DNA from: Ostreococcus lucimarinus | Lineage: Eukaryota | Strand: one strand, 5' to 3' | Assembly (NCBI GenBank): GCA_000092065.1 | Contig: CP000581.1 | DNA: 64,000 nucleotides | Shown here: one piece after another, positions 1 through 64,000 of the stretch | Layout of the letters: the number at the start of each line of letters is the position of its first letter | Numbering within the stretch: the stretch's first letter is position 1 | The notes under the pieces: model-generated | Database searches by the model: none | Told to the model about the DNA's origin: nothing | The model's input: only the letters and a program-made list of their open reading frames with translations | Position numbers and translations under genes: made by a program

Positions 1-116
1 GTGGTAAGTACTATCCCAACGAAGACATGATCCTACTTCGCGGCGTCGCAGACTTTCTCCTCAACACGGGAGTGATTTTCACAAACGAAACGCGCCCGAA
101 GCGTCCGAATATGTAA
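1..116 (+). CDS. Possible 3'-terminal fragment of a gene entering from the left edge (exon end at 3, intron 4..51, last exon 52..116)
   Basis: Consensus donor GTAAGT at 4-9 and acceptor tcgcag ending at 51. Downstream frame ...DFLLNTGVIFTNETRPKRPNM ends in TAA at 114-116, overlapped by TGTAA at 112-116. Confidence 0.2.
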   Translation, partial: GKYYPNEDMILLRGVADFLLNTGVIFTNETRPKRPNM

Positions 117-235
117 TGCTTTCACCCCAATTTCGCCGCCGTTGACCATCGCGCGATCTCGCGAAATAGTAACGCTTGACCGCGAGAAGGCATCGAATTC
201 TTTCTAGAAAATGTTTGCGTATGTGCGCGTTAAAA

Positions 236-1759
236 TTAAAGCGCGGCTAGGCTATCGATCGCCCAGTTCAAGTAGGCTCTGAATTGACGCGCTGCTGGGT
301 AGCTCATGTCTCGTGGGACACCGATTCGGTCTCGCAGGTAAGCCAACGACGCGATGGTCGGAGCCGCGGAAAAGGACGAGGCGCCGCTCACCGCGACGGG
401 CGCGGGTGCGGCCGCGTCGAAATCATGGTCAAGCATCGCGTGCACGACGATTCGAAGCGCTTCGTCGACAGCAGGTATGTGCTGTTCCCCGGGTCGAGCG
501 TTCGGGTCGGACAACGGCGCCGAGTAAGCGGGCTGGCCCGCTTCGCCGCAACCGCGCGCGGCGAATCGAACGACGTTTTCGCGATTGCCGATGACGCGCA
601 GGGCAGCCTCGACGCGAGCTGCGCGAGGATCATCGACGCCCCACCAAGGTTCTAAACTGTTTTCGTCCAATGGTCCGAGAGGCAAACGCCAATTGACGCC
701 ATCGACGCCGTCGATGGCGTCGCGTGCTTCGGCGTTGTCGCCGTTTTCGGCGCATCCTCCCAGCTGCGGCGGCAAATCGTGCGCGGTGGTGTAGTAATCA
801 CTCTTGATGCCCGCGTACGATTTGCGTTGCGATATCGCGGCGAACCATCTGTCGACGTTCGGCCATCGACCGCCGTTTCCTTCAATCTTCACGCCCTTGT
901 AGTACAAGATGCTCGCCGCCATGCGTTCGAGAAACGGCGCGAACGCGATGTCGACGAGGGTGAACTCTTCTCCCATAAAGTACGCCCCTCCACCGTTCGC
1001 CGCGAGCTCTGCGTCAACCTCGTCCAAAACTTGACAGTACTCGCTTTGCGCCGTGGCGTCCGACCACGAACTCGTGATCCATTGCATCCATCTCGAAAAG
1101 AGCGTTCGTTCCAGTCGCATGAGCTTCGTCGCTCGAGAACCTTCGGCGCTCCCCGGGGCGTACGGTAGCAAGCTCTTGTGCTCGGTAAACTCCTGTTCGA
1201 TCACTTGCGCGATCACGCTCGATTCCGTGATCGTCTGACCGTCGAGTTCAATCACTGGCAGCGCCCCGGACGGCACCTTGGCCGTAAAACTGCGCGGCTT
1301 CGCGCCGTAACAGCGCATGTTGATGCGTTCGAGCGCGTACGGGATCCGCTTCTCCTCCAGCTGCATCCAAATCTTTTGAGAATACGGGCACCACGACGCG
1401 CTGTCGCGATACAATTTCAACCTCGGCGTTCCCTCCGCGTCGAACGTCCGCGTTTCCGCGCGCGCGTCCGCGCGCTCCGCGTCCGTCGTCTCGCGTCTCC
1501 CCTCCGCCGCCGCCTCCAGCTCGCGCCACGTCGCCGTCGCGTCCTCGCGCGCCTCGAACGTCGTTCCTCCCATCGTCGCTCGTCCGTCGTCGTCGCCTTT
1601 CTCGCCGCGCGTCGCTCGTCGCCACGCCGTTCGCGCGCGCGTCCACGCGTCGCGCGCGTCCTTCGCGCTCGCCGTCGCGCGCGTCGCGCGCCGACGTCTC
1701 GCCGCGCGCGCGTTCGTCGACGGCGCGCGCGCGCTCCGCGCCGTCGCCGCGCTCGACAT
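236..1759 (-). CDS. Glutathione S-transferase-like protein with a thioredoxin-fold GST-N domain and an Ala/Arg/Ser-rich N-terminal presequence
   Basis: Translation contains LKLYRDSASWCPYSQKIWMQLEEKRIPY...LPVIELDGQTITESSVI, a GST N-terminal thioredoxin-fold signature, followed by a helical GST-C-like region. Real ATG confirmed at 1757-1759; an alternative start MGGTT lies near 1576. Confidence 0.6.
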   Translation of the reverse strand: MSSAATARSARAPSTNARAARRRRATRATASAKDARDAWTRARTAWRRATRGEKGDDDGRATMGGTTFEAREDATATWRELEAAAEGRRETTDAERADARAETRTFDAEGTPRLKLYRDSASWCPYSQKIWMQLEEKRIPYALERINMRCYGAKPRSFTAKVPSGALPVIELDGQTITESSVIAQVIEQEFTEHKSLLPYAPGSAEGSRATKLMRLERTLFSRWMQWITSSWSDATAQSEYCQVLDEVDAELAANGGGAYFMGEEFTLVDIAFAPFLERMAASILYYKGVKIEGNGGRWPNVDRWFAAISQRKSYAGIKSDYYTTAHDLPPQLGGCAENGDNAEARDAIDGVDGVNWRLPLGPLDENSLEPWWGVDDPRAARVEAALRVIGNRENVVRFAARGCGEAGQPAYSAPLSDPNARPGEQHIPAVDEALRIVVHAMLDHDFDAAAPAPVAVSGASSFSAAPTIASLAYLRDRIGVPRDMSYPAARQFRAYLNWAIDSLAAL

Positions 1760-1853
1760 CCGCGCGCGGCGTCGCGCACTCGCGCGTCGCGCGCGCCGTC
1801 GGCTCGCCAGCGGATAACGCGCAGAGGGACCCTCGACGGGAGAGCGCGACGCG

Positions 1854-2912
1854 ATGATGCGACCGCGAGCGCGCCCTGCCGCGTCTGCGCAGCGCGCGTC
1901 GACGCGCGCGATTGGATCGCGCGCGATTGGATCGCGCGCGATCGGATCGCGAACGACGCGCGCGCGACGCGCGACGCCGACGCGGGCGCTGCGAAACTTT
2001 GACTACCCCGAGGCGCTGCTGTTCGACTGCGACGGCGTGCTGTGCGAGACCGAGCGCGATGGGCACCGGGTGACGTTTAATAAAACGTTCAAAGAGTTCG
2101 GGCTCGATCACGAGTGGGACGTGGCGCTGTACGGGGAGCTGCTGAAGATTGGGGGCGGGAAGGAGCGCATGACGCACTACTTTGACGGCGTCCCGGACGC
2201 GGAGCCGTGGAAGAGCGTCACCGACCCAGAGGCGCGGAAGGAGTTGGTGAAAAAGCTACACCTGAGAAAAACGGAAATGTTCTTGGAGCTCGTGAACGAG
2301 GGCGCGCTGCCGTTGCGACCGGGTGTGAAGAGAATGGTCGCGGAGGCGTTGGAACACGGCGCCAAGGTGGCGGTGTGCTCGACGTCGAACGAAAAGGCGG
2401 TGCAAGGGATCGTGAACACGATGCTGCCTGAATATGCCGATCGTATGCCCGTGTTCGCGGGGGACGTCGTGCCGAAGAAGAAGCCGAGCCCAGATATTTA
2501 CAACTTGGCGGCGAAGACGCTCGGCGTCGATCCGGCGCGATGCGTCGTCGTGGAAGACACCCACATTGGATGCACCGCGGCCAAGGCGGCGGGTATGCGG
2601 TGCTGCGTGACGAAGAGCATTTACAGCGAAGACGAGGATTTCTCTCGCGCCGACGCTGTGTTCGATTGCTTGGGCGACGAAGGCGACGAGCGCGTCAAGT
2701 TTCACCAGTTGACGACTCCCGGTGACTTTTGGTAAGAGAAATCCGCGCCGAAGTTTCACGCACGCCAATTGACACCTTTCTTTTCAAATCACAGGCTCAA
2801 TCCGCCCTTGCCTGTGGACTACGACGGCAACTGGTACAACGCGGACAAGGAAGAGGACCCAGACGACGGGCTGACTCCGGAGGAACGCGCCATCTTAGCC
2901 GACTTGCAGTAG
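1854..2912 (+). CDS. CBBY: CbbY-like HAD-superfamily hydrolase (two exons: 1854..2731 and 2795..2912)
   Basis: HAD motif I in ALLFDCDGVLCETE and similarity to plant CbbY. The ORF stop at 2733-2735 sits inside a GTAAGA donor; splicing to the AG at 2793-2794 restores the frame WLNPPLPVDYDGNWYNADKEEDPDDGLTPEERAILADLQ*. The N-terminus carries a 3x tandem repeat (1906-1950) in a transit-peptide-like region. Confidence 0.75.
2732..2794 (+). other. Spliceosomal intron (63 nt) in the CbbY-like gene
   Basis: Donor G|GTAAGAG, acceptor tcacag|G, phase 2. Removing it replaces the stop with an acidic C-terminal tail. Confidence 0.65.
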
Positions 2913-2942
2913 ATTGAATATTATATTAACAACGCCCACTCA

Positions 2943-4166
2943 CTAAGGCCAAACTATCGGTAACTCTGGATGCTTCGCCACGGCCCCGGGTTTAATATCT
3001 TTGAGCCAGCTATCGTAAGACCACGCGTCTTCGTCGTGCGGCACGCGGCGGAGCTGATCCGTGTCCAATCGTCGAGCGCCGTCGGCGAAGTAGCACACGC
3101 TGAGCGCGTATCGAGGGACGCAATCTTCCGGTTGCGGTGGGCTCCAGTGAAGGCACCACCCGTGGTGTGCGGTAAGGTCACCTAAATCGAGCTCGTCGTA
3201 CGTGTCAATTTCGTACCGCCCTTCGAGATCTTCCATGCCTTCCAAAGTGCGCCAATACGGAAGTGAAAAATCTCGATGCGAACGGTTCGCAAAGTGCAAC
3301 GCGGCGTCATCCTCTTCGAGCGACCTCAGTGGAATCCAAAGTGTGACGAAGTCGTTCGTGTCGAGTGGTACCATATTTAAATCCGAGTGCCAGTTCGTTT
3401 CAGCCATGCCCGGCTCTTTTACGAAAATGCACGATTGGTAAATTCGAGCTCTTTCGCACCCCATGAGTTCGGCGGCGATTTTTGCAAATCGCTTGCTCAT
3501 TATGTACTCACGCGCCGCGCTAGTTTGCTCTCTGTGCAGATTGAACGTTTGTAAAAATCCCACGTCCTCCTGCGAGTGCTTCTTCAGCGCGCGCTTCGCG
3601 TCTTCCACGTCTCGCAACTCGCGAGCGTCGACTTGCGGGCACAGCACCGACACTCGATGTCGGTACGCCTCCATGCGTCGCGACATAATCTCGCCGCTCA
3701 GCGCCTTCACCATAGGTATCATTTCCATAGCGTCCACCGCGCCTCGTATGCACGTGTGCCCCTCTCGCTCGTATCGCAGGCACTCCTCGAGCGTCGTCCC
3801 GCGTCCGCCGTCGTCAAATAACGTCGTCGTCCCGCGTCCACCGTCGTCAAAATTTTTCGTCGACGCATTCGCTGATACCGCTCGCAAATCATCGGAAGCG
3901 CGCACGGCGCGCTCGCGCGACGGTTCACCTTTGCTCGTCGTCGCCTTCGACGACGCCGCGCGCGCGCCGTCGTTCGTTCTTTCACCGCGACCGCCGCCAC
4001 CGTTAGGCGGCGGCTTCGACGTCGACGCGCGTTTTTGTCGTCCTTCCGCGGGCGGCTTGGCCCAATCGGGCGCGTCGCTTCGATTCGAACGTCCACCTCG
4101 GCCGGGGCGAGGCGCGCGACCGCCGCGCCCGGCCGCGGCGACGATGACGATGGCGTGGTGCAGCAT
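2943..4166 (-). CDS. Phytanoyl-CoA dioxygenase (PhyH)-like 2OG-Fe(II) oxygenase
   Basis: HxD motif in ETNWHSDLNMVP plus distal His in LTAHHGWCLHW. The N-terminal region encodes a tandem peptide repeat NFDDGGRGTT(T)LFDDGGRGTT from a ~40-nt DNA repeat at 3779-3860. Confidence 0.6.
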   Translation of the reverse strand: MLHHAIVIVAAAGRGGRAPRPGRGGRSNRSDAPDWAKPPAEGRQKRASTSKPPPNGGGGRGERTNDGARAASSKATTSKGEPSRERAVRASDDLRAVSANASTKNFDDGGRGTTTLFDDGGRGTTLEECLRYEREGHTCIRGAVDAMEMIPMVKALSGEIMSRRMEAYRHRVSVLCPQVDARELRDVEDAKRALKKHSQEDVGFLQTFNLHREQTSAAREYIMSKRFAKIAAELMGCERARIYQSCIFVKEPGMAETNWHSDLNMVPLDTNDFVTLWIPLRSLEEDDAALHFANRSHRDFSLPYWRTLEGMEDLEGRYEIDTYDELDLGDLTAHHGWCLHWSPPQPEDCVPRYALSVCYFADGARRLDTDQLRRVPHDEDAWSYDSWLKDIKPGAVAKHPELPIVWP

Positions 4167-4257
4167 GGAGCGCTTTCCAGGAGTCGACGAGTGACGCGAC
4201 GAGCGCGACGCGATGATGAATCAATCTTCTTCTAACTATTCGAGGCTGGCTATGATG

Positions 4258-6708
4258 CTACACGACGGCCGATGATGGACCGTCCTCTGACATGCTCGAA
4301 TGCAACGACGCGTCGGCGTCTGCGTCGGCGGCAAAAAGCGCGATGGCGGAGCGATTCCAAAACACGCCGCTTTGCGCGTGCACGACGCCCCACACGTACG
4401 GTATTAAAAAGTACGGCGCGTTCACTTCGTCTTCGACGTACGCGAAACGCATGGGGTGGAAATCATGCACGGAACAATCGCGATCGCACGCGTTTTGGTT
4501 TCGCTTTTGCGGACTCGGCGTCAACGACGTCTCCGAAATCACGCGCTTGAGACGTCTGACGGAAATCGGGCTATCAGTCTCACGATTCTGTGCCGATTCG
4601 ACGGCGTCTTTGTAATGCTGCAGCACGGTCTCAATGTTTTGCACGTACTCCGCGAACACCTCGTGCGTTCGATACGTCGTGAGCAATTCTTCGCGGTGCA
4701 TGAGCGCGTAGACAATCTCCGGGTTGTGTTCGAGTGAATCGAGATCGGTGGCGAGACAGTTTAGTATCTCGAAAATGACCCGAATAAAGTCCTCGCACAC
4801 GTCCGCGTCGGAAAAGGGCTCGCGTAAACCATCGCTAGACAAAGCATTTTCGCGAGTGATTTTGAAGTACCTGCGCGTGAACAACGCCAGAGTATTCACC
4901 AGGCGTTGCGCCGCGTAACCAGAAATGTCGCGCGTGACGCATGCCATGTTGGCGATGCTGCCGAGTGCGTTCAACATTTTTGAAACTGTGGCAGTTTTTG
5001 CGACGTTGTACTTTATCGTGCGTGAAAGGACGACAACTATTAAACTTGCGAGCGAACTGTTTTGTAGGATGCGTTCCTTGTACCAATTTGACGACGCGAT
5101 CGTCTCCGTCTGCATCATCCTGTTGAACCGCACGTCCTGAGACAGGATCAAAAATATCGTGACAATCAACTGCGACACGTGTGCAAGTTTGTTTGATTCC
5201 GCTTCGTACAGCTCTTTGAGTAGCCCTTGTACAAACCTCGACGTCGCCGCACTCGAGCTCAAATGTGAAACGAACCGTGAGTTTGTGGATAGCGTCACGT
5301 ACGAAAGCAACAAGCCGACGTCGGTACACAAGGATGCGCTCAGAGCAACAGCGAGCCGCTCAAAGTCCACCAACTCCGAGGGTCTTTTGTTCGACGCCAC
5401 GGACGAACGCGACGAGATGTCCTTCATATTTTTTACCGCAATGCGAAACGGATTCTCGTCGCGGTTGCCGAAAGCGCCGTGCGTACACAACGCCAGGAAT
5501 AAATTTGCGCACTCGTCCGCGAGAGGAGATCGAGAAGTGTGCGCGCACTTGATGACGACGTGAGACCCCGTATTATCGGTGACGTCTTTGTTCGGCTTAC
5601 TGCGCATGGAAAGCATCGAACTTAGCACGCTCGCCATGCCGCGCGTGATTCCATTAGCTTCGGCGTTCTCTCTGTTGACCGCGCCTTCGTAAATATCACC
5701 GATGTTTGGTGGTCGCTCGATGACGCGACGCAACAGCGCGCACATCAGCACGCCCGTGCGCCTGCTGTCGCTTGAACCGATCGCCGCGATCCTGCGAGCG
5801 AGTGGATGCCCGATTTCTCTCGCCTCGGCGTCGTCGAGATTGAACGTGAGTTGCGACGACGTCGCGACGAGCAAAAGCCGCGCGCACGCAACATGCAACG
5901 CCATCGCCTGCGCTGTGACGTGTTTGCCGCATAGAACATCTACACACGCTCGCAGTAAGTCGTCAAACGGCGAAGTGTTCTCCAAAGACGCGTTCGGTCC
6001 TCCGCCGGTTTCCCAGCGCTCGTCTCGCGCAAACGTAGCGGCGAGCGCGCGCACTCGCTCGCTGCGCCCACCCCCGAGCGCGGCGACGCCACCAAATCCG
6101 CCATCACCCTCACTCGCGAATTCGATGAAATACTTGATGAATATCGACACCAACAAGGTGACGTTTATCGCGCTCACCGGCGTCGAGCGCGCGTTTCCGC
6201 TCGCCACGCTCAGTTGCCTCGCCGCGTGTTTCGCCAACTTATACAACCCACCATTTCGCGCGTTATTCACGAACAACGCCCGTCCATACGGCCGCAGTAT
6301 TTCATCTAGCGTCCTCTCGCTCACCGACGTCATCGGTTCACTCACCGCGTTCCCTATCTCGTACCAAAACACATCCGTAATCTCCGGCGTCGCGTCTCGC
6401 GTCTCGCACATCGCCTTTAGACTCCGTCGGAGTTCCCCGTACGTCCCGCTCACCGACGCCGTGGACGCGCGCGTCGTCGCGCGCGTCGTCGATCGGCCTC
6501 CCTCTCGTTCGCGTCTCGTCGCCGACGTCGTCGTCGTCGTCGTCGTCGTCGTCGCATCTTCCGCGCGTCGCGCACGATGATGTCTGCCACCTCGGTCGTT
6601 GTCGTTCGCGCGTTCGCGCGCGTCCGCCGCGTCGTCCGTCGCGTCGAGCGTCTCCCATTGATCGCCCTCGTCGTCGCCGCGCGTCGGCGTCGACGCCGCG
6701 CTCCCCAT
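4258..6708 (-). CDS. DYM: Dymeclin homolog
   Basis: Several blocks align to metazoan dymeclin: NWYKERILQNSSLASLIVVVLSRTIKYN, LEHNPEIVYALMHREELLTTYRTHEVF and the C-terminal YFLIPYVWGVVHAQSGVFWN. Start placed at MGSAAS (6708), giving the myristoylation-type MG start typical of dymeclin; the ORF track starts 12 codons earlier. Confidence 0.8.
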   Translation of the reverse strand: MGSAASTPTRGDDEGDQWETLDATDDAADARERANDNDRGGRHHRARRAEDATTTTTTTTTSATRREREGGRSTTRATTRASTASVSGTYGELRRSLKAMCETRDATPEITDVFWYEIGNAVSEPMTSVSERTLDEILRPYGRALFVNNARNGGLYKLAKHAARQLSVASGNARSTPVSAINVTLLVSIFIKYFIEFASEGDGGFGGVAALGGGRSERVRALAATFARDERWETGGGPNASLENTSPFDDLLRACVDVLCGKHVTAQAMALHVACARLLLVATSSQLTFNLDDAEAREIGHPLARRIAAIGSSDSRRTGVLMCALLRRVIERPPNIGDIYEGAVNRENAEANGITRGMASVLSSMLSMRSKPNKDVTDNTGSHVVIKCAHTSRSPLADECANLFLALCTHGAFGNRDENPFRIAVKNMKDISSRSSVASNKRPSELVDFERLAVALSASLCTDVGLLLSYVTLSTNSRFVSHLSSSAATSRFVQGLLKELYEAESNKLAHVSQLIVTIFLILSQDVRFNRMMQTETIASSNWYKERILQNSSLASLIVVVLSRTIKYNVAKTATVSKMLNALGSIANMACVTRDISGYAAQRLVNTLALFTRRYFKITRENALSSDGLREPFSDADVCEDFIRVIFEILNCLATDLDSLEHNPEIVYALMHREELLTTYRTHEVFAEYVQNIETVLQHYKDAVESAQNRETDSPISVRRLKRVISETSLTPSPQKRNQNACDRDCSVHDFHPMRFAYVEDEVNAPYFLIPYVWGVVHAQSGVFWNRSAIALFAADADADASLHSSMSEDGPSSAVV

Positions 6709-6744
6709 GACGCGCGTCGCTCTGCGGCGTCGGGCGACGACCAC

Positions 6745-6928
6745 GCGTCGCGCGGCGCTACACGTCGACGCGCGCGCGCGAACGCGCGAACGCGACGCGA
6801 CGCGTCGAGCGTCGACGCGACGCGCGCGCGCGAATCGTGCGCGCGCGCGGTACGGCGCGAGAGACGCGCTCGAACGCGCCGTCGCGCGCGTTTAAAAATT
6901 TGCAAATTTGCAGCGCGCGCGAAAGCCG
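6745..6928. promoter_or_regulatory. Bidirectional promoter between dymeclin (-) and the HNH-like gene (+), containing an AT-rich element TTTAAAAATTTGCAAATTTGCA flanked by GCGCGCG arms
   Basis: An AT-rich island at 6888..6916 sits in otherwise >70% GC sequence. The element contains a tandem AATTTGCA x2. Confidence 0.3.
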
Positions 6929-7795
6929 ATGACTGCGCCGCGCGATGACGCGGCGAACGCGATGCGAGACACGGTGATGGCGACGGTGTCGTCATCGGTG
7001 ACGTTCGCGCTGTCCGCGATCGCGACGCAGAGGATCGGGCTGATTTTAAACGTCGGGTGTTACGGCGGCGCGCTCGGCGGCGCGCTGAGCGCGGCGTGCG
7101 CGAGCGCGAGCGCGGCGGCGAGCGGACACGCGGCGAGAGAGACGGTGAATTTATATAGCGATGATAAAAGTCGGCGAGGCAAAAGATGCTCGAAATCTCG
7201 GCGACGGTCGAGTTGGAACGCGGCGATGGGGGTGGACGAGGACGAAGTCGCGCGAGACGTCGGCGTCGGGCTCGCGACGTTTATGGCGCTGAGTCGAGGC
7301 AATTTGGGAAGGATTTTACCGAGCGACGTCTCTCGCGTGGGCGCGAACGCGTACAAGAGTATCGCCGCGCGTGGCAGCGATTACGCGAGCGAAGGACAGA
7401 AAAAAACGCTGCAAAAGTGGTTTAAAAAATTTGGCTGTCATCACTGCGGAAGCTCGAAAGGCAAGGTCATCGGCGACCACATGCCGCCGAACAAGACCGC
7501 GTTCGGTAGCGGGGCGCGCGCGGCGGCGAATCGAGGCGCGTCCACGACCAGACGCGTGTTCAACTTCATTCGCGGCGTGCCTTTGCAGCGTTTCTATCCT
7601 CAATGTGAGTCGTGCTCGGCGTTACAGAGCATCGCCGTGCGCACCGGCGCGACGAAACTCGTCTCGCACGCCGTCGGCGTTAGGTACGCCGTCTTCGCCG
7701 GCGCCGCCGTCGGCGTCTCGACGTTGCACTTCGGGACAATCAAAACCTGGGTGGACGATAAAGTTAAGCGCATCAACGGCGTCGTGCGCGCGTGA
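6929..7795 (+). CDS. Hypothetical membrane protein with an HNH-nuclease-like Cys/His motif
   Basis: The ORF in the track begins with TTG at 6908; the first ATG is at 6929. Hydrophobic N-terminal segments are followed by FGCHHCGSSKGKVIGDHMPPNK ... YPQCESCSALQ (CxxC...DH..P...CxxC), as in HNH zinc-finger nucleases. Confidence 0.4.
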   Translation: MTAPRDDAANAMRDTVMATVSSSVTFALSAIATQRIGLILNVGCYGGALGGALSAACASASAAASGHAARETVNLYSDDKSRRGKRCSKSRRRSSWNAAMGVDEDEVARDVGVGLATFMALSRGNLGRILPSDVSRVGANAYKSIAARGSDYASEGQKKTLQKWFKKFGCHHCGSSKGKVIGDHMPPNKTAFGSGARAAANRGASTTRRVFNFIRGVPLQRFYPQCESCSALQSIAVRTGATKLVSHAVGVRYAVFAGAAVGVSTLHFGTIKTWVDDKVKRINGVVRA

Positions 7796-7970
7796 GCCGC
7801 GGACGAACGCCGATAGTATTGGTCATAGCAAATCATAGGTCACCAGCCGCCGGCGCCCTTCGCCGCTCTCGCCGCACTCTCGCGCGTCTCGCGGTCCCGA
7901 GCGTCGCGCGCGACATCGAGACGCGAGAAACGCGCGCGAAGGACGCGTTCGCGGCGATCGCGCGCGCGTC

Positions 7971-8225
7971 ATGGTCGCTCCGGGATGGCAAAACAAGAAG
8001 AAGAAAACCTTGAAGGCGCGCGACAGCAAAAACTCGAAGGCGCTGAAATTGAAACGAGGGACGAAAGCCAAACACGACGCGATGAAGAAGCGCGTGAGCG
8101 GTAAAGCGCGGACGGGGAAAGCGGCGAGGCACGCGCTGCGGAACGAACGGCGCGCGGCGAGAAACGCGATAGATGATGCGGCGAAGAAGGCGAGCATGGA
8201 GAACCAAGACGTCGTGATGAAGTAG
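7971..8225 (+). CDS. Small lysine-rich basic protein (hypothetical)
   Basis: Real ATG at 7971. AAG-biased Lys codons consistent with coding. TGTAA at 8266-8270, 41 nt past the stop. Confidence 0.35.
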   Translation: MVAPGWQNKKKKTLKARDSKNSKALKLKRGTKAKHDAMKKRVSGKARTGKAARHALRNERRAARNAIDDAAKKASMENQDVVMK

Positions 8226-8393
8226 ACCGCAGACCGAGTCGCGTCCGCGAGGGAGCGTCGGAGATTGTAATAGTACGTATTTGAAGAGAAATTAATTAAA
8301 TCACGTTCGTGTGTTTGAATGTGCGAGTCAAATCGAAAACCGCGCGCTGCTATCTAGAACGTCTTCGACGAACGGAAAAACAACGGCGCTCTG

Positions 8394-10697
8394 TCAGACG
8401 ATTTCAGGGGTGACTGTGTCGTCTCCAGACGCTGCAGCGGCGGCTTGCGCGGTCATGAGCTTGAAGACCCGACTCGCGAAAACAGATGGCTTCTCGATGG
8501 AGAAACCAGACGTCAGCAAAGCGGTGTCGAACAAGAGTTGGCAGTTGTCTGCGGCTTCGGCGACGCCGGATTCCTTCATCTTTTTCAACTGAGCGATGAC
8601 GGGAGAAGCGGGGTTGATTTCCATCGTCTTCTTGCCCTTCATGTAATCTTGCGCGCGGTTATCACCCATGGCTTGGGCTTTCATGATGCGCTCCATGTTC
8701 GCGGACCAGCCGAATTTGGAAGTCACTAAGACGCACGGGGTGTCTGTGAGACGGTTTGACACCTCAACCTTTTCGACTTGTTCGCCGAGCGTGGCCTTCA
8801 TCCAGTCCGTGAGATCTTTGTACTCTTCCGCGAGCGCTTCGCGCGCGGCTTTGTCTGCATCGTCCTCATCACCGAGATCAAGCGCTTCCTTGGAAGCGTC
8901 GACGATGGGCTTTTCCTTGAACGTCGCCAAGTTGGCCATGGCGACTTCATCAATCGGATCGAGCAAGTATAAGACTTCGAAGCCCTTTTGCTTGAGCTTT
9001 TCGAGGAACGGAGAAGCTTCAGCGGCGTCCTTGTTGTCTGCAGCGACAAAATAGATGCTGTTTTGGCCCTCCGGCATGTCGTTCAAGTAGTCGTCCAAGC
9101 CTCGCAACTCGCCGTCGTCGCCGCTCTTCGACGTGGTGAAGCGCAAGAGTTCAGCCAAATCCTTGCGGTTGTCCGTGTCTTCGATGACGCCCAACTTCAG
9201 ATTACGTCCAAAGTTTTCCCAGAACGTGTCGTAATCGTCACCTTCACGCGCGGCGATGTCACGAAGCATGTCAAAAGTCTTGCGAATCAAGCGCTTGCGA
9301 ATGACGCGAACGATGCGAGATTCTTGAAGGATTTCGCGAGAGACGTTGAGAGGCAAGTCGGAAGAATCGACGACGCCTCGAACGAAGGTGAGGTATCGCG
9401 GCAACAACGACTCGTCAAACTCGTCGGAGATGAACACGCGTCGAACGAAGAGTTTAATAGCCTTCGATTTGGACATCATGTCCTGTTGCTCGAACGGCGC
9501 CATGCCTGGGATGAACAAGATGGAGCGGAATTCGATGTCGCCCTCCACGGCGAAATGCGAGTGCGCGAGCGGGTCGAGGAACTCTTTGAACGTGGATTTG
9601 AAGAACTCGTTATACGACTCTTGCTCGACATCCTTGGGCGAACGAACCCAGATGGGCTTATCGTTGTTGGCCGTCGTCCACTCTTCCACTTGCTCGAACT
9701 CCTTCTTCTTCACGGGTTTGGGTTCCGGCTCGGTGAACTCCTCGCCCTTGGCCTCGGCTTCGATCTTCTTCTTCTCCCACGCTTCCTTCAAAGCATCGGT
9801 AGAAGCCTTGTCTTCGACTTCCTTTTCCTTGGTCGTCTTCGCCCAGACATCGATGGGGAAAGAGATGAACTCGCTGTACGTCTTCACGAGCGACGACAGC
9901 TTTTCCCCTGTGGAGAATTCCTCGCATCCTTCCTTGAGGTGCAAGACGATTTTTGTCCCGCGCGCGATGGCTTCTTCGCTCTCCTTCACGGTGTACGAGC
10001 TGGCGTTGATCTCGGACTCCCACACCCACGTCTTGTCGTCGTCACCCGACGCCGCCTTGGAGTACACGGTGATTTTATCAGCCACCAAAAACGCCGAATA
10101 AAAGCCGACGCCGAATTTACCGATCAAGTTTTCCCCGTCGCTTCGGCTCTGCAACATTTCCATAAACTTGGCCGTTCCCGAGCGCGCGATCGTCCCGAGC
10201 GACGACACGAGATCTTCTTTGTTCATCCCAATCCCCGTGTCCTCGATCGTCAGCGTTTTCGCCTCGGGATCTCCCTTAATCTTAATTCTCAACTCCTCGT
10301 TCCCTCCCATGGCGTTCGGGTCCGAGAGCGCGGAGAATCGAAGCTTGTCGCACGCGTCGCTCGCGTTCGACACGAGCTCGCGCAAGAACACATCCTTATT
10401 GCTGTACAACGAGTTCACGATCAAATCCATCAATCGGTGCACCTGCGCGCGCGCGAGCACCGCGATCGTCAGTCTCGCCGAAGTTCCCTCCGTTCCCTCT
10501 CGCGTCTTCTAGAAGGCCTTCTAGAAGGCTCTCTTCCGTCGCGCGCGCGACGCCCTCGCGCGCCTCCGTCTTCGCCACCACTCGCGCGCCGTCTCGCGTC
10601 GTGCGCGCACCTCGGCTTGATACTCAAACGTCTCTTCCGTCGCCGCCGCGCGCGTCGTCGTCAGCGCGCGCGCGCGTCGCGGCGTCGCCGTCCGCAT
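8394..10697 (-). CDS. HSP90C: HSP90, organellar HtpG/HSP90C type (two exons: 10611..10697 and 8394..10442)
   Basis: Exon 2 begins VHRLMDLIVNSLYSNKDVFLRELVSNASDACDKLRF, the HSP90 ATP-binding N-domain, and the full-length middle and C domains follow. The missing upstream motif ETFEYQAE is found in frame 168 nt upstream after MRTATPRRARALTTTRAAATE, a short presequence. The C-terminus lacks MEEVD and KDEL, so an organellar form is inferred. Confidence 0.85.
10443..10610 (-). other. Spliceosomal intron (168 nt) in HSP90
   Basis: Minus-strand donor GAG|GTGCGC and acceptor cgcgcag|GTGCAC, phase 0. It joins ...FEYQAE to VHRLMD, matching the conserved HSP90 motif. Confidence 0.75.
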
Positions 10698-10817
10698 CGC
10701 CGCCGCCGCCTCGACGTTCGTCGTCGTCTTCGTCGTCGTCTTCGTCGTCGTCGCGCGTCGTCGTGTGCGCGCCGTGCCGCACTTTGCGTCGGATTGGATT
10801 GGTTTCGTCGCGGCGGC

Positions 10818-11681
10818 ATGGGCGCCGTCGGGCGATTCACGGGCGCGCCGCTGGCGCGCGTGATGTGCGCGATGACGCTCGCGACGTCGGTCGCCGCGCG
10901 CGCGATGCACGGCGCGCGCGCGGCGACGGTGATCGAGCGCGCGCTGTCGAGGACGCGCGGACGAGGACGCTGGGGCGACGCGCGCGCGCTCGCGGCGATG
11001 GTCGGACGCGAGTGGGGGTTTTGTCACGGCGCCGCGGAGCTCGTGATCGGGATGACGCTGCTGAGCGAGCTCGGTCGAGCGGTCGAGCGGGCGTGCGGCA
11101 CGCGGAGGTTCGCGGGGGCGACGTTGGCGGCGCGGTGCGCGATGGAGATCGTGTCGAGGGTCGCGTGGCGCGCGCGAGGGGTCGGGAACGACGTGTCGGG
11201 GCCGTACGGCGTGGTGTTCGCGCTGTTGGCGATGTATGGACGGGAGATTCCGGCGACGGCGACGTACGCGGCGGGCGTCGGCCCGCTGAGCTTCGCGTTG
11301 AGCGATAAATCGTTGACCTATTTCAGCGCTCTGTGCCTGGCGCTCGGTCGAGGGATCGTCAGCGCGAGATTGGCGCTCATAGGAACGTTCGCGGGGTACG
11401 TCGTCACGGATGGCATCGGCCTCGATCACCGCGCGTTGGCGGCGCCGGAGTGGGTGGCGAGCCTGTGCAGAGGCTTCGGCGCGCCCGGGCCAATCATCCG
11501 CGTTCGCGCGAGTAGTCGACCGCGAGGGCGCGGTGGTGACGGCGCGGTCGGCGTCGAACCGAGCGCGGAGAACATTCAATTGCTCGTGTCCATGGGATTC
11601 GATGAAGCCGCCGCCGCTCGAGCGTTGCGCCGGGCGAACGACGACGTGCAGCGCGCGACGAACATTTTACTCACGGCGTGA
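10818..11681 (+). CDS. Rhomboid-like membrane protein with C-terminal UBA domain (RBL15/UBAC2-like)
   Basis: This is the 3' part of the 897-aa ORF in the track; the first real ATG is at 10818. Polytopic region GPYGVVFALLAMYGREIP...LALIGTFAGYVVTDG, then the UBA signature ENIQLLVSMGFDEAAAARALRRANDDVQRATNILL. Confidence 0.6.
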   Translation: MGAVGRFTGAPLARVMCAMTLATSVAARAMHGARAATVIERALSRTRGRGRWGDARALAAMVGREWGFCHGAAELVIGMTLLSELGRAVERACGTRRFAGATLAARCAMEIVSRVAWRARGVGNDVSGPYGVVFALLAMYGREIPATATYAAGVGPLSFALSDKSLTYFSALCLALGRGIVSARLALIGTFAGYVVTDGIGLDHRALAAPEWVASLCRGFGAPGPIIRVRASSRPRGRGGDGAVGVEPSAENIQLLVSMGFDEAAAARALRRANDDVQRATNILLTA

Positions 11682-12360
11682 GCGCGCGCGCCGTGCGTAA
11701 TATCGCGCGCGCCGTGCGCTCATCGCATGTAATATCTGTATGTCTAGTAGAATTCGTTGTTGTTACACGCCGCGCGCCCGTCGTCGCAAAATCTAAAACT
11801 GCGCGATTCTCGGCAAGAGCGACGGCATCGCCGCGTGTCGTCGATAGTTCCCCGTCAACGCCAATCCGCGCGCGCCGAATCCCCCCCCCCCTCGCACGCT
11901 TTCGCAGCACGTCGTCGCCAACGCTTCTTCCCCGCTCGCCGCGAACGTCGTCGCGGTGTCTCCGCCTCCGCGCTCCCGCGCCCCCGTGTGCACGCCTTGC
12001 TTTTGCTTGTGTTTCGGCGACTTCGTGCACACCACGAACAGCCTCCCGCGCCGTCGCACGATCCTGCACGCCTCGCACAGTTTCTTTATCGCCGTTCGAA
12101 CCTATCGCGTCGCGCGTCGTCGTCGGCGTCAGTCGTCGCGTCGGTCCCGTCGTCGAGCGAGGCGTAGGTCACGCCGAGCGTCGCGTCGCGTCGCGTCGTC
12201 GCGTCGTCGCGTCGTCGGTCGCGCGCGCGACCGCGACCGCGTCGTCCGCGACGTCGTCCGCGACGTCGTCCGCCATCTCGCGCCATCTCGCGCACCTTCA
12301 TCGCGTCGAGGCGACGATCGCGCCGCAGTGCGGGACGCCGCGACGTCGCGCGGCGACGCC

Positions 12361-13077
12361 ATGGCGCGCGAAAACGTCTTCCACGTCGAAAAGCACGCCA
12401 ACGACGCGCTGCACAACCCGCCGAAGCGAGGGCGGACGCACACGGTGCGAGAGATCGAGGCCGCGGCGCGCGCGCTCGGACGCGCGACGACGAAGGACGA
12501 CGACGGCGACGGCGACGGCGATGGCGACGGCGTCGCCGCGGGCGACGTCGTCGTCGTCGATGGATGCGTCGTGCGCGTCGACGCGACGCGAAAACGATCG
12601 ACGAAGACGACGCGCGCGCGCGAGTCCGCGCTCGCGACGAGCGGGGCGCTGGGTAAGGGCAAACGAAGAGCGCTCGCGGAGGAGGACAGGTGGAAGACGA
12701 TGTCGCGCATCGAGAGCGGCGGGACGGCCGGCGCGGCGGCGCTTCGAGAGGCGAGGCGAGCGACGTTGGGACTGTCGCGCGGAGTTCGTGGGGAACGGGG
12801 CGACGACGACGGACCGGTCGTCGTGCCGGAGGGAGATTTACGCTTCGTCGACGGTTGGGCGGTCGGACGTCTGGACGGCGCGGCGGAAGGTTCGGAGACA
12901 GTAACGGGCGCGAGATCGCTCGATAGATCGCCCGACGGCGTCGCGGTGAAGTCGAAATCGATCGATGTATCGTTCGGACGCGCGAAGAAGAAGCGGCGAG
13001 ACGCGGGACGAGTCGCGGAGACGACGACGACGAGTCGACGCGTCGGCGGTTTATCGTTCGACGTCGAAGAAGATTAG
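12361..13077 (+). CDS. Hypothetical protein
   Basis: ATG at 12361 (MARENVFHVEKHANDALHNPPKRGRTH...). High GC3 coding bias. The ORF upstream of this ATG is Arg-rich non-coding read-through. Confidence 0.4.
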   Translation: MARENVFHVEKHANDALHNPPKRGRTHTVREIEAAARALGRATTKDDDGDGDGDGDGVAAGDVVVVDGCVVRVDATRKRSTKTTRARESALATSGALGKGKRRALAEEDRWKTMSRIESGGTAGAAALREARRATLGLSRGVRGERGDDDGPVVVPEGDLRFVDGWAVGRLDGAAEGSETVTGARSLDRSPDGVAVKSKSIDVSFGRAKKKRRDAGRVAETTTTSRRVGGLSFDVEED

Positions 13078-13157
13078 CGCGTAGAGCATGGCTCAGCCAT
13101 CAACCACTAGGATCGCTGGGATATAGTAATAGAGCTAGTACAGCAATTGCGAAATGC

Positions 13158-13162
13158 TTACA
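13158..13162 (-). promoter_or_regulatory. TGTAA polyadenylation-signal motif overlapping the TAA stop codon
   Basis: Minus strand reads ...ATG TAA with TGTAA spanning the stop. The same arrangement occurs at 51687..51691 (CURT1) and 112..116 (+). TGTAA also sits 41 and 53 nt past stops at 8266 and 60347. Confidence 0.45.
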
Positions 13163-13823
13163 TGACGACGCACTGGTCGCCGTTTGCCGGCGACGCATCG
13201 TTCGGATTATCCGGGATGGGTGCGTCCAGAGGCGCCGCGCTAGAATTCCGCGAGTTGCGGTAACATTCGGGCGGTTTGAATTCTACGCTCTTGACCGGGG
13301 CAGACTTGACTACGACTGGCGCTGCTTTCGGCAAATCGCGCGGCGCTGGAACGAGCGCTGGGGCCTGATTTACCACCGCCGCCGGCGCCGACGTGGACTC
13401 GCCGCGCGCCGCCGACGCAGTCGCGACTTCGACGTCCAATCCATCAATCGCTAATTTCTCACACTTCTCCGCCGCCTGTCTGACGAGTCTTTCGACCGCG
13501 TCCTCTACTTTCGCCTCTACTTTCGCCTCGCTCTGTGTGCCTCTCTCTTCCTCATCAATCACTTTCAAAAAGTCGAGGCGAGTGCCGCCGACGTCTTCGG
13601 CGCCGCTGAACCGCCCAGTCCTCGTCCCACTATCGACGCCGAAGCCACCGCCGAACGCGTCCACGGGCGTGTTCGGCATCGATTTCGCTTTCCTCTGCGC
13701 CTCTAGTCTCGATCGCGCGCTGCTAACGCGAGCCATCGCCGCTTCGGTGGCTTTGCCTATGTCGTCAAAGTCCCGTCGGTTTCGCTCTTTCACCGTCGGC
13801 GACGCGCGGGCGGACTGCGACAT
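13158..13823 (-). CDS. Hypothetical protein
   Basis: 221-aa ORF with coding-like composition. Its TAA stop is embedded in a minus-strand TGTAA (13158-13162). Confidence 0.4.
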   Translation of the reverse strand: MSQSARASPTVKERNRRDFDDIGKATEAAMARVSSARSRLEAQRKAKSMPNTPVDAFGGGFGVDSGTRTGRFSGAEDVGGTRLDFLKVIDEEERGTQSEAKVEAKVEDAVERLVRQAAEKCEKLAIDGLDVEVATASAARGESTSAPAAVVNQAPALVPAPRDLPKAAPVVVKSAPVKSVEFKPPECYRNSRNSSAAPLDAPIPDNPNDASPANGDQCVVM

Positions 13824-13858
13824 CGAACGATGAATCGAATTTCTCTCGCTGAGACGTC

Positions 13859-14128
13859 TTATCGCGTCTTGCGTTCCTCCAGCGCGGCGTTTGCGCGCGC
13901 TATATCACGCTCGGTGCGATGGCTCAGGTAAAGCAAAGCCGTCGGTAGCGCGCAAAGGGTGCACAACGCGAGCAATGGAGACGATAACACGAAGCCTTTG
14001 AGTGCGTCGCGCAACGGCTTTAAGACCTCGGTCGTGGTTGAGTGCAAGAGCTCGAACTCCATGCACACCGCCGAGTCGCGAACTGCGGCGGGGCGCGCGG
14101 AAGCGAAGCGCCGAGAAGAGTGAGACAT
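13859..14128 (-). CDS. Small hypothetical protein with C-terminal hydrophobic segment
   Basis: 89-aa ORF with a tail-anchor-like hydrophobic stretch. No homology recognised. Confidence 0.2.
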   Translation of the reverse strand: MSHSSRRFASARPAAVRDSAVCMEFELLHSTTTEVLKPLRDALKGFVLSSPLLALCTLCALPTALLYLSHRTERDIARANAALEERKTR

Positions 14129-14170
14129 AGCGCGGACGAATGAATATGAAAATATGAAAACTACCTATAC

Positions 14171-15652
14171 CTACAGTTTACTCAAACCCACTGCAGCGGC
14201 CGGTAGGACCTTGTACGGGTTCATGATCCCGAACGGATCGAGCGCGCGTTTCATCGTCGCCATGAGTTCGACGGCTTTGGCGTCTTTACTATAGTGAATT
14301 TCTTCCGCCTTCATCACCCCTAACCCGTGCTCAGCGCTGACACTTCCCCGTTCATCGCGCGTGTACTCGTACACGAACGGCTCAATCGCACGTTCGATGG
14401 CGTCGTCGTATTCCGCGCACGACACATTCAAATGCAAATTTCCGTCTCCCGCGTGCCCGTATCCGAGCACCTTCACCCGCGATCCGAACATCGGACGTAA
14501 ACGATCGCGCAATACGACGACTAAATTGTACATGCGAGCCGTCGGCAGTGAAAGGTCGTATTTGTACACCGCGCCCGCGTACTTGAGCGCCACCGATATG
14601 CGTTCGCGAAGAGTCCACAACGCGAAGGCGTGCTTCTCGTCTCTACCCACGACGCCATCGACGACGATGCGCTGACTCTTGACGACGTTCAAAAATGCGT
14701 CGAGTTTAGCGGTATCGTGTTTCGCATCGCTACCGCTGGTCTCGATGACGACGTAAAACTCGCACGGCTTCCCGGGTAGAGGGTCTCGCGTGCCGCTGAG
14801 TTGGGCCAAGACCAAGTCCAAACTTTCTCGGTCGAAAAACTCGTACGCGCTCAGAATTTCCCCGAGGAGCCCTCGAGCGAGCTTGAGCATCTCAACGCAC
14901 TTCGCGAACGATTCCAAGCCGAACAAAGCCACGTTTACGCTCCGCGGCGCGCGCGGCGTGGAAATCGCCACCTTTGTCACCACGCCGAGCGTTCCTTCGG
15001 CGCCGATGAAGAGTTGCTTCAAATCGTACCCCGTGTTGTCTTTCCGCAGCGTGCGAACGAGGTCCAGTACATCCCCGTTCGGTAAAACGACCTCCAACCC
15101 GAGCACGCTTCCCCGTAAGCTGCCGTATCGCAACAATCTCAAACCGCCCGCGTTGGTCGACACGCACCCGCCCATTTGACACTTCCCTTTCGCCCCTAAA
15201 TCGAGAGGCACCGTCATCCCTCGCGCGCGCACCGCGCTCTCCAGCTCCTCTAACACCACTCCCGCCTCGCACACCGCGCATCCCGCGTCTTCGTCGATGG
15301 AGACGATATCTCGCATGCGCTCCAGCGACACCACGACTTCGTCTCGCGTCGGCGTCCCGCCGCCCACCAACCCCGTGTTCCCTCCCTGCGGCACCACCGC
15401 GATCCTCCGCGCGTGGCAGTGACGCATGACTTTCGAAACTTCTTCCGTCGTTCGCGGCAGCACCACCACCGCGCTCGCGCCGACGTATTTCCCCATCCAG
15501 TCGACGCTGTACTTTTTCACATCTTCCGCGCGCGTCAACACGCGCGTCGCGTCGCCGCCGAGCGCGTCGACGAACGCGTCCGCGTCGCTCGCGCGCACGA
15601 CACTGAACGGCCACTGTCGCGCGCGCGCGTCGCTCGCGCCGGCGCCGCCCAT
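14171..15652 (-). CDS. D2HGDH: D-2-hydroxyglutarate dehydrogenase (FAD-linked oxidase), mitochondrial type
   Basis: FAD-binding PCMH domain (VVPQGGNTGLVGGGTP) and LRKDNTGYDLKQLFIGAEGTLGVVTKVAISTPRAPRSVNVALFG, close to human D2HGDH. Confidence 0.8.
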   Translation of the reverse strand: MGGAGASDARARQWPFSVVRASDADAFVDALGGDATRVLTRAEDVKKYSVDWMGKYVGASAVVVLPRTTEEVSKVMRHCHARRIAVVPQGGNTGLVGGGTPTRDEVVVSLERMRDIVSIDEDAGCAVCEAGVVLEELESAVRARGMTVPLDLGAKGKCQMGGCVSTNAGGLRLLRYGSLRGSVLGLEVVLPNGDVLDLVRTLRKDNTGYDLKQLFIGAEGTLGVVTKVAISTPRAPRSVNVALFGLESFAKCVEMLKLARGLLGEILSAYEFFDRESLDLVLAQLSGTRDPLPGKPCEFYVVIETSGSDAKHDTAKLDAFLNVVKSQRIVVDGVVGRDEKHAFALWTLRERISVALKYAGAVYKYDLSLPTARMYNLVVVLRDRLRPMFGSRVKVLGYGHAGDGNLHLNVSCAEYDDAIERAIEPFVYEYTRDERGSVSAEHGLGVMKAEEIHYSKDAKAVELMATMKRALDPFGIMNPYKVLPAAAVGLSKL

Positions 15653-15702
15653 GGACGCCGACGCGACACTCTGTGACGCGACACCCGGTCTGGCCGACGC
15701 CG
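15653..15702. promoter_or_regulatory. 50-bp bidirectional promoter/5'UTR interval between divergent D2HGDH (-) and IPK (+)
   Basis: Inferred from ATG positions 15652 (-) and 15703 (+). Confidence 0.4.
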
Positions 15703-16677
15703 ATGCCGCTCGAACTCGTCGACGCGGACACGCAGGTGGCGGGAAATCACGCGCACGGACGCATGGCGAAACAATCGCCGTGCGGGACGTGGTTTTACAA
15801 GCCCCACGTCGCGGGCGACGCGCGGAGCGCGGTAGAGTTTGCGTTTTACGCCGACGTTTCGAGAGAGGCGAAACTCGACGACGACGACGACGACGACGAC
15901 GCGGTGCCGCGCGAGCGCGTCGATGACGCGGTGCCGACGCCGAAGACGCCTGATGACGCGAACGACGCCGCGCGCGCGCTGCGAGCGTTCGTGTGCGCGC
16001 GGATACCGAGGTGTCCGGCGTCGCGCGCGAGCAAGACGCGAGGACGAAACGAGACGTTCGGGACGAGCGATGGGTTCGGGGATGGGTTAGACGTGGATGG
16101 GTACCTGAGATTGAAGAATTTGACGTTCGGATACGCGCGACCGTGCGTGATCGATCTGAAGATCGGCGTTCGAACGTGGGATGGGAAGCACAGCGCGGAG
16201 TATTTGGAGAAGCGAGCGAAATCAGAGGCGGGGACGACGCACGAGACGCTCGGTTTCAAGGTGTGCGGCGCGCAGACGTACGACGCGAGTGGTGCGCTGC
16301 AAAGGTTGTCGAGGGATGAATGTAAACGCATACGCATGAGCGAGGCGCTGACGAAGGAGACGTTGGAAAATTTCGTGCGCGATCCCGCGACCGGGGAGAG
16401 GAACGCGTGGTTTTGGCCGGCGCTTTTGAAGCAGTTGTTAAGCGAACCGCTCAGAGCCCTGTCGTATCGATTAGTCGGTACATCGTTGCTCGTCGTGTAC
16501 GAAAGTGGGAGCTTGGCGCCGTCAGAAATCGCGGGCGCGGTGTGCGTTCCAGAATCGAAATTGGAGGCTAGGTACATCGACTTTTGCCACGCCGTGCGTA
16601 AATGCGACGGCGAAGACGTGGATCATAATTTCGAGGGTGGGTTGAAACTGTTCCAGAGATTCGTCGAATCGATGTAG
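15703..16677 (+). CDS. Inositol polyphosphate kinase (IPMK/IPK family)
   Basis: QVAGNHAHG, the PCVIDLKIGVRTWD (PxxxDxKxG) motif and TSLLVVYE (SSLL). The ORF in the track begins with GTG; the first ATG is at 15703, 50 bp from the divergent D2HGDH start. Confidence 0.75.
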   Translation: MPLELVDADTQVAGNHAHGRMAKQSPCGTWFYKPHVAGDARSAVEFAFYADVSREAKLDDDDDDDDAVPRERVDDAVPTPKTPDDANDAARALRAFVCARIPRCPASRASKTRGRNETFGTSDGFGDGLDVDGYLRLKNLTFGYARPCVIDLKIGVRTWDGKHSAEYLEKRAKSEAGTTHETLGFKVCGAQTYDASGALQRLSRDECKRIRMSEALTKETLENFVRDPATGERNAWFWPALLKQLLSEPLRALSYRLVGTSLLVVYESGSLAPSEIAGAVCVPESKLEARYIDFCHAVRKCDGEDVDHNFEGGLKLFQRFVESM

Positions 16678-16714
16678 AAGTGCTAGAAACGATTAGCTAG
16701 ACGTAGGTTATGTA

Positions 16715-18841
16715 TCACGGGAGGTCACCGATCGCCTTAAACGCCTCTGACACGCGGATAAACATCCTCGTCGCCGATTTTCGTTCGCTCTCCGCCTTGT
16801 GCGTGTGCTTATCGGGATGCCACAACAGCGCGGCTCGGCGGTACGCCTTGGCTATTTCTTGCTTTGATGCATTCACGGCGACGCCCAGAGTTTTGTAGTG
16901 CTCGACTTGCACGTTACGTTCGCGTTGGATCTCAAAAACTCGCTGCGAGCGCTCGCGTTGGCGCTCGCGCTGCTCGTGTTCAAACCTGGCGCGACTCGCT
17001 TCTCTCTCGCGAGCCCAGTCTTTGCATACGCTGTGATCGGACGCGCGACAACCACATATCGAGCAAAAGCACACGATTTCTGGATTGTTTGCTTCGGTCT
17101 GCGGGAAGACGAGTTTGAATCCGGGGCACTCCGTGCACGTCTGACAGCCGACGCGTTCGGCGCCGGAGACGGCGTCGCATGTCGATTCGCAAACTGTTTC
17201 CTCTCGCTCTAGCGCAATCTGCACGCGCTCACCTAGTAGTCGCACGCGATGGCGTCGAGCGCAAGCTTCATCTTCCTTGCGAGTCTTTTCGATGCGTTCA
17301 AGACGCTCACGCTTGCGAAATTCCTTTTCGTTGCAATGGTTACTCGACTCACATCCACAACGTGCACATCGAGTGCCATCGCGGGCGAGCACCACTGCAT
17401 TGTACAAAGCCGTGTATTCTTCATTGTTCGCGTCGTGATTCGGCAACGGCGCGCGCTTCCATGAAGAAAATTTCGCGAAGGACGTGCACGCTTTGTCGCA
17501 AATCTTGCACGGACCGCGAAGCACACCTTCAGCGTCGGCGTCGCCCATCTCACCGCACGGTTCTTTAACCTTGAACAAATCGGCGAGAGAATCAACCTTT
17601 AACCCTGGCGGCTTGATCATTTTCACTTCCGTCGCTCGCCGTTTCGTCGCACCCGCGAGAACGATCTTCTCTGCGTTACGCTGTTGCTGGCGTGCAAATT
17701 GCTCTTCTTCCCATCTTTCGGCCCAGAGTTCATCTGCATCTTCGACTTCAGCAGCGTCCGTCACGGAGTCGGCGTGTTCGCGCTCGAATGCTTTAAACAT
17801 GTTCATACTATCTGCCATTCGCAGGTCGTCGTCCTGCTCGTCGGTATCTTCGCCGGCGACGACGCGCAATAATCGTGACATTAGCGATGACTCTTCCTCC
17901 TCTTCCTCCTCCTCCTCCTCCTCCTCCTTTTCTCTACGATTGGACATGGGCATAGAAACACCAACTGTGCTCGTCGCCGCATGCTTCATCGATACTTCGC
18001 TATCGACGTTGCGAATCGCGGTTTTTACCGGCCCGAGACGTTCGCACGTCGCCACTTCGACGCGAATGTCGCGCATCACGCGCTCGAGACGCGACAACAG
18101 CGACTTGGCTTCCTCGATCGACTGTTTTATCGTCAAACAGACGGAATCAGTATCCTCAAAGTCAGCAGGCGCGGGCGATGGCGTCGCCGTCGGCGGTCCC
18201 GCCGGTTTCGTTGGCGCCGGTTTCGTCCGCGGCGCGCGCGAGCGTTCGCACGCTTTCAACCCGTCTCGCGCCGTTTGTGACGTCGGGTCGAGCTTCAACG
18301 CGAGTTCGAATGATCTCTTGGCCACATCGGTGTTCCCCATCGCCAACGCCGCCGCGCCCACGCGCGTCCTCGCCTTGGCGTAATGCCCGTCGATGTCCAC
18401 CGCGCGCTCGGCGTCGCTCAGCGCCTGCGAATACTTGCCCATCTTCAAAAAGCACGCGCTACGATTGGAGTAACTCTTCGCATCCCCAGCCCTGCACTCG
18501 ATCGCCCGCGTGTAGTGCCCCACCGCCCGTTCGAACCGACCGTCGTCGAACGCGTCGTTCCCTCTCTCGCGCCAATCCGCGTTCTCGTCCACGGCGTGCT
18601 CCGCGCTCGCGCACCCGCACCTCGAGCAATTCGTCAGCGTCAAATCGTTGTGCGGATGCGCTCGCGTCTCCCCCGCGCTCGACGCGTCTCGCGCGTACTC
18701 ATTCGTGCGTTTCAAGTACCCCCCCGCGCACGCCGCGCCGCACCGCAGGCACTCGCCCCGGCACTTCCCGAACAGGTCCCGCGTCGTCTCGCGATTCGGT
18801 TCCAAGTGCGCCTCCGCGCGTCGTCCCGCGCGCGCGTCCAT
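16715..18841 (-). CDS. TPR-repeat and C-terminal DnaJ (J-domain) protein
   Basis: TPR repeats (GNDAFDDGRFERAVGHYTRAIE...), poly-Glu tract, Cys-rich CxxCGC motifs and J domain VEHYKTLGVAVNASKQEIAKAYRRAALLWHPDKH. First codon in the ORF track is GTG; the ATG is one codon downstream. Confidence 0.75.
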   Translation of the reverse strand: MDARAGRRAEAHLEPNRETTRDLFGKCRGECLRCGAACAGGYLKRTNEYARDASSAGETRAHPHNDLTLTNCSRCGCASAEHAVDENADWRERGNDAFDDGRFERAVGHYTRAIECRAGDAKSYSNRSACFLKMGKYSQALSDAERAVDIDGHYAKARTRVGAAALAMGNTDVAKRSFELALKLDPTSQTARDGLKACERSRAPRTKPAPTKPAGPPTATPSPAPADFEDTDSVCLTIKQSIEEAKSLLSRLERVMRDIRVEVATCERLGPVKTAIRNVDSEVSMKHAATSTVGVSMPMSNRREKEEEEEEEEEEEESSLMSRLLRVVAGEDTDEQDDDLRMADSMNMFKAFEREHADSVTDAAEVEDADELWAERWEEEQFARQQQRNAEKIVLAGATKRRATEVKMIKPPGLKVDSLADLFKVKEPCGEMGDADAEGVLRGPCKICDKACTSFAKFSSWKRAPLPNHDANNEEYTALYNAVVLARDGTRCARCGCESSNHCNEKEFRKRERLERIEKTRKEDEACARRHRVRLLGERVQIALEREETVCESTCDAVSGAERVGCQTCTECPGFKLVFPQTEANNPEIVCFCSICGCRASDHSVCKDWAREREASRARFEHEQRERQRERSQRVFEIQRERNVQVEHYKTLGVAVNASKQEIAKAYRRAALLWHPDKHTHKAESERKSATRMFIRVSEAFKAIGDLP

Positions 18842-18869
18842 CACCGCGCGCCTCGCGCTCGCGCTCGAT

Positions 18870-18960
18870 CGCGTCGGTCGCGTCGATCGCTCGGCTCGCG
18901 TCGATCGCTCGCGTCGCGTCGGTCGCGTCGGTCGCGTCGATCACTCGCGCGGCGTCCATC
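18870..18960. repeat. GC-rich tandem repeats (CGCGTCGATCGCTCG-like units) in the J-protein/FKBP divergent promoter
   Basis: Units gcgtcgatcgctcggctcgcgtcgatcgctcgcgtcgcgtcggtcgcgtcggtcgcgtcgatcactcgcg. Confidence 0.6.
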
Positions 18961-19121
18961 GCTCGCGAGGCGTTTTCGCCGTTTCTTTCCCATCGCGCGC
19001 GCGGTCGATCGGTCGACGACGTCAGCGTCAGCCCTATCGCGCGCGTCGCGATCGTCGCGCCGCACACGCGCGCGAGCGCGGTGGAAATCTCGGGTCTCGC
19101 GCGTCGACGCGCGCGCGAACG

Positions 19122-19820
19122 ATGCGCGGCGTCGCGGTGGCGCCGACGCGGTGCGCGACGCGCGCGCGCGGCGACGCGACGCGCGGCACGGCGACGCGCG
19201 CGGGACGCGCGACGCGACGGGGACGCGCGATGGCGCGGACGGGCGACGACGAGGCGGCGAACGCGAAGGCGAGCGCGAGCGCGGGGAAGAAGTGCGCGGC
19301 GGTCGTCGCGGGATGCGCGATGGCGCTCGCGATGGCGAGCGCGCGGGTCGCGGTGGCGGATTCGCTGCCGGATGAAGTCGACGTCAAGGTGCTGTGCGAC
19401 GCGGCGTGCGAAAAGCGGTTGGAGAGTCAAGAGTTTAAGACGACGAAGAGCGGGCTGAGGTACAAGGAAATCAAGGAAGGCGACGGGATGGAACCGCCGG
19501 TTGGGTTCCAGGTCGTCGTGGATTACATCGCCATGGATGAAAAGGGACGAATTTTCGATAACAGCTTGGCCAAGGGCAAGCCGAACGATATTCGCGTCGT
19601 CGACTGCGTGGGTTCGGGCGATTTTGATTCCTGCACCGTGATTCCGGGCATGGACGAGGGGCTGCTGACGATGAAGTCTGGTGGTGTTCGTAGGTTGTAC
19701 ATTCCGGGCGAGCTGTCGTTTCCGAAAGGGTTGGCGAGCGCGCCGGGTCGACCAAAGGTGCCGCCGTTTTCGCCAGTCGTCTTCGACGTCAATCTCTTGT
19801 ACATCCCGGGTTTCGATTAG
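19122..19820 (+). CDS. FKBP-type peptidyl-prolyl cis-trans isomerase, probably thylakoid-lumen targeted
   Basis: FKBP domain GLRYKEIKEGDG...VVVDY...GRIFDNS...VIPGMDEGLLTMKSGGVRRLYIPGELSF. ATG at 19122 follows an Arg-rich region; N-terminal presequence. Confidence 0.75.
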   Translation: MRGVAVAPTRCATRARGDATRGTATRAGRATRRGRAMARTGDDEAANAKASASAGKKCAAVVAGCAMALAMASARVAVADSLPDEVDVKVLCDAACEKRLESQEFKTTKSGLRYKEIKEGDGMEPPVGFQVVVDYIAMDEKGRIFDNSLAKGKPNDIRVVDCVGSGDFDSCTVIPGMDEGLLTMKSGGVRRLYIPGELSFPKGLASAPGRPKVPPFSPVVFDVNLLYIPGFD

Positions 19821-19901
19821 GAGGTTTCGCGTCATAATAACAAACATCAAAGTCAACATTACTCTCATATAAATTCGTTCCTATATGAAAAAAGTCGTGC
19901 C

Positions 19902-22223
<2,322 letters not shown>

Positions 22224-22291
22224 TGGACGCGATGCAATATAAATTAATATTCGCTGAAACAACGCGCGCGTCTCGTCGGCGCAACTCGCAC

Positions 22292-23746
22292 TCAGTGATC
22301 GTCGTGATCGTGGTCGTGGGGATGCGCCGGCGCGCCGCTCAGGAGAAATTTCGTGTTGGAGAAATCCTGCAGCAGCGGATTGTACCCGCTTCCGGTGACC
22401 GTGGCCGCGACGTCGGCGTAGTCCGTCATGAACTTTTTCGTCGTCACTATTGTACACAGCCGCGCGTTGGCGCGATGGGTGTTTTGACTTGACGTCGCGA
22501 AGTCGATCGCTCGCAACGTGTCAAAGCACGTCGGAAAGAAGACGTCAGCCGATCCCGCCAGTCGCTCGGGCAAGAGATATGTGTCGTGATCGTCGGTTTG
22601 CCCGCCCACGCGCTGAGTTGCGACGAGAGGCGCGTTCACGCCTTCGATGCGCACGTTTGGTAGGGTGTCGAAATCCGCCGCGATGAAACGATGGTTCGGG
22701 CGCTTGGCGTGCAACGTCTCCATGAGTTGCATCGAGCCAGTGGGAACGAACCATGTTTCGTCCCCGCTCGACGCCAAAGAAGTAAGCGCGCGACGAATCG
22801 AGTGCATGAACCCGCGTGGGTTGTACGCGCCACCATCACCGTCCACGGCTAAGTCTGCGGTCAAATCGATCGCCTGCAACGTTCTCTGAATCAACGCATC
22901 CGCGAGCGGTGCCTCGCGTTGCGCGAGCTCGCCGGTCGTCAAATTTCTCACTATTTCCGTTTGCATCCATTCACCTTCACCGCGTTTAGGCCGCCACACC
23001 CTGTCGTGTGGTAGGTTATCCAACACCTCGAGCGCGATGACGAAACAGGTCTCCTCGTTCGTCGCGCCCCACGTTTGGAGACTCGTCGCGTCGCCCACCG
23101 TCGCGTCGTGGACGTCATTCGCGTGTCCCGAACGCCGCACGCGGTTGAGCTGGTCATCACACAGCCTTTTACTAATATCAATCGACGTATACCTCATCTT
23201 TTCGTACACTTTCGGCGCCTCTCTTTTCACCGCGTCTAAAAATCCACTCGCAAACGTACCCGCGCCGCCGCCGATTTCGTACACACGCAACGGCTCCAAC
23301 GCCTCGTCATCGCCGCAATCGCCCCGATGCGTCTCTAATACATATCGCACCAACGCATCGGCGTAATGTGGGGCGAAGATCTCTCCCGGCGTCAACCATT
23401 GCGCGCCTAAACGCGCGTATCGCCGGTTGAGCTCGCCAAAGTAATCATCTTGTCCCCGTAGCGCCTTGAAATCGATCGCGCCTTCGTCCATCGTCCCCAC
23501 GGGCGCGCTCGTTTTGCGATCATTGGTAAAGTACCCTTTGTTCGGCGCGTACAGCGCGTCGTGGAGGTGCTCGCGCAGCAGCGTGCGCTTCGCCTCGGAC
23601 GGTTTCGTCTCGTTCGACGGTTTCGACCGACGCGACGACGTCGACGCCTCGCGCGACGCGTCGTTCGCGAGAAAGACGTCCGAACGCGCGCCGCGCGCGA
23701 GCAGAGATGTGATTTCTCGCGCTCGGCGCGCGCGACGCGCGAGCAT
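22292..23746 (-). CDS. Putative class I SAM-dependent methyltransferase
   Basis: Gly-rich SAM-binding-like motif LRVYEIGGGAGTFASGF (candidate motif I). The family, possibly MidA/DUF185-like, is uncertain. His/Asp-rich C-terminus HDHDHDDH. Confidence 0.45.
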   Translation of the reverse strand: MLARRARRAREITSLLARGARSDVFLANDASREASTSSRRSKPSNETKPSEAKRTLLREHLHDALYAPNKGYFTNDRKTSAPVGTMDEGAIDFKALRGQDDYFGELNRRYARLGAQWLTPGEIFAPHYADALVRYVLETHRGDCGDDEALEPLRVYEIGGGAGTFASGFLDAVKREAPKVYEKMRYTSIDISKRLCDDQLNRVRRSGHANDVHDATVGDATSLQTWGATNEETCFVIALEVLDNLPHDRVWRPKRGEGEWMQTEIVRNLTTGELAQREAPLADALIQRTLQAIDLTADLAVDGDGGAYNPRGFMHSIRRALTSLASSGDETWFVPTGSMQLMETLHAKRPNHRFIAADFDTLPNVRIEGVNAPLVATQRVGGQTDDHDTYLLPERLAGSADVFFPTCFDTLRAIDFATSSQNTHRANARLCTIVTTKKFMTDYADVAATVTGSGYNPLLQDFSNTKFLLSGAPAHPHDHDHDDH

Positions 23747-23897
23747 CGCGCGCGGTGGCGACGACGACGGCGTCGATGACCAGTCGCGCGTCGCGCACTG
23801 GGGGCGTCGCGCTCGAGCGACGACGTCGACGAAGATTCGATCGACGATCGTGCGCGTCCGTGGAACGAATGAATGGTTCGTGCGAATGATGACAACA

Positions 23898-26330
23898 CTA
23901 AAGCTTCGAGCGGCGAATCTCCATCTTCGCTATGGTTTCTAAGTGCACCTCATCCGGCCCGTCGGCGAGGCGGAGGGTGCGGGCGCCGGCGTAGAGACGG
24001 GCAAGAGGAGTGTCCTGACTCACGCCGGCACCGCCGTGGATTTGGATGGCGGCGTCGATGACGGAAAGCGCTGCGGCCGGTGCGGCCACTTTACAGGCAG
24101 CCACGGCGCCTCGAGCGAGTTTGATACCTCGCGCGTCGAGTTCGTGCGCGGCTTGCAGCGTGAGCAATCGAGCGCCGTCCAGCGTGACGCGACATTGACC
24201 GAGTCTTTGGAGTACTGCCCCGTTTTCCGCGAGTGGTTTGCCGAAGGCGACTCGAGATTTTGCTCTCGCGCTTGCGAGTTCCAACGCGCGCTCACCCATG
24301 CCGATCAATCGCATGCAATGATGTAATCGTCCCGGACCCAGACGACCCTGGGCGATTTCAAAACCGCGCCCTTCGCCGAGTAATATGCTCGCCGCGGCGT
24401 CGACGCGCACATTGGTGAACGTCACCTCGGCGTGTCCGTGCGGGGCATCGTCGTACCCGAAAACGGTCAACGGACGAACGACGCGCACGCCCGGGGCATC
24501 CATCGGACACAGCACCATGCTCTGTTGGCGATGCTTCGCCACGCCCGATCCATCTTTTGCGGTTTTGCCCATGAAAATAATAACCTTACACCTCGGATCG
24601 CACGCCCCCGAGGTCCACCATTTGCGTCCGTTCAAGACGTAATCTGATCCTTCGCGCGCGATGGCGCTCTCGATGTTCGTCGCGTCCGAGCTCGCGACTG
24701 CGGGCTCGGTCATGGCGAAGCACGATCGTATTTCACCGGTGAGCAACGGGCGCAACCATCGCTCTTGCTGCTCTACCGAGCCGTATCGCAACAAAACCTC
24801 CATATTGCCCGTATCAGGCGCAGAACAATTGAATGCCTCGCTCGCCCAAACACTCGCGCCCATGACTTCGGCGAGATACGCGTATTCGAGATTCGTCAGT
24901 CCTGGACCCGCGAACAGCGTCGACTCTTCGCCGTCGTTGGGGCGAATTTTCAATAGCGCCGCGCTGTCGAGGGGCAGCCACAAGTTCCACAACCCAGCGC
25001 TTTTAGCCGCAGTCTTCAATGATTCCACCGCGGGCGATACGCTCCATCGTTCAGGCGTGATGGCGTGCGCCTCGAGTTCTTCCTCCGCCTTGTACACGTG
25101 CGCGTGCATGAAGTGCTTGAGCTTGTTCAGCAACGACGCCGCTTTGGCGCTCGGCTCAAATCCTACCGCGGTAGCTGACGTCGTTTCCGAGCGATGCGCG
25201 AGATCGTTGACACCCCGCGGCACGTTCGCACCCTTAACCACCAATAACGCGCGCCTGGCGAAGACGTCTACGAGCTGTCCCATTTCGTGCGCGTTTGCAC
25301 TCGACGCGTTGCCTTGCATCGCGCGCGCGCGCACCCCAGCGAGAATCGCAGCTCCTCGAAACAATGAAAGCGCGATATAAAACGGCCACGTCGTCGAGGC
25401 GCCTTCCGTCATAGGGTTCGGAAGCCCGCTTGCGCGCGACCAAGAGCGCACGTACGCGCCGACGTCTGGTACGCCTCGCGGTAAATTCGCGGGGTCCAGC
25501 GTAGGGTAGAGCTCCAACCCGGGAGGCAAATAATAAGGCAAACAATTGAACGCCACATCCGCGTATGGCGCACCCAGAGTGCTCAATTCCCAATCTAAAA
25601 CCGCCAAAACGTCGACTTGGTCGTCGCCGTTCGAGCGCGCGCGACTCAGGACCAAGTTGTCCAATCGAAAGTCGCCGTGCACCAACCGCCCGCTAATCTC
25701 TTTCGCCGGCGCGTTCGAGCGCAGCCAAGCGATCAAAGTCATCATGGATTCTTCTGCGTGTACGCCGACCCCCGGTCCCACGCTCGCTTCGTACTGTTTC
25801 GCCCACCGTTCCGTCTGTCGCTCGCCGTAGCGCTCGGCTTTACCGAAATCGCCCAACCCCACCGCGCGCGGGTCCACCGCGTGCAGCGTCCCGAGCGTTC
25901 GCGCCATCTTCTCGTACACCGCTCCGCGACGACGCTCCGAGCATTCCTCCATGCGCGGTTGCAAATAAATATCCCCATCGACGTAAGACATGACGTAAAA
26001 GGCCTCGCCCAGCACGCGCGCGTCCTCGCACAGCGCGAGCGCGTCGGGCGTCGGCACGTTCGTCGTACGCAGCGCCCGCATCACGGCGTATTCGCGCTCG
26101 ACCGCGTGCGCGGACTTCAGCAACGTTCCCGCCGGTTTCTTTCGCACGACGTACGTCCCGCAGACGTCACCGCGGCGCGTCAGCGCGAGGATCTTATACG
26201 TCGGGTTCGACTGTCCGTGCGCAAACTGGTCGACGTCGAGCGACGCGCACGCGCGAGGGAACCCGGGTACGCGCGCGCGACAGAAGCGCAGAAGCGCGGT
26301 CTCGTCGATCGGGTGGCGACATTTCCCCAT
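23898..26330 (-). CDS. IBR3/ACAD10-like protein: aminoglycoside-phosphotransferase domain fused to acyl-CoA dehydrogenase, with peroxisomal PTS1 -SKL
   Basis: APH domain ([13 protein letters not shown]), ACAD domain ([19 protein letters not shown]...GRKWWTSGA) and C-terminal SKL. Start placed at MGKCRHP, 38 codons inside the ORF in the track. Confidence 0.75.
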
Positions 26331-26463
26331 CGCGCGCGTCGAAGTATGGGAACCGCGTTGGAGCGTGGTTTGGTTTTGCTTGTTATTACTCGCGACGGCG
26401 ACGGCCGCTACGAAAGTCTTGGTTGGCGCGCGAGCGGCGTGCATAGATAAGTGTGAAGAGATA

Positions 26464-27558
26464 TCAATCGTCTTCTTCTTGGAGCAAGAGATAGTAGGCG
26501 AACGCGCACAAGCCGATGAAGGCGAACGGCGCGGCGCCGGCGCCGTATTCTTGCTTTTTGACGTTGCGGAACGAGTTGCGATCGAGCGCGCCAGAATACT
26601 TCTTGCGCTGCGCCGGCGCCGCCGCGGGCTTGGGCTTTGCGGTAGCCTTCACCTTGGACCCGGATTTCTTCGCCGCGTACGATTTCTTCGCCGTCGATCG
26701 CTTGCTCTTGGCGGCGTACGGAGACGGCGCGTCGCGGTTGCGGAACGCTTCGAGTTCAGCCTCCTTCTCCTCGGGCGTCTTTGATCGAAGCGCCTCCATG
26801 CGCTCACGCTGCGCGTCACGTCTCGCGCGCGCCGCCGCGGTCTCTTCTTTCGCTTGGCGCGCTCTGGCTTGCAACAGTTCGCGTTGCGCCGCCCGTCGAG
26901 CCTCCACCGCCGCCATCGCCGCGGCGTCTCTCTCCTTAATCTGCGCCCGCAACTTCGCTTGCCTCTCGGAATCTCTCGATTGCACCTCCGCTTGTACCTT
27001 GGCCAACCGCGCCGCGTTTTCCTCGCGCTTCTGTTGCGCCCTCAACGTCGCGTCGCTCGGCCCGTTCGCGCTCGGCGCGCTCGTCTTCGTCTTCGTCTTC
27101 GTCTTCGTCTTCGTCGATCCCCCATCGTTCGCGTCCGCGCCCGCCCCGACGAGCGCGCGCCAATTCCACGATTCAAACTCCTTCAAATCCTTATCGTCCT
27201 CAAGCGCCGGCGCGACGGATTCTTCCGAGTCCTCCACCGCCCTCGCGTACAGCGTCGCCGCGTCGAGCGTCTCCGCGCTCGCGTCCCCCCCCGCCTCCTC
27301 CGCGCGCGCGTCCCCGACGCTCGACATCGCCAGCGCCGCGCTCGCGACGACCGCCGCGACGTCCCGCATCGTCCATCGCGCCTTTTCGTCCTCCCACCGT
27401 CCCGCGCGCGTCACCGCGCGTCGCGTCTCGTCGGCATTCGCATTCGCGTTCGCGTTCGATCGATGAATCCGACGCGTCGATTTCGTCGTTCGTCGCGCGC
27501 CGGACGCGCGTCCCGCGTCGGCGACGCCGCGCGTCGTCGCGCGCGTCGTCGCCCGCAT
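26464..27558 (-). CDS. Coiled-coil protein with (KT)n tract and C-terminal transmembrane anchor
   Basis: Long Ala/Arg/Glu-rich coiled-coil region, [11 protein letters not shown]-terminal [15 protein letters not shown]. The start could instead be an internal Met. Confidence 0.4.
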
Positions 27559-28020
27559 CCCGATCGTCGCTCGCCCTCGCGCGTCGCGACGCGTCGGCCG
27601 ATGTCGTCACCGGACGCGATCGTTCGCCGTTCGAGCGCGGTCGGTCGGTCGTTCGGTCGCGCGCGCGCGTCGCGTCGCGTCGTCCGTCGCGCGCGCGGGC
27701 GATCGCGCGCGGCGATCGGCGCGACGCGACGCGCGCGACCGCTCGCGATCACGCGTCGCGCGTCGCGCGCCGCGCGCGAATCTCGAGCCGGCGCCGTCGC
27801 GCCGGCGCGGCGTCCGGCGCGCGCGCGCGTCGCGACGACGCGACGTACGCGACGTTGGCGCACGCGAGGAGGGCGAGCGCGGCGTACGCGGCGCCCTTGC
27901 CCGGCGGGCGCGCCCGCGCGAGGACGTACCCGAACGTCGCGCCGTCCGTCGCGCGCGCGCGACGACGTGACGACGCGACGACGCGACGACGCACGACGCG
28001 ACGCGACGACGCGACGCGCG

Positions 28021-29013
28021 ATGGCGACGGCGCGCGCGCGACGCGCGAGCGCGTCCGCGTGGCGCGTCGCGGCGCTCGCGTGCGCGCTCGCGTGCGCGGC
28101 GTGCGGCGCGTACGCGGCGAGCGCGCGCGACGCGAGTTCGTTGTTCGACGGCGTCGCGAGGCGACGGCGCGGACGACGCGGGACGGCGCGCGACGGCGAC
28201 GGCGCGGACGACGACGACGGCGACGACGACGCGCGAGTTCCCGCGTCGTCGACGGTGTGGACGCGGCGCGCGCTGTCGGTGCTGGTGCCGCTGCGCGGCG
28301 TCGCGCGGCGGTGGTTGTTGGGCGAGGGCGCGCGCGCGAGCGGCGCGTTCGTCGATCCGTCGCTGCCGATATACGTCGCGGGCGCGACGTCGTGCCGAGC
28401 GCTGGAGCGAAGGCTGGGGAAAGAGCTGTGGGTGTGGTTCGTCGACGCGATCGGGATCGGGCGGGCGAGCGCGGGGCGGGCGAGGTTGACGAGCGTGCTG
28501 CGAGACGCGAGGACGACGGAGGCGTTGGACGAGACGTTCGATGAATTAGCGAAGAGGTACCCGCGAGGACGATGCGAGGATGACGACGATGAGGGCGACG
28601 CGCGCGCGGTGAGCCTGAGCGCGGAGGGGCTGATTAAGTTTAGCGACGGGATACGCGGGTCGATTCGGAACGTCATGGCGCTTCGACCGGAAGCCGTGGC
28701 GATTCAGCCCGCGAGCGCGAGCGAGCACGCCTTCTTGCGGGATAACTTTGATTTATTGTTCCCGTCCACCGATCCCTTGGATCGGTCGACGTTTCACGCG
28801 CTGGCGAAGCTCATTTTAGTGCGCCGCATCGTCAAGGCGTTGGTCACGGATTTCGGCGGCGTCGAACGCATTCGACGCGGACTCGCCGAGCCGCTCGTCA
28901 TCGACGTCCAAGTCGTCGTCGAGGGCGACGTGGTGTTTCGCGTGCACACGGTCGCGCCGAAAAGTGACGCCGTGAGCGGCGTGGGACAGCGTTTAGGGGT
29001 AATTTCCGAATAG
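28021..29013 (+). CDS. Hypothetical protein with signal-peptide-like N-terminus
   Basis: This is the 3' third of a 719-aa ORF in the track; the part before ATG 28021 is Arg-rich antisense of the coiled-coil gene. Confidence 0.35.
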   Translation: MATARARRASASAWRVAALACALACAACGAYAASARDASSLFDGVARRRRGRRGTARDGDGADDDDGDDDARVPASSTVWTRRALSVLVPLRGVARRWLLGEGARASGAFVDPSLPIYVAGATSCRALERRLGKELWVWFVDAIGIGRASAGRARLTSVLRDARTTEALDETFDELAKRYPRGRCEDDDDEGDARAVSLSAEGLIKFSDGIRGSIRNVMALRPEAVAIQPASASEHAFLRDNFDLLFPSTDPLDRSTFHALAKLILVRRIVKALVTDFGGVERIRRGLAEPLVIDVQVVVEGDVVFRVHTVAPKSDAVSGVGQRLGVISE

Positions 29014-29052
29014 CCGAGCGTCGCGCTCGACGCGGCGAAGTAGAAAAAAGTT

Positions 29053-30150
29053 GTGATGAGTCCGTCGCGCGCGCCATCCGCCGCCGCGCGCGACCGCGCG
29101 CGCGAGGCGCGCGACGCGTCCATCGGCGCGCGCGTCGCGTCGCGCATCTCGGATCTCGACGCCAGGACGTCGCGCGGTGTCTCGTCCGCGTCGAGTGTCA
29201 ACGGACTCGGTTTGTTTAGTGTTGCGACGCCGCACGCGCCGCGGACGCGCGCGATGTCGCCGAGCAAGCTCAGGGTGAACACGCAGCGTCTACATCGCGC
29301 GTATTCGAGCGGAGATTTAGGCCGCCGGCCGAAATTCGCCACCAACGTCGCGGTGCTGCTGCTGACAAACGTCGGGCTTTTGTCATTCTTCTTGGGCGGC
29401 GTGTACTTTGTGCTGTCGGGATGGGACCAAACCGCGACGCTGTGCGTCGTCGGGTACGTGTGCTGTGGTTTGGCGTTGGCGATACCGTCGATGACATTCT
29501 CGAAGTCGTTGGATGACGAGAAGGTGGCGTGCGATGACGATGAGGCCAAGCGCGACGAAGACTCGAGGGTGTTGTACCGCGTCTTCGCGGGCGTGCTCAA
29601 CGTCGCGGGTTTAATTTTAGGAATTCTCGGGTCGTTACTGTACAGTCCTGGATTTTGTAAGTGGGCAACGAGTGGGCGATTCGATCCGTACGTGAATGAT
29701 GCTGATTTCGAGACGTTGACCGATCGAGCGAACGTGATTTGGGCGATTTCATTTCTGCTGTTCCCAATCGGCAGCGGGCTCTTCTTGTACGACAGAAAAC
29801 GGACGTTGGAAAAGAGAGCTGCGTTGAAGCAGCGCCGCGCGCCTGGATATTTTTCGCAAGAGCTGTATTTATACACGTGGATTGAGATCGCGCTCGTCGT
29901 ATTCGCCGTCGGCGGCATGCTGTTTTGCTTTGACGACAACGAAGGCCTCCTCGTGGGCTCGCTCGTCCTCTTTTTTATAGGAGGCGGGATCAAGGCTGGT
30001 TTGATGTTCCACGAATTGAGGATGTTCTTTGGTGGCACGTGCGATGCAATGCGTGAGGATCGCGACTCCGACGATTCAGACGAGCGATCGCCGCTGATTG
30101 GGGATAGGGATAACATGTCGGACACGTCGTCCTTGCTCGGCGACGCCTGA
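29053..30150 (+). CDS. Hypothetical multi-pass membrane protein
   Basis: Several hydrophobic helices and GC-rich third codon positions. It was chosen over the overlapping 443-aa antisense ORF (28794..30125), which translates to low-complexity Ser-rich sequence. Confidence 0.5.
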   Translation: MMSPSRAPSAAARDRAREARDASIGARVASRISDLDARTSRGVSSASSVNGLGLFSVATPHAPRTRAMSPSKLRVNTQRLHRAYSSGDLGRRPKFATNVAVLLLTNVGLLSFFLGGVYFVLSGWDQTATLCVVGYVCCGLALAIPSMTFSKSLDDEKVACDDDEAKRDEDSRVLYRVFAGVLNVAGLILGILGSLLYSPGFCKWATSGRFDPYVNDADFETLTDRANVIWAISFLLFPIGSGLFLYDRKRTLEKRAALKQRRAPGYFSQELYLYTWIEIALVVFAVGGMLFCFDDNEGLLVGSLVLFFIGGGIKAGLMFHELRMFFGGTCDAMREDRDSDDSDERSPLIGDRDNMSDTSSLLGDA

Positions 30151-30206
30151 TTTATTTAAGAGCTAGAGTATCCATTAGACGACTTGAAGTAAGATTCTAG
30201 TACGAT

Positions 30207-31868
30207 TTAGGCTACAAACGGACGACTATTCTTGTTTCGAGCCGTCAGCACCTCGACCCCATCGGACGTGATGAGCAGCGTGTGCTCGTACTGCGCGCTT
30301 CGCGCTCCGTTCGTCGTCACCGCCGTCCATCCATCCGGCCAGTGCACGACTTTGTGCGACGATGACTCGTTAAACATGGGCTCGATCGTGAACGTCATTC
30401 CTTCCTTCATCACACCGATCGCCTTATTGCGAGCGTAGTGTGGAACGTTCGGGGCGCAGTGGAAAAGCTGGCCGATGCCGTGCCCGCAAAAGTCCTTCAC
30501 GCTCGCGTATCCGCCTCGGGAAGCTTCCTCGGCGATGATTTCGCCAAGGTCTCTGAATCGTCGACCGGGTCGGCAGTACGCGATGGCCTTTTCCAGGGCT
30601 TTGCGCGTGCAGTCCATGAGCTTCTGCGCCGCTTTCGACTTGGCTCCGCCCTTGCCGACGTAATACGTTTCATTCAAATCGCCGTGGTATCCGTTCAGGC
30701 GAACCGTGATGTCCAAATTGACGATGTCGCCGTCCTCGAGAGGGCGCGCGTCGGGAATGCCGTGACACACGACCTCGTTCACGGATGTGCACAGCGACTT
30801 TGGAAAACCCATGTAGTTGAGCGGCGACGGATACGCGCCGTTTCCAACCGTCACCGCGTGACATATACGATCGAGCTCCTCCGTCGTGACGCCGGGCTCG
30901 AGCGCCCACGCCACTGTATCCATCACGTGTCGCGCCAAAGAACACGCCGCGCGCATCGCCTGTCGAGCCTCATGCGGCTTTACCTCTACGGTGCTTTGGA
31001 ATCGTGACCCAAACTCCTCTTCCGGCCATCCAGAACTGGCGTAATCGGGAGGATTCAACCCGCTCGGGTACGATCGTTTCGCGGTCGTCTTTCGCGGTCG
31101 TAGCTTCCCCGTCCACGCGAACGTGGGCATCTTCCCTGACCTCGAGCTTCGCTTCGCGCCCGCGCTTTGCACGTGAAACGTAAAATCATTTTTGTCCCCG
31201 TCCCACCAATCCATCGTTTTTCGCACTTCATCCAACGTTCGCCACTTCCCCGCCCGCGCCGCCTCGAGTCGAGCCGCCGTCTCCCTCGCGCGCGCGTCCT
31301 CGTTTCCACCCGCCGTCTCCGCGACCTCCCTCGACGCCTCGACGTCCGACCCCCAGGACTCATCGCTGTCGCATCCTTCGTCGTCGCTCGAGTCCACCGC
31401 GCGGATTTCGTGCTCCGTCGTTCCGCGCAGCTCGACCGAGCCGCCGCGCGCGCTAAAGCGCGCGTCCTCGCCCTCGAACACGTGCACGAACGACACGCTC
31501 TCGTGGACGTCGGGAATCAACCGCGCGATGACGAACGAAGGTCCGGAGTCGCATCGCGCGCGCACGGTGACGCGCTTCGCGCCCTCGCGCGCGGAGAGCA
31601 GCGTCACGCCCGTGCACTCGAAGGACGTCTCGCACGCGCCGCCGAGCGTGCGGTGACGGAAATACCGCGGCGCGTCGTCGTCGACTCGAAGCGCGAACGA
31701 CATGATCGAACGTCGACTCGCGGACGCGACGTTCGCGCGGCGTCCAGGCGTCGATCGAGCGCGTCGACGTTCGCGACGGCGCGGGACGCGGAGTGTCGCC
31801 TCGAACCTCTCTCTACTCACACAAAACGCTACGCTACGCGCCCGCGCGACGCCCGCGCGACGCCCCAC
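30207..31868 (-). CDS. Methionine aminopeptidase 1 catalytic domain preceded by a nucleoplasmin-like N-terminal domain and acidic tract
   Basis: C-terminal 300 aa: MetAP1 linker GKLRPRKTTAKRSYPSGLNPPDYA and catalytic domain (VCHGIPD...NLDITV...HGIGQLFH...TIEPMF...EHT). N-terminal 250 aa in the same uninterrupted ORF: SFVIARLIPDVHESVSFVHVFEGEDARFSARGGSVELRGT followed by DSSDDEGCDSDESWGSDVE. Confidence 0.6.
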   Translation of the reverse strand: MGRRAGVARARSVAFCVSRERFEATLRVPRRRERRRARSTPGRRANVASASRRSIMSFALRVDDDAPRYFRHRTLGGACETSFECTGVTLLSAREGAKRVTVRARCDSGPSFVIARLIPDVHESVSFVHVFEGEDARFSARGGSVELRGTTEHEIRAVDSSDDEGCDSDESWGSDVEASREVAETAGGNEDARARETAARLEAARAGKWRTLDEVRKTMDWWDGDKNDFTFHVQSAGAKRSSRSGKMPTFAWTGKLRPRKTTAKRSYPSGLNPPDYASSGWPEEEFGSRFQSTVEVKPHEARQAMRAACSLARHVMDTVAWALEPGVTTEELDRICHAVTVGNGAYPSPLNYMGFPKSLCTSVNEVVCHGIPDARPLEDGDIVNLDITVRLNGYHGDLNETYYVGKGGAKSKAAQKLMDCTRKALEKAIAYCRPGRRFRDLGEIIAEEASRGGYASVKDFCGHGIGQLFHCAPNVPHYARNKAIGVMKEGMTFTIEPMFNESSSHKVVHWPDGWTAVTTNGARSAQYEHTLLITSDGVEVLTARNKNSRPFVA

Positions 31869-31920
31869 CGTCGAACGACGCGCACCTCGTTCGTCACCGC
31901 GCCCCGTTCGAGGCGCGTCG

Positions 31921-32217
31921 TCACGACGTCGCCTCGCGCGTCGTCTCCGGCGCGTCGCCGTTCCACCTCGCCCACCGTTGAAAATTATACGCCTGCACGT
32001 TCGCGTTCGCCGTGTGACACGCGAGCAGGATGTGATTCCTCGGCTGCACCCTCCACGCGAACCGCATGAACAGCCCGGAGTACACCACCAGCGCGCCCGT
32101 CATCGGTCCGCTGATCATCGACTCCGGCTTCTTCGTGTCCGCCAAGCCCTGCGCCCGTCGCGCGGCGTCGCGCCGCCGTCGTCAGTCGCCGCGTCCGTCG
32201 CTTCGCGTCCGTCGCTT

Positions 32218-32265
<48 letters not shown>

Positions 32266-32471
32266 CCGGTCGTCGTCGTCGTCCCGGTCGTCGTCGTCGT
32301 CCCGGTCGTCGTTCGACGCGCGTCGTCCGTCGTCGTCCGACGCGCGTCGCGCCGTCGTCCGATGCGCGGCGACGGACGCACCGCGAGCACGAACCCCCAG
32401 TTCGCGACGGGCCCCCAGAAGTGGGTCGTCCTCGGCCCCGTGGGGCTGTTGATGAAGGCGCGCACGCTCAT
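31921..32471 (-). CDS. MPC1: Mitochondrial pyruvate carrier 1 (two exons: 32382..32471 and 31921..32148)
   Basis: Exon 1 is MSVRAFINSPTGPRTTHFWGPVANWGFVLA. Exon 2 is GLADTKKPESMISGPMTGALVVYSGLFMRFAWRVQPRNHILLACHTANANVQ. Both align to human MPC1 (THFWGPVANWG ... [34 protein letters not shown]). Confidence 0.8.
32149..32381 (-). other. Spliceosomal intron (233 nt) in MPC1, carrying a ~90-nt (GTC)n microsatellite
   Basis: Donor GCG|GTGCGT and acceptor gcgcag|GGC, phase 0. Confidence 0.7.
32221..32310. repeat. (GTC)n trinucleotide microsatellite inside the MPC1 intron
   Basis: About 15 perfect GTC units, followed by CCCGGTC(GTC)4 blocks. Confidence 0.85.
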
Positions 32472-32740
32472 GGCGCGGCACTGTGCGGCGATGCCGACGC
32501 CGGCGAACGACCGCGACGTCGTGCGCGTGCGCGCGACGCCGCGCTCGAGCGGGTGCGACGTCGTCCGGTGGAGCGCGTGCGGAGACATCGCGTGCGCGGC
32601 GCGGCGCGGCGCGGTGGTCGCGGTGCGCGCGACGCGACGCTCGAGACGGAACGCGAACGAAGCGAATCGACCAAAGACTGACGACGCGCGCCGACGACGA
32701 CGACGCGCAGCGGGATGGATTCGACGCGACGGAGCCGGGG

Positions 32741-35062
32741 ATGGAGTGCGCGACGTTCGATGCGTCGCGCGAGGGAAACGCGCGAGCGTCGGAGGCGCTG
32801 AGACACGGATTGGAGGCGGCGAAGAGCGCGCGGCGGTTGGACGCGAGCGGGACGACGACGCACCGGTTCGGGGAGACGCGCGCGGGAGGAAACGATGGCG
32901 CGAACGCGGAGAAAAGCGCGCGGGCGCTCGATTGGTCCGCGGTGGGGGCGATGGGGTGCGGCGAACGGTGCGCGCTGGCGATGTGCGCGACGGATGGGAC
33001 GTGCGAGGCGTTCGCGCCGCCGGAGACGGAGGCGACGAGCGCGTGGAGGCGAGCGGTTCGTTTGAGCGACGCGTGGGGCGACGCGTGCGCGAGCGATGGG
33101 TACGCGCGAGCGCGCGATGACGTCGTGGGCGTCGTCGCCGAGGTAGGGCTAGAGGTGAAGCGGGATGAGGATTGTTTCGAGCGCGCGGCGGAAGTCGCCG
33201 CGAGACGCGCCGCTGAAGACGCGAGCGGCTCGGATGCGAAGCGAGTGAAGGAAGAAGATCCGAAACCGATGGATTCGACGACGGTCGACGGCGACGAAAT
33301 TTACGTATACGGCGCGCTTCGTCAGGGCGTGGGCGTGGAAGTGTCTTCTAGCGCGGACGTGGCGCCAGAGCTTTGGCGCGTCGGCTCCGTCGTTTCGGCA
33401 AACTTCAACGCCGCGCCGCGAGCGCGCGTAGAATACGACGACGACAAGGTGCGCGGGGAGTTTTTAGTATGGGCAAATGAAGACGTCTGGGGGAGTGGTG
33501 TCGCAACGATTCCCGCGCAGGATCGATTCGCCGTGCGCAAGGTGCGACCGACGAGGATGACGTGCGTCGCGCGGCCGGTTCCGCCTCGCGACGATGTGCG
33601 AGCGAGCGATTTACGCGCCGGCGAAATCATCGAGGTCATGCACGAAATTCCGTCCACATGGCGGTTAGCGCAGGTGATCAAGGTTGGGAAGGACGTCACG
33701 GTGAAGTTTAGTCTCGCGAAAAATTCCGCCGAAGCGCTCGTGCCCGTGAGCGCGTGTCGTCGTCGGCGAACGTGGACCGGCGTTCGCGGCGGATGGATCG
33801 CCGCGAAGGACGACGTACGCTTACCGCTGCGCGCATTCGAGTACGAAAAGAATGACGAGACGGCGATGGGAGGCGATGAAGTCGAAATGGTCGATACACC
33901 GCAGGTTGCCATAGGCGACGACGCAAAGCAAACGCGCGTGGCGATGGATGAGTTTTTTCGTTTGCGAACTTCGGAAAAGACGTATAACGGATCCGCGAAA
34001 TTTGACGACGAAGACGCTCGCTTGTGCGAACGGATTTTCGACTCGGTGGGTTTATCGACACGCGCGCGACGCGACGCAAAGGTGGAAATACGTAAGCTCT
34101 TGACGACGACTCCTGAGGTCGACCCCGGGTTTGAACTGCCGAAATCATCGAAGACGCACGTGCACGTGCAGTTGACGTACGACGACGCTCCGATGCTCAA
34201 AGCCGAGCTTTTGCAGTTCATGTCTTGCGCGTGGATGGCGATACCGTGCGCCGATGGTGCCACGCTAACGTACCATCACATGCTCGCGTGCGGTACAAAA
34301 AGTGGCCATGTCGTCATTTTTCTCGTCGGCGACGACGCGACGGTGCGCATCGTCGCGACGCGGCGAGTCGCGGCAAAAGCCTGGATCACGAGTTTGGCGT
34401 GCAGTAAAGATGATTCAACGAAAGAAATCACGCTTTTCATCGGATGCAGCGACGGCGCGATCGTACGCGCCACAGGTGACGTCACCGCCGCGCAAATCGC
34501 GCTGGCGCGCACCCCAGTCGTCGACGAATGCGACTTGTTTGCGACGTTCGCCGTGCTCGATCCCGCCGACGGCTGTGCGGTGACGTGCATGTCTGCTTCT
34601 GGCGGCTGTCTCATCGCGGGTAAGACGAATGGTGACATCTTCGCGTGCGATTTCAGGCGACCGAATAGAGCGCGGAAACGCCGTGTGTCGCTCGAACCAA
34701 TCGCCGGCGCGTGCTGGTCGCGCGACGCCGCCACCGGCGCCTCGCTCGCGCACGTCGTGAGCGGCGCCACCCATCTCATCCTCGACGTTTTTCACGACAG
34801 CCGAGACGACGCGAACGCGGTTTTCATCGCCACTCGCGCCGACCTTCCCTCGCAGTCCAGCGTCGGCGATCGTCGCAAGCGCGTCGACGCCGTCCGCGCC
34901 GTGGAAGCTTCCTTCGGCGCCGCCGCGTCGCCCGCCGCCGATGCCGTCGCTCGATGCGACGCCTACGTTCGCGTCGACGCTCTTCGCACGAAGGACAGTT
35001 TTTTTGAAGCGAAATTCTGGCGAGGCGAAATCGTGCGCACGCGCGGCGGCGCGGCGGCGTAG
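32741..35062 (+). CDS. Hypothetical protein (N-terminal Tudor/Agenet-like segments, C-terminal beta-propeller-like region)
   Basis: The ORF in the track begins with GTG at 32483; the first ATG is at 32741. The Tudor/Agenet-like call is tentative, from segments GEIIEVMHEIPSTWRLAQVIKVGKDVTVKF and VGSVVSANFNAAPRARVEYDDDKVRGEFLVW. Confidence 0.4.
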   Translation: MECATFDASREGNARASEALRHGLEAAKSARRLDASGTTTHRFGETRAGGNDGANAEKSARALDWSAVGAMGCGERCALAMCATDGTCEAFAPPETEATSAWRRAVRLSDAWGDACASDGYARARDDVVGVVAEVGLEVKRDEDCFERAAEVAARRAAEDASGSDAKRVKEEDPKPMDSTTVDGDEIYVYGALRQGVGVEVSSSADVAPELWRVGSVVSANFNAAPRARVEYDDDKVRGEFLVWANEDVWGSGVATIPAQDRFAVRKVRPTRMTCVARPVPPRDDVRASDLRAGEIIEVMHEIPSTWRLAQVIKVGKDVTVKFSLAKNSAEALVPVSACRRRRTWTGVRGGWIAAKDDVRLPLRAFEYEKNDETAMGGDEVEMVDTPQVAIGDDAKQTRVAMDEFFRLRTSEKTYNGSAKFDDEDARLCERIFDSVGLSTRARRDAKVEIRKLLTTTPEVDPGFELPKSSKTHVHVQLTYDDAPMLKAELLQFMSCAWMAIPCADGATLTYHHMLACGTKSGHVVIFLVGDDATVRIVATRRVAAKAWITSLACSKDDSTKEITLFIGCSDGAIVRATGDVTAAQIALARTPVVDECDLFATFAVLDPADGCAVTCMSASGGCLIAGKTNGDIFACDFRRPNRARKRRVSLEPIAGACWSRDAATGASLAHVVSGATHLILDVFHDSRDDANAVFIATRADLPSQSSVGDRRKRVDAVRAVEASFGAAASPAADAVARCDAYVRVDALRTKDSFFEAKFWRGEIVRTRGGAAA

Positions 35063-35146
35063 CGAATGTTAGACACTCGGCGCTCTGTAGAGAAACAGAA
35101 ATGTTCCACCGCACACGCCCGCGCGCGCGCGCCGCGACCGCGCGCG

Positions 35147-36253
35147 ATGCCGCGCGAAAACGACGACGTCAACACCGCCGACGCCTCGCCGAGCGCGGCC
35201 GCGTTCTTCGCCGACGACGAGCGCTACGTCCCGCGCGCGGCGTTGCTTCGCGCGTCACGAATTGGCGAGCGTTTGCGCGCCACGTGGAGCGCGCGGCGCA
35301 TCGCGGGCGACGCCGCGCCCGAAACCATCGTCGTCGTCACCTCCGGTGGCACCACCGCGCCGCTGGAGCGGGCGCAGGTGCGGTGCGTGGATAATTTCAG
35401 CAGCGGCGCGCGCGGGGCGAGGTTGGTGGAGGAACTGTTGCGAAGAGGCGACTGCGACGTGGTGATGCTGCAGCGCGAGGGATCGTGCGCGCCGCACGAG
35501 CGCATGGTGAATGAATCACTGGTGAATGATTCGCGCGCGCGCGAAATTGGGCGCGCGCCGCACGCGTTGGATGCGTTTGAGATGGTGAAAGATGGCGCCG
35601 CCGACGAATTTCTGGGCGCGACGCGCATTCGCGCTCGGGACGCGGGCGGGACGAATAGTTGTGGTGTGTTGACTCAAGCGCTTCGTGGTGTCGAGGCAGA
35701 GTCCGAGAGGTTGATCGTGGTGCGATTTAAGACGTTATATGAGTATTTAACTTCGCTTAAGGCGACGTGCGAGGCGGTCGGGGACGAGGCGAAGGCGCGC
35801 GGCGGACGCGCCGTCGTCGTCCTCGCGGCGGCGGTGAGCGATTTTTACGTTCCGTGGTGCGATTTACCCGAACATAAGATTCAAAGCTCGGCGCACAGTG
35901 CGGCTGGGTTAGAGCTGACGCTGAAACCGGTGCCCAAGATGCTCGGGATGATCAAACACGAGTGGTGTCCCGAGGCTTTCGCCGTAGGCTTCAAGCTCGA
36001 AACCGACGTCGATTTACTCGCCGACAAGGCGCGCAAATCCCTCGAACGCTACCGTCTGGACGCCGTCGTCGCCAACGAGCTCACGACACGTTACGACTAC
36101 GTCACCGTATTCGCCGCCGACGGTTCGTCCAAGAAACTCGAGCGCGACCCGAATCCGCGACCGCCGACTTTGGGTCTCGGCTACGGCGCCGCGTCGCTCG
36201 ACGGTCAAATCGTCGACGAACTCTTGCGTTTAGCCACCGCGCGACATCCGTAA
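35147..36253 (+). CDS. PPCS: Phosphopantothenoylcysteine synthetase (CoaB, DFP domain)
   Basis: [13 protein letters not shown]...[14 protein letters not shown] and AVSDFYVP match PPCS. The ORF in the track starts at 35066, 3 nt after the upstream gene stop, so the start is placed at the next Met (MPRENDD). Confidence 0.7.
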
Positions 36254-36404
36254 AACGACGTCCACGGCGCGTTTCAAACATTCCGGTCACGCGTCGTTCC
36301 ATCCTTCCGCTCGATCGCCGTCATCGACCCCCATCGTCGCTCGCTCGCCTCGCCGCTCGCCGCGCCGCGTCCGCACAAACCGTCGCCCGTTCGCGACGAT
36401 CGCG

Positions 36405-38175
36405 ATGACCGCGTCGAGCATGGACGTCGACGCCGACGCGTCGACCAAAGAAAACGTCGAACCGAGCGACGCGAACGCGCGTCGCGCGGACGTCGCGCAC
36501 CGGGTACGCGTCGTCGACGGTGCACGCGACGCGACGTCGCGTCGTCGAGATCGATCGCGACGCGCGGCGCGTCGTCGTCGAACGCTTTTCGATCGAGCGC
36601 GCGCGATGACGGCGGACTGACGACGCGTTCGACGGACACAGCTCGCGGGATGCGTGCGCGACGTGCAGAAATCGGTAGAGGCGAAGGGCGAGGCGAGATT
36701 CGTCGCGAGAGCGCTGCGAGAGGTGCGAGACGGCGACGCGCGAGGCGAGGCGAGGCGAAGACGCGAGGCGGACGCGGAAGAAACGACCGAGCGATGACTG
36801 ACGGTGCGCGCGCGCGCGGTGGATGACGTAGACGGCGATGGTGCGACGAGAGCTCACGAGCGAGAACGTGCGCGCGTTCGTGGGCGCGGTTTTGCCGGAG
36901 GAGAGCGCGGCGCGAGCGGCGCTCTTGGCTCGATGCGAGACCAAAGCGGCGGGAAGACAGACGAGAGGGAAGAGCGCGGGGACGAAGGGCAAGGGCGGCG
37001 AAAGCGATGATGCGGTGGTAGACTTAAGCGACGTTGCGCCGTGTGCGCTTCCAGAGGCGGAGGTGTACGCGTACTTGGTAGTTTTGATGCACTTGATTGA
37101 CGGCGAGCGAGGCGAGGACGCGCTCGAGTGCGCGCGAGAGGCGGTCGATAGAATCAAGCAGTTTAACCGTCGATCGATGGATGTGCTCGCGGCGAGAGTG
37201 TACTTTTACTACTCACTCGCGTACGAGAGATTTGGATCGCTCGAAGACGCGCGCGCGACGCTTCTGGCGCTGTATCGGACGTCGGCGCTGCGCCTGGACG
37301 AAATCGGCCAAGAAACTTTGGTCAACTTGCTGTTGCGCAACTACTTGCACTACAACCTTTACGACCACGCGGAAAAGCTTCGATCGAGGGTGACGCTGCC
37401 GCAATCGCGATCGATTCAACAGCAGTGCCGTTACGCGTACTACCTCGGTCGCATTCGCGCCGTGCAGTTGGAATACAGCGAGGCGAAGGAGTACCTGACG
37501 CAGGCGTACCAAAAAGCGCCGACGGGGGCGAAGGGGTTCCGTCTCGAGCTGTTGAAGTGGATCACCATCGTTCGAATGCTTTTGGGAGAGATTCCCGAGC
37601 GAAAGGAGCTGACTCAGCCGGAGATGCGCGCGGCCTTGGCACCGTATTTCGATCTCGTCCAGGCGGTGCGCATGGGCGACTTGACCGCGTTTCAACGCGC
37701 GGCGGAGACGCACGGGACGACGTTTACCGAAGACAAGTTGTCCAACTTGATCAACCGCTTGCGCGCGAATGTCATTCGAACCGGGCTCACGCGTATTAAC
37801 ACTGCGTACTCCAAGATTTCCCTCGCCGACGTGGCCGAGAAGCTCGGTTTGCCGAGCGTGGAGGACGCGGAATCCGTCGTCGCGAAGGCGATTCGCGACG
37901 GCAACGTCGACGCCGTCATCGATCATTCGGCCAAGGTGATGTATAGTAAGGAGACCACAGACGTCTACAGCACGCAAGAACCGCAAAGTGCGTTCCACGT
38001 GCGCATCGCGTTTTGCTTGGACACGCACAACGAAGCCGTCAAGGCGATGCGTTACCCGCCCAAGGAGAAGGCGAAAACCGCCGACGCGCTCGCGTCGCGC
38101 GGCGTCGACAACGACGCCTCAGGATTAGATCTCGCGGATTTCGACGACGACTACGACGATATGGACTTCTTCTAG
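36405..38175 (+). CDS. RPN3: 26S proteasome regulatory subunit RPN3/PSMD3 (two exons: 36405..36503 and 36832..38175)
   Basis: PCI domain with LLRNYLHYNLYDHAEKL and an acidic C-terminus that align along RPN3. A separate 71-aa ORF upstream begins MTASSMDVDADASTKEN, matching the conserved RPN3 N-terminus (Arabidopsis MTQDVEMKDN, yeast MMDVD), which implies a 5' exon. Confidence 0.75.
36504..36831 (+). other. Inferred intron (328 nt) in RPN3
   Basis: Donor CGG|GTACGC. The acceptor is gacgtag|ACG, where the in-frame TAG at 36829-36831 limits how far 5' exon 2 can extend. Phase 0; exact sites are less certain than for the other introns. Confidence 0.5.
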
Positions 38176-38229
38176 ACTCTCTAACGATTTAATTACCAAC
38201 ACCGACGCGCGACGTGCGAAAAAACGCCC

Positions 38230-38733
38230 TCACTTCCGTCCCTTCTTCCCCTTCTTGCCGGAGCGCGCCTTCTCCGCTTTCTTCCCCTGCCCCGGCGCCG
38301 GCCCCGCCGCGCCCGCCACCTGCTTCAGGTATTCCTCGAACACCCTGTGTTGCGTCATAAACCTCGGATTCGTCCCCGGCTTCCCGTTTTCTCCTCGCTC
38401 CGGGTGCGCCTTGACCGCCGCCGCGATCGCCCGCAGCAGCTTCCCTCGCGTGTTCAGTTCCTCCCTCACGAAGCTCCCGTCGTCTCGCTTCCACTCCACG
38501 CGCACGCGTCCGCGGCACCAAAAATCTCTCGAGTACGCCTTATCCTCCAGCTCGCACCGCATCCCGAGCGCGCGCTCGCACGCGTCCGCCACCTCGAGCG
38601 CGTGCGGGTGCTCGACCGCGTCCTCGCGCGCGATGCGCCGTCCCTTCGCCACCGACCGCGCGGCGTCGATGTACGGCGGGTACACGACGACGCGCTCGTC
38701 GTGCTTCCAGATCATCGGCGCCTTGCTCGCCAT
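38230..38733 (-). CDS. SRP19: Signal recognition particle 19 kDa protein
   Basis: VVVYPPYIDAARSVAKGRRIAREDAVEHPHALEVADACERALGM...RGRVRVEWKRDDGSF and a Lys-rich tail match human SRP19. Confidence 0.8.
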   Translation of the reverse strand: MASKAPMIWKHDERVVVYPPYIDAARSVAKGRRIAREDAVEHPHALEVADACERALGMRCELEDKAYSRDFWCRGRVRVEWKRDDGSFVREELNTRGKLLRAIAAAVKAHPERGENGKPGTNPRFMTQHRVFEEYLKQVAGAAGPAPGQGKKAEKARSGKKGKKGRK

Positions 38734-38819
38734 GGCGTCGCGCGCGGGCGTTCGGAGCGCGCCGCACTGTGCGGCCGGGACGCCGACCGGATGGCGCCCG
38801 CGTCGCGCGCGAGCCGTCG

Positions 38820-39773
38820 ATGACGCGCGCGTCCGACGCGCCGGACGCGTCGGCGCCTCGGCGCTCGCGCGCGGACGACGCCGTCGCCGGCGTCGTCGCC
38901 GGCGCGGCGTGCGTCGCGGCGGGACATCCGTTCGACACGGTGAAAGTGTTCGTGCAAAAGAACCGCGGACACACGACTGGAAGCGCCATCGCGGCGCTGT
39001 ACCGCGCGCGAGGCGCGCGAGGACTGTACGCGGGCGTCGCGGCGCCCCTGGTCGGGGCGTCGCTCGAGACGGGGGCGAACTACGCGTGCTTTCACGAGGC
39101 GCGCGAGGCGGCGCTCGCGGGCGCGAGCGGCGCGGGCGCGGGCGCGCGGTTGGCGGCGAGCGCGTTCGCGGGCGCCCTCGCGGGAGGGCTCATGACCCCA
39201 TTTCTGACGCCGTTCGAGCTGGTGAAGTGTCGAGCGCAGGTCGGGGACGGAGGCGGGAGCGCGCGGGCGGTGGCGCTCGACGTCTGGCGAACGCGCGGCG
39301 CGCTCGGATTGTTTCGCGGCGTCTCGCACACCGCGGCGCGCGAGATTCCGTCGGGAGCGGTGTATTTCGCGACGTATGAGATTTTCCGAACGATTTTCCC
39401 GCGCGCGCGCGGCGCGAGCGACGTCGGCGGCGACGTGACGCGCGCCGCGTTCGAGACGCGAGACGCGCGGGGCTTGCTCGTCGAGGCGCTCGCCGCGGCT
39501 TCGTGTGGCGGCGCCGCGGGCGTCGTCACCTGGCTCATCGTCCTTCCGTTGGATAACGCGAAGACTATTTACCAGTGCGAGCGTCCCGGCGGCGCGCGCG
39601 ACTTACCGCCGCTGGCGCTCCTTCGCGCTTTGGTCGCCGAGCGCGGCGTCTCCGGGCTCTGGCGCGGCGCCGCGCCCGTCGTCGCGCGCGCGTTTCCCGC
39701 CAACGCCGCGCAGTGGCTCGCGTGGGAGTTCGCGTCTCGCGCTCTGCGCGCCGACCGGCTCGAGCGCTCGTAG
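38820..39773 (+). CDS. Mitochondrial carrier family protein (carnitine/ornithine-carrier-like)
   Basis: Three-repeat MCF architecture with a GHPFDTVKV signature. The ORF in the track begins with GTG at 38769; the ATG is at 38820, 86 bp from the divergent SRP19 start. Confidence 0.7.
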   Translation: MTRASDAPDASAPRRSRADDAVAGVVAGAACVAAGHPFDTVKVFVQKNRGHTTGSAIAALYRARGARGLYAGVAAPLVGASLETGANYACFHEAREAALAGASGAGAGARLAASAFAGALAGGLMTPFLTPFELVKCRAQVGDGGGSARAVALDVWRTRGALGLFRGVSHTAAREIPSGAVYFATYEIFRTIFPRARGASDVGGDVTRAAFETRDARGLLVEALAAASCGGAAGVVTWLIVLPLDNAKTIYQCERPGGARDLPPLALLRALVAERGVSGLWRGAAPVVARAFPANAAQWLAWEFASRALRADRLERS

Positions 39774-39896
39774 CTCGCTCGCAGTTCCGATCGTCGCGCC
39801 GGATCGGGCGCCCGTCCTCGTCGCGCGCGCCGACCGCCGACTTTCGTCGGGGGAACTTAAATCGCCAATTCATCATTCGCCGCACACGTCGACGCC

Positions 39897-40184
39897 ATGT
39901 CCGCGCCCTCGCCCGCGCGCGACGCCGACGACGCGCGCTCGCCCGTCGCCGTGACGCCCGAACCGACGACGACGTCGCGCGACGCCGCCGCCGACGACGC
40001 CGACGACGCGCGCGCGCGAACGCCGACGACGCTCGCGGCGAGTTTCGACGCGATGACGCTGCGCGATCGCACGAACGACGCGACGACGAGGGAAACGAAA
40101 CACGCGCGCGCGTCGTCGCTCGGCGGGAAGAGGTGCGCGATCGATCGCGACGGGACACGACGACGCGCGATGATTGATGATTGA
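39897..40184 (+). CDS. Hypothetical small ORF, possibly the first exon of an unrecognised gene
   Basis: 95-aa ORF ending inside a (TGAT/TGAA)n microsatellite. A second small ORF at 40205..40429 could be a downstream exon. No homology recognised. Confidence 0.15.
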   Translation: MSAPSPARDADDARSPVAVTPEPTTTSRDAAADDADDARARTPTTLAASFDAMTLRDRTNDATTRETKHARASSLGGKRCAIDRDGTRRRAMIDD

Positions 40185-40214
40185 TGATGAATGATGAATG
40201 ATGAATGAATGATT
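40170..40214. repeat. (TGAT/TGAA)n microsatellite in the long non-coding region upstream of the K+ channel gene
   Basis: tgattgatgattgatgatgaatgatgaatgatgaatgaatgatt. A related cattcattcattcg / ttgaattcattgaattcat block lies at 40795-40840. Confidence 0.8.
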
Positions 40215-41126
40215 CGTCGACGACGCGCGCGGCGACTGACGACGACGCGCGAACGCCGGACAGATTCCACTCGCCCACGGACAGCGCGCTGAGCCCGGCG
40301 TCGAAATTCGTCGCGCGCAAGGCGCACCACGCGACGATCGCGATCGCGGATAAATCGCGCGCGGCGCCGCGTCCGGGCGTCGAAAACGCGAGCGAGGCGC
40401 CGCCGCGGTCGCGCTTCGCGCCCTCGTGATCGAACCGCCGCGACGGGCGCGGTCATTCTTTCCGACGCGTCGATCGATCGATCCGCGCGTCTTGTACATC
40501 ACACGCACATTATCTTTTCACGAGATCGCGTGATCGCGCCGTCGTCGTCCCGCGCGTCGGCGCCGCGCGCGTCCTCGCGTCTTCGCGTCTCGTCCGCGTC
40601 GACGCCGCGGGTTCGCTGTTTCCCCCGACGCGTTTCGATGGCGCCAGTCGATCGCGCGCGGCGCGTCGACGGCGAGCGTTCGGCGGACGCGCGCGCGGCG
40701 CGAACGCGAACGCGAACGCGAACGTCGAACGACGTCGACGTCGATCGCGACGTCGATCGCGACGCCGCGTCGCGCGCATTCGTTCAACGCGCGCGTGCAT
40801 TCATTCATTCGACGCGCGCGTTGAATTCATTGAATTCATCGCGAACGCGAACGCGACGCGATGCCGTACCTGGGCGGCGCGGTGGCGGCGAACGTGAACG
40901 ACGACGACGCGCTGGACGCGCGCCTGCACGCGAACGTCGCGATGCGACACGGCGGGGCGAGCCCGCTGAGGGTGGTGAAGTGCGTCGGCGAAGCGAAGCG
41001 CGCGAAGCGAAGGAAATCGAGCGAACGAAAGCGCGAAGCGACGCGACGACGCGAAGGGCGCGCGCGAGGTGACTGACGAGCGCACGTCGCGCGCGGTGTC
41101 GCAGGTTTCGAAGCGATCGGCGAGGG

Positions 41127-42668
41127 ATGCGAGCGAGAGGGCTGTGGACCAAGGTGCGAGTGGTGGTGATTCTCAATCAATTGCTCGGACGCGTGCGGCG
41201 GGGCGAGAAGTTTGAAAAGCTGCACGATAAGGATAAGCTTCTGATCGAGTTCGTGGGGGTGACGGGGAGGGATATTAGGGATGAGATTCGCCGCGTGCAG
41301 GAAAAGTTTAGCGCGCCGACGAAGAGAAAGACGCTGTTGGCTTTGACGCTCAGGCAAAAGGTTTATCTCGCGCTCACGGAGCCGTCGTCGGGAAGGCTGG
41401 CCTTGTCGATCAGTGCGTTGATGTTTACGTTGATTTTCGTGTCGATCAGCTCTTTCATCGCGAGTACAATGCCGGAGCACTCGGGGAAGGCGAGTTTGGA
41501 CATCATAGAGATGGTGTGTCAGCTGATCTTTTCTCTCGAGTACGCGCTGAAGATATGTTGCGCGCCAAAGCGGTGGATGGCGGTGAAGGACCCGCTCAAC
41601 TTGATCGACCTGGCGTCCATTATTCCGTGGTACGCCGAGATAGCGATTTCAGGCTTGCAATTTGGTTACGAGGGAGCGGAAAGCTCATCGTCGACATCCA
41701 GTGCGCGAGTTTTGCGAATCTTTAGACTGTTTCGCGTCATCAAGGTGTTCCGACTCGGTAGTCGGGCGAAGAAAATCCAAGTGGTCTTGATCGCCGTGCA
41801 AGACAGCGCGGACATGTTCGTCGTGCTAGGGTTTCTACTTGCTTTAGGACTGGTGATGTTCAGTGCGTTGATATACTTTGCCGAAAACGGACAAAGCCCG
41901 CCGACGAACGCGTGGGACGCCAACGAAGGCGACGAGTTTGATTCCATTCCGAGCGCGTTTTGGTGGTGCATGGTTACTTTGATGACCGTGGGCTACGGTG
42001 ATGCCGTGCCGACGACGATTTGGGGTAAATCTGTCGCGGCGATCACGATGTTAGGTTCCGTGGTGATCACCGCGCTCCCGATTTCTGTCATCGGCGCCAA
42101 CTTCACGCAGCAGTGGCTCGCGTTCAAGGCGAAGGAGCATCGCAAAGTTGTCAGGCTGAACATCAAAGATCATTCAGAGCTGCTGCTCAAAGAGATGTAC
42201 GCATACTCACAAGTGGTCAGCGCTTTGAGCGATCACATCAGCGCGATTCAGAACGCCATCATCCGCGAAGTTGGCGTCGTTCGCAAATTGCTCGACGACG
42301 TTCTGCAGATGGCGCCAACGTCTTCACAGGAGGAGGTCACGATACTTGCTCGCACGGTGGATTATCGTTTCAGCAAAATAGAAGACATGAAGGAGGAGCT
42401 AGAAGAATTAGTTGAGACTTATGACCTGGTGTCACACACGGAGTTTTCAGTTTCACTGCAAGAACTTAAGGCGATCGGGAACAAGATGCGAAAACTGGAG
42501 GAAACGGGCAGCTTGTTGGACGATGATGTAGAAACATTGGTGCAATCCACGTCGGCATTGCGCTCGCAGCTTGCCCGCGTGAAAGAAATTTTGGATCACA
42601 CGCGAAGCAACACTCCGATGACCAAGGCCGCGGAATTAGCGAGTGAGCCCGCACGGAGCGGGCTCTAG
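41127..42668 (+). CDS. Voltage-gated K+ channel (6TM Shaker/Kv-like)
   Basis: S4 voltage sensor RVLRIFRLFRVIKVFRLGSR, pore helix with selectivity filter MTVGYGD, S6, and a C-terminal coiled coil. Confidence 0.8.
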   Translation: MRARGLWTKVRVVVILNQLLGRVRRGEKFEKLHDKDKLLIEFVGVTGRDIRDEIRRVQEKFSAPTKRKTLLALTLRQKVYLALTEPSSGRLALSISALMFTLIFVSISSFIASTMPEHSGKASLDIIEMVCQLIFSLEYALKICCAPKRWMAVKDPLNLIDLASIIPWYAEIAISGLQFGYEGAESSSSTSSARVLRIFRLFRVIKVFRLGSRAKKIQVVLIAVQDSADMFVVLGFLLALGLVMFSALIYFAENGQSPPTNAWDANEGDEFDSIPSAFWWCMVTLMTVGYGDAVPTTIWGKSVAAITMLGSVVITALPISVIGANFTQQWLAFKAKEHRKVVRLNIKDHSELLLKEMYAYSQVVSALSDHISAIQNAIIREVGVVRKLLDDVLQMAPTSSQEEVTILARTVDYRFSKIEDMKEELEELVETYDLVSHTEFSVSLQELKAIGNKMRKLEETGSLLDDDVETLVQSTSALRSQLARVKEILDHTRSNTPMTKAAELASEPARSGL

Positions 42669-42783
42669 TCTAGGAAAGCGAGCGTGAGTGGCGTCGCCAG
42701 ATGGTCCGCGAGTTGAGAGATTGTGATGATTATCTACTACTTATAGCTAAAAACGTGCGCCGATATCCACGCATGGACTAAGC

Positions 42784-43722
42784 CTAGGAAGAGGTCGCGT
42801 CGGCGTCTGCGAGATCGACCAAACCTAAGAAGTGTTCGCTTCCTCTCAGTAGCGGCGCGTCGACGAGTCTCATCGTAAATTTCATGGGACGCTTCTTCGT
42901 GTCGACATCCACCATCTTCAACCTACCGCAATAGACGTACTCGCACCCTTCCATGCGACAAAAAAGATGTAAAGGCCAGTCTACGTATTTTGGTGCCGCT
43001 TCTTCGCCGTTCTCTGCGCGTGTCATGGCGTCTTCCACGCTCTCCTCTTCTAGCGTCGACGTCTTCATAATCGACTTGATGACGGGTGAATCCTCATCTT
43101 GTCTCGGTTGCGCGAACCACGTGATTCGCGACCCCGCGCGAGTGAAGACGTTATCATACGCGTTTCCGTGCTTGTCTCCGACGTTCACGTATAGCGCGAC
43201 GCAATTTTTCCATTCTTGTATTCCACTCATCTTGGAAAATTTTGGATTGCTCACCGGACTCAACGCGTGAACTACCGCCGCCTTCAACGCCCCCCGGTCG
43301 CTCTCAGGTGGATGGATCGGTTCACCTAGATAATTTGCGTACACATCCCAGAGATTTGCGTTCAACGCACGCAGGGAGTTCGCGCTCGGCGCCTCGCGTT
43401 TGCTCGAAGAGAAATATTTCTTCGTCGTCGCACTCGAGGACGTTTGCGTCATCTTCGCGCGCTTGCGCGCCGAAACACCGTCGCCGAGATCATCGTTGAC
43501 GTCGAAGGTCGTGTAAACCGGGGCTGGGAGCCGACGGACGCGCCCTGAGCGACGTAAATCAGCCTCGTTTGTGGGTTGCTTGGGACGAGGGCCGCGAGGC
43601 TTTGCCGGCGTCGGGCGCTCGGCGTGGAGCGCGGCGTGCGCGGGATTTGACGCGATCAGACGCTCGAGGATAGATTTATTGCGCGCGATGCGCGCCTCGC
43701 GCTGACGCTCGAATTCGTTCAT
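42784..43722 (-). CDS. Hypothetical protein
   Basis: 312-aa ORF with real ATG and coding-like composition. Conserved-looking C-terminal block ITWFAQPRQDEDSPVIKSIMK...PLHLFCRMEGCEYVYCGRLKMV. No family assigned. Confidence 0.45.
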   Translation of the reverse strand: MNEFERQREARIARNKSILERLIASNPAHAALHAERPTPAKPRGPRPKQPTNEADLRRSGRVRRLPAPVYTTFDVNDDLGDGVSARKRAKMTQTSSSATTKKYFSSSKREAPSANSLRALNANLWDVYANYLGEPIHPPESDRGALKAAVVHALSPVSNPKFSKMSGIQEWKNCVALYVNVGDKHGNAYDNVFTRAGSRITWFAQPRQDEDSPVIKSIMKTSTLEEESVEDAMTRAENGEEAAPKYVDWPLHLFCRMEGCEYVYCGRLKMVDVDTKKRPMKFTMRLVDAPLLRGSEHFLGLVDLADADATSS

Positions 43723-43775
43723 CGCGCGCGTGCGTATGTTGTTGCTGGCGCTCTCTCACAGTGACAACGCCCTAC

Positions 43776-43815
43776 GGGCTAGAGATATTTTGGTTGACCA
43801 AAATATTTTGGTTGA
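43776..43815. repeat. Tandem direct repeat ATATTTTGGTTGAC x2 in a 100-bp intergenic spacer
   Basis: gagatattttggttgaccaaaatattttggttgacgc lies between two tandem minus-strand genes. Confidence 0.6.
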
Positions 43816-43821
43816 CGCGGC

Positions 43822-46800
43822 CTAAGCCGCGGGCGTCGGAAGCGCGACGCAAGAGAGCATGCCGAATCGATCACCGTAGATATATCTGTTTCGAGATACT
43901 TCAATCACGGAGCACAGCGCGCTAGTGGAGCGCTTCAGAGGTGGCGCGCACATTGCGACAGGCGACCAGCTCGAGCGGCGTCCTTGTAGACGCGCTGTGG
44001 AGAGGTTCCAGCACGCAAATGAACAGTCTGTAGATGCTGAGAGTAATGGCTTCATCTCCATGTCTCTGACTCCCTTACCGGAGCTTCCCGCATTCACAGA
44101 ATTCGTCCGTTTCGGTCTTCCACTCCCCTCGGTCGTCAGGCACGTCACCGCTCCGACGTGCGCTCGAGACTTGCTCACGCAGCGCCACGCCTGACGAACA
44201 TCGTTCACGAGTTCGCCCCCGGACCAAAGGCACAGCTCGCCGTCGCTGGAACCAGATGCGATTATACCCACGGGCTCACGACCACGAGTTTCGTCCTGAA
44301 GTACGCAGAGCGAGGTGACGTCACCCAAGTGCCCGCTCAGACGAATGTCGCCCCCGGTGTCGCCATCGAGACGCAACACTCGCACTAAACCGTCCGCACC
44401 CGCGCTGGCGGTAGAGTCTGACCCTCGCAAAGGTGCCAAATACGTCACTCTGCCTTGATGCGCGTGTGCCAGCGACACTGGCCCTGCTGTGGCGTAACGA
44501 GGATCCCAAGCGCGCACCACGCCCGCGGCATCGCCAGTGAGAATGCTGCCGACGGCACCGCCGCGCGCGTCGCGAGTGGCAAAGGCAGTGACGCCACCAA
44601 CGTGGCCTTTAATCACGCTCACTGCACGCGTTGCATCGCTTTGTCTAGCGTCCCAGAGTTTCACGGTGCCATCGTTTCCCGCCGATGCGGTGAGCGGCGC
44701 AGACGATATTACTTGATTCACCACCGGAGACACGAAGGATACGGTTTCTCCTCTGTGCGCGTCCGGAACGATGGATATACGCGTGCCCGTCACCGAATCC
44801 CACGTCTCAATCACCCCATCACGGCGACCGCAGAACGCATGCGCGCTACGCGGTATAAACGTCAGCGCAGAGAGCGGTGATGCGTGAATTTGCGGACTGT
44901 GCGAACGCGTCGTGACGCCTGAATCCGGAGCGAAGAAAGCGACGTCACCTCGGCCACTTCCAAGAGCCACCAAGGACGAGACAACACCAGACTGCACAGT
45001 CATCGCCGTAATGGCTGATCGATCCCATATCTGTGCTTCAATAACGTCCGAAGGACAACAATCTTGCACGGGTGCGTACGAATGTAAGGCTCTGTCGTTT
45101 GCGCCAAAGTGGAATGCGCTCGATTGTCGCAACTTTTCCACCCAAGACTCGAATGAAATCGTGGAGTACGCCGACGCCGACAGAGCTCTGCCAACACTAA
45201 CGTCGACTTCAACGGAACACATTTTCTCAAAATCAAATCTCACCATGACTTCGTTCAATAACGCAGAGGATTGGTCCGAAGTCAGTCCGACGAGGGCAAA
45301 GCACCGAACCAGATCACTTGTCCTGGTTTCGGCGTCGGTACCGTGTAACCATGCGACGTCTGTATTGACGGCAAATAAACCGCACCAAAGATTGACAGCA
45401 TCCCATCGTGCGGCTCCCTTTAACCAAAGCGTGCGGGTATTCGAAGGCTGATAAGTGCGTACGATGCGGATGGCGTGCGCCAGCGACGTGGCATCGCCGG
45501 CAGCATCGGCGCGCAGAACGGCTGCGCTGATCGCGATTGAAACAATATTGAAACGCCTGGTACCGGAGATCAAATGCCTTTTGACACCAGTGAGAAGAGC
45601 GATGTAGTTGAGAGTTGCGGCGTGCTCCGCCAAGGCGGCCGCCACGACGTCGTCGTGATTGGTGAAAATTGGATACACGAGCGCCGTCGCCTCGTCGACG
45701 TCGTCATCGTCATTGGATGGCTGCAAATCTTGCGGGACCTCGACCGTATCGATCGCCTCATCGTCGTCAAGCACATCCAAATCATCACGGTGCGAACGGA
45801 TGTAGTCAGCCAATGATGCCGCATCTTTCTTTGTCAGCGTGTTGTAATACCAGTCAAAGTTGACCGCCTTGTCAGCGTTCTCGGCGACTTGTATCGCTTT
45901 TGCTAGGGCGCGTTCTTCGGGCAACGCGTCGGACCCCATTCGACGTCGCACTCTATCTTTTAACCATCCCCATGTTGCTCGCTTTAGCGTCGAATTGGTT
46001 GACGATCGAGCATCTCGGACGGGAACATCGTTGAATTTGTCGACGTTTTCGCCGCCGAGCGAAGGAGAAGAGTCCATAAACTTTGCCTCGATCTTTTGAT
46101 AAATCGAAAGCGAGCGCATAGACTTTGCGCTTTGCTGGGCGTCATCGAAATTCGAAATATGAAGACGCGGTATCAAAAGCGAGTCCGTCGACCGAGACTC
46201 GATAGAAGCGGGTAAAACCAACGAGTCGCCTGTCAGCTGTGTCGAACGAAATTTCGCGCGTCTCTTCCTGCCGATGTCTCCTGCTACAGATTTTCCAAGC
46301 CTGGACAGCGACGAAGCGTCGTCTAGCAAGGACAAGAACGCATTTGTTTCCAAAATCTGATCCGTGAACGCACCGCGCCAACGACTGATTTCGTGCCTAT
46401 AATCGTGTTTCTTGAGTTGCGCCGCCCCGCTGGCGTCCTGCACGACGTAACGATGAAGAGAATCGAGCTGAAGTAACTCGTACCAAAAATCGGTGAAAAC
46501 CGCAGTCACACGCATGTTGACGTCCGCATCCCAGTTGACGAACATGCTCGCATCGAGCTCGTCCGTATCAACGATACCAGGCTTGATTATCTTTCGCACG
46601 CGTTCGATGAAATCTCGCAACATGCTCTCTTGAGGCAGGAGAATTTGCTCGCCGCCGTCTCGCATCGATCCCGTGTCTAAATCTACCACCGTAACACCCT
46701 CGAGCGCGCGTTCATCCACGTCGACGTCGTGCGTGGCTCCCATGATAAACGGCATGGGCGCATCCAAGTAATCAACCATTGAAATCGGCAAGCAGGGAAT

Positions 46801-47727
46801 GTACACGTGTCTCCACACGAGCGGATGCGCGAGCCCGCTCAGGGCTTCGGCGCACTTGACCAACAAGCTCACCTGCTTGCTTCGCAACAGCAACCGACGC
46901 TCGCACGCGATCGCCGCGACACACTTGAACACAGTTCGCACGGGCAAACACCGCATCAGCGGCTCTTTACCGTCCGCAAACGCCTCGCGCGCGCCGTGAT
47001 CCGCCGCCCCCCGCGGCGGCACCGTCACCAACGCGCCGCCGATTGGAAACAAAACCGCGCGATCGCGTCGCCACATCAACCTATCCACCACCATCTCCGC
47101 GATCACGGACAGAACCGGTAGGTGCCCTCGCCCTGGCTTTCTAAAGTAAGCCTCGAACACGTGCTCCAACGCCTCCATCCACGCGTCCAGGCACGGCATT
47201 CGCGACACCAAACACACGCACGCCCGCGCGCGCGTCGCCCCCGCCGTCTCCCCGCTCATCGTCCTCAGGCTCCGCTCCGGCGTCGCCGCCACGAACGACA
47301 CGCACGCGACGTATATCCTATCCCCGTTTTCATCCGTCAGTATCGTCGGGTACCGAGTCGGATGTTCGTCGTCCGCGCGTTCGTCGTCGCCGTACGCGTC
47401 GACGCCTCGCGGCAGCGCCAGCGTCGCCAACTGCGCCGGGTACCGCGCGCTCGCCCGCGGGCACTCATCGAGCACGCCGGCGTGATACACCGTCCGCGTC
47501 CACTCGCGCGCGTCCGCCGTCGCCGCCGCCGTCGTCGCCGTCGCCGTTCCGCTCGCGATACCGTTGCTCGACGTCCCGACCCCTCGCGCGCGCGCGCGCC
47601 GCATCGCGCGCGGGTTCGGCGGCAACCCGCACACGACGAACGCGTCCACGCACGCGCCCGTCGTCGCGCGCGCGCGCCGCGCGTCGCCGTCGCCGTCCTC
47701 GTCGCCGTCGTCGCTCGCGCGCGTCAT
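43822..47727 (-). CDS. DENN-domain / WD40-repeat protein (SCD1-like)
   Basis: uDENN-DENN-dDENN region (PIGGALVTVPP...LLLRSKQVSLLVKCAEALSGLAHPLVWRHVYIPCLPISMVDYLDAPMPFIMG), long linker and C-terminal WD40 repeats (DGTVKLWD, GHVGGVTAF, SGSSDGELCLW). ATG lies inside the 47630-47835 inverted repeat. Confidence 0.75.
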   Translation of the reverse strand: MTRASDDGDEDGDGDARRARATTGACVDAFVVCGLPPNPRAMRRARARGVGTSSNGIASGTATATTAAATADAREWTRTVYHAGVLDECPRASARYPAQLATLALPRGVDAYGDDERADDEHPTRYPTILTDENGDRIYVACVSFVAATPERSLRTMSGETAGATRARACVCLVSRMPCLDAWMEALEHVFEAYFRKPGRGHLPVLSVIAEMVVDRLMWRRDRAVLFPIGGALVTVPPRGAADHGAREAFADGKEPLMRCLPVRTVFKCVAAIACERRLLLRSKQVSLLVKCAEALSGLAHPLVWRHVYIPCLPISMVDYLDAPMPFIMGATHDVDVDERALEGVTVVDLDTGSMRDGGEQILLPQESMLRDFIERVRKIIKPGIVDTDELDASMFVNWDADVNMRVTAVFTDFWYELLQLDSLHRYVVQDASGAAQLKKHDYRHEISRWRGAFTDQILETNAFLSLLDDASSLSRLGKSVAGDIGRKRRAKFRSTQLTGDSLVLPASIESRSTDSLLIPRLHISNFDDAQQSAKSMRSLSIYQKIEAKFMDSSPSLGGENVDKFNDVPVRDARSSTNSTLKRATWGWLKDRVRRRMGSDALPEERALAKAIQVAENADKAVNFDWYYNTLTKKDAASLADYIRSHRDDLDVLDDDEAIDTVEVPQDLQPSNDDDDVDEATALVYPIFTNHDDVVAAALAEHAATLNYIALLTGVKRHLISGTRRFNIVSIAISAAVLRADAAGDATSLAHAIRIVRTYQPSNTRTLWLKGAARWDAVNLWCGLFAVNTDVAWLHGTDAETRTSDLVRCFALVGLTSDQSSALLNEVMVRFDFEKMCSVEVDVSVGRALSASAYSTISFESWVEKLRQSSAFHFGANDRALHSYAPVQDCCPSDVIEAQIWDRSAITAMTVQSGVVSSLVALGSGRGDVAFFAPDSGVTTRSHSPQIHASPLSALTFIPRSAHAFCGRRDGVIETWDSVTGTRISIVPDAHRGETVSFVSPVVNQVISSAPLTASAGNDGTVKLWDARQSDATRAVSVIKGHVGGVTAFATRDARGGAVGSILTGDAAGVVRAWDPRYATAGPVSLAHAHQGRVTYLAPLRGSDSTASAGADGLVRVLRLDGDTGGDIRLSGHLGDVTSLCVLQDETRGREPVGIIASGSSDGELCLWSGGELVNDVRQAWRCVSKSRAHVGAVTCLTTEGSGRPKRTNSVNAGSSGKGVRDMEMKPLLSASTDCSFACWNLSTARLQGRRSSWSPVAMCAPPLKRSTSALCSVIEVSRNRYIYGDRFGMLSCVALPTPAA

Positions 47728-47835
47728 TCGTCGACGCGTCGACGAATGACGACGCGCGCTCCGGACGACGGCGACGCGCGACGCGGTCGCTCGACGACGG
47801 GCGCGTCGTCGGACGCCTTCGTCGAGGGCGACGCG
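47630..47835. repeat. Imperfect ~100-nt inverted repeat centred on the perfect 18-nt palindrome TCGTCGACGCGTCGACGA (47728..47745), containing the start codons of two divergent genes
   Basis: Arms share about 80% identity with one 18-nt indel. The left arm read on the minus strand is ATGACGCGCGCGAGCGACGACGGCGAC... and the right arm is ATGACGACGCGCGCTCCGGACGACGGCGAC... Confidence 0.7.
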
Positions 47836-48591
47836 TTCGAGTACGCGCGCCGGACGACGGCGAACACGACGGGGCAGCTGACGTGGCCCGCCGCGCGCGC
47901 GCTCGCGGCGTTTCTCGACGCGAGCGACGCGCTGCGGCGCGCGCGCGAGGTGCTCGAACTCGGCAGCGGTAACGGTTGGCTCGGCCTCGCGGTGCTGCGC
48001 GCGCGCGGCGCGCGCGACGTGCGAGTGACGATGACGGAGACGACGGAAGGCGGCGCGCTGCGATGGCTCGAGGCGCGGGCGCGGGCGAACGCGGCGTGGG
48101 GACGGATCGAGGGCGACGACGGCGCGCGCGCGCGGTGTCGAGCGTTGAATTGGAACGCGTTTTCGTCCGACGCGGCGGCGAGCGACGCGGGCGACGCGGG
48201 CGACGGCGAGGAAGGCGCGAACGCGGACGCGAGGGGCTCGGCGAGGACGGAGGACGAGACGCCGCTCACGGCGGATTCGCCCGAACTCGCCGACGTCGAC
48301 GTCGTGCTCGGCGCGGATTTAGTGTACGACGACGCCGGTGTCGTCGCGCTTCCGCGCGTCGTCAAGGCGTTGCTCTCGCGCGCGCGGTCGGGTGCGGTGT
48401 TTTATTACGCGCACACCAAGCACAGATACGACGGGATGGATTTGGATTTTTTCGCGAACGTCTCGGCGAACGGGTTGACGTGCGAAGAGGTTCGCCCGCG
48501 CGGCGCCCCGAGTCCACCGCCGAGCCCACCGCCGTTCGAATCGTTATTTCCCGATCAGCGCATCGCTATTTATCGCATCGCGCTCGCGTAG
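47746..48591 (+). CDS. Methyltransf_16-family (METTL21/FAM86-like) protein lysine methyltransferase
   Basis: LTWPAARALAAFL...REVLELGSGNGWLGLAV...DVVLGADLVYD. It is the 3' part of a 489-aa ORF in the track; the part before ATG 47746 is antisense of the DENN gene. Confidence 0.65.
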   Translation: MTTRAPDDGDARRGRSTTGASSDAFVEGDAFEYARRTTANTTGQLTWPAARALAAFLDASDALRRAREVLELGSGNGWLGLAVLRARGARDVRVTMTETTEGGALRWLEARARANAAWGRIEGDDGARARCRALNWNAFSSDAAASDAGDAGDGEEGANADARGSARTEDETPLTADSPELADVDVVLGADLVYDDAGVVALPRVVKALLSRARSGAVFYYAHTKHRYDGMDLDFFANVSANGLTCEEVRPRGAPSPPPSPPPFESLFPDQRIAIYRIALA

Positions 48592-48659
48592 TTTTGTATT
48601 AGTAGTTTGTAGTCGCGAGCGCAGCCGCCGCGCGAGCGCAGCCGCCGCGCCGTCACAAC

Positions 48660-49823
48660 ATGGCGCTCGCCGCGCGCCGCGCGCCGCCGCGCGCGCTGGT
48701 CGCGCCTCGCGCGCGCGCGCGCCTCGCGCGCGCGAGCGTCCGCGCCTCGCGCGCGCCCGCGGTCGACGACGACGCGCGGTTCGGGCGGCGTCGCGACGCG
48801 CTCGCGCTCGGTGACGTCGTGGAGGTGCGTCTCGTGCGTCGACCGGGCGCGAGCGCGGGCGACGCGGCGACGGCGGTGGGAGAGATTTCAGATTTCGTGA
48901 CGAACTCGAGCTTTCACGCGGACGGGATCAAGGTGCGGCTGAAGAGCGGGGAGATTGGGCGGGTGACGCGCGCGCGCTGGGACGACGAAGACGACGAAGA
49001 CGAAGTCCACGAGGACGAGGACGAGTACGAGGACGAGGACGAAGACGAGGACGAGGACGCGCGTCAAACGTCATCGAGCGCGGCGACGACGTCGAACGGT
49101 GGTGAACGCGCGGGTGAGGCGCTTCGGACGGCGTACGTGTCCGGCGTCTCAAAGTCGTCGTCGGCGGCGGACGTCAAAGCGTTGGCTTCGGGATTACCGG
49201 GCGTCAAGAACGTGCGCGTGCCCGTGCGAGGAGGGTCGCACATGGGGTACATGTTCATCGAGTGCGCGGACGGCGATGGCATGCGAGGCGTGATCGAGGC
49301 TCTGCACGGACGGGAATTCCACGGCAAGGCGCTGGTCGCCGAGCGCGCGAAGGAGGATCCGAAACCGAAAAAGAAAAAGCCCAAGACCGATGCAGCGAGC
49401 GCGAAACTGAAAACGAAGAAGACAAAAACGCGCGCTGAGCTCGAGGCCGAAGCCGCGGCGCGCCGCATCCTCGACGCTCGCGCGCAAATGGAAGCCGACG
49501 CGCTCCTGGAACTCGAGCGCGCCAAACGCCGGCGAGAGCGCGAGCTCGAGGTCCGCGAGCGCGAGCTCGAGGTTCAGCGCGCGCTCGATCTCGACCGCGA
49601 ACGTCGCGCAAGAAACCTTCTCGAGCGGCGCGCCGCCGCCGCTCAGGCTCGCGCCGAGCGCGCTCGAGCCGCCGCCGACGCTCGCGAATCCGCGCTCTCC
49701 GCCGCGCGCGCGCTCGGCGACGTCCGCATCGATCCGTCCTGGCGTCCTCGCGCCGACGCTCTTCGCGAAACTCTCGCCCGTTTACGCGTCGACGCCGACG
49801 ATGGTCGACCCTCGCGCTCTTAG
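48660..49823 (+). CDS. Organelle-targeted protein with YwbE/DUF2196-like domain, RRM-like domain and coiled-coil tail
   Basis: Transit-peptide-like N-terminus, GDVVEVRLVRRPG...GEISDFVTNSSFHADGIKVRLKSGEIGRV (YwbE-like), acidic tract, RRM-like YVSGVS...GYMFIECADGDGMRGVIEALHGREFHGKALVAERA, then an Arg/Glu coiled coil. Confidence 0.5.
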   Translation: MALAARRAPPRALVAPRARARLARASVRASRAPAVDDDARFGRRRDALALGDVVEVRLVRRPGASAGDAATAVGEISDFVTNSSFHADGIKVRLKSGEIGRVTRARWDDEDDEDEVHEDEDEYEDEDEDEDEDARQTSSSAATTSNGGERAGEALRTAYVSGVSKSSSAADVKALASGLPGVKNVRVPVRGGSHMGYMFIECADGDGMRGVIEALHGREFHGKALVAERAKEDPKPKKKKPKTDAASAKLKTKKTKTRAELEAEAAARRILDARAQMEADALLELERAKRRRERELEVRERELEVQRALDLDRERRARNLLERRAAAAQARAERARAAADARESALSAARALGDVRIDPSWRPRADALRETLARLRVDADDGRPSRS

Positions 49824-50240
49824 CGCCGTAGCCCTTCGTTGTAGCTTGTAGCGGTTGTAGCGGCGAGCCTTTCGCCTCGAGAGATTTCGCCAAATCATGG
49901 TCGAGCCGCGTTTTTCGCCAAGTGATGGTAAAAACGGACCTCGCGGGACGGGGTCGCCTCCCGCGCGCTCGCATCCGCCTTTTCACGACGCACGCGAGAG
50001 AAGAGTACGTCACGACCGCCGACGCGCGCGCGCGAACGCAATCGAACCATTCGCGTCGCCTCGCGCGCGCTCGTGAAGCGACGCGTGGCGCGACCGACGC
50101 ACCGACCGCCGCGACGCACCGGGCCAAACCCCGAGCGCGCCGCGATCGCGCATCGCGCGTGAAACCTCTCGCGCGAGCGCGAGCGCGCGAACAAGAGACT
50201 GACGATCGACGCGCGCGTTTCGTTTTCATCATTCACAGTG

Positions 50241-51541
50241 TCTCATCGCAAGTTTGAACGTACGTGGCGACGCGAGGCGCGGCACGATGATCTCGGGACG
50301 CGATCGCGCAAAGCCCTAGCGGCGAAGGTGACCTCGCGCGACTCGACTCGGTGATGCGACGCGAACGATGACTGACGAAGACGTGTTGTGTGTGAAATAT
50401 AGACCCGCGTTACGGTAACCTCGGTTTCTTGCCGAAGAAGCGCTCGAAGCGCAGCCGGGGTAAGGTCAAGTCGTTCCCGAAGGATGACGCGAGCAAGCCG
50501 CCGCACCTCACCGCGTTCATGGGCTTCAAGGCTGGCATGACGCACATCGTTCGCGATGTCGATAAGCCCGGCTCGAAGATGCACAAGAAGGAAACGTGCG
50601 AATCGGTGACGATCATCGAGTGCCCGGAACTCATCGTGGTTGGCCTCGTCGGTTACGTGCGCACGCCGAAGGGCTTGCGCGGGAAGAAGACGGTGTGGGC
50701 CGAACACTTGAACGATGAAGTCCGCCGTCGATTCTACAAGAACTGGTTCAAGTCCAAGAAGAAGGCGTTCACCAAGTACACGAAGAACTACACCAACGGT
50801 TCCATCGACAAGGACTTGGACGAGCTCAAGAAGTCTTGCGACGTCATTCGCGTCATCGCGCACACGCAAGTGCGCAAGGTTTCAGGCTTGAAGCAAAAGA
50901 AGGCTCACATTATGGAGATTCAAGTTAACGGTGGTGACGTCGCCGCCAAGGTTGACTTTGGCTACGCTCTCTTCGAAAAGGCTGTGCCGGTCGACACCGT
51001 GTTCCAGCAAGACGAAATGATTGATCTCATCGGCGTCACGAAGGGTAAGGGTTACGAAGGCGTCGTCACCCGTTGGGGCGTCACCCGACTTCCGCGCAAG
51101 ACCCACAGAGGTTTGCGTAAGGTTGGTTGCATCGGTGCGTGGCACCCGTCGCGTGTTTCCTACACGGTTGCCCGTGCGGGTCAACACGGTTACCATCACC
51201 GTACGGAAATCAACAAGAAGGTGTACAAGATCGGCAAGGCTGGTCAAGACAGCTTCGGTGCGAGTACGTTCCACGACCCGACGGAGAAGGAAATCACCCC
51301 GATGGGTGGCTTCGCGCACTACGGTATCGTCAAGCACGACTACGTCATGATCAAGGGTGGTGTCGTCGGCCCGCGCAAGCGCTTGATCACGATGCGTCAA
51401 TCTCTCTTCAAGCAAACGCGTCGCGTCGCCACGGAGAAGATTACGCTCAAGTTCATCGACACCTCGTCCAAGTTCGGTCACGGTCGCTTCCAAACCTCCG
51501 AAGAGAAGGCGAAGGTTTTCGGTACGACGAAGCAAGCGTAA
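50241..51541 (+). CDS. RPL3: 60S ribosomal protein L3 (exons 50241..50259 and 50403..51541; start codon unresolved)
   Basis: Exon 2 gives (H)[28 protein letters not shown]...full RPL3. Upstream exon TCT CAT CGC AAG TTT GAA C encodes SHRKFE(H), matching [21 protein letters not shown]. The codon before Ser is GTG, immediately after ttcacag. Confidence 0.85.
50260..50402 (+). other. Spliceosomal intron (143 nt) in RPL3
   Basis: Donor C|GTACGT and acceptor aaatatag|AC, phase 1. Joining regenerates the conserved His codon CAC. Confidence 0.8.
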
Positions 51542-51686
51542 GCTTCTTTGTCGTTCGCAATCGCTGGTTAGTCACGTTTGTTTTAATGTCGAAGACGCAT
51601 TTTTAGCTAAACATAATAAACTCCGAGGTCCCGGTCGGCGTCTCTGCGAACGCGCTTAAGTCGTTACGGTGGCTGATTCTCGAAGA

Positions 51687-51691
51687 TTACA
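51687..51691 (-). promoter_or_regulatory. TGTAA polyadenylation-signal motif overlapping the CURT1 TAA stop codon
   Basis: Plus strand ttaca at 51687-51691, so the minus strand reads TGTAA with TAA as the stop. Confidence 0.45.
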
Positions 51692-52079
51692 AAATCTTGT
51701 TCAAGGTCTTAGTGACGGTCTCTTTCAACGCCGCGCGGTCGGGCTTGTAGAGGAGGTTCTGGTACACGAAGAAACCCGAGAAGAGGATCCCGACGAGTTC
51801 GAGAAGGTCCGGGATGAGCGGCAACGAGTCCACCGCGCGAAGCGTACCGTTCGCCGCGACGAGACCGACGAACCCGTACACACTGAGCGTCACGATCGCC
51901 GGCTTTTCATCCGACTCCTCCCACTTCTCCGAGAGCGTGTCCGTGACTTCTCTCAACTTGTCTTGCAAGTCGTCCGCCGCGGCTCTGCGCGCCACGAATC
52001 GCGCGGGTCGCGCCGCGCGAGACTTCATCGTCATTCGCGTCGTCGTCGGCGCCTTCGCCGTGATTCTCGTCGCAAGCAT
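51687..52079 (-). CDS. CURT1: CURT1 (curvature thylakoid 1, CAAD-domain) family protein
   Basis: Transit peptide, then LSVYGFVGLVAANGTLRAVDSLPLIPDLLELVGILFSGFFVYQNLLYKPDRAALKE matches CURT1/TMP14. Stop TAA is embedded in a minus-strand TGTAA. Confidence 0.75.
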   Translation of the reverse strand: MLATRITAKAPTTTRMTMKSRAARPARFVARRAAADDLQDKLREVTDTLSEKWEESDEKPAIVTLSVYGFVGLVAANGTLRAVDSLPLIPDLLELVGILFSGFFVYQNLLYKPDRAALKETVTKTLNKIL

Positions 52080-52663
52080 CGTCGTCGGCTTTATCTATCC
52101 TTCGTTCGCCATCGCGCGCGCATCGTCAGTCGTTTTTCGCCTCCATCCGCGACCGCGTCTCGCCGCAATCCAATCAATCAATCTTTCGCCCGCGCCAACG
52201 TCACGCCCGATCGATCGTCCGCATCGCGTCCACCCGCGTCGTTTTTCGCGCGTTCGCTCGCGTCGTTCGCGCGCGTCTCGCCGCGATCGTTCGCGCGTCG
52301 CGCGCGCGCGTCGCTTCTTCGTCGTCGCTCGACGCACCGCGTGGATCAGTGGCGCTCGCGCGTGTCGTCGCCATCGTATCTTTCCCGTCCGCGCGGGTCT
52401 CGCGGGGGTCGTTCGCGAGTCACGAACGGCGAAACCGGGGACTCCTCGAATTATACACACGGAACACACGCGTCGTCCGCGGTCGGTCGACCCATCGCGC
52501 GCCGCGCACCGCGACGCGCGCGCGCGCGCGATCCGCGCGCGGACGAACGGGTCGTCGCGATCGCGATCGCGCGCGCGCCGGCGTCGCGACGCGATCGCGG
52601 ACGCGCGCGGCGAAGAAGCGCGATCGATCGGCGCGCGGTGGTTAGCGAGGCGGCCGGGAGGCG

Positions 52664-54517
52664 ATGGACGTGGACGCGCTGACGGACGATCTCGCGCGCG
52701 CGATGGGCGCCGCGCGCGCGTCGACGGCGGGCGGGAACGATGGAACGTCGCGGGCGGCGCGCTGCGTGCGCGGGGTGGCGGGATGCCTGACGAGGAAGAT
52801 GAGCGTCGGCGAGGCGGTGCGCGCGTGCGCGGCGCCGGCGGCGAAGGTGTTGGCGCACCGAGCGCTGCGAGACGTCGGACGACGGGTCGATGAGGCGACG
52901 TTGAGGGATATCGAGAGGTTGTGCGAGGGGACGATCGCGTGGGCGTGCGAGGAGGGACGAGCGGTGACGATCTCGGAGGTGTTGCACGAGCTCGAGTTGC
53001 GGCTGAGCGACTTTGAGGCGAGCCTCGCGGCGGGATGGAGAGGGATCGAGTTCAGCGCGAGTAATCCCGAGAGTCCGGCGCACGCAGACGTGGATGATCG
53101 GCGCATGGATGTGTTTCATAGCGTCGCCGCGACGAAGAATAGGGCGTCTGAACGCGGGCGCGTGATCGACGAGTGGCGCGACGAGTTGTTGGAAAAGCTC
53201 GAGCCCGAGGAAAACTTGAAGAGCATAATCAAACCGAGGCTTTTGCTGCGCGCGTACGAGTTACTGAGCGATCGTAAGGTGGTGAACGACGACGCGGTCG
53301 AAGACATGGTGAATAAACGATTCGATAAATGGACGGAGATGTGGCGTTTGCACGTGCAGCATCAGCGACGAGAAACCGGTTCCGCGCCGGACCACGAAGG
53401 ATTTAAAGACTATTTGTACTCGTTCTTGGGAACAAAGCTCCCTGCGTTCGCGAACGGCGTTCACAAGAGCTCATTCAAGGTTCAACTCGTGCGCGAGACA
53501 GAGACAGAGAAGTTGGCGAAAGCGACCGCGGAACTCGAGCGCTCCGCGCGACCACCGAGCGACGTGACGAAGCTCAAGCACACGCTTGAACACGCAATTC
53601 AAGCCCTTCGCGCGGCTGAAACGTCCAACGACGTGTGCGCTCTTCTCACGACGCGATGGATGCGAGAAGCACTCGTCGATGCGCCGACTTTTTCTCAACC
53701 AGCTAAAAAGTCCTCCAAAAACGTCGACAGCGGCGGTCAAATGATGAAGGATTGGCAGAGAGAGGAGGGATTCGTGCTACGATTTTCCAACCGGCACGGT
53801 GGAGCGTCGAGTGGAAATGCAGCTGGGTTTAAGAATATTTCCGACGACGCGTGGAAGGAGTCCTACGTATCCACGGGACCGTTTCGCGTGCACTTTATGC
53901 GCGCGTGCGCCGAAATCGAAGCCGCGCTTCAAGACTGCTCGACGTGCAACTTGCACAACGTATCCGCGGATGAAAAGCGTGAGGCGTGCGTGAAAGGGGC
54001 CGCGCGTGTCATGTTTGTCGCATCTCGAACGATGCGCAGTGGCGATGGGCTGGATTTCGTTCACAACTTGTTCGGCCCGCCGCCCGAGTTTAGCGTCTCT
54101 CTCGTGGATCCGGGAAAGACGAAGAAGATTGTTGCCGAAAATTCATCGATCGGCACGCCGATCGTCGTCGAAGTCACGAGTGATATCGTCACCATTCGGT
54201 GCGTCGACGTGTTCGTCATCGTCAAACACTGCTTCGCCGACGAAACGAACGCATCGAACGCTCGTTCCGCGCGACGGGCGACCGAGGCGTCGGATTCTTT
54301 ACGACCGTGGGCGTGCGTCGCCCTCGAGACGACGCAATCCCTTCGCACCGCCTCCGACGGCTCCCTCAAGCTCGTCAAGCAGCGCATCGCCGTGGACAAA
54401 AACATTCCTCAGCCCGTGCTGGACGCCTTCCTCGCCGTATCTCTCGATTCCGCGGACGTCGTCCGCGCTTCGCGACCGCCGCTTCGGCTTCGCGTCTCCG
54501 CCGCCGCCTTCGCGTGA
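52664..54517 (+). CDS. Hypothetical protein
   Basis: 617-aa ORF with real ATG, diverse non-repetitive composition and GC3 bias. No homology recognised. Confidence 0.45.
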   Translation: MDVDALTDDLARAMGAARASTAGGNDGTSRAARCVRGVAGCLTRKMSVGEAVRACAAPAAKVLAHRALRDVGRRVDEATLRDIERLCEGTIAWACEEGRAVTISEVLHELELRLSDFEASLAAGWRGIEFSASNPESPAHADVDDRRMDVFHSVAATKNRASERGRVIDEWRDELLEKLEPEENLKSIIKPRLLLRAYELLSDRKVVNDDAVEDMVNKRFDKWTEMWRLHVQHQRRETGSAPDHEGFKDYLYSFLGTKLPAFANGVHKSSFKVQLVRETETEKLAKATAELERSARPPSDVTKLKHTLEHAIQALRAAETSNDVCALLTTRWMREALVDAPTFSQPAKKSSKNVDSGGQMMKDWQREEGFVLRFSNRHGGASSGNAAGFKNISDDAWKESYVSTGPFRVHFMRACAEIEAALQDCSTCNLHNVSADEKREACVKGAARVMFVASRTMRSGDGLDFVHNLFGPPPEFSVSLVDPGKTKKIVAENSSIGTPIVVEVTSDIVTIRCVDVFVIVKHCFADETNASNARSARRATEASDSLRPWACVALETTQSLRTASDGSLKLVKQRIAVDKNIPQPVLDAFLAVSLDSADVVRASRPPLRLRVSAAAFA

Positions 54518-54834
54518 CGCCTTCGCGTCTCCGCCGCGACGATCGCGACGATCGCGTTCGTCTCGCGTCGTCGATGCCATCCCACTCGACCCATAGTCTG
54601 CGTTTCTCAATCTCACGCATCGGTCTCCCCGCGCTCGTCGCGCTCGTCCGCGTCGCTCGCGCTCGCCCTCGGCCCCCCAGGCCTGGGCTCGCCGCCGTCG
54701 TTCGGCCGAGGATCGGGATTGGCGCGATTGTCGTCGTCGCAATTACACCGCGCGCGACCGCGCGCGAACGCGCCGCGCGCGCTCGAGCGCTCGAACGCGC
54801 GCGGGAAGGCGTCGCGCGCGTCGCGAGCGTCGCG

Positions 54835-57174
54835 ATGCTCGCGCGCGACGTCGCGCGCGACGTCGCGCGCGCGACGCGCGACGCGCGCGAAGACCTGGCG
54901 TTCGGAAGCGCGGCGACGATGCGGTTCACGCGCGCGCCGACGAGCGCGCGAGGGACGAGCGAGGCGGTGCGAGCGTCGCCGACGCAAGCGCGGATCGCGG
55001 CGGAGGCGCGGGAGCGCGGCGAGGGACGGACGCGGTCGCCGTCGCCGGCGAAACGGTCGCGAAAGGGAAAACCGAGGAGCACGAGGACGGGCGCGGTGAG
55101 CGCGAGGACGCGATTGGCGTTCTCTCCGGAGGCGGCGGTGGCGATGCTTCGAGGGATGAATCGACGCGCTGGGAAGGGGGCGAACGGCGGCGGAGGAGAG
55201 GCGAACGCGAGCGCGAATGAGCGAGGGAAGAGAACGAAGACGGAGACGAAGAAGAAACCGCCGCGGAGAAAGTTGGTTCGGTCGGAAAGTTTCAAGTACT
55301 TGAACGAGGCGGGCGAGCTGGAAGCGGTGGAGGGCGCGCCGAATGGGCGCGATGGCGGTAAAAACGATGGTGGCGGCGCCGGTCTCGCGGGTGCGAATGG
55401 AAACGGTTACAAGACGACGGCGAGCGGCGCGAAGCGAGGCAGAGGCGAACAGCCGCTGCCGTCGACGAGTGGTGGTGGCGCGGGATCAAAGACGAAGAAG
55501 CAAACGTTACGTGCGAAGTCAGAGACCAGGCGCGTATCGCTTGATCCGCGCGGTCGAGCGAAAAACAAGCCGTTTGAAAACAACACGCTGTACCAGCCTG
55601 GAAACGTCATCGTGGGTTTACATCTCAACACGCGCGGAGGTAAGGAATGGTACACGAACAAGCAATTGGTTGGATCGTGCAAGCCGGGCTCGTTGTTAGA
55701 AATATCATCAAAGTCCTTGACGGCGCCGACAAAGGCGGCGATTTCTAGCGCGTTGCGCGACGAAGCCAACGGAGAGAAAGTCGAGAAATTTGTTCGCGTC
55801 AAGGTCATGTCGCATTACTTAGACGTGAGTGGCTGGACGCTCACGACGGTGCAAGTAGTGCCGCTACGCTGGAATAGACATGGGCCGAAGCACATACTTC
55901 CGTTGTGCGCTGCCGCCGGCGTGGAGCTCGTTTTCAACTTGACCGAAGAGGCGGCGTACGGATGCTTGCGCGTTTTCAGGTTTCCAATAGGCTCAAATGG
56001 TCATCTCAGCGAGCTGCGCAAGAGCACGAAGGGTGCGACGTCACCGTCTACGCTCGATTCGGAGCGCGTTGTGCGACCGAGCACACCGCCGAGAATGCGA
56101 ACACCATCGCCGAAGAAGCGAAAGAACCGGGCTCACGGTGGATCCTCGGATCGAACGAGCGATCCGTCGAACGCCGCCGCCGCCGCCGCCGCCGCTGAGG
56201 CTCTGGAAGCGCAAGAGGAAGACGAAGACGAGGAAGACGCTGAAGAAGACGGAGACGGAGACGGAGACGAAGACGAGGAAGACGCTGAAGAAGACGGAGA
56301 CGGAGACGGAGACGAAGACGAAGACGAAGACGAAGAGTTGGGCGAAGCGTTCATCCCAGAAAATGGATTGCACAGCGAACTTCCATCCAGTTTGCCCGTC
56401 ATCAAGCCCGTTTTGGGCACGCCATTCTGGGATCAACCGCGCAACGCAACGAACGCAGAAGTCGAGTTGGGTGCGCCAGTGCTTACGATCGGTGAAATCG
56501 GTGGCATCGAACAGCGTCACATTGAGACCCCGCGCAAACGGACAGTCGACTCGCCGCTCTTCGACAACGGCCGAGCGCAACTGCGAGAGTTTTACGACCG
56601 ATTTCACGAACGCGCCACCATTGACGCTGCGCGACCGTACAGAGAACACGTGGTGACGACCGACACATACGTCCCTAGCGGATCGCCCTTGACGATGTCA
56701 CTGCCGCAATCGCAGGTTCACAACATGCCGCCTGTAGCCGCGCAGCGCTTCGTCAGTCCCACCGTGTACTACCTCCCGGTCCCGATTTCTCCGCACGGAG
56801 CGTCGGGAACCATCACTGAAACCATCGTTGGGGGCATGCGCTTACGCATCACTCAGGAACCGATCGAAGGATGGGCGCGGCACGACGTAGTCGCCGAGAC
56901 GGCGAACAATCCCCATCCGCAGCTTCGCACGGAATCGGATGCCTTCTCCGATGTTCACCGCGAGCGTCAGCGTGTCAACGCCAAGCGTGGAGTCCCGAAA
57001 GCACGCGCGAAGCAAATGCGCGTTCAAGATGATGATGACAACCTTCTCGCCGCCAACCTACTCATGCTCAAGACATCCGTCGCCGGACAAAAGCGCAAGC
57101 CGCCGACGCCGAGCAAACCGAGCGCCAAGCGAGCGAAATCGCAAAAAGTCGACTCTGCGCGGAAATCGAGATGA
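54835..57174 (+). CDS. Hypothetical basic/acidic low-complexity protein, probably nuclear
   Basis: This is the 3' two-thirds of a 991-aa ORF in the track; start set at the first plausible ATG after the upstream gene stop. Carries an exact 60-nt tandem duplication encoding EEDAEEDGDGDGDEDE and a Lys-rich C-terminus. Confidence 0.35.
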   Translation: MLARDVARDVARATRDAREDLAFGSAATMRFTRAPTSARGTSEAVRASPTQARIAAEARERGEGRTRSPSPAKRSRKGKPRSTRTGAVSARTRLAFSPEAAVAMLRGMNRRAGKGANGGGGEANASANERGKRTKTETKKKPPRRKLVRSESFKYLNEAGELEAVEGAPNGRDGGKNDGGGAGLAGANGNGYKTTASGAKRGRGEQPLPSTSGGGAGSKTKKQTLRAKSETRRVSLDPRGRAKNKPFENNTLYQPGNVIVGLHLNTRGGKEWYTNKQLVGSCKPGSLLEISSKSLTAPTKAAISSALRDEANGEKVEKFVRVKVMSHYLDVSGWTLTTVQVVPLRWNRHGPKHILPLCAAAGVELVFNLTEEAAYGCLRVFRFPIGSNGHLSELRKSTKGATSPSTLDSERVVRPSTPPRMRTPSPKKRKNRAHGGSSDRTSDPSNAAAAAAAAEALEAQEEDEDEEDAEEDGDGDGDEDEEDAEEDGDGDGDEDEDEDEELGEAFIPENGLHSELPSSLPVIKPVLGTPFWDQPRNATNAEVELGAPVLTIGEIGGIEQRHIETPRKRTVDSPLFDNGRAQLREFYDRFHERATIDAARPYREHVVTTDTYVPSGSPLTMSLPQSQVHNMPPVAAQRFVSPTVYYLPVPISPHGASGTITETIVGGMRLRITQEPIEGWARHDVVAETANNPHPQLRTESDAFSDVHRERQRVNAKRGVPKARAKQMRVQDDDDNLLAANLLMLKTSVAGQKRKPPTPSKPSAKRAKSQKVDSARKSR
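56221..56340 (+). repeat. Exact 60-nt in-frame tandem duplication within the coding sequence
   Basis: gaagacgaggaagacgctgaagaagacggagacggagacggagacgaagacgag occurs twice, encoding EEDAEEDGDGDGDEDE twice. Confidence 0.8.
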
Positions 57175-57545
57175 TTCATTCTGCGCGCGCTCGAACTCTA
57201 CTCCTGTACTCGCAACTTCTGTATCAAATTCACCGCGCGCCCTTACGGCGCCGATCGATTGTAACAACCCCGCATTCACGCAACCGCGCTTCGTCTTCGA
57301 GCGCTCCGCGCCCGACCAGTCGCGACTCACCCGGAGGGGCTCGAGAAAGATTAGAAGAATGCTGCCAACTCGTCAGAACGCGTCGAACGAAAACGCGTCG
57401 ACGCGCCGCGACCGCCGCGACCGCCGCGAGCGAACGAACCGCGAAGCGCCGACGCGAATGCGTCCATGTCGACCGCCTCGACCACCGCGCGCGCGCCGTT
57501 CGCGCGTGGTTGGAATTTATGAATAAAATTCTGATTAAACATCTT

Positions 57546-59510
57546 CTATGATGCGCCTCCATTCAAAGCCGCCGCTGACGCCACTCGATCTTCGCGAGAG
57601 TTCTTGGAGTTAAGTTGTTGCTCCCACATATCCCTGTACAAGCCACGCTGTTTCCCGTGCAGCGTGACGTGATCGCCACTCTCGACGATTTCGCCCTCCT
57701 TCAAGACGAGAATGTTATCGCTATCCATAACTGTACTCAGACGATGCGCGATGACGAGATTTGTTCTTCCTTGCGCCGCAAAGTTGATAGCGACCATGAT
57801 TTGCTTCTCAGTGTGCGTATCTAAGCTCGATGTCGCTTCATCGTAGACCATGATTGGTGGATTCTTCAACAACGCTCGCGCGATGGCGACGCGTTGCTTC
57901 TCGCCGCCGCTGAGCCTCAAACCTCGTTCGCCGACGAGAGTGTTGTACCCTAAAGGTTGGCGCCTGACAAAATCATCGAATTGGGCGTGCTCCGCAGCCG
58001 CCGTGACCTCATCCGTCGTGGCGACTTCCCCCGTGCCAAGCTTGCCGAAGCCAATGTTGTACTCGATGGTGTCGTTGAACAAGACGCAGTCTTGCGGGAC
58101 GATGCCGATGTGCAACCGCACGCTTCGCTGCGTGCATCGCTTGATGTCTTGACCAGCTATACGTATAACACCACCTTGTATGTCGTAAAGGCGGTAGATG
58201 AGTTTGCTTATCGTACTTTTTCCAGCGCCGGATCGTCCGACGAGCGCCACCTTTGTGCCGGGCTCGACGATGAACGATACGCGATTGAGAATAAGCCTCT
58301 CGTTAGGATTATACGCAAAAGTAACGTTCTCAAACTCCACTCTGGCGTCAGCTTTAGATTTAAGAACGAGCACTTTCGAATCTTGCAAGTCTTCCACTTC
58401 TTGGTGTTCTCTGAGAAGTTTGAACATTGACTCCACGTCGACCATGCACTGCTTTATCATGCGATAATACGTCCCTAGGAAATTCAGTGGCACGTACAGC
58501 TGCAAAATGTACGTATTCACTAGAACAAAGTCACCGACGGTCATCTTTCCCTCCACGACTCGCTTCGCCGCCAGAGCGAGAGATGCGGTAATACCGACGG
58601 TGATGATGAGCGCTTGACCGAGGTTCAATCCGGCGAGAGACTGCGTCGTCTTTAACGTCGCCTTTTGCGTCGAGCGCAAGGCTTCGTCGTAGGTGTGAGT
58701 GATGTGCGGCTCAGCGCAAAACAATTTGATGGTTTCGAAATTCAGAAGCGAATCCGTCGCCTTCTGGTTGAACGCGTCGTCCGCAAGAACCATTTCTCTC
58801 CTAAACTTGTTTCGCCACTCCGTAAACGGAACGGTGAAGCCGATGTACGCCGCGATCACGCCGACGGTGATGACGGCAAAGCACCATTCGTATTGCGAAA
58901 ACAAATACGCACACACCAAGCCAACCTCTAAGAAGATCGGCGCGATCTGAAACGAAATATATCGCAACAAGTTCGCGAACGACTCCGAACCTCGCGCGCA
59001 CGCCCGAATCACCGCCCCCGTCTTTCTATTGATGTGAAATCTCAGACTCAGATCCATGACGTGCGTGAACACTCGAAGCGATATTCCACGACTCGCGTGC
59101 GCCGCGACGTACGCGAAGCAATTATCCTTCAGCTCTGCGCACAAATTCGCCCCGAACCGCAGCGCGCCGTAAATCAAAATCGGCTGCAAGTACCCGTTCT
59201 CCCCCTTCGCAATCTTATCCACCGCCGCCTTCAGCGCGATCGGCGACGCGACGTTCGCCACTTTGGACGCCAACAAAAATATCACGCTCGCCGTGAACAT
59301 CACTTTGAGCAACGGTTGATCCTTCGGCCACAGGTACGGCAGCAGATGTCGCAGGTCTTCCTTGTGTCGCCTCCAAAACGACTCCTCCGCCTCGCTCTTC
59401 TTCGTCGATCCCCCGTTCGCCGCCTCGGACGCGCTCGGCGCGCGCGTTCCATCGTTCTTCGTCGCCGCGGCGACGTTCACGATCACCGCGCTCGCGGTCG
59501 TCGTCGACAT
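57546..59510 (-). CDS. ABC transporter B-family half-transporter (ATM/HMT type)
   Basis: Six-helix TMD followed by an NBD with Walker A GRSGAGKST, signature LSGGEKQRVAIARA, Walker B and H-loop (VIAHRLSTV). Confidence 0.85.
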   Translation of the reverse strand: MSTTTASAVIVNVAAATKNDGTRAPSASEAANGGSTKKSEAEESFWRRHKEDLRHLLPYLWPKDQPLLKVMFTASVIFLLASKVANVASPIALKAAVDKIAKGENGYLQPILIYGALRFGANLCAELKDNCFAYVAAHASRGISLRVFTHVMDLSLRFHINRKTGAVIRACARGSESFANLLRYISFQIAPIFLEVGLVCAYLFSQYEWCFAVITVGVIAAYIGFTVPFTEWRNKFRREMVLADDAFNQKATDSLLNFETIKLFCAEPHITHTYDEALRSTQKATLKTTQSLAGLNLGQALIITVGITASLALAAKRVVEGKMTVGDFVLVNTYILQLYVPLNFLGTYYRMIKQCMVDVESMFKLLREHQEVEDLQDSKVLVLKSKADARVEFENVTFAYNPNERLILNRVSFIVEPGTKVALVGRSGAGKSTISKLIYRLYDIQGGVIRIAGQDIKRCTQRSVRLHIGIVPQDCVLFNDTIEYNIGFGKLGTGEVATTDEVTAAAEHAQFDDFVRRQPLGYNTLVGERGLRLSGGEKQRVAIARALLKNPPIMVYDEATSSLDTHTEKQIMVAINFAAQGRTNLVIAHRLSTVMDSDNILVLKEGEIVESGDHVTLHGKQRGLYRDMWEQQLNSKNSREDRVASAAALNGGAS

Positions 59511-59745
59511 GTCGCCGACGACACCCGGTCGCCGACGTCAGCGCGTCGTTATCCTCCGCGCTCGCGCGTCGACGCGCGCGCGACGCGGCGCGCGCGCGGC
59601 GGGGGAGAGGAGATTCGCGTTCGCGCGCCTCGCGCCTCGCGCGCGATGGACGGACGCGTTCGCGCGCGTCCGCGTCGTCGAGTGCGACGGCGAACGCGAT
59701 GCGACGCGTCGACGTCGCAAAACCGCGCGCGCGGCGCCGCGCGCG

Positions 59746-60294
59746 ATGACGAAACCGTCGCGCGAGCGCGCGCGCACGTCGAAGGCGACGCCGGCGGCGT
59801 CCGCGCGCGGCGTCGGGGCGACGACGACGACGACGAAGGCGAAGGCGAAGGCGAAGCGCGCCGCCGACGGTGGGCGAGGCGACGGCGCGGCGCGCGACGA
59901 CGCGAAACGGGGACGCGACGCGCGCGCGAGCGGTGAGGAAGGGGCGAAAGCGAACGATGACGATGGGTTCGACGTCGACGCGCTGTTCGGGGACGCGAAG
60001 AAGCGCGCGGTGAAGATGAATTCGGGCGCGCGAGAGGCGGCGGCTGCGGCGGAGGCGCCGCGCGTGCGCGTGCTGCTCCCGGGACAGAAGAAACCGAAAC
60101 AGAAGAGAGATAAGCCAGAGTTTACGCCCGTAGATAAACCGCGAAGGTATGAGGACGGTTTGCCGGTGTATAAATCGTACGGGGATTTCAGCGACATGAA
60201 GGCGGGGCAGTGCGACGACGGGAACGGGAAGAAACGGGGACCGAACGGCGAACCGGGCGGAGATTGTCCTTTCGACTGCTGGTGTTGCTTCTGA
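59746..60294 (+). CDS. Small basic protein with C-terminal CPFDCWCCF motif (hypothetical)
   Basis: The ORF upstream of ATG 59746 is Arg-rich and overlaps the ABC gene start. TGTAA at 60347-60351. Confidence 0.35.
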   Translation: MTKPSRERARTSKATPAASARGVGATTTTTKAKAKAKRAADGGRGDGAARDDAKRGRDARASGEEGAKANDDDGFDVDALFGDAKKRAVKMNSGAREAAAAAEAPRVRVLLPGQKKPKQKRDKPEFTPVDKPRRYEDGLPVYKSYGDFSDMKAGQCDDGNGKKRGPNGEPGGDCPFDCWCCF

Positions 60295-60413
60295 GCGTCG
60301 CGAGTTGAGAGTCATTCGCTCGCGCGAGTTTCGGTCGCGCGTCGCGTGTAATGCATTGAAGAAAATTGTATAACATCGTCTCTCGCTCCCTCGCCACGAG
60401 TTTATTATTAATG

Positions 60414-61562
60414 TTAATCGGAAACCTTTTGGTTTTCTTTCCACACGACGTAGAGCGTGCTCGGGACGATTATTAACGCGCCGAGCAAAGTGCTCGAGGC
60501 CGGGACTTCGCCGAACAGTAAGAAACCGACCGTGGCGGAGAGGATGAGTTCGGTGTATCTAAACGGCGCGAGCGCGCTCGCGTCCACCATGCTGAAGGAT
60601 TTCAGCAGGCAGTACAGCAACCCATTCGCCCCGGCGCCGAGAACCGCCATGAGTCCGTACTGCAACGTCGTTGGCGGTACCCAGGACGTGAGCGCGGGGT
60701 AGGCGACGATGAGCGTCGTGAACAAGGCGGTGTAGAAAATCATCGCCCAAAAGCTTTCTTTGCCGACGAAGACTTTGTTCAACACGTCCAACGACGCGAA
60801 CATGGTGGCGCTGAGCAAGACGACGAGCCACATCGGGTTGAACACGGCTCCTCCCGGTTGCATTACGACCATGACGCCCGCGAAACCGACCAAAGTGCCG
60901 ATCCATCTCGTGGCGTCCACCTTTTCCTTTAAAAACACGCGCGCGAGCACGAGCGTGAACAACGGAATGGTAAAATTCAGTGTCGTCACCACCGCGATGG
61001 GGGCGATGGTCAAACCTTTAACGTATAAAAATATACCACCCGCCAACAGTGCCGAACGCGCGATGTGCAGCGGCACTCGATCGGTCGCGAACGATTCCTT
61101 CCCTCCCGCCGCCATCACCGGCACCATCGTCAACGTCGCGAACAAAAATCGCAGAAACACCACCTGCGCCACGCCGAGATTCGCACCGGTAAACTTCATG
61201 ATCACGTCGTTCCCGACTCCGATCAACTGATGGGCGAAGAACCACGCGATGCCGACGAGGAACGCGCTCGGCGCGTTCGCGTTCGCTTCGTCGCTCGCCG
61301 CCGCCGTCGCGTTCGTCGCGCTCGCGCGCACCGCGCGCCGCATCCTCCCTCCCTCGCGCGTCACCACCACCGACGCGCGTCGCATCTCGTCGTCGTCGCG
61401 CGCGAGGGCGCTCGGACGCGCTCGCACGCCGCCCGCGCTCGGAACGCGCGCGCGCGCGCTTTGCTGACTCAACCTCTCGCGCGCGCTTTTCGCGGTCGCC
61501 ACCGACGGCGCCCTCGCGCGCGCGCCCGCGCGCGTCGCGCCGAGCGCGCCGCTCGTCATCAT
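60414..61562 (-). CDS. EamA/DMT-superfamily transporter with N-terminal presequence
   Basis: Two EamA-like halves with ten predicted helices (FFAHQLIGVGNDVIMKF..., WIGTLVGFAGVMVVMQPGG...). Confidence 0.7.
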   Translation of the reverse strand: MMTSGALGATRAGARARAPSVATAKSARERLSQQSARARVPSAGGVRARPSALARDDDEMRRASVVVTREGGRMRRAVRASATNATAAASDEANANAPSAFLVGIAWFFAHQLIGVGNDVIMKFTGANLGVAQVVFLRFLFATLTMVPVMAAGGKESFATDRVPLHIARSALLAGGIFLYVKGLTIAPIAVVTTLNFTIPLFTLVLARVFLKEKVDATRWIGTLVGFAGVMVVMQPGGAVFNPMWLVVLLSATMFASLDVLNKVFVGKESFWAMIFYTALFTTLIVAYPALTSWVPPTTLQYGLMAVLGAGANGLLYCLLKSFSMVDASALAPFRYTELILSATVGFLLFGEVPASSTLLGALIIVPSTLYVVWKENQKVSD

Positions 61563-61678
61563 TCGTCGTCCGAGCGCGCGCGCGCGCCTTTGCGCTCGAA
61601 GGACGTCGCGCGTCGACGCGCGCGCGCGTCGAGGTTTGTCCCACTCACCGACGCGCGCGCGACGCTCGATCGAGCGCG

Positions 61679-62422
61679 ATGCTCGCCGCGCGCGGGAACG
61701 CGCGCGGCGTCCGCGTCGTCGACGCGCGCTCGAGCCGCTCGCGCTCGAGCCGCTCGCGCGCGGCGAGGCGCGCGGTCGTCGCGGTCGATCCGTCGCGCTT
61801 GGACGGTGTCCCGAACGCGCGCGGAATCGTCCCGGGAATGGGCAGCGGCGCGCGCGAGTGGCGACGCATACACGCCGAACTGCGCGAAAAGTATAAGATG
61901 AAGACGGTGTCGGCGAAGGAGTGCGTGCAGATGATGGCGCGACAGAGGGCGGTGTTGCTGGACGTGCGGTTCCAGCCGGATTACGAGCAGTGGTCGGTGC
62001 CGGGAAGCGTCAGCGTGCCGTACGTCTCGGGAGGGATCCTGGCGAAGATGCGCCTGCCGGGATTTAAAAAGGTGAACGCGAATTTCGTGGAGGACGTCGA
62101 ACGCGCGCTGCCCGATAAGACGACGAAGATTATTCTGTGCGATATTTGGGGCGGGTCGCTGGAGACGCAACCGCCGGAGAATAAATCCTTCACCGATCCC
62201 ACCAAAGGCGCGGGGTCGCTTCCGGGGGCGTTCGAGCTGTATCAGGCCGGGTATAATAATCTGTACCACCTGCGCGGTGGGGTGAACCAGTACTACGAGG
62301 ATTGCGAAAAGGACAAGAGTTTGCCAGAGCCCGATCCCAAGACGTGGCCGGGAAATCTCGAGTGGTTCGGCTATAGGCAATTCAACGGCAAGGATCGCGC
62401 GCGCGGTCAGCGCGACGACTGA
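61679..62422 (+). CDS. Rhodanese-domain protein (sulfurtransferase-like), transit-peptide bearing
   Basis: Rhodanese fold region VLLDVRFQPDYEQWSVPGSVSVPY...KIILCDIWGGS with N-terminal Arg/Ser-rich presequence. ATG is 116 bp from the divergent EamA start. Confidence 0.6.
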   Translation: MLAARGNARGVRVVDARSSRSRSSRSRAARRAVVAVDPSRLDGVPNARGIVPGMGSGAREWRRIHAELREKYKMKTVSAKECVQMMARQRAVLLDVRFQPDYEQWSVPGSVSVPYVSGGILAKMRLPGFKKVNANFVEDVERALPDKTTKIILCDIWGGSLETQPPENKSFTDPTKGAGSLPGAFELYQAGYNNLYHLRGGVNQYYEDCEKDKSLPEPDPKTWPGNLEWFGYRQFNGKDRARGQRDD

Positions 62423-62588
62423 TGGTCGTCGTCGATATTAATCGCCATTCTTCGTCATCGTTGTAACGCACGCACGCGCGCGCGCGCGTCAACCGCGAAA
62501 TCATCGTCCGAGTCGGTCAACCGCCCGCGCGAGCCAAGCCGGCGCGCGACCGACCGTCGTCACAATCGCGCTCCCCGACGCACGCGCG

Positions 62589-62984
62589 ATGACGGCGACG
62601 AAGGAAAAGGCCATCATCAAGGCGGCGGACATGCCGGACGTGCGTGTCGGCGATCGCGACGCGCGCCGACGCGCCGACGCGCCGACGCGCCGACGCGACA
62701 AAGTCAACGAGAACGATGACGACGACGAACGCGACGACTGACGACGCGAACGCGCGCAGGACATCCAAGACGACGCGGTGACGGTGTCCATGGAGGCGAT
62801 GGAAAAGTTCAACGTCGAGAAGGACATCGCGGCGCACGTGAAGAAGGAATTCGATAGAAAGCACGGCCCGACGTGGCACTGCGTCGTGGGGAGAAATTTT
62901 GGAAGTTACGTCACGCACGAGAGCGGACACTTCATCTATTACTACATAGCCAACGTCGCGTTTTTGTTGTTTAAAGCGGGCTAG
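62589..62984 (+). CDS. DYNLL: Dynein light chain LC8 (two exons: 62589..62639 and 62760..62984)
   Basis: Exon 2 gives ...[64 protein letters not shown]. The missing N-terminus [17 protein letters not shown] (compare human MSDRKAVIKNADMSEEMQ) lies 120 nt upstream. Confidence 0.85.
62640..62759 (+). other. Spliceosomal intron (120 nt) in DYNLL
   Basis: Donor GAC|GTGCGT and acceptor cgcgcag|GAC, phase 0. Confidence 0.75.
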
Positions 62985-63127
62985 CGATGCGGTGCGAGGT
63001 ACGGTGAGCGATGCCGCGCGATGCGCGCGTGAGGAGGGTGCGAGACGAGGACGAAGACTAGAAGGACGAAACGATGGGACGCGACGTTGTGACAAAATGA
63101 TTACCAAACTTTAGATGAACCGTATAA

Positions 63128-64000
63128 TTACAGGACGAATTTGCGGCGACAATGTCTCGTGCCGTCGGTGTCGGTGCTTCGAACGTACTCGTACTCGCCG
63201 TGCTTGCTGTCGAAGGTGCCCTTTTGTACGGACATCAGTCGAAGCGTGAATCGCGGTCCGAGCTCTTGCAATCGGGCCTGAATCATCGTGTTTACGGGCG
63301 GTGGCTTCTCCGCATCTTCATCCTCGTCGCTATCTTCATCAGCACTATCTTCATCGTCTTCTTCTTCGCTATTATCGTCGTCATCCATCTCTATGCTCTT
63401 TCTCTTTTTGGATGAGCGCTTCCCTCTACCCTCCTTCATAGAATCGCGCACGTGATCGGGAACCTCCGCGGTCGCTAAGTGTCCCGCGTGCGGTAACCGA
63501 CGACCCTTCTTTTCTTCAAACACGTAGCGATGATGTCTGAAGAATATGAAATCGCGTTGATTGTGAAACGTCACCACGCGTCGGCCTTTGAATTCGGGCT
63601 TTTGCGGAAACACCGACGCAAACATTCTCGACACTCGGTGCCCTAATCGCGTGCTAAAGTTGTTTAAAATCAACTCCGGGTAATGACTCGTTGCCCTCCC
63701 GTGACCTTTGATCTCCTTCGACAACTTGAGAGAAGAGAGCTTGTACAAGCACGTTGGTCCTTCGGGAAGGTGGACGTGCAACATCCCGTTTACTCTCGCG
63801 CCTTTGCTAAATTTTTTATTCTCGTTAAACACCAACACATCCGTGAACCCTCTCGCCGTGCCATGCTTCACGATCTCTTTGACCTGATAATTCCTTCGCG
63901 CGTAGTAATACGCGTTCGGGATCACCGTGAACAAATTCTCCAAAAACTTGAACATGTCCCCGCTCGGCTTTCGGCTCGTCGTTATGATAATTTTCGGCGA
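63128..64000 (-). CDS. RPF1: Brix-domain ribosome biogenesis protein (RPF1-like), 5' end truncated at window edge
   Basis: Brix domain (FTVIPNAYYYARRNYQVKEIV...FKGRRVVTFHNQRDFIFFRHHRY) and an acidic/Lys-rich tail. The frame continues upstream of the ORF's Met to the window end as ..SPKIIITTSRKPSGD, matching the RPF1 KPKILITTSRKPS motif. Confidence 0.75.
   Translation of the reverse strand, partial: SPKIIITTSRKPSGDMFKFLENLFTVIPNAYYYARRNYQVKEIVKHGTARGFTDVLVFNENKKFSKGARVNGMLHVHLPEGPTCLYKLSSLKLSKEIKGHGRATSHYPELILNNFSTRLGHRVSRMFASVFPQKPEFKGRRVVTFHNQRDFIFFRHHRYVFEEKKGRRLPHAGHLATAEVPDHVRDSMKEGRGKRSSKKRKSIEMDDDDNSEEEDDEDSADEDSDEDEDAEKPPPVNTMIQARLQELGPRFTLRLMSVQKGTFDSKHGEYEYVRSTDTDGTRHCRRKFVL

Follow-up and report, generated by a model that had tools for sequence, protein, structure and literature searches.

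Work on yeast has documented template switching that makes the arms of inverted repeats more alike and lengthens them, in promoters as well as in coding DNA (Abraham & Hazkani-Covo 2021, PMC8604942; Rozenfeld et al. 2026, PMC13100816). The locus described here resembles these yeast repeats in being an imperfect inverted repeat with a short spacer, in carrying a substitution cluster that makes one arm the complement of the other (47713-47716, in haplotype L022), in the alteration of several adjacent codons and in its promoter location. It differs in the length of its arms (∼95–110 nt, against a few to tens of nt in yeast), in its host, a prasinophyte alga, and in spanning the start codons of two unrelated divergent genes, one of which gets an ATG and an N-terminal peptide. 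The quasipalindrome-associated template-switch mutations of E. coli and yeast reporters (PMC7202029) and the short-range switching of primates (PMC7954356) share with it the proposed polymerase mechanism and a hairpin-perfecting cluster of substitutions; those systems, however, are mutational spectra at small hairpins, whereas here we deal with a fixed feature of a species that has coding effects in two genes. RNA hairpins formed by template switching (PMC8794818) are also comparable, with a long near-perfect stem arising in one or a few steps and compensatory-looking changes that result from copying between arms, although there it is the hairpin itself that functions, as a structured RNA, while the stem at our locus would enclose two protein start sites.

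Two further classes of divergent gene pairs invite comparison. Bidirectional promoters in compact genomes likewise serve divergent genes with a minimal common intergenic region, but ordinarily leave the coding regions non-homologous, a rule to which this palindrome is the exception in the stretch analysed. Head-to-head paralogues produced by inverted segmental duplication also show mirrored gene starts about a centre of symmetry; here, by contrast, homology ends after ∼30 codons, and we rejected a paralogous pair since the gene bodies have no homology (Pfam DENN, uDENN and WD40 against Methyltransf_16). An earlier note on this DNA, made from the sequence alone, had supposed the architecture to be undescribed. 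That is too broad for template-switch expansion of repeats, which the two yeast papers document (PMC8604942, PMC13100816), but our literature search returned no account of a palindrome through which two unrelated genes, head to head, acquire the same start peptide. The mechanism is already known; the coding consequence is unusual.

The window, by which we mean the whole 64-kb stretch of DNA analysed, belongs to chromosome 1 of the minute marine alga Ostreococcus lucimarinus CCE9901, and the two proteins of interest match XP_001415729.1 and XP_001415383.1 of that strain exactly, with identical ATGs. The first (1301 aa; minus strand, 43822-47727) contains uDENN (PF03456, 4.6e-07) and DENN (PF02141, 2.2e-30) domains followed by C-terminal WD40 repeats (WD40 families, residues 904-1199); it is a putative SCD1-like protein, after SCD1 of Arabidopsis. 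The second (281 aa; plus strand, 47746-48591) is a Methyltransf_16 protein of the lysine methyltransferase family (PF10294; 49.9 bits against a cut-off of 21, E = 4.2e-13). The DENN start codon (47725-47727, minus strand, CAT on the plus strand) and the methyltransferase start codon (47746-47748, plus strand, ATG) are separated by the 18-nt spacer TCGTCGACGCGTCGACGA (47728-47745); ATG-to-ATG spacers at divergent pairs in the window measure -2, 18, 50, 59, 86, 94 and 116 nt.

The inverted repeat with two divergent ATGs 18 nt apart, as reported in the earlier note, proved stronger than claimed. The spacer is indeed palindromic, but the perfect palindrome is not limited to its 18 nt: it extends over 30 nt (47722-47751; CGTCATTCGTCGACG followed by CGTCGACGAATGACG), includes both start codons and ranks second among perfect palindromes of the window, the longest being a low-complexity CG run. 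This core is the centre of a quasi-palindrome of ∼200 nt (208 nt) whose left arm (47628-47736, minus strand) takes in half of the spacer and the DENN gene from its start codon to codon 33 (MTRASDDGDEDGDGDARRARATTGACVDAFVVCG), and whose right arm (47737-47830, plus strand) takes in the other half and the methyltransferase gene from its start codon to codon 28 (MTTRAPDDGDARRGRSTTGASSDAFVEG). The identity of the arms, previously put at ∼80%, is 83% over the ungapped segments returned by a repeat search (47628-47692 and 47766-47830) and 90% when the full arms, of 109 nt on the left and 94 nt on the right, are aligned with gaps (82 positions match, 9 do not and 21 columns are gaps). The main indels are of 3 nt and 17-18 nt, and since the arms differ in length by 15 nt, a multiple of three, each ATG is in frame with its own gene. 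The outer ends of both arms are formed by the 13-nt sequence GACGCSTTCGTCG, which encodes DAFV in the same phase in the two proteins: in the DENN gene at 47634-47646 (minus strand, GACGCGTTCGTCG; codons D28-A29-F30-V31, where the uDENN domain begins) and in the methyltransferase gene at 47812-47824 (plus strand, GACGCCTTCGTCG; codons D23-A24-F25-V26).

Sequence logic supports initiation of both genes within the repeat, as had been proposed, because in each gene conserved residues precede the next in-frame Met and no other AUG lies within several hundred nt upstream. Orthologues of the methyltransferase are conserved from D23 onward and its next in-frame Met is M96; in the DENN protein the conserved uDENN start VDAFVVCGLPPNP precedes the next Met, M42. 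For any transcription start between 47363 and 47745 the methyltransferase ATG is the first AUG on the plus strand (383 nt upstream are AUG-free), and the DENN ATG is likewise the first on the minus strand for any start between 47728 and 48560 (833 nt AUG-free). We used these AUG-free runs solely for the first-AUG argument. As a sign of long overlapping 5'UTRs they were discarded, the 833-nt CAT-free run being not significant given local composition (Markov expectation 1.6). A Tara unigene record extends 30 nt upstream of the methyltransferase ATG; such unigenes may merge adjacent genes.

The two proteins begin with MTRASDDGDEDGDGDARRARATTGACVDAFV (DENN) and MTTRAPDDGDARRGRSTTGASSDAFV (methyltransferase), ∼25 residues of which are nearly alike. 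By BLOSUM62 local alignment of the first 37 residues this pair scored 80, the highest among 741 gene pairs in the window (next best 49, mean 21, sd 7.3), and the similarity stops near residue 31 of the DENN protein and residue 26 of the methyltransferase. A symmetric inverted-repeat scan over every centre in the window also placed this centre first (41.5; mean 8.6, sd 2.8, next best 29.5). It had been recognised from the outset that the repeat might fall to the level of GC-rich background, and we considered whether two acidic, Arg/Ala-rich tails written in the same GC-rich codons had simply converged, looking inverted because the genes are divergent. Composition does have a visible effect at this level. 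Seven of 10 divergent junctions in the window reach at least the 95th percentile of 150-nt blocks in the inverted-repeat scan; the DENN arm reaches 33-37 when aligned to D/G/R-rich coding tiles unrelated to it, and 40.5 when aligned to its partner; and gene 38820 likewise begins MTRASD, ATGACG.CGCG-type starts recurring through composition, while a second divergent pair, 59509/59510, has overlapping ATGs within a near-palindrome. DNA-level scores have a heavy tail since (ACG)n/(GCG)n-rich coding sequence is common here, and shuffle z-scores at the DNA level, which overstate significance for this reason, were abandoned as the main support. For significance we turned instead to the empirical null built from gene pairs and to the comparison of the proteins, in which this pair is a clear outlier. 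Codon-shuffling of both arms gave z = 12.5. Furthermore, the methyltransferase arm has a best match of only 24.5 elsewhere, and the match is collinear outward from the perfect core through M-T-(T)-R-A, DDGD and ARRxRxTTGAxxDAFV. These results, together with the copying between arms seen in haplotype L022 (below), make convergent low complexity very unlikely.

Comparison with relatives provided the polarity. The DENN and methyltransferase genes are head-to-head in all Ostreococcus-like relatives that we examined, with ATGs 1-76 nt apart. In the sister lineage contig L007 (92% amino acid identity in DENN) and in L008, L009, L012, L014 and L018 the gene pair is kept and the repeat is absent, with inverted-repeat scores of 13-19 against 41.5 in the window. 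The core palindrome was not found in the orthologous spacers of L007 and the five further relatives, which are non-palindromic and unrelated (e.g. TCGTCGTCGTCGTCGGCGTGTGCGGCG in L007). In the sister lineage (L007/L021/L026) the right arm is missing and the methyltransferase begins M-DAFVEG, whereas the DENN arm is common to L007 (MATRARDDDDDDARRARATTGACVDALV); since ∼45 nt of its distal part are identical there, we regard the DENN arm as the older one. The motif [VI]D[AV]x[VA][VL]CGL is present in every DENN orthologue examined, and DAFVEGDA is kept in the methyltransferases of L007 and L008; DAFV near the N-termini of both proteins therefore predates the event, as a short ancestral inverted repeat. 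Some sequences contributed little. The L012 start peptides MRRATVD and MPRAAVD resemble each other but were dismissed as a repeat, since an inspection by eye put the identity of their DNA at just ∼65% over 23 nt, in sequence with a CG periodicity; Bathycoccus was uninformative, its methyltransferase orthologue not being adjacent to the DENN gene; and a word search for further lineages with the first 200 DENN residues matched only a frameshifted copy of the same gene.

We consider it probable (∼0.7) that the feature is a young, lineage-specific inverted duplication that arose by DNA-polymerase template switching at the head-to-head pair, and not a conserved control element. In the mechanism we propose, a nascent strand copying through the DENN start during replication or repair would have folded back near 47736 and taken as template the complementary copy of that start (half of the spacer, the ATG and ∼26 codons), copying it in inverted orientation. 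It would then have returned to its proper template at the methyltransferase DAFV anchor, a return point that we infer. The methyltransferase would in this way have been given a new start codon and, with it, an extension of 22 low-complexity residues that is homologous to the N-terminus of DENN; the transplanted ATG would automatically be in frame, as the DAFV anchor has the same phase in the two genes. The 13-nt anchor common to the two genes, which predates the event, is a candidate microhomology for the switch and return points, as judged with one outgroup. The locus combines an imperfect inverted repeat having a short spacer with a derived state and an arm-converting multinucleotide cluster, all of them marks of template switching. 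A single switch of ∼75-90 nt exceeds most documented short-range events, and stepwise expansion is equally possible.

The earlier suggestion that the gene starts were duplicated by inversion is supported by the lineage-specific repeat, by a DENN arm whose orthologue in the sister lineage is the DENN start there, by a methyltransferase arm that has no counterpart there, and by the copying in L022. The timing allows more than one reading, since with a single close outgroup lineage a gain in the O. lucimarinus lineage is not cleanly separable from an older repeat lost in L007. The same mechanism could have acted before the two lineages split, with L007 subsequently losing the methyltransferase arm and a new ATG arising in front of DAFVEG. 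Such a history would fit the DENN N-terminal extension common to both lineages and the deletion-prone nature of palindromes, one contig lacking 161 nt exactly across the hairpin; moreover, the 10-13 nt before the L007 methyltransferase ATG (GGCGTGTGCG[GCGA]TG followed by GACGCC) faintly resemble the DENN arm (GGCGCGTGCGTG followed by GACGCG), although this resemblance sits in a CG-periodic background. However, the arms diverge at 9 of 91 aligned positions (∼10%), which is not above the four-fold-site divergence between the window and L007 (10-16%), so that the origin fits around or after the split; the methyltransferase N-termini of more distant relatives are short and without the repeat, which makes a single gain more parsimonious. 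We therefore hold the older duplication to be unlikely, though a reading to be taken seriously. The methyltransferase of the more distant L009 also starts MTT.. (ATGACGACG), and part of the right arm could be ancestral, although starts of the ATGACG.CGCG type also recur through composition.

Population data bear on the young inverted duplication directly. The palindrome occurs, with few or no differences, in the reference genome and at least 14 independent metagenome contigs. In haplotype L022 a 4-nt cluster (47713-47716, GCTC to TGGA; DENN S5 to P) brings the DENN arm into exact complementarity with the methyltransferase arm, including the A allele of a G/A SNP in the right arm (47763, plus strand; TCCGGAC/TCCAGAC). 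The A allele is present in L003, L022, L023, L031 and L032; it is derived and also segregates in contigs with an unconverted left arm. The L022 state is derived because the L007 state (CGCGCGCGCGAC) is closest to the left arm of the reference, and it is not a k-mer assembly chimera, since the flanking perfect matches are just 5 and 11 nt, too short for this. The arms therefore still exchange sequence: they are partly homogenised even now, in the methyltransferase-to-DENN direction in one haplotype. Polymorphism events are also denser in the arms than in the flanks (7 in the 208-nt palindrome against 14 in the remaining 1493 nt). Contig L034 lacks 161 nt (47647-47807), with CGCGTC direct repeats at the base of the hairpin; the gap, which removes both ATGs, is either a genuine deletion allele or an artefact of polymerase jumping.

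That the structure disturbs sequencing is evident from L034 and from four contigs of the same project that stop at about 47606-47640, the edge of the left arm, and one could ask whether the palindrome is itself a chimeric fold-back created by sequencing or assembly. We find this hardly credible, as the same imperfect palindrome is present in a finished reference chromosome and in the independent assemblies noted above, from varied samples and projects and with segregating SNPs, and fold-back artefacts would be perfect rather than 90% identical with indels.

The folding predictions are extreme (DNA hairpin, -107.6 kcal/mol, z = -7; RNA hairpins, -155 and -165 kcal/mol, z about -6.5). An mRNA starting in the opposite arm would carry a very stable hairpin around its AUG, and the model accordingly predicts that the leaders are very short, with starts in the spacer or close to it, or else that translation of both genes is lowered. 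The stability of these hairpins is one reason to consider a functional shared control element, such as a bidirectional promoter with a site for a dimeric transcription factor or with a cruciform, or a hairpin at the 5' ends by which translation of the two mRNAs is coupled, with selection keeping the palindrome and the mirror-image peptides being either a side effect or functional. Others are that the core is perfect over 30 nt against 90% in the arms, that it is invariant across 14 population contigs aligned to the window, and that expansion of an inverted repeat in the yeast GRE2 promoter altered GRE2 expression (PMC13100816). Population diversity is, however, too low for an invariant stretch of 30 nt to carry much weight, polymorphism is higher and not lower in the arms than in the flanks, and the core is lacking from the orthologous spacers of the sister and five other relatives. 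Nor does the 18-mer recur in the window, where it has one exact copy and, when up to 3 mismatches are allowed, four matches where 1.18 would be expected, a number reached in 6 of 100 shuffles (64 kb only). We therefore think a control element improbable, and the proposal in the earlier note that a palindromic promoter or 5'UTR element had been drawn into both coding regions is not supported, with the core missing from six relatives' spacers and not recurring at other gene starts of the window. The core contains an MluI-box-like ACGCGT; it was dropped as a cell-cycle element, being neither conserved nor recurrent.

The young inverted duplication could also have been put to use after its origin. 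The palindrome might have been co-opted as a shared switch by which the DENN/WD40 trafficking gene and the gene for the lysine methyltransferase are coupled in expression, either through the AUG-enclosing hairpins of ∼-150 kcal/mol in mRNAs that start in opposite arms or through a DNA cruciform at a common promoter, and the common peptide of ∼25 residues might add a shared signal (a degron or localisation tag). We regard this as a long shot. If it were true then, taken with the 59509/59510 pair, it would suggest that the "palindromic bidirectional start" is a general architecture of ultra-compact genomes in picoalgae. The peptide common to both proteins is most probably an extension of the N-terminus, disordered and tolerated, that has no specific role; the functional implication of calling it a leader peptide was not borne out.

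As a product of template switching, the locus would be a clean natural case in which a mutation other than a point mutation makes coding sequence: a start codon and ∼25 codons were apparently moved in frame to an unrelated neighbour, a transfer that kept the frame owing to the chance presence, in both genes, of the same four-codon anchor in the same phase. In very compact genomes, whose divergent ATGs are tens of bases apart, a single step of this kind can produce new start codons and N-terminal extensions, and unrelated proteins may acquire a common peptide with neither gene fusion nor exon shuffling. Population sequences catch the process under way, in the form of the conversion cluster, the possible hairpin deletion and the raised polymorphism. 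The locus also carries a warning, since multinucleotide or parallel changes and N-terminal "homology" at such a place can pass for selection or for a shared signal peptide. If the palindrome does affect expression, it would offer a simple system for the study of hairpin or cruciform control at a bidirectional start. The structure of the palindrome also breaks short-read assemblies. A 182-aa "variant" methyltransferase (P0003) on a 795-nt contig looks like an assembly chimera at a GC-rich repeat and was set aside.

The two genes meet head to head: an SCD1-like DENN/WD40 gene on the minus strand (43822-47727), whose 1301-aa product carries uDENN, DENN and WD40 domains (Pfam), and a Methyltransf_16 (Pfam) gene on the plus strand (47746-48591) encoding 281 aa. 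The window lies on chromosome 1 of O. lucimarinus CCE9901. Both encoded proteins are identical at every residue to XP_001415729.1 and XP_001415383.1, respectively, and the start codons chosen from the sequence in the earlier note are thus those of the public gene models. On the plus strand the order is CAT (47725-47727), TCGTCGACGCGTCGACGA (47728-47745) and ATG (47746-47748). The earlier note had described ATGs 18 nt apart around a perfect 18-nt palindrome; the spacing was correct, but the perfect palindrome extends to 30 nt (47722-47751). It forms the core of an inverted repeat of ∼200 nt, with a left (DENN) arm at 47628-47736 and a right (methyltransferase) arm at 47737-47830. Arm identity, first put at ∼80%, is 83% over the ungapped segments returned by a repeat search (47628-47692 and 47766-47830) and 90% when the arms are aligned over their full length with gaps (109 nt against 94 nt; 82 matches, 9 mismatches and 21 gap columns). 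The main indels between the arms amount to 3 nt and 17-18 nt, and since the arm lengths differ by 15 nt, a multiple of three, both ATGs are in frame with their own gene. The N-terminal peptides are MTRASDDGDEDGDGDARRARATTGACVDAFV for the DENN protein and MTTRAPDDGDARRGRSTTGASSDAFV for the methyltransferase. As DNA the palindrome is predicted to fold into a hairpin of -107.6 kcal/mol (z = -7).

In a scan of all symmetry centres in the 64 kb the palindrome ranked first (41.5, against a mean of 8.6, sd 2.8 and a runner-up of 29.5), and codon shuffling gave z = 12.5. Both figures overstate significance, because coding low complexity of the (ACG)n/(GCG)n type abounds here and divergent coding regions are compositional mirror images. 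The DENN arm scored 33-37 against unrelated D/G/R-rich tiles, other pairs of N-termini reached 35-40 at the DNA level, and seven of the ten divergent junctions in the window (1759/1854, 6708/6929, 21567/21627, 52079/52664 and others) matched or exceeded the 95th percentile of 150-nt blocks in the scan. Such scores probably arise because the two flanks of these junctions are coding, are read outward and share the same GC-rich codon bias. An unrelated gene (38820-39773, plus strand) begins MTRASD (ATGACGCGCGCGTCCGAC, 38820-38837), the first six residues of the DENN protein; ATGACGCGCGCG-type starts recur by composition, a warning for claims of N-terminal similarity in this genome. We therefore took as decisive an empirical null in which every gene N-terminus of the window was compared with every other (741 pairs). 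The DENN/methyltransferase pair came first at the DNA level (48.7 versus 39.7) and, by a wide margin, at the protein level (BLOSUM62 score 80 versus 49 for the next; mean 21, sd 7.3), and the methyltransferase arm had no further match above 24.5. The near-identical N-termini claimed in the earlier note, and the repeat itself, thus stand out from the GC-rich background, and an inverted repeat with matching N-termini beyond chance is confirmed.

The plus strand at 47363-47745 and the minus strand at 47728-48560 contain no ATG in any frame, so that transcripts beginning there would have 47746 or 47727 as their first AUG. The next in-frame Met is M96 in the methyltransferase, in which conservation runs from D23 onward (DAFVEGDAxEYA, with Y33, T41, T42 and G43 invariant), and M42 in the DENN protein, whose orthologs share the motif [VI]D[AV]x[VA][VL]CGL(PP) upstream of that residue. 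The sequence logic by which both genes would initiate inside the repeat is fairly tight. A Tara metatranscriptome unigene record includes 30 nt 5′ of the methyltransferase ATG, a slight hint of RNA crossing the DENN start codon. ATG-to-ATG spacers within the window are -2, 18, 50, 59, 86, 94 and 116 nt; very short spacers are therefore normal in this genome, and the unusual element is the palindrome.

The head-to-head pair is kept in six further Ostreococcus-like metagenome lineages (L007, L008, L009, L012, L014 and L018, with ATG spacers of 27, 42, 1, 60, 30 and 76 nt, respectively), and the arrangement is not conserved in Bathycoccus. The long repeat was found in none of the six (inverted-repeat scores 13-19). 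In the closest, L007 (also L021 and L026), the DENN protein is 92% identical and four-fold sites differ by 10-16%. Its DENN gene starts MATRARDDDDDDARRARATTGACVDALV, with ∼45 nt of the distal arm identical to the window, while its methyltransferase starts M-DAFVEG after the non-palindromic spacer TCGTCGTCGTCGTCGGCGTGTGCGGCG, which argues that the DENN arm is older. By this comparison the methyltransferase arm would be new in O. lucimarinus or retained there only. The outer arm ends, in contrast, are not new: in both genes D-A-F-V is encoded by GACGCSTTCGTCG, with matching codon phase (DENN D28-V31, 47634-47646; methyltransferase D23-V26, 47812-47824), and this sequence also occurs in L007 and, for the most part, in L008. 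Such in-phase inverted microhomology, already in place, explains how the DENN start, once copied in the inverse orientation, could give the methyltransferase an in-frame ATG.

Scanning JGI metagenomes with the methyltransferase anchor yielded nine O. lucimarinus contigs and two of the L007 type. Besides the reference genome, at least 14 independent metagenome contigs carry this imperfect palindrome, with SNPs segregating, and we rejected an assembly artefact. Three haplotypes were found. H1, in the reference and most contigs (e.g. L020, L024, L025 and L028), has left arm ..GTCGCTCGCGCGCGTCAT and right arm ATGACGACGCGCGCTCCGGAC; H2 (L003, L023, L031 and L032) shares this left arm and has G to A at 47763 in the right (TCCAGAC); H3 (L022) has the same A together with GCTC to TGGA at 47713-47716 in the left arm, altering DENN S5 to P. 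The reverse complement of the H3 left arm, ATGACGCGCGCTCCAGACGACGG, is the exact right-arm sequence including the segregating A. The L007 state is nearest H1, hence H3 is derived. Perfect matches beside the H3 cluster are merely 5 and 11 nt, making a k-mer assembly chimera implausible as its source, and L022 carries private SNPs elsewhere, in line with a distinct strain. Clusters of adjacent substitutions that perfect a quasi-palindrome are the classic mark of template switching between the arms of an inverted repeat (PMC8604942, PMC7202029, PMC7954356). The palindrome also holds a disproportionate share of the polymorphism, with 7 events in its 208 nt versus 14 in the remaining 1493 nt.

The repeat is lineage-specific, with polarised arms, ancestral in-phase anchors, present-day arm-to-arm copying and strong hairpin potential. 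It probably arose by fold-back template switching, in one or a few steps, that copied the half-spacer on the DENN side, the DENN ATG and ∼26 codons in the inverse orientation. At the DAFV anchor the strand would have gone back to the template it had left, and the previous methyltransferase start would have been replaced. Identity would later have dropped to 90% through point changes and through slippage in the acidic run (the 17-18-nt indel), and occasional switches re-homogenising parts of the arms would account for the perfect core. Arm divergence of ∼10%, set against 10-16% at four-fold sites, would fit an origin around or after the L007 split; an older origin followed by loss in L007 seems unlikely. 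The neighbouring DENN gene would then have supplied the methyltransferase with its start codon and with an acidic/Arg-rich extension of 22 residues. Orthologs have leaders of 1-17 residues, so the extension is probably dispensable.

The earlier note had left the choice between duplication of the gene starts by inversion and a promoter element drawn into both coding regions. The older DENN arm and the copying in H3 favor duplication by inversion, with the DENN start as the source. No support was found for a conserved control element: the palindromic core is not conserved in the six relatives and does not recur within the 64-kb window, and the fact that it is invariant in the population says little. 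Lineage-specific co-option as a control element we consider very improbable. If begun in the opposite arm, either mRNA is predicted to enclose its AUG in a hairpin with a folding energy of -155 to -165 kcal/mol. Under scanning, such a hairpin should block initiation; our prediction is therefore that the leaders are very short or, failing that, that both genes are poorly translated.

It is known that template switching expands and homogenises inverted repeats, in promoters as well as in coding DNA (PMC8604942, PMC13100816), and that it creates hairpins (PMC8794818). The suggestion that the architecture was undescribed thus does not extend to the process; as to the outcome, our literature search found no description of a ∼200-nt palindrome between unrelated divergent genes that donates a start codon and a common N-terminal peptide, and nothing relevant on Ostreococcus and bidirectional promoters. 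We regard the locus as a case study for mutational mechanism and gene-start evolution rather than a new biological system.

Short-read assemblies appear to break at the palindrome. One JGI contig (L034:3060-3100, window 47641-47807) lacks 161 nt including both ATGs, the gap being bounded by CGCGTC direct repeats at the hairpin base. Four contigs of the same project (L035-L038) all stop where the left arm meets its outer flank (window ∼47606-47640), for which reason the gene caller places their DENN start at M42. Given these ends at the hairpin, the deletion in L034 may be a polymerase-jump or assembly effect rather than an allele; it is either this or a natural hairpin-excision allele. A methyltransferase 'variant' of 182 aa on a 795-nt ENA contig (P0003) probably reflects chimeric assembly at a repeat rich in GCGCG; its N-terminal 16 residues (MRVAAEPARDAARARA) derive from another frame of the DENN-side region.

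Other palindromes were noted in the window. At 59483-59530 the start codons of a second head-to-head pair overlap (59508-59511) in the near-palindrome GTCGTCGTCGACATGTCGCCGACGAC: an ABCB transporter (57546-59510, minus strand; XP_001415731.1, with its ATG here) starts MSTTTAS, and a DUF1764 ORF (59509-60294, plus strand) starts MSPTTPG. No annotated protein in the collection has the 59509 start, which makes the true start of this ORF uncertain. A perfect 22-nt palindrome at 10506-10527, CTTCTAGAAGGCCTTCTAGAAG, consists of two TTCTAGAA units and lies 76 nt upstream of the start codon of a gene at 8394-10430 (minus strand); we take the gene to be HSP90-like and the palindrome to resemble a heat-shock element (HSE). 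The ∼700 nt of CG-rich tandem low complexity between called ORFs at 27528-28263 (periods 2, 6, 8, 15, 20, 30-35 and 53) give the second-highest inverted-repeat scores of the window. Its longest perfect palindrome, the low-complexity, CG-rich 32-nt CGCGCGCGACGTCGCGCGCGACGTCGCGCGCG (54840-54871), lies in or near the 5′ part of an ORF at 54574-57174 (plus strand).

Follow-up and report, generated by a model that had tools for sequence, protein, structure and literature searches.

The gene for the cytosolic 60S ribosomal protein uL3 (RPL3) lies on the + strand of the nuclear DNA of Ostreococcus lucimarinus, within the stretch of 64,000 nt that was analysed here (the window, to whose positions all coordinates refer unless a contig is named). 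The gene order between 47122 and 52079 is Methyltransf_16, a DUF2196+RRM protein (48660-49823), RPL3 and, on the - strand, a CAAD protein. Syntenic metagenomic contigs (L005-L012) show that this order is kept between Ostreococcus lineages and largely kept in Micromonas-type contigs. Only 415 nt (49824-50238) separate the stop of the upstream gene from exon 2 of RPL3. Upon splicing of base 50004 to 50239-50259 and 50403-51541, the gene encodes a protein of 386 residues, which was recognized in a family profile search as a member of PF00297 (Ribosomal_L3; E-value 9.7e-177, 587.9 bits against a cut-off of 22), with residues 1-366 spanning profile positions 1-369 of 369, as expected for a full-length uL3. 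The model agrees at 386 of 386 residues with the public O. lucimarinus entry 'Ribosomal protein L3' (P0002; ABO93677.1 / XP_001415385.1), and it starts directly with MSHRKFE, the conserved N-terminus of eukaryotic uL3. The same residues begin the orthologues P0005, P0009, P0017, P0124-P0133, P0151 and P0204, among them the O. tauri record OUS42918.1 (P0125).

Where does the methionine of this N-terminus come from? The codons TCT CAT CGC AAG TTT GAA, which specify SHRKFE, are found at 50241-50258, and given that the protein is a full-length uL3 whose orthologues all begin with MSHRKFE, their occurrence is not a matter of chance. A preliminary description of this DNA had pointed out that they follow a GTG instead of an ATG, and that no in-frame ATG exists before the next stop upstream. 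Both statements hold: the preceding codon is GTG (50238-50240), and the frame, when followed upstream, runs into a TGA at 50160-50162 without ever meeting an ATG. The only ATGs in 49700-50260, at 49801, 49897 and 49925, are all out of frame, and a sequence scan detected none of any frame between 49930 and 50238. The acceptor-like ttcacag that had been placed directly before the GTG is indeed an acceptor (ttcacaG, 50232-50238), but it overlaps the GTG, whose first G, at 50238, is the last base of the acceptor; the exon accordingly opens not at 50241, as had been stated, but at 50239 with TG. An upstream search for an exon ending in A and followed by GT, as suggested in the same description, finds just two A/GT sites in the 415-nt interval 49824-50238, at 49921 and 50004. 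The A at 50004 is followed by GTACGT, and the position 50005 is the only + strand occurrence of GTRCGT between the upstream stop and the acceptor.

The connection between these sites is established by transcripts. An exact look-up of P0002 yielded four contigs of 1215-1229 nt (L001-L004), whose sources are three JGI samples and one SRA run. These are environmental assemblies and do not represent cap-mapped cDNAs of the sequenced strain. All four are devoid of both introns and thus derive from spliced RNA, they have mRNA-like ends in common, and they deviate from the three-exon model by 0, 1, 0 and 1 mismatches, respectively, over their 1215-1229 nt. L001 (1229 nt), the sole contig that reaches more than 2 nt upstream of the ATG, matches 49993-50004 + 50239-50259 + 50403-51598 with 0 mismatches. 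It starts with cgcgagagaaga^tgtctcatcgcaagtttgaac^acccgcg (carets mark splice junctions), reading cgcgagagaaga^tgtctcat across the first junction. This junction, CGCGAGAGAAGA^TGTCTCAT, joins two genomic segments, of which CGCGAGAGAAGA equals 49993-50004 and is a 12-mer found nowhere else in the window. In the other three contigs, the ATG is preceded by 1-2 nt that agree with L001, and a reconstituted AUG stands at the head of the open reading frame in all four, (cgcgagagaag)ATGTCTCATCGC.... In the genome, the two sites read ...GAAGA^GTACGT (50004/50005) and CACAG^TGTCT (50238/50239). Since TG is preceded in the genome by a G (50238), and A50004 is likewise followed by a G, the A of the ATG can only be 50004. 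We therefore conclude, with a probability of about 97%, that the start codon of RPL3 is assembled by splicing from A (50004) and TG (50239-50240), with intron 1 extending from 50005 to 50238. This is the model that the preliminary description had favored, an A at the end of a 5'UTR exon and TG after the cag, and the direct joining of 49993-50004 to 50239 in L001 confirms it.

In the resulting gene structure, all of it on the + strand, the pyrimidine-rich CCTTTTCACG at 49978-49987, a conserved CCYTTTTC-type motif, is the candidate transcription start region. Exon 1, as seen in the transcripts, covers 49993-50004 (bases 1-12 of L001) and consists of a 5'UTR portion of 11 nt and, as the last base, the A of the ATG; its true 5' end is probably located a few to about 15 nt further upstream of 49993. 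Intron 1 (50005-50238), a GT-AG intron of 234 nt that splits the start codon in phase 1 into A/TG and is missing from the four RNA-derived contigs, comprises the donor GTACGT (50005-50010), the branch motif GACTGACG (50197-50204), whose branch A (50202) lies at a distance of 36 nt from the acceptor, and the acceptor CAG (50236-50238). The subsequent exon 2 (50239-50259), defined by L001-L004 and by its translation, has only 21 nt, made up of the TG of the ATG, the SHRKFE codons and a C that opens the His8 codon. Intron 2 (50260-50402, 143 nt), likewise missing from L001-L004, interrupts codon 8 in phase 1, reading GAA C^GTACGT ... TAG^AC CCG, and displays the same kind of signals, a GTACGT donor (50260-50265), GACTGACG (50370-50377) and a TAG acceptor (50400-50402). 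The coding part of exon 3 (50403-51541) completes the His8 codon with its first two bases and ends with the TAA at 51539-51541, its translation agreeing with P0002, and is followed by a 3'UTR of 57 nt (51542-51598) that terminates with ...TTTTAATGTCGAAGACGC at the common 3' end of L001-L003.

In the expression of uL3, the 5'UTR comes from a very short first exon whose final base, 50004, is the A of the ATG; a canonical U2-type GT-AG intron of 234 nt is removed, and exon 2 contributes TG followed by SHRKFE. The mature mRNA, ...GAGAAG AUG UCU CAU..., with an A at position -3, then undergoes ordinary AUG initiation. The AUG, in the context GAGAAG AUG U, is present only in the spliced mRNA. In a transcript retaining intron 1, the first AUG would be out of frame and the next one would be that of Met47, with no in-frame AUG earlier, such that the production of full-length uL3 would depend on the removal of intron 1. 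The public protein, identical to our model and starting with Met, implies that the public O. lucimarinus CDS already takes the A from an upstream exon, since a genomic sequence without a contiguous ATG offers no other source for this residue.

Could translation instead begin without an AUG? The GTG at 50238-50240 adjoins the SHRKFE codons in frame, and no stop intervenes as far upstream as 50163, so that initiation at this GTG, or at a near-cognate codon within 50163-50240, might be envisaged on an unspliced leader. The partly spliced RNA of a related Ostreococcus (L055), which keeps the 3' end of intron 1 and was automatically called with a V start (P0128), is in line with such a scenario. 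However, splicing has taken place in each of the four O. lucimarinus RNA contigs, which carry an AUG, the G of the GTG is part of a conserved CAG acceptor downstream of the GACTGACG branch motif, and M begins the public protein as well as the culture-transcriptome proteins of the relatives, which refutes a GUG start for the mature mRNA and leaves non-AUG initiation very improbable. The preliminary description had offered it as an alternative to the split codon, along with an unseen micro-exon, which would sit between the 5'UTR exon and exon 2 and supply a complete ATG. The latter would account for the missing contiguous ATG, the one point in its favor, but it has no place in L001, where 50004 is joined straight to 50239 with zero extra bases, and it would have to reside in a region, 49930-50238, that contains no ATG at all; we accord it next to no credence.

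It could also be argued that the spliced contigs are assembly chimeras or reflect a processed copy elsewhere, while the genomic locus itself is 5'-truncated or mis-assembled. The contigs are, after all, environmental assemblies, and two from another lineage (L047 and L049) carry adapter-like 5' ends. Yet the 12 nt at the start of L001 correspond to a unique 12-mer 234 nt upstream that abuts a consensus donor, and the probability of a chance match of 12 nt within 400 nt is about 2e-5. Moreover, mRNA-like 5' and 3' ends are common to all contigs, and the A/TG architecture recurs in three other lineages, in independent contigs with conserved synteny. An artifact of this kind is hence exceedingly unlikely, and we retain the start codon created by splicing as the explanation for the locus. 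Two further donors in the upstream region can be joined to 50239, ATG^GTAAAA at 49925-49933 and ATG^GTCGAG at 49897; both yield out-of-frame open reading frames, and neither has support from any contig.

In its make-up, intron 1 resembles the canonical introns of O. lucimarinus and the Mamiellophyceae outside chromosome 2, with GT-AG borders, a GTGCGTG-like donor, GACTGACG and a YAG 27-36 nt downstream, and its size falls into their length range of 100-250 nt; it is unusual solely in its position inside the initiator codon. In EST-confirmed O. lucimarinus introns outside chromosome 2, the 5' splice site consensus is GTGCGTG, ACTGAC is found in 87%, and GACTGACG, the published extended branch motif, in 66.5% (Irimia and Roy, PMC2483917), while the corresponding signals in Micromonas are AG^GTGCGT and NCTGAC (Verhelst et al., PMC3879977). 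Both RPL3 introns combine a GTACGT donor with an exact GACTGACG, situated 36 nt before the CAG of intron 1 and 27 nt before the TAG of intron 2. The extended donor of intron 1, GTACGTC, agrees with the consensus GTGCGTG at 5 of 7 positions, and that of another Ostreococcus lineage (L012) is GTGCGTG itself. Throughout the window, GACTGACG occurs 14 times where 4.6 occurrences are expected, a three-fold excess that was reached in 0 of 100 shuffles. Taken by itself, the donor hexamer GTRCGT shows no enrichment in the window (100 occurrences as against 99 expected), and it therefore carries weight only together with the other signals.

The A/TG split is not confined to O. lucimarinus, but was found in three other Ostreococcus lineages (L006, L012 and L055). 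The genomic contig L006 reads ...CTCAAGA^GTACGT...GACTGACGA...GCGCAG^TGTCTCACCGTAAATTCGAAC^GTACGT, and its three-exon model reproduces P0131, the open reading frame of an MMETSP transcript, exactly. The genomic contig L012, ...GACAAA^GTGCGT...GACTGACGA...GCGCAG^TGTCGCACCG..., yields a model that is exactly P0009, and the RNA contigs L047-L049 of this lineage read GACAAA^TGTCGCACC, also given as GACAAA^TGTCGCAC, across the junction. The first bases of such Logan RNA contigs are not transcript sequence, as L047 and L049 both begin, at their positions 1-19, with AGATGTGTATAAGAGACAG, presumably a Nextera transposase adapter left untrimmed in the public assemblies. In the fourth lineage, the RNA contig L055 is partly spliced: within its first 60 nt (L055:1-60), intron 2 is gone, while 23 nt from the 3' end of intron 1 (...ttcttttcgcgcag) are kept before the acceptor site, ...ttcttttcgcgcag^TGTCTCACC (...gcgcag^TGTCTCACC). 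This shows that partly spliced molecules retaining intron 1 exist in a related lineage, and the V start (GTG) of P0128, the JGI call on this contig, shows that automatic calls can mimic non-AUG initiation.

What is conserved of intron 1 between the lineages is limited to the elements of splicing. An alignment of the intron from three Ostreococcus lineages, in which MAFFT misaligned the short exon 1, revealed conserved splice signals, branch motif and exon, and an interior that is not conserved. The fold of exon 1, intron 1 and exon 2 gave no structure signal (z -0.99), and an Rfam scan of 49700-50500 for snoRNAs or other intron-hosted RNAs returned just sub-threshold miRNA-family noise on GC-rich palindromes. 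In another Ostreococcus lineage, intron 1 harbors a microsatellite of GGGATG or GCGATG units (L012:1660-1700; gggatgggatgggatgggatgggatgcgatgcgatgcgat) that is missing from the O. lucimarinus intron, which is consistent with an unconstrained interior.

Outside Ostreococcus, in the contigs of the Bathycoccus, Micromonas and Mantoniella type, the start codon of RPL3 is contiguous. In a Bathycoccus-type contig (L015:1-430), the gene begins AACAAT ATG TCT CAC AGA AAG TTT GAA C^GTGAGT, with no AG before the ATG. This contig has intron 2 (phase 1, codon 8) in common with the Ostreococcus contigs, here with a GTGAGT donor and a length of about 400 nt, and the intron is missing from all Micromonas-type contigs (L009, L010, L017). 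In genomic contigs of the Micromonas and Mantoniella type, CAG precedes the contiguous ATG without exception in at least six upstream sequences that have strongly diverged, and all of these show a pyrimidine-rich tract as well as a CTNAC motif 31-51 nt upstream. Further upstream, at 400-470 nt, the Micromonas-type sequences contain a conserved block, ...GAAGACAC(C/T)(A/T)AAG^GTGAGC or ...GAGACTAGCAAG^GTGAGC, and the Ostreococcus locus possesses these elements in compressed form, CCTTTTCACG...GAGAGAAGA^GTACGT. A metagenome scan for a Micromonas transcript with a 5'UTR recovered Micromonas contigs that were all genomic, and its transcript matches came from unrelated organisms; the look-ups of P0194, P0188 and P0167 led to a contig starting at the ATG or to genomic contigs.

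A further element of these upstream regions is a CCYTTTTC(A/C)CG motif, which precedes the donor of intron 1 in every Mamiellales RPL3 locus examined. Its distance to the donor is 17-26 nt in three Ostreococcus lineages and, in about 10 Micromonas-type contigs, where it reads CCCTTTT, about 50 nt to the putative GTGAGC donor. In O. lucimarinus, where CCTTTTC stands about 26 nt before the donor, transcription of RPL3 probably starts within this conserved motif, which could be a pyrimidine-tract (TOP-like) transcription start. The longest RNA contig begins 8 nt downstream of it. As a general start-site motif, CYYTTTYMCG is not enriched in the window (4 found, 2 expected), and one of its matches (4809-4818) lies inside coding sequence.

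Judged by these signals, the 5' introns of the two groups are likely homologous and offset by one base, with AAG^...CAG^ATG in Micromonas as compared to AAGA^...CAG^TG in Ostreococcus. The predicted mature start sequence is alike in both, CAAG AUG UCU, with the intron boundaries one base apart; these boundaries come from transcripts in Ostreococcus and, in Micromonas, from splice-like signals that are conserved in at least six diverged upstream sequences. The offset could have been brought about by two harmless one-base changes, an A added to the 3' end of exon 1 and the subsequent loss of the A after the CAG. Two such neutral steps would be enough, since the shifted base is located at the border between UTR and ATG, unlike in the sliding of an intron within coding sequence. 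The one-base offset by itself is in our estimate somewhat more probable than not. A more far-reaching scenario, in which the A/TG split arose by a one-base shift of an ancestral 5'UTR intron of the Mamiellophyceae, ending exactly at CAG^ATG in Micromonas, and was maintained across Ostreococcus because it ties uL3 synthesis strictly to the removal of intron 1, as a splicing-gated and possibly autoregulatory checkpoint on ribosomal protein production, is decidedly unlikely as a whole. It is the regulatory part that renders it so, and no evidence for a regulatory use of intron 1, in the form of a conserved interior or an unusual fold, was found.

Introns close to the ATG, downstream of a tiny first exon, are classical in ribosomal protein genes, with well-known examples among yeast genes, some of which are autoregulated through splicing. 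Like these genes, RPL3 is a highly expressed ribosomal protein gene, has a tiny first exon and is interrupted by an intron right where its open reading frame begins, whereas its intron 1 differs from the autoregulated yeast introns in showing no sign of regulation, no conserved interior and no unusual fold. Split start codons have precedents as well. In Yarrowia lipolytica, the 5' splice site of 42 'start codon introns' follows one of the three bases of the initiator (A, T or G), and the genes that contain them are highly expressed and efficiently spliced (PMC13309789); in vertebrates, the start codon of VAMP1 is split as AT/G (TOGA2 preprint). As in RPL3, an intron inside or directly after the initiator ATG entails in these cases that the AUG or its context is made by splicing. 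What sets RPL3 apart is the split after the first base (A/TG), the setting of an intron-poor green alga and the lineage-specific GTRCGT / GACTGACG signals. A literature search for split starts in ribosomal protein genes of Ostreococcus or Micromonas turned up nothing specific. The likely offset between ...AAGA^GT...CAG^TG in Ostreococcus and ...AAG^GTGAGC, 400-470 nt, CAG^ATG in Micromonas, the latter deduced from genomic signals, bears a likeness to one-base intron sliding, which is described as rare and debated (PMC7730772, PMC5010894).

What, then, is the significance of the split start codon? It is real and ordinary, given that split start codons are a known phenomenon and that this one is already contained in the public protein record. 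To this, our analysis makes small additions: the exact donor as proven by RNA, the conservation of the split across Ostreococcus, and the probable one-base offset relative to Micromonas. RPL3 provides, in an intron-poor picoalga, a clean and transcript-proven case of an initiator codon generated through splicing and, together with the comparison to Micromonas, of a likely one-base intron offset that could be reached by neutral steps at the border between UTR and ATG. Neither the start codon created by splicing nor the one-base offset alters current understanding.

The practical consequences concern annotation, as gene finders that demand a contiguous ATG fail on RPL3. Prokaryote-style callers, when applied to marine metagenomes, have produced hundreds of truncated uL3 proteins of 369-370 residues, which use a TTG start at 50429 (50429-51541, +); two of these versions, P0121 and P0132, are found on 186 and 550 contigs, respectively. 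Other miscalled forms include P0006 (MRRLTRVSFCFCSYAD...), the N-terminus of which was read from intron 2, and P0112, in which the C-terminus is frameshifted. In metagenome protein catalogues, uL3 is thus systematically mis-annotated.

The combination of signals seen in the RPL3 introns is also encountered elsewhere in the window. The neighboring CAAD-domain gene (51687-52079, -) has a probable 5'UTR intron at 52095-52337 (-), with GTGCGT at 52337, GACTGACG at 52131-52124 and a TAG ending at 52095, 15 nt before the ATG at 52079. Additional GTRCGT...GACTGACG...YAG arrangements of 120-340 nt, at 40980-41104 (+), 62640-62759 (+), 32149-32381 (-) and 12102-12441 (-), look like canonical O. lucimarinus introns in their sequence.
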